Below, in pieces: positions 1 to 21,400 of a DNA stretch of 21,400 bases. This DNA comes from Chlamydiia bacterium. GTDB lineage: Bacteria > Chlamydiota > Chlamydiia > Chlamydiales > 2-12-FULL-49-11. Under the pieces are notes generated by a model. That model saw only the letters and a program-made list of their open reading frames with translations, ran no database searches and had not been told where the DNA came from. Numbering within the stretch: the stretch's first letter is position 1; each line of letters starts with the position of its first letter. The DNA lies in assembly GCA_044359535.1 (NCBI GenBank), contig JBIKLZ010000016.1, positions 1 through 21,400 on the forward strand, given 5' to 3'. Made by a program: the position numbers and the translations under genes.

Positions 1-675
1 TATGAACCGATGTCTATTACAACTCTTCTCCCTTTGCTTGAAGAAAAACCCTTTTCCCTCTTTTTTGGAAACAGTTTATCGATTCGTTATGCAGATAATT
101 TCCTATTTCCGAAAAAAGCCACATCTCAATTTTACGGCAATCGTGGAGTAAGTGGCATAGATGGAAATCTTTCAACGGCTCTTGGTATTTGTTTTAAAAT
201 ACAAGCTCCTGTTGTAGCTCTTGTCGGCGATTGCACCTTTCTTCATGATATTGGCGCTTTAACTTTGATGCATCAAAATAAGATCCCCCTTATTATTGTT
301 GTGATTAACAACAATGGAGGGGGAATTTTTGATTTTCTATCCTACAATCAAGAAAAGGATTTTATAAATACTGTGATCTCCCCCCCCACAAATTTAGATA
401 TTGGAAAGATTGCTTCTTGTTTTAATATCCCCTATTGGAAAGCTGAATTTTCAAACGATTACACTAAAATGATCAGTCATCTTTTAGAGGAAAACAGAGG
501 CGGTATCATTGAAATTCCATCCAATAGAGAAGAAAATCTCCTCTTACATCAAATTTTAGACGATTACATTCAAACAAACATAGAAAAACCTAATTTTAAG
601 GAAAAATTATCCCTTTTCTCATTTCAAAAAAAGCCCCTCCCCCCAAAGAGATCTATTGCCTTCACGGATTTTTAG
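1..675 (+). CDS. menD: SEPHCHC synthase MenD, C-terminal part (5' end lies before the window)
   Basis: Frame is open from position 1. MenD/TPP-binding motifs NRGVSGIDG, GDCTFLHD and NNNGGGIF; men gene context. Confidence 0.95.
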   Translation, partial: YEPMSITTLLPLLEEKPFSLFFGNSLSIRYADNFLFPKKATSQFYGNRGVSGIDGNLSTALGICFKIQAPVVALVGDCTFLHDIGALTLMHQNKIPLIIVVINNNGGGIFDFLSYNQEKDFINTVISPPTNLDIGKIASCFNIPYWKAEFSNDYTKMISHLLEENRGGIIEIPSNREENLLLHQILDDYIQTNIEKPNFKEKLSLFSFQKKPLPPKRSIAFTDF

Positions 676-1268
676 GAAACCGTTCCGATTTTGATCCTTT
701 TAAAGCCTCTTTTAAAGTGATTTCAGAACATTTACCTGGCCATGGAAATAGACCCTTTATGCAAAAAAAGGATTTTTTGCAGAGTTTAGCTGATTTACCC
801 CCGAAACATGTTGTTGCCTATTCCATGGGAGGAAGACTTGCATTAGAGGCCCTTCTTTATTATAAAGCCCCCTTTTTATCCCTTACCCTTTTATCGACAA
901 CCACGTTTTGTATAAATATTGAAGAACGGATCAAGAAAGAAAGAGGTTGGATAGAAGCTTTAAAAACTCTCTCTATAAAAGACTTTGTTAAATTGTGGTA
1001 TAGCCAAGAGCTTTTTAACGGCTTTACCCCTCCTTTATCGCGCTTTATTCAAAATAAGGAAAATCTATTGAACATTTTAGAAGAATATTCTATCACTAAG
1101 GGCCCTTGTTTAATAACCAATAGAAAAAAAGGCATCACCTATATTTTTAAAGAAGACGACCCTAAGGGAAAAAATCTTCCTAACACACACTTTGTTAAAG
1201 CTAGAAGCCACGCTATCCACTTAGAATGTCCACAACAAATTATTCAGATCTTGAAAACACGGTATTAA
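633..1268 (+). CDS. menH: SHCHC synthase MenH (alpha/beta hydrolase); true start unresolved, possibly fused to MenD by a -1 frameshift
   Basis: Frame is open from 600 and encodes EIYCLHGFLG at 648-677, upstream of the GTG at 717. Also LPGHG, nucleophile elbow AYSMGGR, WYSQELF, EDDPK and SHAIHLE. There is no ATG/GTG/TTG between TAA 597-599 and the HGFLG motif. Confidence 0.85.
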   Translation, partial: APPPKEIYCLHGFLGNRSDFDPFKASFKVISEHLPGHGNRPFMQKKDFLQSLADLPPKHVVAYSMGGRLALEALLYYKAPFLSLTLLSTTTFCINIEERIKKERGWIEALKTLSIKDFVKLWYSQELFNGFTPPLSRFIQNKENLLNILEEYSITKGPCLITNRKKGITYIFKEDDPKGKNLPNTHFVKARSHAIHLECPQQIIQILKTRY

Positions 1269-1785
1269 TGTATTGTATGTCATCAGAATCAAGTTTTATA
1301 ACTGTCGCAAAATCAACAATTTTTTCGCACACTTGTTTGTTTATTTTACCTATATTTTCTAATTTTAAAATATATTCTTTTACAATATTTGGCTTATCAG
1401 CGTTTTTGGAATCATATTCTTCATAAAAATGACTCAAATGAGTTATAACTGTATTTATTGTCTCTTCTTCTAAAGGTGGTTGCGACGGGTTATTCATTAA
1501 CTCATCAATTGAACAAGGGTTGTGGGCCGTGCTGTTTGTTTCATCTAAAGATTTAGATAGAGGTATTGTTTTTTCAGCCATTTGACGCCCAATTTCTCTC
1601 TCCACCTTTTCGCGAATCTCCATTGAAATAAAAAAGGCAATTCCAATAAGGAGAATATTCACTACTATAGAAGCGATACACAAGGCCACTTTTTTGATTT
1701 TTTCATCTTTTTCTCCCTCTTTAACAAGAAGAGTTGGAGATGTAAAAAATAAGACACCAGGGGGTATAGAGGATGTTATATTCAT
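1240..1785 (-). CDS. Hypothetical protein with one predicted transmembrane helix (possible membrane effector)
   Basis: 181-aa ORF with a Ser/Thr/Pro-rich N-terminus, hydrophobic segment VALCIASIVVNILLIGIAFFISM, and its own promoter-like sequence. It fills the menH-menB gap. Confidence 0.75.
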   Translation of the reverse strand: MNITSSIPPGVLFFTSPTLLVKEGEKDEKIKKVALCIASIVVNILLIGIAFFISMEIREKVEREIGRQMAEKTIPLSKSLDETNSTAHNPCSIDELMNNPSQPPLEEETINTVITHLSHFYEEYDSKNADKPNIVKEYILKLENIGKINKQVCEKIVDFATVIKLDSDDIQYINTVFSRSE

Positions 1786-1812
1786 TAATGTTTAGGTTTT
1801 ATTTATGTAATT

Positions 1813-1840
1813 ATTATACTAAAAAACACTTAAAAATCAA
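1813..1840 (-). promoter_or_regulatory. Putative sigma66/sigma70 promoter for the 1240..1785 gene
   Basis: Minus strand reads TTGATT-16 nt-TATAAT, with the -10 ending 27 nt before the ATG. Confidence 0.55.
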
Positions 1841-1854
1841 ATTAAAAAAATCTA

Positions 1855-1883
1855 TTGAAAATTAATTCTTATTTGAATATTCT
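1855..1883 (+). promoter_or_regulatory. Putative sigma66/sigma70 promoter for menB-A-C-E
   Basis: TTGAAA-17 nt-TATTCT, followed by SD-like AGAGG before ATG 1909. Confidence 0.5.
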
Positions 1884-1908
1884 ACTACTCTTTAAAAAGA
1901 GGTTGTAA

Positions 1909-2739
1909 ATGAGCGTGTTAAGTCTTGTTAGGTGGGAAAAAATAATGGATTTTGAGGATATTGAATTCCACAAAGGGGGGGGCATTGCAAAAATCACAAT
2001 GAATAGACCTCATGTTCATAATGCCTTTAGACCTAAGACGATACATGAAATGATCTTTGCCCTTCAAGATGCCCGAATGGATGAACGTATAGGGGTCATT
2101 ATTTTAACCGGTGCCGGAAGTAAAGCCTTCTGCAGCGGGGGGGATCAAAAAATCCGTGGGGATGCAGGATATAGCGATGAAGAAGGAAATGAAATGCTCA
2201 ATGTATTAGAATTTCAAAAAAATATTCGATCATGCCCAAAGCCGATCATTGCAATGGTCAATGGCTATGCCATTGGAGGAGGGCATGTTTTACATGTAAT
2301 GTGTGATTTAACCATTGCTTCAGAAAATGCCATTTTTGGCCAAACAGGCCCTAAAGTAGGCTCTTTTGATGGGGGGTTTGGGGCAAGTTTTCTAGCAAGG
2401 ATGGTGGGGCAAAAAAAGGCTCGAGAGATATGGTACTTGTGCAGGCAATACACCGCTAAAGAGGCGTTAGAAATGGGTTTAGTCAATACCGTTGTCCCTT
2501 TTGAAGCCTTAGAATCTGAAACGATAAAATGGTGTAAAGAGATGTTACAACACTCCCCCCTTGCTTTACGCTGTCTAAAGTCTGCTTTCAATGCTGAACT
2601 TGATGGCCAAGCAGGTATTCAAGAACTTTCTGGGAATGCAACCCTTTTATATTACATGTCAAAAGAGGCTCAAGAGGGGCGCGATGCCTTTCTTGAAAAA
2701 CGAAGGCCTAATTTTTCACCCTTTCCAAAAAGAGGATAA
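1909..2739 (+). CDS. menB: 1,4-dihydroxy-2-naphthoyl-CoA synthase
   Basis: [47 protein letters not shown] and [11 protein letters not shown] are all characteristic of MenB. Confidence 0.98.
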
Positions 2740-2741
2740 TT

Positions 2742-3653
2742 ATGAATGTTCAATTTTTAAAACAAAAAGGATTCTTTGGTTTGATCGTTTATGGAGCAAG
2801 ACCTAAAACTTTGGTTGCCTCTTTTTTTCCTGTGATTTTAGGAATGCTTTTAGCTCGGTTTGATCATCATTACGACATAGTTATCTATCTCTATACCCTT
2901 TTTTCAGCCCTATTTCTTCAAATCGGTACAAATTACGCCAACGATCTATTCGATCATAAAGCTCAAAGGGATACTTCTCATCGACTTGGACCCCCTCGCT
3001 TAGGGGCTTTAGGTCTTTTATCCCAAAAAGAACTTTCAATTCTTACATTTACCTCCTTTTTTATTTCGGCAATTCTTGCTATTCCTTTAATCGTTAAAGG
3101 GGGAATTTTAATTGTATTTCTTCTTCTTCTTGCCCTATTTTTAGGAATTTTTTACTCCTATGGAAGATATTCCCTGGCAAATACAGGTCTTGCCAATATT
3201 GTTGTCTTTATTGTTTTTGGACCATTAGGAACAGCAATTACTTATTACCTTCAATCCCAGAGCTATTCAGCAAATGCTGTTTTCTTTGGATGTTTACCAG
3301 GGGCCCTTTCTTTAATGCTTTTTGCGATGAATAATCTTCGTGACATGCAAGAGGATAAAAAAGGGAATAAAAAAACCCTTGTTGTACGCTTTGGTTTTCT
3401 TTGGGGGAAAATTGAATACATGTTATTTCTTTTTATAGCTCTTGTTATCCCCCCTTTAGGTCTACTATTTTTTAATGCCCCACTCATCACCTTACTTCCT
3501 CTAATTCTCCTCAAACAAGGATTTTCTCTATCTCATGCTGTTTATAAAGCTTTTGATTCTTTAGAAATTGTCCCTTTATTTGAAAAAACGGCAATGTTTA
3601 ATACCCTCTATGCACTTTTAACAATTATTGGGTGGAGAATAGCCACCTTATGA
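2742..3653 (+). CDS. menA: 1,4-dihydroxy-2-naphthoate prenyltransferase
   Basis: ARPKTL, LQIGTNYANDLFD and NNLRDMQEDKKGNKKTLVVRFG; multiple hydrophobic helices. Confidence 0.96.
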   Translation: MNVQFLKQKGFFGLIVYGARPKTLVASFFPVILGMLLARFDHHYDIVIYLYTLFSALFLQIGTNYANDLFDHKAQRDTSHRLGPPRLGALGLLSQKELSILTFTSFFISAILAIPLIVKGGILIVFLLLLALFLGIFYSYGRYSLANTGLANIVVFIVFGPLGTAITYYLQSQSYSANAVFFGCLPGALSLMLFAMNNLRDMQEDKKGNKKTLVVRFGFLWGKIEYMLFLFIALVIPPLGLLFFNAPLITLLPLILLKQGFSLSHAVYKAFDSLEIVPLFEKTAMFNTLYALLTIIGWRIATL

Positions 3654-4474
3654 ACCCTTTTTCTGAAATAGATAGTTTTAAGCTAGAAAACTATACTCTA
3701 AAAAATCGTAAAGGGATCTATCTTCACATAGAAAAAAACAAAAAAAGTGCAATCGGTGAAGTTTCACCCCTCCCAGGACGAAGTATCGAAACCTTAGAAA
3801 TGGCGGTAGATCAACTTGAAGGGGTTAAAAAGAGCTTGTTAGATGGATATTGTGATTTTTTCCCTCTCTATCCTTCTGTCCTTTTTGGTCTAAAGACCGC
3901 TTTATATTCTTTAGATCACATACCCCCTCCTTTTTCTTCAGAAATCACAAGCCTTTTTCTTGAACCTCCACTTGTTGCTCCAAAGGGAAATGTGAAATTA
4001 AAGCTTGGGAATTATGGTATTGAAGAGGCTATAAAATTTTATGAAACCTTTCGCCGAAAAGAAAAAAATATTCGAATTGATTTAGAAAGAAAATGGGAAC
4101 TTTCTAAAACTGTTACGTTTTGCAAAAAGATCGATACCTCTTTGTTATTATACATCGAAGATCCAGTAAAAGAGTATGACGATTTAACCCCATTTTATGA
4201 AGAAACAAAGGTTGCATTTGCCCTCGACATGTTCCTCGCTTTTCATTCTACTGAAGAGATTAAGCTCTTAAAGGGGCTTTACTCAATTATTGTTAAACCC
4301 TCTCTTGTTGGGGGACTTGAAGAATGTCGCGCCCTTCAAGCTGCCTTTTTTCCAATCCCTATCTCTTTAAGTAGCCTTTTTGAAACCTCTATTGGGATTA
4401 ATCACATAAAAATACTTTCTTCAATCCTTTGTGGCAATGATCCTGTGGGGGTCGATACCCTTAAATTTTTATGA
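3650..4474 (+). CDS. menC: o-succinylbenzoate synthase (enolase superfamily)
   Basis: GEVSPLPG, KLK, RID, IEDP, ALD, VKPSLVGG, SSLFETSIG and GVDT. ATG 3650 overlaps the menA stop (ATGA) and is preferred over GTG 3632. Confidence 0.9.
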   Translation: MNPFSEIDSFKLENYTLKNRKGIYLHIEKNKKSAIGEVSPLPGRSIETLEMAVDQLEGVKKSLLDGYCDFFPLYPSVLFGLKTALYSLDHIPPPFSSEITSLFLEPPLVAPKGNVKLKLGNYGIEEAIKFYETFRRKEKNIRIDLERKWELSKTVTFCKKIDTSLLLYIEDPVKEYDDLTPFYEETKVAFALDMFLAFHSTEEIKLLKGLYSIIVKPSLVGGLEECRALQAAFFPIPISLSSLFETSIGINHIKILSSILCGNDPVGVDTLKFL

Positions 4475-5529
4475 CAGCAATCTACATTCGTGATCAAAAA
4501 ATAAGCTATGTGCAGTTACTTCAATGGATTGAAAAAAGAACCGTTGTCGATCCAATTTTTCCAGTGACAAGAACTTTAGATTGTGTCCTTAACATCCTTA
4601 CCTGTTGGATAAAGGGGATCCCATTTTTTCCATACTCCCCCCTTCTATTAAAAAAACCCTCTGTAACCTTTAATCCAGGCTCTGATCTTATTTTACACTC
4701 CTCTGGTTCTTTTCAAATGAAGTATATTCAATTAACTAAAAAAGGATTTATTGAGTCTATCATCAATACCCATAAAGCATTCATCCTCGAAGAAGATGAT
4801 GTGTATTTACTCAACCTTCCCCTCTACCACGTAGCTGGAATAGCTATTCTCCTTAGAGCCTTTTTAAGGGGAGGATCTATTGCTATAGAGCCAAATGACC
4901 CCTCCATTATCACCCATCTTTCAATGGTCCCTTCCCAAACAGAAATTTTAAAGGAGAAAAATCCATTCCCACATCTTAAAGCTCTTTTACTTGGGGGATC
5001 AAAAATCCCAACCGATCTTGCTGATTTTTTGGTAGACAACCACTATCCCTTATACGTTACCTATGGAATGACAGAAACCTATTCCCACGTTTTTGTCGAA
5101 AAATATCAAAAAGGAGAAGGGGTCTTTTTTAGACAGCCCCTTAAAGGGAGAAAGGTTTTTATTAATGACCAAGGGATTCTTTTTGTAAAACTCTTTTGCA
5201 TGAATGAATTTTATAACACAAAGGATCGATTTTCTTTTAAAGAAGGTAAATATCGCTATATCGAAAGAGAGGATGCCATGTTCATTTCCGGAGGGGAAAA
5301 TATCTATCCAGAAGAGATTACACAGGCTCTTTTTAAAATTCCTGGGATCAAAAAGGTAGATATTGAAATCAAAGAGGATCTTAAATGGGGAAATCGCCCT
5401 TTTGTCACCATTTATACAGATAAGCCTACCTCTTTGTCTTCGATAAAAGGCTCATTAGCCCTCTTACTTGAAAAATTTAAAATTCCTAAAGATCATGAAA
5501 TAGCTCTTTACTCTTTAGACCCTTTTTAG
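4471..5529 (+). CDS. menE: o-succinylbenzoate-CoA ligase (compact form)
   Basis: LPLYHVAG, LLGGS, YGMTET, FISGGENIYPEEI and FKIPK; ATGA overlap with menC. Confidence 0.9.
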   Translation: MTAIYIRDQKISYVQLLQWIEKRTVVDPIFPVTRTLDCVLNILTCWIKGIPFFPYSPLLLKKPSVTFNPGSDLILHSSGSFQMKYIQLTKKGFIESIINTHKAFILEEDDVYLLNLPLYHVAGIAILLRAFLRGGSIAIEPNDPSIITHLSMVPSQTEILKEKNPFPHLKALLLGGSKIPTDLADFLVDNHYPLYVTYGMTETYSHVFVEKYQKGEGVFFRQPLKGRKVFINDQGILFVKLFCMNEFYNTKDRFSFKEGKYRYIEREDAMFISGGENIYPEEITQALFKIPGIKKVDIEIKEDLKWGNRPFVTIYTDKPTSLSSIKGSLALLLEKFKIPKDHEIALYSLDPF

Positions 5530-5866
5530 AGACTTTATCAATACACACATGTGAGATTGAAACCCTCCCTTTTAATAGACCCTCATGAAACACTTCCCCC
5601 TTCACTTCAAAAGATGTGTTAAACCACTTTACGTCGAGGTGAATATCAAGGAGACTTCCTATAAAAATTGGTGCTAAAAATTCTGCTGAAGTTGCAACAA
5701 TGGGCATCAACAACTTTCCTTCTACAAAAAGCCCTGCGACTTTTGCGTATTTTTCCCTCAACACATCCTCAAAAGCCTCTTGAACAAACCGCAAAAGGGT
5801 TGTGAAATACAAAGCTTGAGTACAATCCGTATCTGATACATAGACCTTTTTTTTGATGATAAACAT
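5486..5866 (-). CDS. Hotdog-fold 4HBT/YbgC-type acyl-CoA thioesterase, probable DHNA-CoA thioesterase
   Basis: DTDxxxxxYF...EAFE, MPIV...AEFLAP and HVCID motifs; adjacent to menE. Confidence 0.8.
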   Translation of the reverse strand: MFIIKKKVYVSDTDCTQALYFTTLLRFVQEAFEDVLREKYAKVAGLFVEGKLLMPIVATSAEFLAPIFIGSLLDIHLDVKWFNTSFEVKGEVFHEGLLKGRVSISHVCIDKVSKKGLKSKELFHDL

Positions 5867-5999
5867 GAAACAATCTCAAAATTTTTTTTGGTAAATTTTA
5901 TATTAATCTAGATTTTTATAACACCTTAAAAAACAAATTTAACCAACCTCTCCTCTGTAAAAAATTCCCTTTTTATCCCCTTGAAACAATTTCTATGGC

Positions 6000-6028
6000 T
6001 TGAATCAAAAGGGAAAATCCTCTAAAAT
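6000..6028 (+). promoter_or_regulatory. Putative sigma66/sigma70 promoter for the TPR gene
   Basis: TTGAAT-17 nt-TAAAAT, 35 nt upstream of ATG 6064. Confidence 0.55.
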
Positions 6029-6063
6029 GATAAACTTTAAAGAGTGAAAAAGACACCCATAGT

Positions 6064-8097
6064 ATGAGCCAAAAAAAAACACCTACGAATCTTTTTTCCA
6101 AAGAACATGTTCATGAAGGGGCAGAGTTAAATAACAACTTTTTTTTTGAAGATAAAGGGAAGGGAAATCATACAAAACTGCTCCAAGACGAGGGGCTTGC
6201 AAAACTTAAAAATGGGGATCCAACCGGTAACGATCTTTTTGAACTTGCTGCTCATTTAGATCAAACTGATCACCTCCTCCTTTATGAACAAGGTTTAGCT
6301 TTATTTCATCACGGACAGTCCACAAAAACAAAAAAATATTTACTCCTTGCAAATAAAAAATTTAAACAAGCTCTTTCTTTGAAAAAAGATGATTTTTTAA
6401 TTTTAAAAGCTTTGGGGGCTTGTTTACACCTCCTTGGAAGGCTCACAAATGGCCATCACTTTATTTTAGATGCAAAAAATTGTTACAAAAAAGCATTAGA
6501 CACGTTTTCCGATGCCCCAACAGAACTTCTTGCAGAAACCTATTGGGATTATGGAAAGGTTCATATTCTATTAGCTAAAAAATCAGAAGAGGTCTCTGAT
6601 CTAAACATTGCTTTAAACGCCCATCAGACAGCTATCACCTTAAACGAAAATTTAGAGCCCGCATTTTGGAGTAGTTACAGCTCTTGCGCCCTTTCCTTAG
6701 GGACACAAATTAATGATTCAGCACTCTACTTAGAAGCGATAAAATTTCAAAAAAAAGCTATAGCTAAAGAGACCTCCGATTGGAAACATTGGTATCAGCT
6801 TGCACGATGTCTTTCAAAACTTTTTTTCACCTCTTCAGATGAAGACCATTTTCTTCAAGCAAACGAGTCCTTTATCACTGCTGCAAAACTCAATCCTACA
6901 GGGGACGCCTTTTACCTATCTTGGGCAAAGCTTCTTTTTACATCGGGAAAAAAGACAAAAGAAGTTAAACGACTCTATTCAGCAATAGAAAAATGTAGCT
7001 TTGCACACACGCTAAATGCTCAAAATCCTAAGACCTATTCTATTTGGTCTATATCTCTTTCTGAAATTGGAAATATTAAAGAAGAGCTCTCTTTATTATA
7101 CGATGCTGAAAACAAAGCCCATGAAGGATTTGGCTACGCCCCTTTGTCTACAGACCTTTATTTTGCTAAAGGGTATGCCCTATTTGCCCAAGGAAACTAT
7201 TTTGAAGATACAGATCTTTATCATCAAGCTATAGAAAAATTTCAAGAAGGGCTTTCTATTGATAGAACCTGTCACAAGCTTTGGTATCACTTAGGCTATA
7301 CCTATTCCATCCTTGCAAAATTAGAAGATGATCCCTCTTACTATGAAAGGGCTATGAAATTTTTCACAAGGGCTATTCATTTAAACATGAAGAGTGTCTA
7401 CCTTTTTGCTTACGCTCGAACCCTTCTTGAGGTTGCTGAACTGCAAAATGACGAAAGCCTTTTATCTGATGCAATCACTCACTTTCAACAGGCTATATCC
7501 CTTAATAAAAATGCTATTTTTATTGAAACAGACTCACTTTATCACTACGCAAGAGCTTTAGATGTGTATGGTGATTTTAAAACAAACAAACAATTTTATA
7601 TCGAATCAATCGATGTCTTAAAAAAAATTCTCCTTGTTGATCCTTCATACCCAAATATCCATCATAAGCTAGGCGTTGTTTACGATCATCTTGGAGAACT
7701 TCTAGAAGACAGGGACATTTTAGAAAAATCTCTCATCCATTTTAAAATTGCTGAAAAAAGCACCTTTGAAAATCCTTCGTTATTTGCTGATCATGCGCTG
7801 ACAAAAATCCATATGGCTGAGCTCTCTTTATCCTCGGAAGAGAGATATCATCTTTATAAAGAAGCTGAGTATAAATTGATGCAGTCGGCAAAACTTGGGT
7901 TTACAGAAAGTTATTACCACCTAGCTGCTTTATACTCGCTTTCTTGTGAATATGAAAAATCGGTCCATTTTTTAAACAAATGTATCACTTTTGACGCTCT
8001 TCCCTCTTTAGATGATATTTTAGAGGATGAATGGTTAGAAAATGTCCGTCACACTGAACTTTTTAAAGAATTTCTCACTCAAATAAAAACTCATTAA
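6064..8097 (+). CDS. Large tetratricopeptide-repeat protein
   Basis: Recurrent TPR-like helices (e.g. LWYHLGYTYS...AMKFFTRAIHLN, IHHKLGVVYDHLG) and a terminal YYHLAALYSL...DEWLENVR cap. Confidence 0.85.
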   Translation: MSQKKTPTNLFSKEHVHEGAELNNNFFFEDKGKGNHTKLLQDEGLAKLKNGDPTGNDLFELAAHLDQTDHLLLYEQGLALFHHGQSTKTKKYLLLANKKFKQALSLKKDDFLILKALGACLHLLGRLTNGHHFILDAKNCYKKALDTFSDAPTELLAETYWDYGKVHILLAKKSEEVSDLNIALNAHQTAITLNENLEPAFWSSYSSCALSLGTQINDSALYLEAIKFQKKAIAKETSDWKHWYQLARCLSKLFFTSSDEDHFLQANESFITAAKLNPTGDAFYLSWAKLLFTSGKKTKEVKRLYSAIEKCSFAHTLNAQNPKTYSIWSISLSEIGNIKEELSLLYDAENKAHEGFGYAPLSTDLYFAKGYALFAQGNYFEDTDLYHQAIEKFQEGLSIDRTCHKLWYHLGYTYSILAKLEDDPSYYERAMKFFTRAIHLNMKSVYLFAYARTLLEVAELQNDESLLSDAITHFQQAISLNKNAIFIETDSLYHYARALDVYGDFKTNKQFYIESIDVLKKILLVDPSYPNIHHKLGVVYDHLGELLEDRDILEKSLIHFKIAEKSTFENPSLFADHALTKIHMAELSLSSEERYHLYKEAEYKLMQSAKLGFTESYYHLAALYSLSCEYEKSVHFLNKCITFDALPSLDDILEDEWLENVRHTELFKEFLTQIKTH

Positions 8098-8119
8098 TTC
8101 AGTTAGATTGAGTATATCA

Positions 8120-8148
8120 TAGACATTTAAAGAAAAAATCGTTATACT
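8120..8148 (+). promoter_or_regulatory. Putative sigma66/sigma70 promoter for yidC-dnaA
   Basis: TAGACA-17 nt-TATACT, then AAGGA SD at 8159-8163 and ATG 8172. Confidence 0.6.
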
Positions 8149-8171
8149 CCTTTGAAAAAAGGAATATTTTT

Positions 8172-10484
8172 ATGCACAAACGTTCGTTGTGGTATTTAAC
8201 TTTACTGTTAACTACATTTCTTCTCATTAACACATTTTTCATAGACTCAACTCCAAAAAAAATGGAAGAAAAAAAATCAGTAGCACAAATCACCCTCTCC
8301 GATCTTCCTATTACCCCTTTAAAAAACACCCTCGGTCATAGTTTATGCTCTACTGTTTCAATAGGCCAAGGGTATGTAACCCTATCCAGAGATAATTACC
8401 CTAAAACCCTCCTTAGAGATAATGAAGCTGTCCATTTAGTAAAGAAAAATTCAGAAGGGATTTTAATTTACTCTGATAAGGAGACTCCAATTATTGAAAG
8501 CTACGCCCCTTTAAAAAAAGGGGATGAATTTTTTATCCTATCAAATCTTTGCTCTGATACACCTAAAATATCAGCAGCTGTGTACAAAGAATCTATTGAA
8601 TTTTTAGGTGATCCCCCGGCTCAAGATGGAATTGCCCTTATTGAAACAGTCGATGGCTTAGCTTTAGCTGGATTTTGGAGCCATCAAACTTCATCTGTGA
8701 CAAATGTCGATGCGCTTAATGACTTAAAGGAGCTAGTCTCTGAAAAAGGGATTGCCCATATAAATGAAAGTGAAAAGTATTATCTTTTAGAAAATGAATT
8801 GATGCAAGTTGTCTTCTCAGATAAAGGGGGAGCAATTTCAGAAATCAATTTGAAACTTCACTCATCTACAAATCCATCTTCTATCATATACCCTGTTTCA
8901 ATCGATAGAAAGATGAAAAAGCAATCTCCTCAAAACAACCTATTTCCCCTTCACAAAAGCTATACTGTCGATGCTTTAGGAAATGTGCTCTATAAAGAGG
9001 GTACAGAGGCAAATTACACCCCACTTCTTCGCAGGGATATTGTTAATGAAAAAGGGAACACCGTTTTTAAAGTTCCAGCAAATCATTATGCTCTTGCCTT
9101 AACTCAATCCACAAGAAATGTAATTCCCACCTACACAGTTACAAAATTCACAAAGAATTCGATCCAATTTAAAGGAAAAATCGAAGGAAAAGAGGTTGTA
9201 AGAACCTATCAATTCGTCGATAATGCCCCCTATACCCTTGAGATGAAAAACTCTGTAAATGGTTTTGTCCCTTCATTAATGATCTCTTCAGGAATTTTAG
9301 AGGTGGAAATTGATTCAGGAAGCTATACCCCTTCTCTTCTTTACTATAATTTTAATGGAAAGAAGATGACTCTTGATAGTTTTACCCTTCCTAAGCAAAC
9401 CCTTTCTGTGGATAATATATCCCCTAATTGGACTGCAAATATCAATGGATTTTTTTCAACTATTTTGCATCCAACAGGAAATCATCCAAAAGGGATTACA
9501 ACTGTTAAAATCGAAGGGGCGGATGCTTTATCAAGAGCCACACTTGTCGATGTTAATTTAAGTCTACATCCAAAAGAAAAATTTCCAGGATATGAAATTT
9601 TAACCCCCTACGAAAGTTCTTTAGTCCCCTCTTCATACTATTTTTATGCCGGACCCTTAGATAAAGGAACCTTAATAAAAACCGATGCTGCTTTAACAAA
9701 TGACATCACTGGGTCAAATCCTGAATTTGTAAAGGCCCTTACAATACGGGGATGGTTAACCTTTATCTCTGATCCTTTTGCTAAGTTTATGAATATTCTT
9801 TTAGACTTTTTCTTTTTGATCACTCACTCTTGGGGAATTTCAATTATCTTACTCACAATCACACTTCGATTACTTCTTTATCCGTTCAATGCAAAAGCAT
9901 TCAAGTCGATGATTAAGATGAGAAATATTGCTCCAAAACAAAAGGAAATTGAAGCGCGATTTAAAAATGACCCACAAAGGCTTCGAATGGAGCTTTCGAT
10001 GTTGTTTAGAAATGAAGGGGTAAATCCACTAGCAAGTATTTTACCTATGTTTTTACAAATTCCATTCTTTATCGGGATGTTTGATCTTTTAAAAACAAAG
10101 TTTGCTTTAAGAGGAGCCATCTTTATTCCCGGATGGATTGATAATTTGACAGCTCCTGACTCTCTTTTTTCTTGGGGAGTAAATATTCCCTTCTTAGGAA
10201 ATGAGTTTCATCTTCTACCAATATTAGGCGCCCTTGCTATGCATTTTTCACAAAAACTGACCACAAGTATGCAGCCACAGAAAAAAAACCCTACAGACAT
10301 GGAAAAGCAGATGCAGTCAATGGGTCCAATAATGACTGTTGTCTTTTTATTTGTATTCTATAACTTAGCTTCAGGTCTAAATATTTACCTTATTTTATCC
10401 TCTCTTTTAGGAGCATTACAACAATGGGTTGTGAATAAAAAATATGGTGAGAAAAAAACAGGTATTTCAGTTATAAAGGGATGA
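8172..10484 (+). CDS. yidC: Membrane protein insertase YidC (long chlamydial form)
   Basis: N-terminal TM and large periplasmic region; YAGP, SWGISIILLTITLRLLLYP, LQIPFFIGMF, WIDNLTAPD and SGLNIY. Confidence 0.96.
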   Translation: MHKRSLWYLTLLLTTFLLINTFFIDSTPKKMEEKKSVAQITLSDLPITPLKNTLGHSLCSTVSIGQGYVTLSRDNYPKTLLRDNEAVHLVKKNSEGILIYSDKETPIIESYAPLKKGDEFFILSNLCSDTPKISAAVYKESIEFLGDPPAQDGIALIETVDGLALAGFWSHQTSSVTNVDALNDLKELVSEKGIAHINESEKYYLLENELMQVVFSDKGGAISEINLKLHSSTNPSSIIYPVSIDRKMKKQSPQNNLFPLHKSYTVDALGNVLYKEGTEANYTPLLRRDIVNEKGNTVFKVPANHYALALTQSTRNVIPTYTVTKFTKNSIQFKGKIEGKEVVRTYQFVDNAPYTLEMKNSVNGFVPSLMISSGILEVEIDSGSYTPSLLYYNFNGKKMTLDSFTLPKQTLSVDNISPNWTANINGFFSTILHPTGNHPKGITTVKIEGADALSRATLVDVNLSLHPKEKFPGYEILTPYESSLVPSSYYFYAGPLDKGTLIKTDAALTNDITGSNPEFVKALTIRGWLTFISDPFAKFMNILLDFFFLITHSWGISIILLTITLRLLLYPFNAKAFKSMIKMRNIAPKQKEIEARFKNDPQRLRMELSMLFRNEGVNPLASILPMFLQIPFFIGMFDLLKTKFALRGAIFIPGWIDNLTAPDSLFSWGVNIPFLGNEFHLLPILGALAMHFSQKLTTSMQPQKKNPTDMEKQMQSMGPIMTVVFLFVFYNLASGLNIYLILSSLLGALQQWVVNKKYGEKKTGISVIKG

Positions 10485-10533
10485 GGAACTAAAAGGGAAC
10501 TAATAAACATAGGTATGTTTTAAACTCAAGAGG

Positions 10534-11901
10534 GTGGAAATTAAGGTGGAAGCATGGGATCTATTCATTGACTTCTTGGAAACAAAGTACGGCAAGCCAA
10601 CAACGGATAAATGGGCTAGAAATTTAGAAGTGGTTCGATTCGATGCTTGTAATATTTTTATTAAATCCAATAATTTTTTTCAAACCCAGTGGATCAACGA
10701 ATATATTTTACCTCTTGCAAAAGAACATTTTTTAGATACCAATGGAAAGTGCATTAAAATCCATGTTGAAGCCGATGATAAGCGGATTAAACCTAAAGAA
10801 TTACCCAAAGAAATTCTTATTAACTTCACTTCCGATATCACTTATTCAACAGCAACTTTAGATTCTTACTTCCCCTCCGAAGAAAATGCCTTTTCATATA
10901 AAGTCATTGGAAAAATTTTCGGATATGATACTGAAAAAAAATTGATGACAACCCTTTCCCAGGATCCACCAAACCCAATATATATCTACGGTCCCAAAGG
11001 GTCAGGAAAAACCCATCTATTAATGGCAATTAAAGCTATTTTAGAAACACACGGCCTAAACGTTTTTTATGTGAATGCAGATACCTTTACAGACCACGTG
11101 GTTCACGCTATCCGTTTTGGAAAAATGGATACTTTTAGAAAAACCTATAGAAGTATTGATGCCTTAATTATTGATGACATTGAAATTTTGAGTCGGAAAA
11201 ATGCCACTCAAGAGGAGTTTTTCCACACATTCAATACACTTCAAACAACAGGAAGGATCATTATCCTAAGCTCAATGTTTAGCCCAAGAAAACTTGAATG
11301 TATTGAAGAGCGGCTGATCAGCCGGTTCGAATGGGGAATTTTATTAACTGTTTCCCCCACAACCGATAGATCCATTCGGGAGAAACTTTTAGAAGAACGC
11401 CTTAAATTCTTTGACCTTATTATTGACAAAGAAACAAAGGACTACTTACTTGAAAAGTTTACCTCTTGTGATTTTCTAGCCCTTGCTATAGAAACTCTAT
11501 CCAAAGCCTCTATTTCAGACTCAATAGCAAGCAGTGGGGCAATGCCTATTTTAGAAAAATTGATACGAAAGAAAACTCTAGATGGCCTTAATGCAGAAAA
11601 AATCTTAGAAGAAATTGCTAAAATTTTTGGAATACGAGTGATTGACATGCAAAGTAAAGGACAAACTAGGGACTGTGTCCTTCCAAGACAATTTGCCATG
11701 TTTTTTCTTCGACATGAACTAAAAATGCCTTTTATGAAAATCGGTTTCATGTTTAAAAAGGACCACTCTACAGTAATGACCAGTATAAAGCATATAGAAA
11801 CAAATGTTTCAAAAAATCATGAAGAGACGATGTACTATATAAATGCTATTTCTACAGCTCTTATAAAAGCTCGAAGTGGCTTACAGACTTCCTCTGTATA
11901 A
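10534..11901 (+). CDS. dnaA: Chromosomal replication initiator DnaA (chlamydial yidC-linked paralogue, CT250-like); start may be GTG 10546
   Basis: Walker A GPKGSGKTHL, Walker B LIIDD, TQEEFFHTFN, RLISRFEWG, and domain IV RQFAM...DHSTV. The N-terminal AW...DKW...FDACN pattern is as I recall from chlamydial DnaA1. Confidence 0.96.
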   Translation: MEIKVEAWDLFIDFLETKYGKPTTDKWARNLEVVRFDACNIFIKSNNFFQTQWINEYILPLAKEHFLDTNGKCIKIHVEADDKRIKPKELPKEILINFTSDITYSTATLDSYFPSEENAFSYKVIGKIFGYDTEKKLMTTLSQDPPNPIYIYGPKGSGKTHLLMAIKAILETHGLNVFYVNADTFTDHVVHAIRFGKMDTFRKTYRSIDALIIDDIEILSRKNATQEEFFHTFNTLQTTGRIIILSSMFSPRKLECIEERLISRFEWGILLTVSPTTDRSIREKLLEERLKFFDLIIDKETKDYLLEKFTSCDFLALAIETLSKASISDSIASSGAMPILEKLIRKKTLDGLNAEKILEEIAKIFGIRVIDMQSKGQTRDCVLPRQFAMFFLRHELKMPFMKIGFMFKKDHSTVMTSIKHIETNVSKNHEETMYYINAISTALIKARSGLQTSSV

Positions 11902-11934
11902 AAAAAAGAACATCTTTTAAAGATGTTCTTTTTT
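11902..11934. terminator. Bidirectional intrinsic terminator between dnaA and slc1
   Basis: Near-perfect palindrome AAAAAAGAACATCTTT-T-AAAGATGTTCTTTTTT with A/T tails on both sides, between convergent genes. Confidence 0.85.
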
Positions 11935-11955
11935 CTCTCTCATTTAAAAGAGGTG

Positions 11956-12543
11956 TTAGATCTTAATGTAAGAATCGCCAGGTTTTCCACCACTAGAAGA
12001 TGGACCTTGTTTTGGAGAAGGCCCTTTAGAACCTAAACCACTTGGACCCATTCCACCCGGACCCATTCCAGGGCGTGCTCCAGGAGCTGTTGGAAGTTTA
12101 GGGGCATCGCGCTCTTTATCATAGGTTCCTGCATAAATTTTTGCAGCCACAGATCTCCATGTTTCTACCGCTTCAACAAACGCTGGTGCAAATTTTTTCA
12201 AAGCATCAACAGCAGCATGAGCCATTTCGATAACTGCATGCATTAAGATCAACTCCTCTTTTGTTGCCACTCCAACTCCACCACCGGCCATTAAACCCCC
12301 TAGCATAGAGCCTTCAAGAAGTGTTTCATAAAGCATTAACTTTGATTTCATATCTCCTGGAAGACCATCAAGAATAGGAGAGTATAAATAGAGTCTATCA
12401 GAATGAGGCTCGTATGTTAAATGCAATGAAAAGGTGTTATCAATCCCCAAAATACAGGTTAGATTTTCATCAAATGATAAACCCTCTAAATTTAACTCTT
12501 TACCGAATTCTATCAAATTTTGTTCGGCATTTTCTAATGACAT
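11956..12543 (-). CDS. slc1: CesT-family type III secretion chaperone, Slc1 (CT043) orthologue
   Basis: FSLHLTYEPHSDRLYLY and LLEGSMLGGLMAGGGVGVATKEELILMH match Slc1 as I recall it; strong SD AAGGAGG at 12548-12554. Confidence 0.92.
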   Translation of the reverse strand: MSLENAEQNLIEFGKELNLEGLSFDENLTCILGIDNTFSLHLTYEPHSDRLYLYSPILDGLPGDMKSKLMLYETLLEGSMLGGLMAGGGVGVATKEELILMHAVIEMAHAAVDALKKFAPAFVEAVETWRSVAAKIYAGTYDKERDAPKLPTAPGARPGMGPGGMGPSGLGSKGPSPKQGPSSSGGKPGDSYIKI

Positions 12544-12568
12544 TTATCCTCCTTGCGAGATTCTTCTC

Positions 12569-12596
12569 AATATATTATTCTATTTCATTTTTTCAA
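12569..12596 (-). promoter_or_regulatory. Putative promoter for slc1
   Basis: Minus strand reads TTGAAA-16 nt-TATATT just upstream of the SD. Confidence 0.4.
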
Positions 12597-12820
12597 CGAA
12601 CTTTTGACACAATATATCACTTCTCTTGATTTTTTCCTACCCTTTTTTGTTTTTCCCTCTTTTTCTATCTTACTTTTAAAAATGGATAAAAATGAATTAC
12701 CCAATAGTATCTATCTTTATTCCGCTTAATTTATAATTAATGACAAGGTAAAAAATATTATTTTTTAAAACACCTCAGCCTTATTGGATTACACTTAGTC
12801 TAGATCGATTTTTCTAAAGA

Positions 12821-12850
12821 TTGACTTTCTTACTATTTCTATGTTACGAT
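12821..12850 (+). promoter_or_regulatory. Putative promoter with extended -10 for the lipoprotein-CPBP-PP2C unit
   Basis: TTGACT-18 nt-TACGAT, preceded by TGn. Confidence 0.45.
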
Positions 12851-12859
12851 CAAACATTT

Positions 12860-13522
12860 ATGAAATCACTACACGTTCTCACTTTTTTACTTTTTTTAAG
12901 TTGTTCAAAGTATGAATCCCTTTCTGATCAAGTTTACTACCATAGCAATGGTCAAGCTAAACCCAAAGTTGCAGTTATAAAGGTCATAGACACAAGTCAA
13001 AGTGATGTTGAATGGGATTTATCTTCTGAGTTTACAGAGTTTTTAATAGAAAAGCTCCTTTCAAGGGGTCGATTCTTCTTAACTGATGACTTTCAAATGA
13101 TTACAAGCTCACAATTGAAAAAATTAGAGTTATCGCCGTTTTCTGAAGATATGAGGTGGCTTTTAGAGATGAATAGCAGCTCCGATTTTGTCATTTTTAC
13201 TGAAATATTAAACCATAGAATAGAAGCAGAGACCTATGGATCCTATAATCCGTTAAACGCTTTAAAAAGGTTATATCTATCTGTACGTATCTGTGTGTTA
13301 GATATTCGGAAAAAGGAACCAAAAGTTGTCCTACAAGAAATACTGACAAAGGAATTTATTATTCCTTTTAATTTTGGCTCATACAAGGAAGAGGATTCTA
13401 CTTTAAACAGACATACCTTTAGCTTTTCCCCCCTTGGACTTGCCCATAAAACTATGGTTGCAGAAATTTCTAAGGAAATGGAGGATTATATTTTAATAGC
13501 ACAATCCAATATCTATGATTAA
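12860..13522 (+). CDS. Chlamydial CT253-like lipoprotein
   Basis: ATG 12860 gives MKSLHVLTFLLFLSC (signal peptide plus lipobox-like Cys). KPKVAV...WDLSSEFT and SPLGLAH...EDYI motifs; lies upstream of a CT254-like gene. Confidence 0.75.
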   Translation: MKSLHVLTFLLFLSCSKYESLSDQVYYHSNGQAKPKVAVIKVIDTSQSDVEWDLSSEFTEFLIEKLLSRGRFFLTDDFQMITSSQLKKLELSPFSEDMRWLLEMNSSSDFVIFTEILNHRIEAETYGSYNPLNALKRLYLSVRICVLDIRKKEPKVVLQEILTKEFIIPFNFGSYKEEDSTLNRHTFSFSPLGLAHKTMVAEISKEMEDYILIAQSNIYD

Positions 13523-14384
13523 AGAACCTCTAAATGAAAGCATCGAAAATCTACTTGTGGGTTCAGCATTTTTCTTTCTTATTTTTTTTGTGACGACAAT
13601 TTTTGCGCAAACTAGAGGTTTTTTTTCTCTTCCATTTAAACGTTACTCAGGAGTTTTTCCCTCAACAACTGATCTATTCTTTATTTTTATCTTTTTTTCT
13701 CTTTCATTCTTCGGGTGTGGGTTTGTTTTGTACACCCTTTTTTCAAAAGGTGTCTTTATTTTGCCTTTAATTAGAGGGATAACCCCCCTCTTCCCATTTG
13801 TCTTATTTCTACTCTTAACCCTTTTATATAGATTTTTTCACCCGAAGTTTACTATTAAAGGGCTCATTAAAGATCCCCTTTTTCCAGGAAAAAAGCCAAT
13901 TAATAAGGATATTTTAAATGGCTTTATAACTCTTATTCTCTCTTTTCCCCCTCTTTATGCATTGTTTTATCTTTTTGATGCATGGTTTAGATGGATGAAT
14001 TATACAGCCCCTATGGGGCAAAACGCTGTTAATTTTCTTATTCAAGCAAAGCAAAATCCCCTTACGTTGTCAGTAGCTATTGTCTCTATTGTAATAGGGG
14101 CACCCCTTGTTGAAGAGTTTATATTTCGTGGCGTTTTTCAATCCTTTTTTAGAAAGAAAAAAGGGGCTGTGGCTTCAATTTTTATTACCTCCTTGTTTTT
14201 TAGTTTTTTTCATTTTTCAGTAGTTCAAGGAATAGAAAATCTATCTATTCTCGCTAACCTATTTCTTTTAAGTCTATACTTAGGTTTTGTCTATGAAAAA
14301 ACACGCTCTTTATATGCACCGATCACTTTACACGTGACATTCAATCTAATCAATGTTATAAAAATATTACTTTACGGATATTAA
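13515..14384 (+). CDS. CPBP (CAAX/Abi) family intramembrane glutamic endopeptidase, CT254-like
   Basis: EEFIFRG, FSFFH and LHVTFN motifs; multiple TM segments. Confidence 0.92.
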   Translation: MIKEPLNESIENLLVGSAFFFLIFFVTTIFAQTRGFFSLPFKRYSGVFPSTTDLFFIFIFFSLSFFGCGFVLYTLFSKGVFILPLIRGITPLFPFVLFLLLTLLYRFFHPKFTIKGLIKDPLFPGKKPINKDILNGFITLILSFPPLYALFYLFDAWFRWMNYTAPMGQNAVNFLIQAKQNPLTLSVAIVSIVIGAPLVEEFIFRGVFQSFFRKKKGAVASIFITSLFFSFFHFSVVQGIENLSILANLFLLSLYLGFVYEKTRSLYAPITLHVTFNLINVIKILLYGY

Positions 14385-14400
14385 TCAAAAAGGGTTTTTT

Positions 14401-15144
14401 TTGCATTCGCATTTCGATTTTGAAACATTTGCAACCTCTGATGTAGGGCTTGTTAGAAAGAACAATGAGGATGTTGTGATGATCCTTAAGAACCAACAAT
14501 TTTTTGTTTTAGCCGATGGGATGGGGGGGCATAATGCAGGGGAAATTGCCGCAAAGAAAGCTTGCGAGTACATCTGTCATTTGATAGAGGGTTTACCCTT
14601 TGAAAATTTCACTTTAAAAGATGTATCGATCCTTGGTGAACAACTTTTAAATTTTATGCATAAAACCAACTTATGGGTGCACCACTTAAGTCATAAAACC
14701 CCTGAATTATCTGGAATGGGGACAACGTTATGCTCCCTTCTTTTTTTTAAAGATACAATGCTTTCTTCTCATGTTGGGGATAGTAGAATTTACCGATTAA
14801 GGGATGGAAGGTTAAAAAAGATGACTTCAGACCATATTACAGGGAGTAAGTATCGAGAGCCGATAAGTATTAAAGAAAGAAAAGCAAAGCAATCTCTTTC
14901 ACAAGCAATTGGAACAAGTGTGGAAATCAACCCCTCTTTTTTAAAAGCTGAAGCAAAGGGGGGGGATCTTTTTTTAATGTGTAGTGATGGGTTATCTGAT
15001 TTAGTAAAAGATGACGAACTAGAAAGGATTCTTCAAAATCAGAATTCTTTAGAAGGCGTGGGAAGATTTTTAATTGAATTGGCCAAAAGTCGCGGGGGTC
15101 ATGATAACATCACCCTTTTACTCACAAAACTTTTGAGTAAATAA
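14401..15144 (+). CDS. PP2C-family Ser/Thr protein phosphatase (CppA/CT259-like)
   Basis: DVGLVRKNNED, LADGMGGH, GMGTT, HVGDSR, CSDGL and GGHDNIT; TTG start. Confidence 0.95.
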   Translation: MHSHFDFETFATSDVGLVRKNNEDVVMILKNQQFFVLADGMGGHNAGEIAAKKACEYICHLIEGLPFENFTLKDVSILGEQLLNFMHKTNLWVHHLSHKTPELSGMGTTLCSLLFFKDTMLSSHVGDSRIYRLRDGRLKKMTSDHITGSKYREPISIKERKAKQSLSQAIGTSVEINPSFLKAEAKGGDLFLMCSDGLSDLVKDDELERILQNQNSLEGVGRFLIELAKSRGGHDNITLLLTKLLSK

Positions 15145-15260
15145 AAGACGATTCCAATTGAAAGTGTGAGATTAAAAGTCCTCAAAAAAATTTACTACTT
15201 TATTTGTTTCCTTTTATTCTTAATTTGAATAAAATTTAATTTTAAATTTTTAGGAAGCCT

Positions 15261-16055
15261 ATGAAAGTCATTTCAATCTTATTTTTTGCATGTACATCTC
15301 TTTTTGGTCACACACATTATTTGAAAAAAAAAGTTTTAAATCAGTCTATCATCAATGAAATACCTAAAGTGATTCATCAAATTTGGGTTGGTAGCAAACC
15401 CATCCCTGAAGCGTACAAAGTTTATGCGCTTACCGCCCAAAGGTTACACCCTGATTGGGATTACAAACTATGGACTGACGCTGATGTTGAACATTTTTCA
15501 TGGATCAATAAGGACCTTTTTGATAAAGCCGAAAACCCAGGAATGAAATCCGATATTTGGCGTTATGAAATCTTGTATCAATTTGGTGGAATCTATTTAG
15601 ATGGGGATGTTGAGTGCATTAGACCCTTCGACCCCATTCAAGAAAGACTGCAATTTTTTGCTGGTATTTGTGATAAAAATTCATATCTTGTAAATAATGG
15701 AGTTATTGGATCTATTCCAAGGAGTAAAATTCTTGAGGATGTTATCGTCAAACTAAAGAGCAATATTATGACACAATCCATCGACACTCATTCATCTGAA
15801 TTTACCAAAGTGCTAGACTCTACGGGGCCGAATTTTTTCACAAAGATCATTTTAGAAAATTCTGATTTCTTCAAAGATCCAAGAAATATTATTTTTCCCT
15901 ACCCCTATTTTCAACCCACAGATCATCACCATTTTGGAGTTCCTCAAAATGCAAAGGAAGTTTATAATCTCAAAAATATCTGCATTGCAAATCATCGTAA
16001 CGGATGTTCTTGGATCAGTGATGAAGATTTACTTTTATTAGGGATAAAAAAATAG
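15261..16055 (+). CDS. GT32 (DXD sugar-binding) glycosyltransferase with signal peptide
   Basis: IPKVIHQIW, SDIWRYEILYQFGGIYLDGD, TGP and GCSW; hydrophobic N-terminus. Confidence 0.9.
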   Translation: MKVISILFFACTSLFGHTHYLKKKVLNQSIINEIPKVIHQIWVGSKPIPEAYKVYALTAQRLHPDWDYKLWTDADVEHFSWINKDLFDKAENPGMKSDIWRYEILYQFGGIYLDGDVECIRPFDPIQERLQFFAGICDKNSYLVNNGVIGSIPRSKILEDVIVKLKSNIMTQSIDTHSSEFTKVLDSTGPNFFTKIILENSDFFKDPRNIIFPYPYFQPTDHHHFGVPQNAKEVYNLKNICIANHRNGCSWISDEDLLLLGIKK

Positions 16056-16088
16056 ATCTTCAGATTCAGAAGTTTACAAATCTATGAA

Positions 16089-17027
16089 CTACTGTGTTGA
16101 TTTATATCTTCGTGCTTCGGATAAAATTAAGTCCTTCCAATAAGGAAAATAGAGTTTTGAGGTATTAAACTTCTTTGCTTTAAACTCTAAAAGTTTATTT
16201 TCTAAAAATTCCGGGGTAACTTCATCCCATTGCTTCACAATAATCACAGGAAGATCTTCATACATAAAATTATTTCCAAGAGCTTCTTTTAATGTAGGTT
16301 TAACTGTGGGTCTAACAATTGGAATACATCCCATATGCAGCGCCTCCCACGTTCTATGACAATCTATCCCATTTCCACTTGGGGAAATACAAAAATGATG
16401 TTTTTTTAAATCTTTCAAGTAGTCTTCATACCCTCTTCTTTCAGCATTTTCTACAAAGGGCATATCTTTGAAAAAGTCTAAAACCGCGCCCCTTTCATCT
16501 ACAAAATTGCCCACTGTAATATTTAAATAAATTTTTTCGCTTCTTATAAAGTCAAGACTTCCTATTTTTTCTATCAATTGATCATCAGATGTTCTTTTAA
16601 AGAACCAATACCTATTTTCTATTCCTATGGGAATAGGGACAAGTTTGTCATCTTCGATCGCACTATTTTGGGTATACCACTTAATGATTTTTGGATCTTT
16701 AATAAAATTTTTATATTTTTCATCTATTGGATCATCATGGTTGTGGGTAATTAGAATATAAGGGTTTTTGATTTTTGGATGAATTTTCCTTATAAAATTA
16801 TTGAGATTGCATATTTGAACAAATATAATATCCCCAGGTTTATTTTTGAAAATTCTTCGATCTAAAGGAGCTCCACTTCCAACCCCATACCAATCAGGCC
16901 CTTCATAGATATAATCGGCAATCGATCGAAAGGCATCTCCAGAAATGTAGTCGTATAATGGCTCCCTAATATTTCCATAAACCCCTGTCCATATGAGAAA
17001 AATTAAAACCATCCCCCTTTTTATCAT
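16089..17027 (-). CDS. Exostosin (GT47)-like glycosyltransferase with signal peptide
   Basis: FCISPSGNGIDCHRTWEALHMGCIPIV, PIPIG and THNHD; SD AGGAGG 7 nt upstream of the ATG. Confidence 0.75.
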   Translation of the reverse strand: MIKRGMVLIFLIWTGVYGNIREPLYDYISGDAFRSIADYIYEGPDWYGVGSGAPLDRRIFKNKPGDIIFVQICNLNNFIRKIHPKIKNPYILITHNHDDPIDEKYKNFIKDPKIIKWYTQNSAIEDDKLVPIPIGIENRYWFFKRTSDDQLIEKIGSLDFIRSEKIYLNITVGNFVDERGAVLDFFKDMPFVENAERRGYEDYLKDLKKHHFCISPSGNGIDCHRTWEALHMGCIPIVRPTVKPTLKEALGNNFMYEDLPVIIVKQWDEVTPEFLENKLLEFKAKKFNTSKLYFPYWKDLILSEARRYKSTQ

Positions 17028-17137
17028 TTGTCATCCTCCTCTTTTTTGATAGACTTCGACTTTTATTCCACATCAAAAATGTACACTGTTTACTATTTAA
17101 CTCATATAAAATATTTTTCCATATCCATCCTTTTACC

Positions 17138-17166
17138 TTGACACAAACTTATCCTTTTTCTAGCAT
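17138..17166 (+). promoter_or_regulatory. Putative sigma66/sigma70 promoter for the second GT32 gene
   Basis: TTGACA-17 nt-TAGCAT, then AGGA SD and ATG 17193. Confidence 0.6.
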
Positions 17167-17192
17167 TGTTCCTTGCTAAAATAGGACTATTC

Positions 17193-17948
17193 ATGAAACT
17201 TTTCTATTCTTTATTCCTTTCTTTGTATCTTTATTGTCATACCCAATTCTTACAGGAAAACATTTATATCCTCCCTAAAATTCATAAAATACCAAAGATT
17301 ATCCACCATATTTGGGTGGGAAAAAAGCCCATTCCTGAGTCCTACCTCTATTTTATGAGTACATGGAAAAAAATTCATCCAGAATGGGAACATAGACTAT
17401 GGACAGACAAGGATGTAGAAAATTTTCCATGGAAAAATAAGGCCCTATTTTTACGATCCACAAACCCAGGGATGAAATCAGATATTTGGAGATATGAAAT
17501 TCTTTATAATTATGGTGGAGTTTATGTCGATACCGATATGGAGTGCATTCGTTCTCTTAACCCTATTCATGAAAGACTCGAATTTTATGCAGGAAAGGAT
17601 AACATGAACGACAACTTTCATGTTGCAAATTCTTTGATAGGGGCTGCTCCTAATTCAAAAATTTTAAAAAGCATGATCGATTATTTATTTTTTAAAGAAA
17701 AAACTATTGATATAAAAAAACTTTCTTTTGATGATATCCAATATATTACTGGCCCAGGATTAATTACCCGTCACACAAAGTTTTTACAAAAAGCCCCTAT
17801 TAGGGATTTGAAAATCATATTCACTAATGAGTATTTTCAACCTGTAGGGACTCAAAACAATGGGGTACCCAAAACAGAAAAGGAATTTTTTGATGTCGAA
17901 CATTGTTGCTTTGCCATTCACCATAATGGCTGTTCATGGATTAAGTGA
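17193..17948 (+). CDS. GT32 (DXD) glycosyltransferase, paralogue of 15261..16055
   Basis: IPKIIHHIW, SDIWRYEILYNYGGVYVDTD, TGP and GCSW. ATG 17193 has an SD and is preferred over TTG 17166. Confidence 0.9.
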   Translation: MKLFYSLFLSLYLYCHTQFLQENIYILPKIHKIPKIIHHIWVGKKPIPESYLYFMSTWKKIHPEWEHRLWTDKDVENFPWKNKALFLRSTNPGMKSDIWRYEILYNYGGVYVDTDMECIRSLNPIHERLEFYAGKDNMNDNFHVANSLIGAAPNSKILKSMIDYLFFKEKTIDIKKLSFDDIQYITGPGLITRHTKFLQKAPIRDLKIIFTNEYFQPVGTQNNGVPKTEKEFFDVEHCCFAIHHNGCSWIK

Positions 17949-18008
17949 ATGTTTGGTTCTTGCTAAAAAAGAAAAACGACGGCATCATTGATGGCTAAAG
18001 GATTGAAT

Positions 18009-19133
18009 ATGTCAATAAATAAAGCCCCAATTTTTTTTGATAACAACGCTACCACCCCCATTTCTGAGGGGGTTTTAAATACTTTTATTGACGCTTTAAA
18101 AAATATCCAAGGAAATCCATCCAGTATTACTAAAGAAGGGCGTTATGCAAAAAATCAGATCCATCTTGCTAGAAAATCCATCGCCTCATTTCTTCAATGC
18201 TCACCTAATGAAATTTTTTTTACAAGTGGGGGTACTGAGTCTATCTATACATTAATACAAGGCATTTGTTCCGAAAAAAAAGGGCCCATTTTAACAACCT
18301 TGATAGAGCATAAATGTGTTCTTTCTGCTGTCGATAGTCTCTTCCTCCCTGTTCATTACATCACAACAAATTATTCCTGCTCCCCAACTATCTCTGAAAT
18401 AGTTGAGTTTGCAGAAAAAGGGGTGGCAGCGATGGTTTTTTCATTTGTTAATGGAGAAACTGGATCCATTCTCCCTTTAAAAGAAATTGCAGAGATTGCT
18501 CATAGATATAACATTCCATTGATTATTGATGCAGTGGCCTCTCTTGGAAAAATAAAAATCCCCCTGTATGAAGGGATTACTGCAATGGCTTTTTCTGGAC
18601 ATAAATGTCATGGTCCAAAAGGGACTGGCTTTATTTATCTTAGAAAAAAAACCCCATTTAGACCTTTGTTTAAAGGGGGGATGCAAGAAAATGGCTATCG
18701 AGCAGGGACTGAAAATGTCGCTGGAATACTTGGTTTAGCAAAATCTATAGAGGAAATTTCTGATGAAAAGGCGCTATGTATGCAAAAGCTACGGGATAGT
18801 TTTGAAGAAAAGATCAAAAAAATTTTCCCCAAAGCTCAAATTAACGGAGGAGATCATCGAATCTGTAATGTTTCCAATATCTATTTTGAAGGGGTGGATG
18901 GGGATCATCTTCTGATTTATCTGGATCAACATGGGGTTTGTGCATCCCTTGGTTCTGCTTGTTCTTCAGGTTCATTAAGCCCTTCCCATGTTCTTTTAGG
19001 AATTGGATGCTCTGCACAACATGCTAGATCTTCATTAAGATTTTCTTTTAGCTATAAAAACACTCTTGAAGAAGTTGAAAAAGTCTGCACTCTTTTAGAA
19101 ATGTATAAAGGTGATGAGTACACTTTATCCTAA
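18009..19133 (+). CDS. Cysteine desulfurase (NifS/IscS group I)
   Basis: DNNATT, FTSGGTES, SGHKCHGPKG (PLP lysine), RAGTEN and GSACSSG (catalytic Cys). ATG 18009 is the likely start. Confidence 0.95.
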   Translation: MSINKAPIFFDNNATTPISEGVLNTFIDALKNIQGNPSSITKEGRYAKNQIHLARKSIASFLQCSPNEIFFTSGGTESIYTLIQGICSEKKGPILTTLIEHKCVLSAVDSLFLPVHYITTNYSCSPTISEIVEFAEKGVAAMVFSFVNGETGSILPLKEIAEIAHRYNIPLIIDAVASLGKIKIPLYEGITAMAFSGHKCHGPKGTGFIYLRKKTPFRPLFKGGMQENGYRAGTENVAGILGLAKSIEEISDEKALCMQKLRDSFEEKIKKIFPKAQINGGDHRICNVSNIYFEGVDGDHLLIYLDQHGVCASLGSACSSGSLSPSHVLLGIGCSAQHARSSLRFSFSYKNTLEEVEKVCTLLEMYKGDEYTLS

Positions 19134-19158
19134 AAAAGAAATTTTTTTTACTTTTAGA

Positions 19159-19187
19159 TTGAGTTTGAATAGGTAATGTGCTATTAT
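19159..19187 (+). promoter_or_regulatory. Putative promoter for tRNA-Ser
   Basis: TTGAGT-17 nt-TATTAT with TGn extension, ending 13 nt before the tRNA. Confidence 0.55.
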
Positions 19188-19200
19188 TTTGCTCTCTTTT

Positions 19201-19287
19201 GGAGGAGTGTCCGAGCGGCCGAAGGAGCACGCTTGGAAAGCGTGTAAACGCGAAAGCGTTTCGGGGGTTCGAATCCCTTCTCCTCCG
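19201..19287 (+). tRNA. tRNA-Ser (anticodon GGA); CCA not encoded
   Basis: Acceptor stem GGAGGAG/CTCCTCC, anticodon arm CACGC-TTGGAAA-GCGTG, long variable arm AAACGC-GAAA-GCGTTT, T-loop TTCGAAT, discriminator G. Confidence 0.98.
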
Positions 19288-19571
19288 TTATATAACTTTC
19301 ATTGCACTCAATACTAAGCTCTACCTATTTTCCCGATCTTCTTCTCTTGTGCATGCGCCGTCCATACACAATTGCATTTCTTCTATTTTCCACTCGAATG
19401 AAATTTTTTTATATCTCAAACCATTGAAATAGCGCCATAAAACAAAGTTCATTTATTTTAAGAACACACCTGAAGATATAGTTCAAAAAATTGCTGTTTT
19501 TACGAACAAATGAAGACTCTAATGAGATCTAATATAAGCGGGCTAGTCTTAAATTTGAAAGGGAAATCTAT

Positions 19572-19612
19572 TAGACTTCTTTCAAAACTTCATTTGTTTT
19601 TAAAGAAGTCTA
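19572..19612. repeat. 41-bp inverted repeat, MITE/palindromic-element-like
   Basis: TAGACTTCTTTcAAAAC-ttcattt-GTTTTtAAAGAAGTCTA: 17-bp arms with one mismatch. Confidence 0.8.
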
Positions 19613-19888
19613 TTTAACTAGGCCTATTAGCAGGCGACACAGTTTTAAAAACTAACGAATTGACCCTAATAGCTGTTCTAGAAACACCATTTGTTAGACC
19701 ATCGTTTAAAGTTACTGCTGTAATTTTCAAAGAGAAAAACCACGACAAACCACTCCAGTAAACATTTTGATCTATGAAAAGTCGCTCAAAGATTCTTTTA
19801 ATCTACCTGGATTCAAGAATCTAGCAAACCTTAATAGCTTTATAATCGCCTTTTATTTATACTTTTTCAAAAATAAGAGGAGTTATTT

Positions 19889-21346
19889 ATGGAAACAGAT
19901 TATCTTGCTTGGAAAGGAATTGATCCCCAAAGATATAGCCATTCACCCGCTCGGCAAGAAAGAAGCTTTTACATTCAAGATAGTGCTGCTTTTATCATTC
20001 AAAAATTTTTTAAAAAGATTATAGCTGTCAATAAGGAGATTAAAATCAAAACAGCTTCTGCAAACAAAATCAATGTATGGGCAAAAAACTGTCTTAAAAT
20101 GATAAAAGAGAAACAAAAAGCTCAGAAAAGAAGGGAAAAAAATAGGAGAAATAGGGCTGCTAAAAAAGAAAGAAGAAGGCCGACATCCCCTACTTCTGCA
20201 GTAAATGCCCCTTTGAATCTACCATTTGAAGATAGATGCACTATTTTTATTCAAAAAGTTAATGAATTCATAGAAACTCAAATGAAGGAATTTGCTAATG
20301 CAATGGAACATCCTCTTTTTAGATTAGACACCTCTTATCAGGGATTCGCCCCAACTTATAAAAGGGGGGTTGAGCAGGTTAAAAAAGACTTTCTTAAAAA
20401 ATTATCTGAACATGTCGCTAAAACCAAGAAAGAGTTGTTTAGTCAAGAAGAACAATCAGATGTGCAAGAAAATTTCACTTTTTATAATTACTATTTCGAA
20501 AACACCTTTTCCGAATTTGTAAAAAAGGTAAGGGCTGAGCAGATTGAATCGCCTTTGATTCATCAAGAATTTTCTGAGCTTATTCAATGGTCGCGTTGGA
20601 CAGATGAAGTTCGAAGCTCTTTAGAGAAGATCTATAGCCAGTTTGTTGAAGAGTACAAGGGAAGTGAGATAAATGAGCCTCGATTTCTTAACTATTTTGG
20701 GATGCAAATGGCTTTTAAGAATTTTTTAGAGGCATATAAAGTGGCTTTTTTAAATAAAGGGGCGTTTTTCACTTTCAGCAAGGATTTACTGAACATTGAA
20801 ATAGGGGCTTTAAAAGAGTTTGAAATTTTACCCATTGTAAGCAAAAAACTTTTTGAAACCTATGCTCAATTTGTCATTGAGAAGATGGAAAAGGATGAGA
20901 GTCCAATACACTTTCCCCTTGAGGAAAAGATTATGTTTATGAGGGCAGAGATACAAGTTGCAGGAGTGATCCATTTACCTAATTTATTAAAAAAATTCAT
21001 ATCACAAAAGGCATTAGAAAAAATTGATTTTATTGAAAAATCTAGACATCACTCTAATGAAATTAGATTAGGCTTAGAAGAGACTATCAGAAAAAAAAGA
21101 AACCAACTACTTTCTACAAGGCCCATAAGTGATGAAATGAAGCTTTTTTTGGAAAGAAATCCTTCTTTTATTGAAAATGAAAAAGAGATTAAAGTTTTCT
21201 ACACCCAATTACGTAATGAATATTTAGGTGTAAATGCAGACGGTCAAAAAAGACCACTTCTTCATCAAAATTATGGAGAAATTTTCAGAATTTTAATTGA
21301 AAAAGTCAGGGAAGAGCAAATCGGACGATTTGCTGATTTAGATTAA
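19889..21346 (+). CDS. Hypothetical helical protein, candidate secreted effector
   Basis: 485-aa ORF with SD AGAGGAG. No recognisable catalytic motif; IQ-like segments and a strongly basic stretch. Confidence 0.8.
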   Translation: METDYLAWKGIDPQRYSHSPARQERSFYIQDSAAFIIQKFFKKIIAVNKEIKIKTASANKINVWAKNCLKMIKEKQKAQKRREKNRRNRAAKKERRRPTSPTSAVNAPLNLPFEDRCTIFIQKVNEFIETQMKEFANAMEHPLFRLDTSYQGFAPTYKRGVEQVKKDFLKKLSEHVAKTKKELFSQEEQSDVQENFTFYNYYFENTFSEFVKKVRAEQIESPLIHQEFSELIQWSRWTDEVRSSLEKIYSQFVEEYKGSEINEPRFLNYFGMQMAFKNFLEAYKVAFLNKGAFFTFSKDLLNIEIGALKEFEILPIVSKKLFETYAQFVIEKMEKDESPIHFPLEEKIMFMRAEIQVAGVIHLPNLLKKFISQKALEKIDFIEKSRHHSNEIRLGLEETIRKKRNQLLSTRPISDEMKLFLERNPSFIENEKEIKVFYTQLRNEYLGVNADGQKRPLLHQNYGEIFRILIEKVREEQIGRFADLD

Positions 21347-21400
21347 AAAATCCTTTTAGGAATGTATGAAAAAACACCCTTTTTTTCTTGCAATAACGGG

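Follow-up and report, generated by a model that had tools for sequence, protein, structure and literature searches.

A near-cognate AUC/AUA codon behind its own Shine-Dalgarno sequence, rather than frameshifting, probably starts menH inside the end of menD in a chlamydial genus

How is a gene translated that has no canonical start codon and begins, in another frame, inside the gene upstream of it? This question is raised by menH, a gene of the vitamin K2 pathway, in a stretch of 21,400 nucleotides from a Chlamydiia bacterium (contig JBIKLZ010000016.1, forward strand; the whole stretch is called the window, and its position 1 is position 1 of the contig). The menD gene, identified by Pfam TPP_enzyme_C (E 2.1e-12) and by TIGR00173 (menD) as top NCBIfam match, is read in frame 1 from the contig end to TAG 673-675. 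The menH frame (frame 3) is closed by TAA 597-599, is open from 600 and then reads GKIIPFLISKKAPPPKEIYCLHGFLG. It contains ATT 606, ATC 609 and ATT 621, while its first ATG, GTG or TTG after 600 is GTG 717-719, downstream of LHGFLG. The menH gene sits in a men operon, with menD upstream and menB, menA, menC and a menE-like gene downstream (1909 to 5529). The features of the locus are as follows.

1 to 675, plus strand: 3' part of menD (SEPHCHC synthase), last 224 codons; 5' side lost at the contig end; stop TAG 673-675
598 to 602, plus strand: Shine-Dalgarno-like AAGGA inside the menD codons K-E, 6 nt before ATC 609
609 to 611, plus strand: proposed near-cognate menH start ATC, based on start-site homology and the alignment of MenH N-termini
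609 to 1268, plus strand: menH (SHCHC synthase, alpha/beta hydrolase), frame 3; 219 codons plus stop
609 to 675, plus strand: dual-coding overlap of 67 nt, frame 1 encoding the end of MenD and frame 3 (-1) the N-terminus of MenH
627 to 633, plus strand: A_AAA_AAG heptamer read in the menD register, regarded as incidental
660 to 677, plus strand: LHGFLG, oxyanion-hole region of MenH, with menD TAG 673-675 embedded in its F-L-G codons
1909 to 2739, plus strand: menB (Pfam ECH_1)
2742 to 3653, plus strand: menA (Pfam UbiA)
3632 to 4474, plus strand: menC (Pfam MenC_N/MR_MLE_C)
4471 to 5529, plus strand: menE-like gene (Pfam AMP-binding)

An earlier note on this DNA had described menH as lacking a canonical start, as lying in the -1 frame over the end of menD, and as losing LHGFLG if it began at GTG 717; all of its coordinates were reproduced from the sequence, the open reading frames and their translations. 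The same is true of its placing of A_AAA_AAG in the X_XXY_YYZ register of menD, where the codons CAA AAA AAG occupy 625-633 next to an A7 run (626-632) and a C6 run (639-644). The note had offered three ways of reading this arrangement, namely programmed frameshifting, an error or recent deletion in a fusion gene, and initiation at ATT or ATC.

The identity of the MenH protein is evident from its profile, its predicted fold and its active site. In a sequence-profile search of the PDB, the family profile matched solved E. coli MenH chains (4myd, 4mxd, 4gdm) at E ~5e-50, as compared to 5e-22 for the next non-MenH hydrolase, and TIGR03695 was the top NCBIfam match for menH (79.9 bits, under the cut-off of 208.55). 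The AF2 model (pLDDT 95.5) shows the alternating strands and helices of the alpha/beta-hydrolase fold. S73, D185 and H202, forming the Ser-Asp-His triad, are invariant in 70 MenH sequences, and so are G21, F22, L23 and G24 of the oxyanion region. Given that residues 1-14 are modelled as coil (pLDDT 72 over residues 1-10), the structure makes no demand that they be translated.

Could the gene simply be damaged, i.e. truncated to a start at GTG 717, decaying as a pseudogene, or a true fusion gene disrupted by a sequencing error? Gene callers do place the starts of relatives downstream, and the homologues P0003-P0019 span only 60-82% of the query. However, relatives do not share the canonical starts downstream (in 4/9 genus genomes there is none within 200 nt), and LHGFLG and the strand preceding it are conserved upstream of them. 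The open reading frame is intact, and the catalytic S, D and H are invariant in all 16 genomes, which argues against a pseudogene. Metagenome contig L040 is 98.5% identical to window positions 1-1300, with 20 mismatches, 0 gaps and identical A7 and C6 runs, and contigs from three further lake-water runs (X4, X5 and X6) match the whole of 597-719 without a single difference or gap. As four independent assemblies agree without an indel, assembly error is excluded. Moreover, an overlap of menH with menD at the -1 offset recurs in 20/20 family loci despite differing junction sequences. The suggestion of a 1-nt assembly error or recent deletion in a true fusion gene was thus abandoned, and damage of any of these kinds is very improbable.

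The start site was compared across relatives, the genus of the window being represented by 11 sequences (9 genomes and the metagenome contigs L040 and L041) and a second genus by 5. None of the 11 sequences has an ATG, GTG or TTG before HGFLG. In the second genus a canonical start is missing in 3/5, and in the other 2/5 the sole candidate is a GTG 1-4 codons ahead of FLHG. Sister genera carry a canonical start at the aligned site, which is ATG in L011, L012 and L013 and TTG in L021. There the sequence reads gaA-TGt and tcA-TGt in a third genus, ctA-TGc in a fourth (L012) and ccT-TGt in a fifth, compared with ctA-TAc or ttA-TAc in 5/5 members of the second genus and tcA-TAc in 6 of the genus of the window. 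In the 5 remaining sequences of this genus the Ser codon ends in a base other than A and the codon preceding it ends in A, resulting in an ATC one codon upstream; the ATA and ATC patterns are thus perfectly complementary (6 + 5 of 11). On a tree of MenD and MenH, the ATC state has two separate origins in the genus. As the same tree places the genus as sister to the fourth genus at a support of only 81/78, the change from ATG to ATA may have happened once or twice. Documented cases of AUA as a start codon in bacteria are rare.

In the 70-sequence alignment, the encoded I-L-x-x-x-x-x-K (N-termini I-L or I-V) aligns with M-L-x-x-x-x-L-K of many MenH homologues, and two family members (L018 and L020) have a plain ATGA-type menD/menH overlap. 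Of the readings offered by the earlier note, initiation at ATT 606 or ATC 609 behind AAGGA is the one favoured by the comparative evidence; of the two codons ATC 609 is preferred, and ATT 606, at a Shine-Dalgarno spacing of 3, is less likely.

A Shine-Dalgarno sequence is present at a suitable distance in most of the genus. AAGGA lies 6 nt before the start in 5/5 members of the ATC type, and AAGGAG lies 8 nt before it in 5/6 members of the ATA type, as compared to a weaker AAGG or AAGGA at 3-10 nt in the genera bearing ATG. Genome-wide, Shine-Dalgarno 4-mers peak at a spacing of 5-7, with 63/564 genes at spacing 6 versus ~7 expected; the 16S tail of this genome is CACCTCCTTT. The AAGGAG doubles, however, as the conserved K-K-E motif of MenD, also in genera that start menH elsewhere, and its presence is for this reason not independent evidence for the menH start.

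Next to this motif, the overlap itself bears signs of dual coding. Upstream of the AUH codon, the menH frame contains 1-3 stops within ~15 codons in every sequence of the genus, and in 4 lineages the nearest stop is within 0-1 codon of it. From the AUH codon to the KK site there are zero stops in 11/11. Given the MenD peptide and codon usage, the probability of finding no stop is 0.18-0.77 per lineage, with a product of ~0.005 over 7 lineages, a figure based on few codons and treating these related lineages as independent. The codon preceding KK ends in T, which would create TAA, in 0/11, versus 5/7 at upstream KK sites. Synonymous codon choice of menD is skewed in the first part of the overlap when compared with the remainder of the same loci: TAC:TAT is 8:1 versus 87:128 (p = 0.005), TCA:TCT 9:2 versus 75:167 (p = 0.001) and TTC:TTT 8:9 versus 70:244 (p = 0.03), all three comparisons resting on few codons and taking lineages as independent.

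These signs lie upstream of the A-run, and programmed -1 frameshifting on that run, in which free MenD would be made together with a MenD-MenH fusion as the main or only source of MenH, leaves unexplained both the open menH frame and the synonymous constraint on menD before the supposed shift site. The heptamer does stand in the right register and gives access to the MenH frame a short way ahead of the LHGFLG strand, some AAA_AAR occurs in register at the same place in most members of the genus, and tRNA-Lys(UUU) is the sole Lys tRNA found among 33 tRNAs of the genome, as in E. coli. MenH moreover acts on the product of MenD, and the plant protein PHYLLO fuses men enzymes (PMC6189191). However, A_AAA_AAG is not conserved at related menD-menH junctions, the -1 overlap itself being present in 20/20 loci. 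Among the 11 sequences it occurs only in that of the window (L002) and in its 98.5%-identical twin L040. At the same place, the others have G_AAA_AAA (2), A_AAA_AAA, C_AAA_AAA (2), C_AAA_AAG (2) or A_AAA_AAC, and L007 has no heptamer, so that the X base varies over the genus (A, G, G, A, C, G/A, C, C, C, A). In the second genus there is no A-run at the corresponding place, and frameshifting would require another site there.

Nor were stimulators of frameshifting detected on either side of the heptamer, in agreement with the earlier note, which had seen no strong hairpin or well-spaced internal Shine-Dalgarno sequence. Folding of 634-733 gave z = -0.47 and revealed no downstream stimulatory structure, the 11 sequences of the genus share none (z from -2.2 to +0.9), and the interval 10-14 nt upstream of the heptamer is without an internal Shine-Dalgarno sequence, the AAGGA at 24-26 nt upstream being too far. 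Motifs of this kind without stimulators reach only 2-10 times the 0.055% background in the E. coli data of PMC4066793. Avoidance of the motif in coding sequence was not found, and A_AAA_AAG is over-represented genome-wide, with 409 in-frame copies in 759 long open reading frames versus 183 +/- 15 expected from synonymous-codon shuffles. Finally, no in-frame MenD-MenH fusion was present among the best 150 of 1004 matches in a library of 1.84 billion representatives, the longest of these being 371 aa, and none was found in a search for longer homologues among 1195 candidates (weak evidence). Based on these data, the note's programmed shift yielding a MenD-MenH fusion is improbable as the source of MenH, even though some spontaneous slippage at A_AAA_AAG may occur.

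The same run could also act at the level of transcription, if an extra A in a fraction of the mRNAs fused the two frames. One added A would yield the same product as a -1 shift, and A7 (626-632) is accompanied by A7-A8 in three relatives. Run lengths in the genus nevertheless range from 4 to 8 (A4+A4 in L007, A5 in L008 and L010), and A-runs of length 4-8 are below what is known to slip appreciably. Transcriptional slippage also leaves the constraint upstream of the run unexplained, and we consider it hardly probable.

With frameshifting and slippage set at these low probabilities, we favour, at a probability of roughly 0.7, that menH is an ordinary overlapping gene with a conserved near-cognate AUC/AUA start behind its own Shine-Dalgarno sequence. 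From the anatomy, conservation and dual-coding signatures observed at the locus we infer AUC or AUA as the codon actually used, and likewise the level of expression. The gene would be separate, with its first 22 codons, in the -1 frame, overlying the last part of menD. AAGGA 598-602 (codons K-E of MenD) would position the 30S subunit on AUC 609 and, in sister species, AAGGAG would do so on an AUA one codon further on. Initiator tRNA would then read AUC or AUA as fMet at low efficiency, releasing free MenH of ~219 residues. The weak codon would descend from the ATG still kept at the same site in related genera, and the stronger Shine-Dalgarno sequence would partly offset it. A low output could be tolerated because MenH is highly proficient and is absent from many bacteria with the men pathway. 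According to bioRxiv 10.1101/063800, the initiation efficiency of AUA, AUC and AUU in E. coli is 1-2% (0.1-3%) of that of AUG. In the initiator tRNA of this genome the C1 mismatch is normal and the GGG/CCC anticodon stem is intact, and its sequence offers no explanation for a relaxed start selection.

Ribosomes might instead reach the menH start by termination-reinitiation, restarting backwards from menD TAG 673-675 without a free 30S or Shine-Dalgarno step, or the start might be ATT 606 or ATT 621, both of which are in frame. Family-wide, 1-64 nt separate the menH start from the menD stop that follows it, a layout typical of coupled genes. In the genus of the window, however, this distance is 49-64 nt, far for back-scanning, and a Shine-Dalgarno sequence at optimal spacing favours ordinary initiation led by it; ATT 621 has no Shine-Dalgarno sequence and is not conserved. 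These alternatives are unlikely, and reinitiation differs from direct initiation at AUC/AUA solely in how the ribosome arrives, the product being the same.

Other genes in the genome and the genus also appear to start at AUH. In the mutY-like gene, ATT lies 6 nt after AAGGAG where relatives have ATG (17/19) or GTG (2/19); the DAHP-synthase-like gene has TTT-ATT here versus TTG-ATA in a sister species; the folC-like gene has ATC after GAGG in at least 4/7 genus members; and the PLD-like gene is without a canonical N-terminal start in 7/9. The infC open reading frame begins with ATT-TTG directly after a stop and is ambiguous as a precedent within the genome. It may be that start-codon choice is relaxed throughout this genus, AUH serving in at least 5 of its conserved genes, which is likelier than a MenD-MenH fusion made by slipping.

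Near-cognate AUU start codons are known from E. coli infC and pcnB. As in these, the menH start predicted from sequence would place a conserved housekeeping gene at an AUH codon behind a Shine-Dalgarno sequence, with low expression, and the homologous codon of relatives is ATG. What sets menH apart is that AUC or AUA takes the place of AUU, that this codon is embedded in menD in the -1 frame, and that AUH has been kept over two genera while switching between two neighbouring codons; the comparison implies no autoregulation of menH. With the -1 frameshift sites of dnaX and IS3-family elements (PMC4066793, PMC5009743), the menD site shares the heptamer, its 0-frame register, the open -1 frame and tRNA-Lys(UUU) as the only Lys tRNA found. 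In contrast to those sites, it has neither a Shine-Dalgarno sequence at 10-14 nt nor a downstream hairpin or pseudoknot, the heptamer is unconserved among relatives and abundant genome-wide, and the -1 open reading frame has a Shine-Dalgarno sequence and a start-like codon of its own. As in overlapping, translationally coupled operon genes, the start of menH falls inside menD, in the -1 frame, and the ATGA form is seen in L018 and L020; unlike ATGA-type genes, the menD/menH overlap is long (67 nt), the stop is embedded in the HGFLG codons and the start is non-canonical.

Plant and algal PHYLLO, described in PMC6189191 as a MenF-MenD-MenC-MenH fusion, resembles a MenD-MenH product in physically linking the two enzymes; the same source implicates Chlamydiales in the origin of algal men genes. 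PHYLLO differs in being a true in-frame fusion with another domain order, a fused MenD-MenH being absent among the relatives examined. One could imagine that, beside AUC/AUA-started MenH, the A-run is selectively kept so that few ribosomes slip by -1 and produce a bifunctional MenD-MenH channelling unstable SEPHCHC. This idea is improbable; if true, the slip-made protein would be a bacterial, recoding-based counterpart of PHYLLO. In a genome as AT-rich and Lys-rich as this one, finding A_AAA_AAG in register does not count as evidence for recoding.

Gene callers restricted to ATG, GTG and TTG shorten this menH by 36-70 codons and drop the oxyanion-hole motif. Because its N-terminus is cut off in this way, MenH may be counted as defective or absent when the metabolism of these uncultured chlamydiae from lakes and sponges is reconstructed automatically. 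Together with the folC-like, PLD-like, mutY-like and DAHP-synthase-like cases, menH suggests that the genus tolerates AUH starts unusually often. If it starts as we propose, the locus would be a clean example of start-codon decay, from ATG/TTG to ATA to a neighbouring ATC, with a strengthened Shine-Dalgarno sequence and inside a dual-coding overlap.

The window starts at the first base of its contig, which belongs to the MAG G000 (1.21 Mb, 57 contigs, 92.6% complete), so that the men cluster opens with a partial menD. The features of the menD-menH junction are as follows.

ending 673-675 (TAG), + strand: 3' part of menD, last 224 codons, frame 1; TPP_enzyme_C, best family TIGR00173
from after TAA 597-599, + strand: menH open frame, a 222-codon alpha/beta hydrolase, frame 3 (-1 relative to menD)
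598-602: AAGGA, Shine-Dalgarno (SD)-like
606 and 609: ATT and ATC in the menH frame, after AAGGA
625-633: CAA AAA AAG in the menD register, with the heptamer A_AAA_AAG at 627-633
626-632 and 639-644: A7 run (A-run) and C6 run
660-677: LHGFLG motif, upstream of GTG 717
717: GTG, first canonical start codon in the menH frame
downstream of menH, + strand: menB, menA, menC and a menE-like gene, in that order

The positions reported in the earlier note for the heptamer, both homopolymers, AAGGA, ATT/ATC, GTG 717 and LHGFLG all hold on the sequence, as does its observation that no canonical start precedes LHGFLG. Judged by sequence comparison, the protein encoded downstream of menD is MenH: a profile of 70 family sequences matched solved E. 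coli MenH structures with E of about 5e-50 (next hydrolase, 5e-22), and S73, D185 and H202 are invariant in the 70-sequence alignment. TIGR03695 was the top NCBIfam match, yet under its cut-off, and the AF2 model reached a pLDDT of 95.5. Between menH and menB, an opposite-strand ORF of 181 codons (1240-1785, - strand) shares 29 nt with the 3' end of menH; it carries a hydrophobic segment and had no match in Pfam or NCBIfam.

A 1-nt assembly error in the A7 or C6 run had been proposed as one source of the frame difference. The separately assembled near-twin metagenome contig L040 was 98.5% identical to window positions 1-1300 (20 mismatches, 0 gaps), with identical A7 and C6 runs. Among lake-water metagenomes, 24 runs (23 studies) contain the locus, and contigs from three of these runs spanned 597-719 with 0 differences and 0 gaps. 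Such an error is thereby excluded. The arrangement is also ancient, as judged from a survey of 22 family genomes, 21 of which had a match: in 20/20 loci counted, menH occupies the -1 frame and shares 40-112 nt of open frame with menD. The weak 21st match (L022) is in the +1 frame. In another family of the order (L060, genome G039), the menD stop TAG falls inside the menH HGFLG codons with a 73-nt open overlap, and a TTG 8 codons ahead of LHGFLG is the one canonical codon that could serve as start. In L021 (G012, sister genus g5) the menH frame is open for 516 codons, which may make MenH part of a fusion with a protein encoded downstream.

Within the window's genus (g1), no ATG, GTG or TTG precedes HGFLG in any of 11 sequences (nine genomes and the two metagenome contigs L040 and L041). 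In a second start-less genus (g2), none precedes FLHG in 3/5, the other two offering only GTG, 1-4 codons ahead of FLHG. Sister genera start with ATG (g3, two genomes; g4, L012) or TTG (g5), and in two g4 genomes the ATG is relocated within an ATGA overlap. Public gene calls for MenH of close relatives, among the matches listed, are all shortened (147-186 aa).

The best explanation, to which we assign a probability of about 0.7, is that menH initiates at a near-cognate ATT or ATC codon after AAGGA, ATC 609 (SD spacing 6) being the likely codon. This was the last alternative of the earlier note, and it is favoured by site homology, SD spacing, stop pattern, synonymous skew and N-terminal alignment. 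The sister-genus ATG or TTG straddles two MenD codons, taking its first base from the third position of one and its other two from the start of a Cys codon (nnA-TGy, ccT-TGt); at this site g1 and g2 have nnA-TAy (Tyr), i.e. ATA in the menH frame. In the five g1 sequences with a preceding Ser codon not ending in A, the codon ahead of that Ser ends in A, giving ATC one codon upstream. Each g1 sequence has exactly one of ATC or ATA, and the MenD+MenH tree implies at least two origins of the ATC state. AAGGA stands exactly 6 nt from ATC in 5/5 sequences and AAGGAG 8 nt from ATA in 5/6 (L007: GAGG at 3 nt); relatives starting with ATG or TTG have a weaker SD, AAGG or AAGGA at 3-10 nt. SDs are in use across the G000 genome, their spacing peaking at 5-7 nt, and the 16S tail is canonical. 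Read from the AUA/AUC/AUU (AUH) codon, the protein opens with I-L-x5-K, which lines up with the M-L-x4-L-K found at the N-terminus of many MenH homologues. The study bioRxiv 10.1101/063800 puts initiation at AUA, AUC and AUU in E. coli at 1-2% (0.1-3%) of AUG, and PMC6189191 describes MenH as dispensable enough to be absent from many men-pathway genomes.

The stretch also carries signatures of dual coding. Every g1 sequence has 1-3 menH-frame stops within about 15 codons before the AUH codon, in four lineages 0-1 codon from it, and the frame from AUH to the A-run is stop-free in 11/11. Given the MenD peptide and codon usage, the probability of this is 0.18-0.77 per lineage; with the seven lineages taken as independent, the combined value is about 0.005. 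A T at the end of the codon just ahead of the A-run would create TAA and occurs in 0/11 sequences, while 5/7 upstream KK sites are preceded by T. Compared with the rest of the same loci, menD codons TAC, TCA and TTC are enriched here (p = 0.005, 0.001 and 0.03), as would be expected of a stretch that encodes menH as well.

These stop, synonymous-codon and N-terminal constraints lie upstream of the A-run and are not predicted by a programmed -1 shift at A_AAA_AAG producing a MenD-MenH fusion, the recoding originally inferred for this locus, which we consider very improbable. Conservation of the heptamer at related junctions had been suggested as a check; among the 11 g1 sequences it is in register solely in the window and L040, the others having G_AAA_AAA, A_AAA_AAA, C_AAA_AAA, C_AAA_AAG or A_AAA_AAC, and L007 just A_AAA_C. 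A stimulator is absent, in line with the earlier remark that no strong hairpin or well-spaced internal SD is visible: the SD ends 24 nt upstream of the heptamer, folding of the 100 nt downstream does not exceed shuffles (z = -0.47), and g1-wide folding (z -2.2 to +0.9) revealed no common structure. According to PMC4066793, such motifs without stimulators shift in E. coli at just 2-10 times the 0.055% background, and E. coli genes avoid A_AAA_AAG. G000 shows the opposite, with 409 in-frame copies versus 183 +/- 15 expected from synonymous-codon shuffles (441 in a wider ORF set); by the same shuffles, A_AAA_AAC occurs 182 times versus 118 and G_AAA_AAG 159 versus 94. No in-frame MenD-MenH protein was found among the best 150 of 1004 hits or among 1195 candidates screened for longer proteins. 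In favour of slippage, tRNA-Lys(UUU) is the only Lys tRNA detected among 33 tRNAs in G000, so incidental slippage at the A-run could still occur.

Near-cognate initiation may extend beyond menH. G000 ORFs were ranked by codon count ahead of the first canonical start, and the top 20 were scanned against Pfam. The scan recovered its positive control, prfB (RF2; G000:C35, about 82,100-83,246, + strand, L065), whose ORF1 MRENIAKDIKIFKEKVSGMGRYL ends at the classical programmed +1 site GGGAGG TAT CTT TGA C and whose PCRF and RF-1 domains carry on in the +1 frame. In four further genes the conserved domain starts upstream of any ATG, GTG or TTG.

G000:C5:78278-79303, + strand: mutY-like (L080/L082), no canonical codon ahead of the conserved WF..RDFPWR..SEIMLQQT block
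G000:C43:9926-10906, + strand: DAHP-synthase-like (L067/L107), Pfam domain from residue 22, first ATG at codon 61
G000:C7:11342-12442, + strand: folC-like Mur-ligase (L064/L127, also L128, L130, L131), canonical start absent upstream of conserved I-D-F...GTNGKG
G000:C35:125104-126042, - strand: PLD-like (L062/L136, also L137-L144), two PLDc_2 domains and an N-terminal membrane segment

The mutY-like gene has ATT at codon 4, 6 nt after AAGGAG, at a site occupied by ATG in 17/19 and GTG in 2/19 family relatives with an intact 5' end. In the DAHP-synthase-like gene, ATT at codon 8 aligns beside the TTG at which a sister species starts (TTT-ATT versus TTG-ATA), others having ATG or TTG. At the I-D-F site, at least four of seven g1 folC-like members share an ATC preceded by a GAGG-type SD (G006: ATG). 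The first 195 codons of the G000 PLD-like gene lack ATG, GTG and TTG, and 7/9 g1 members have no canonical N-terminal start (G006 and G001: GTG, TTG or ATG). No cause of this AUH habit was found, as the initiator tRNA is ordinary and the infC start ambiguous. These sites hint at relaxed start-codon use across the genus. Near-cognate starts in overlapping gene pairs are of a kind already known, of which menH here is a new and well-conserved case; the practical consequence concerns gene annotation.
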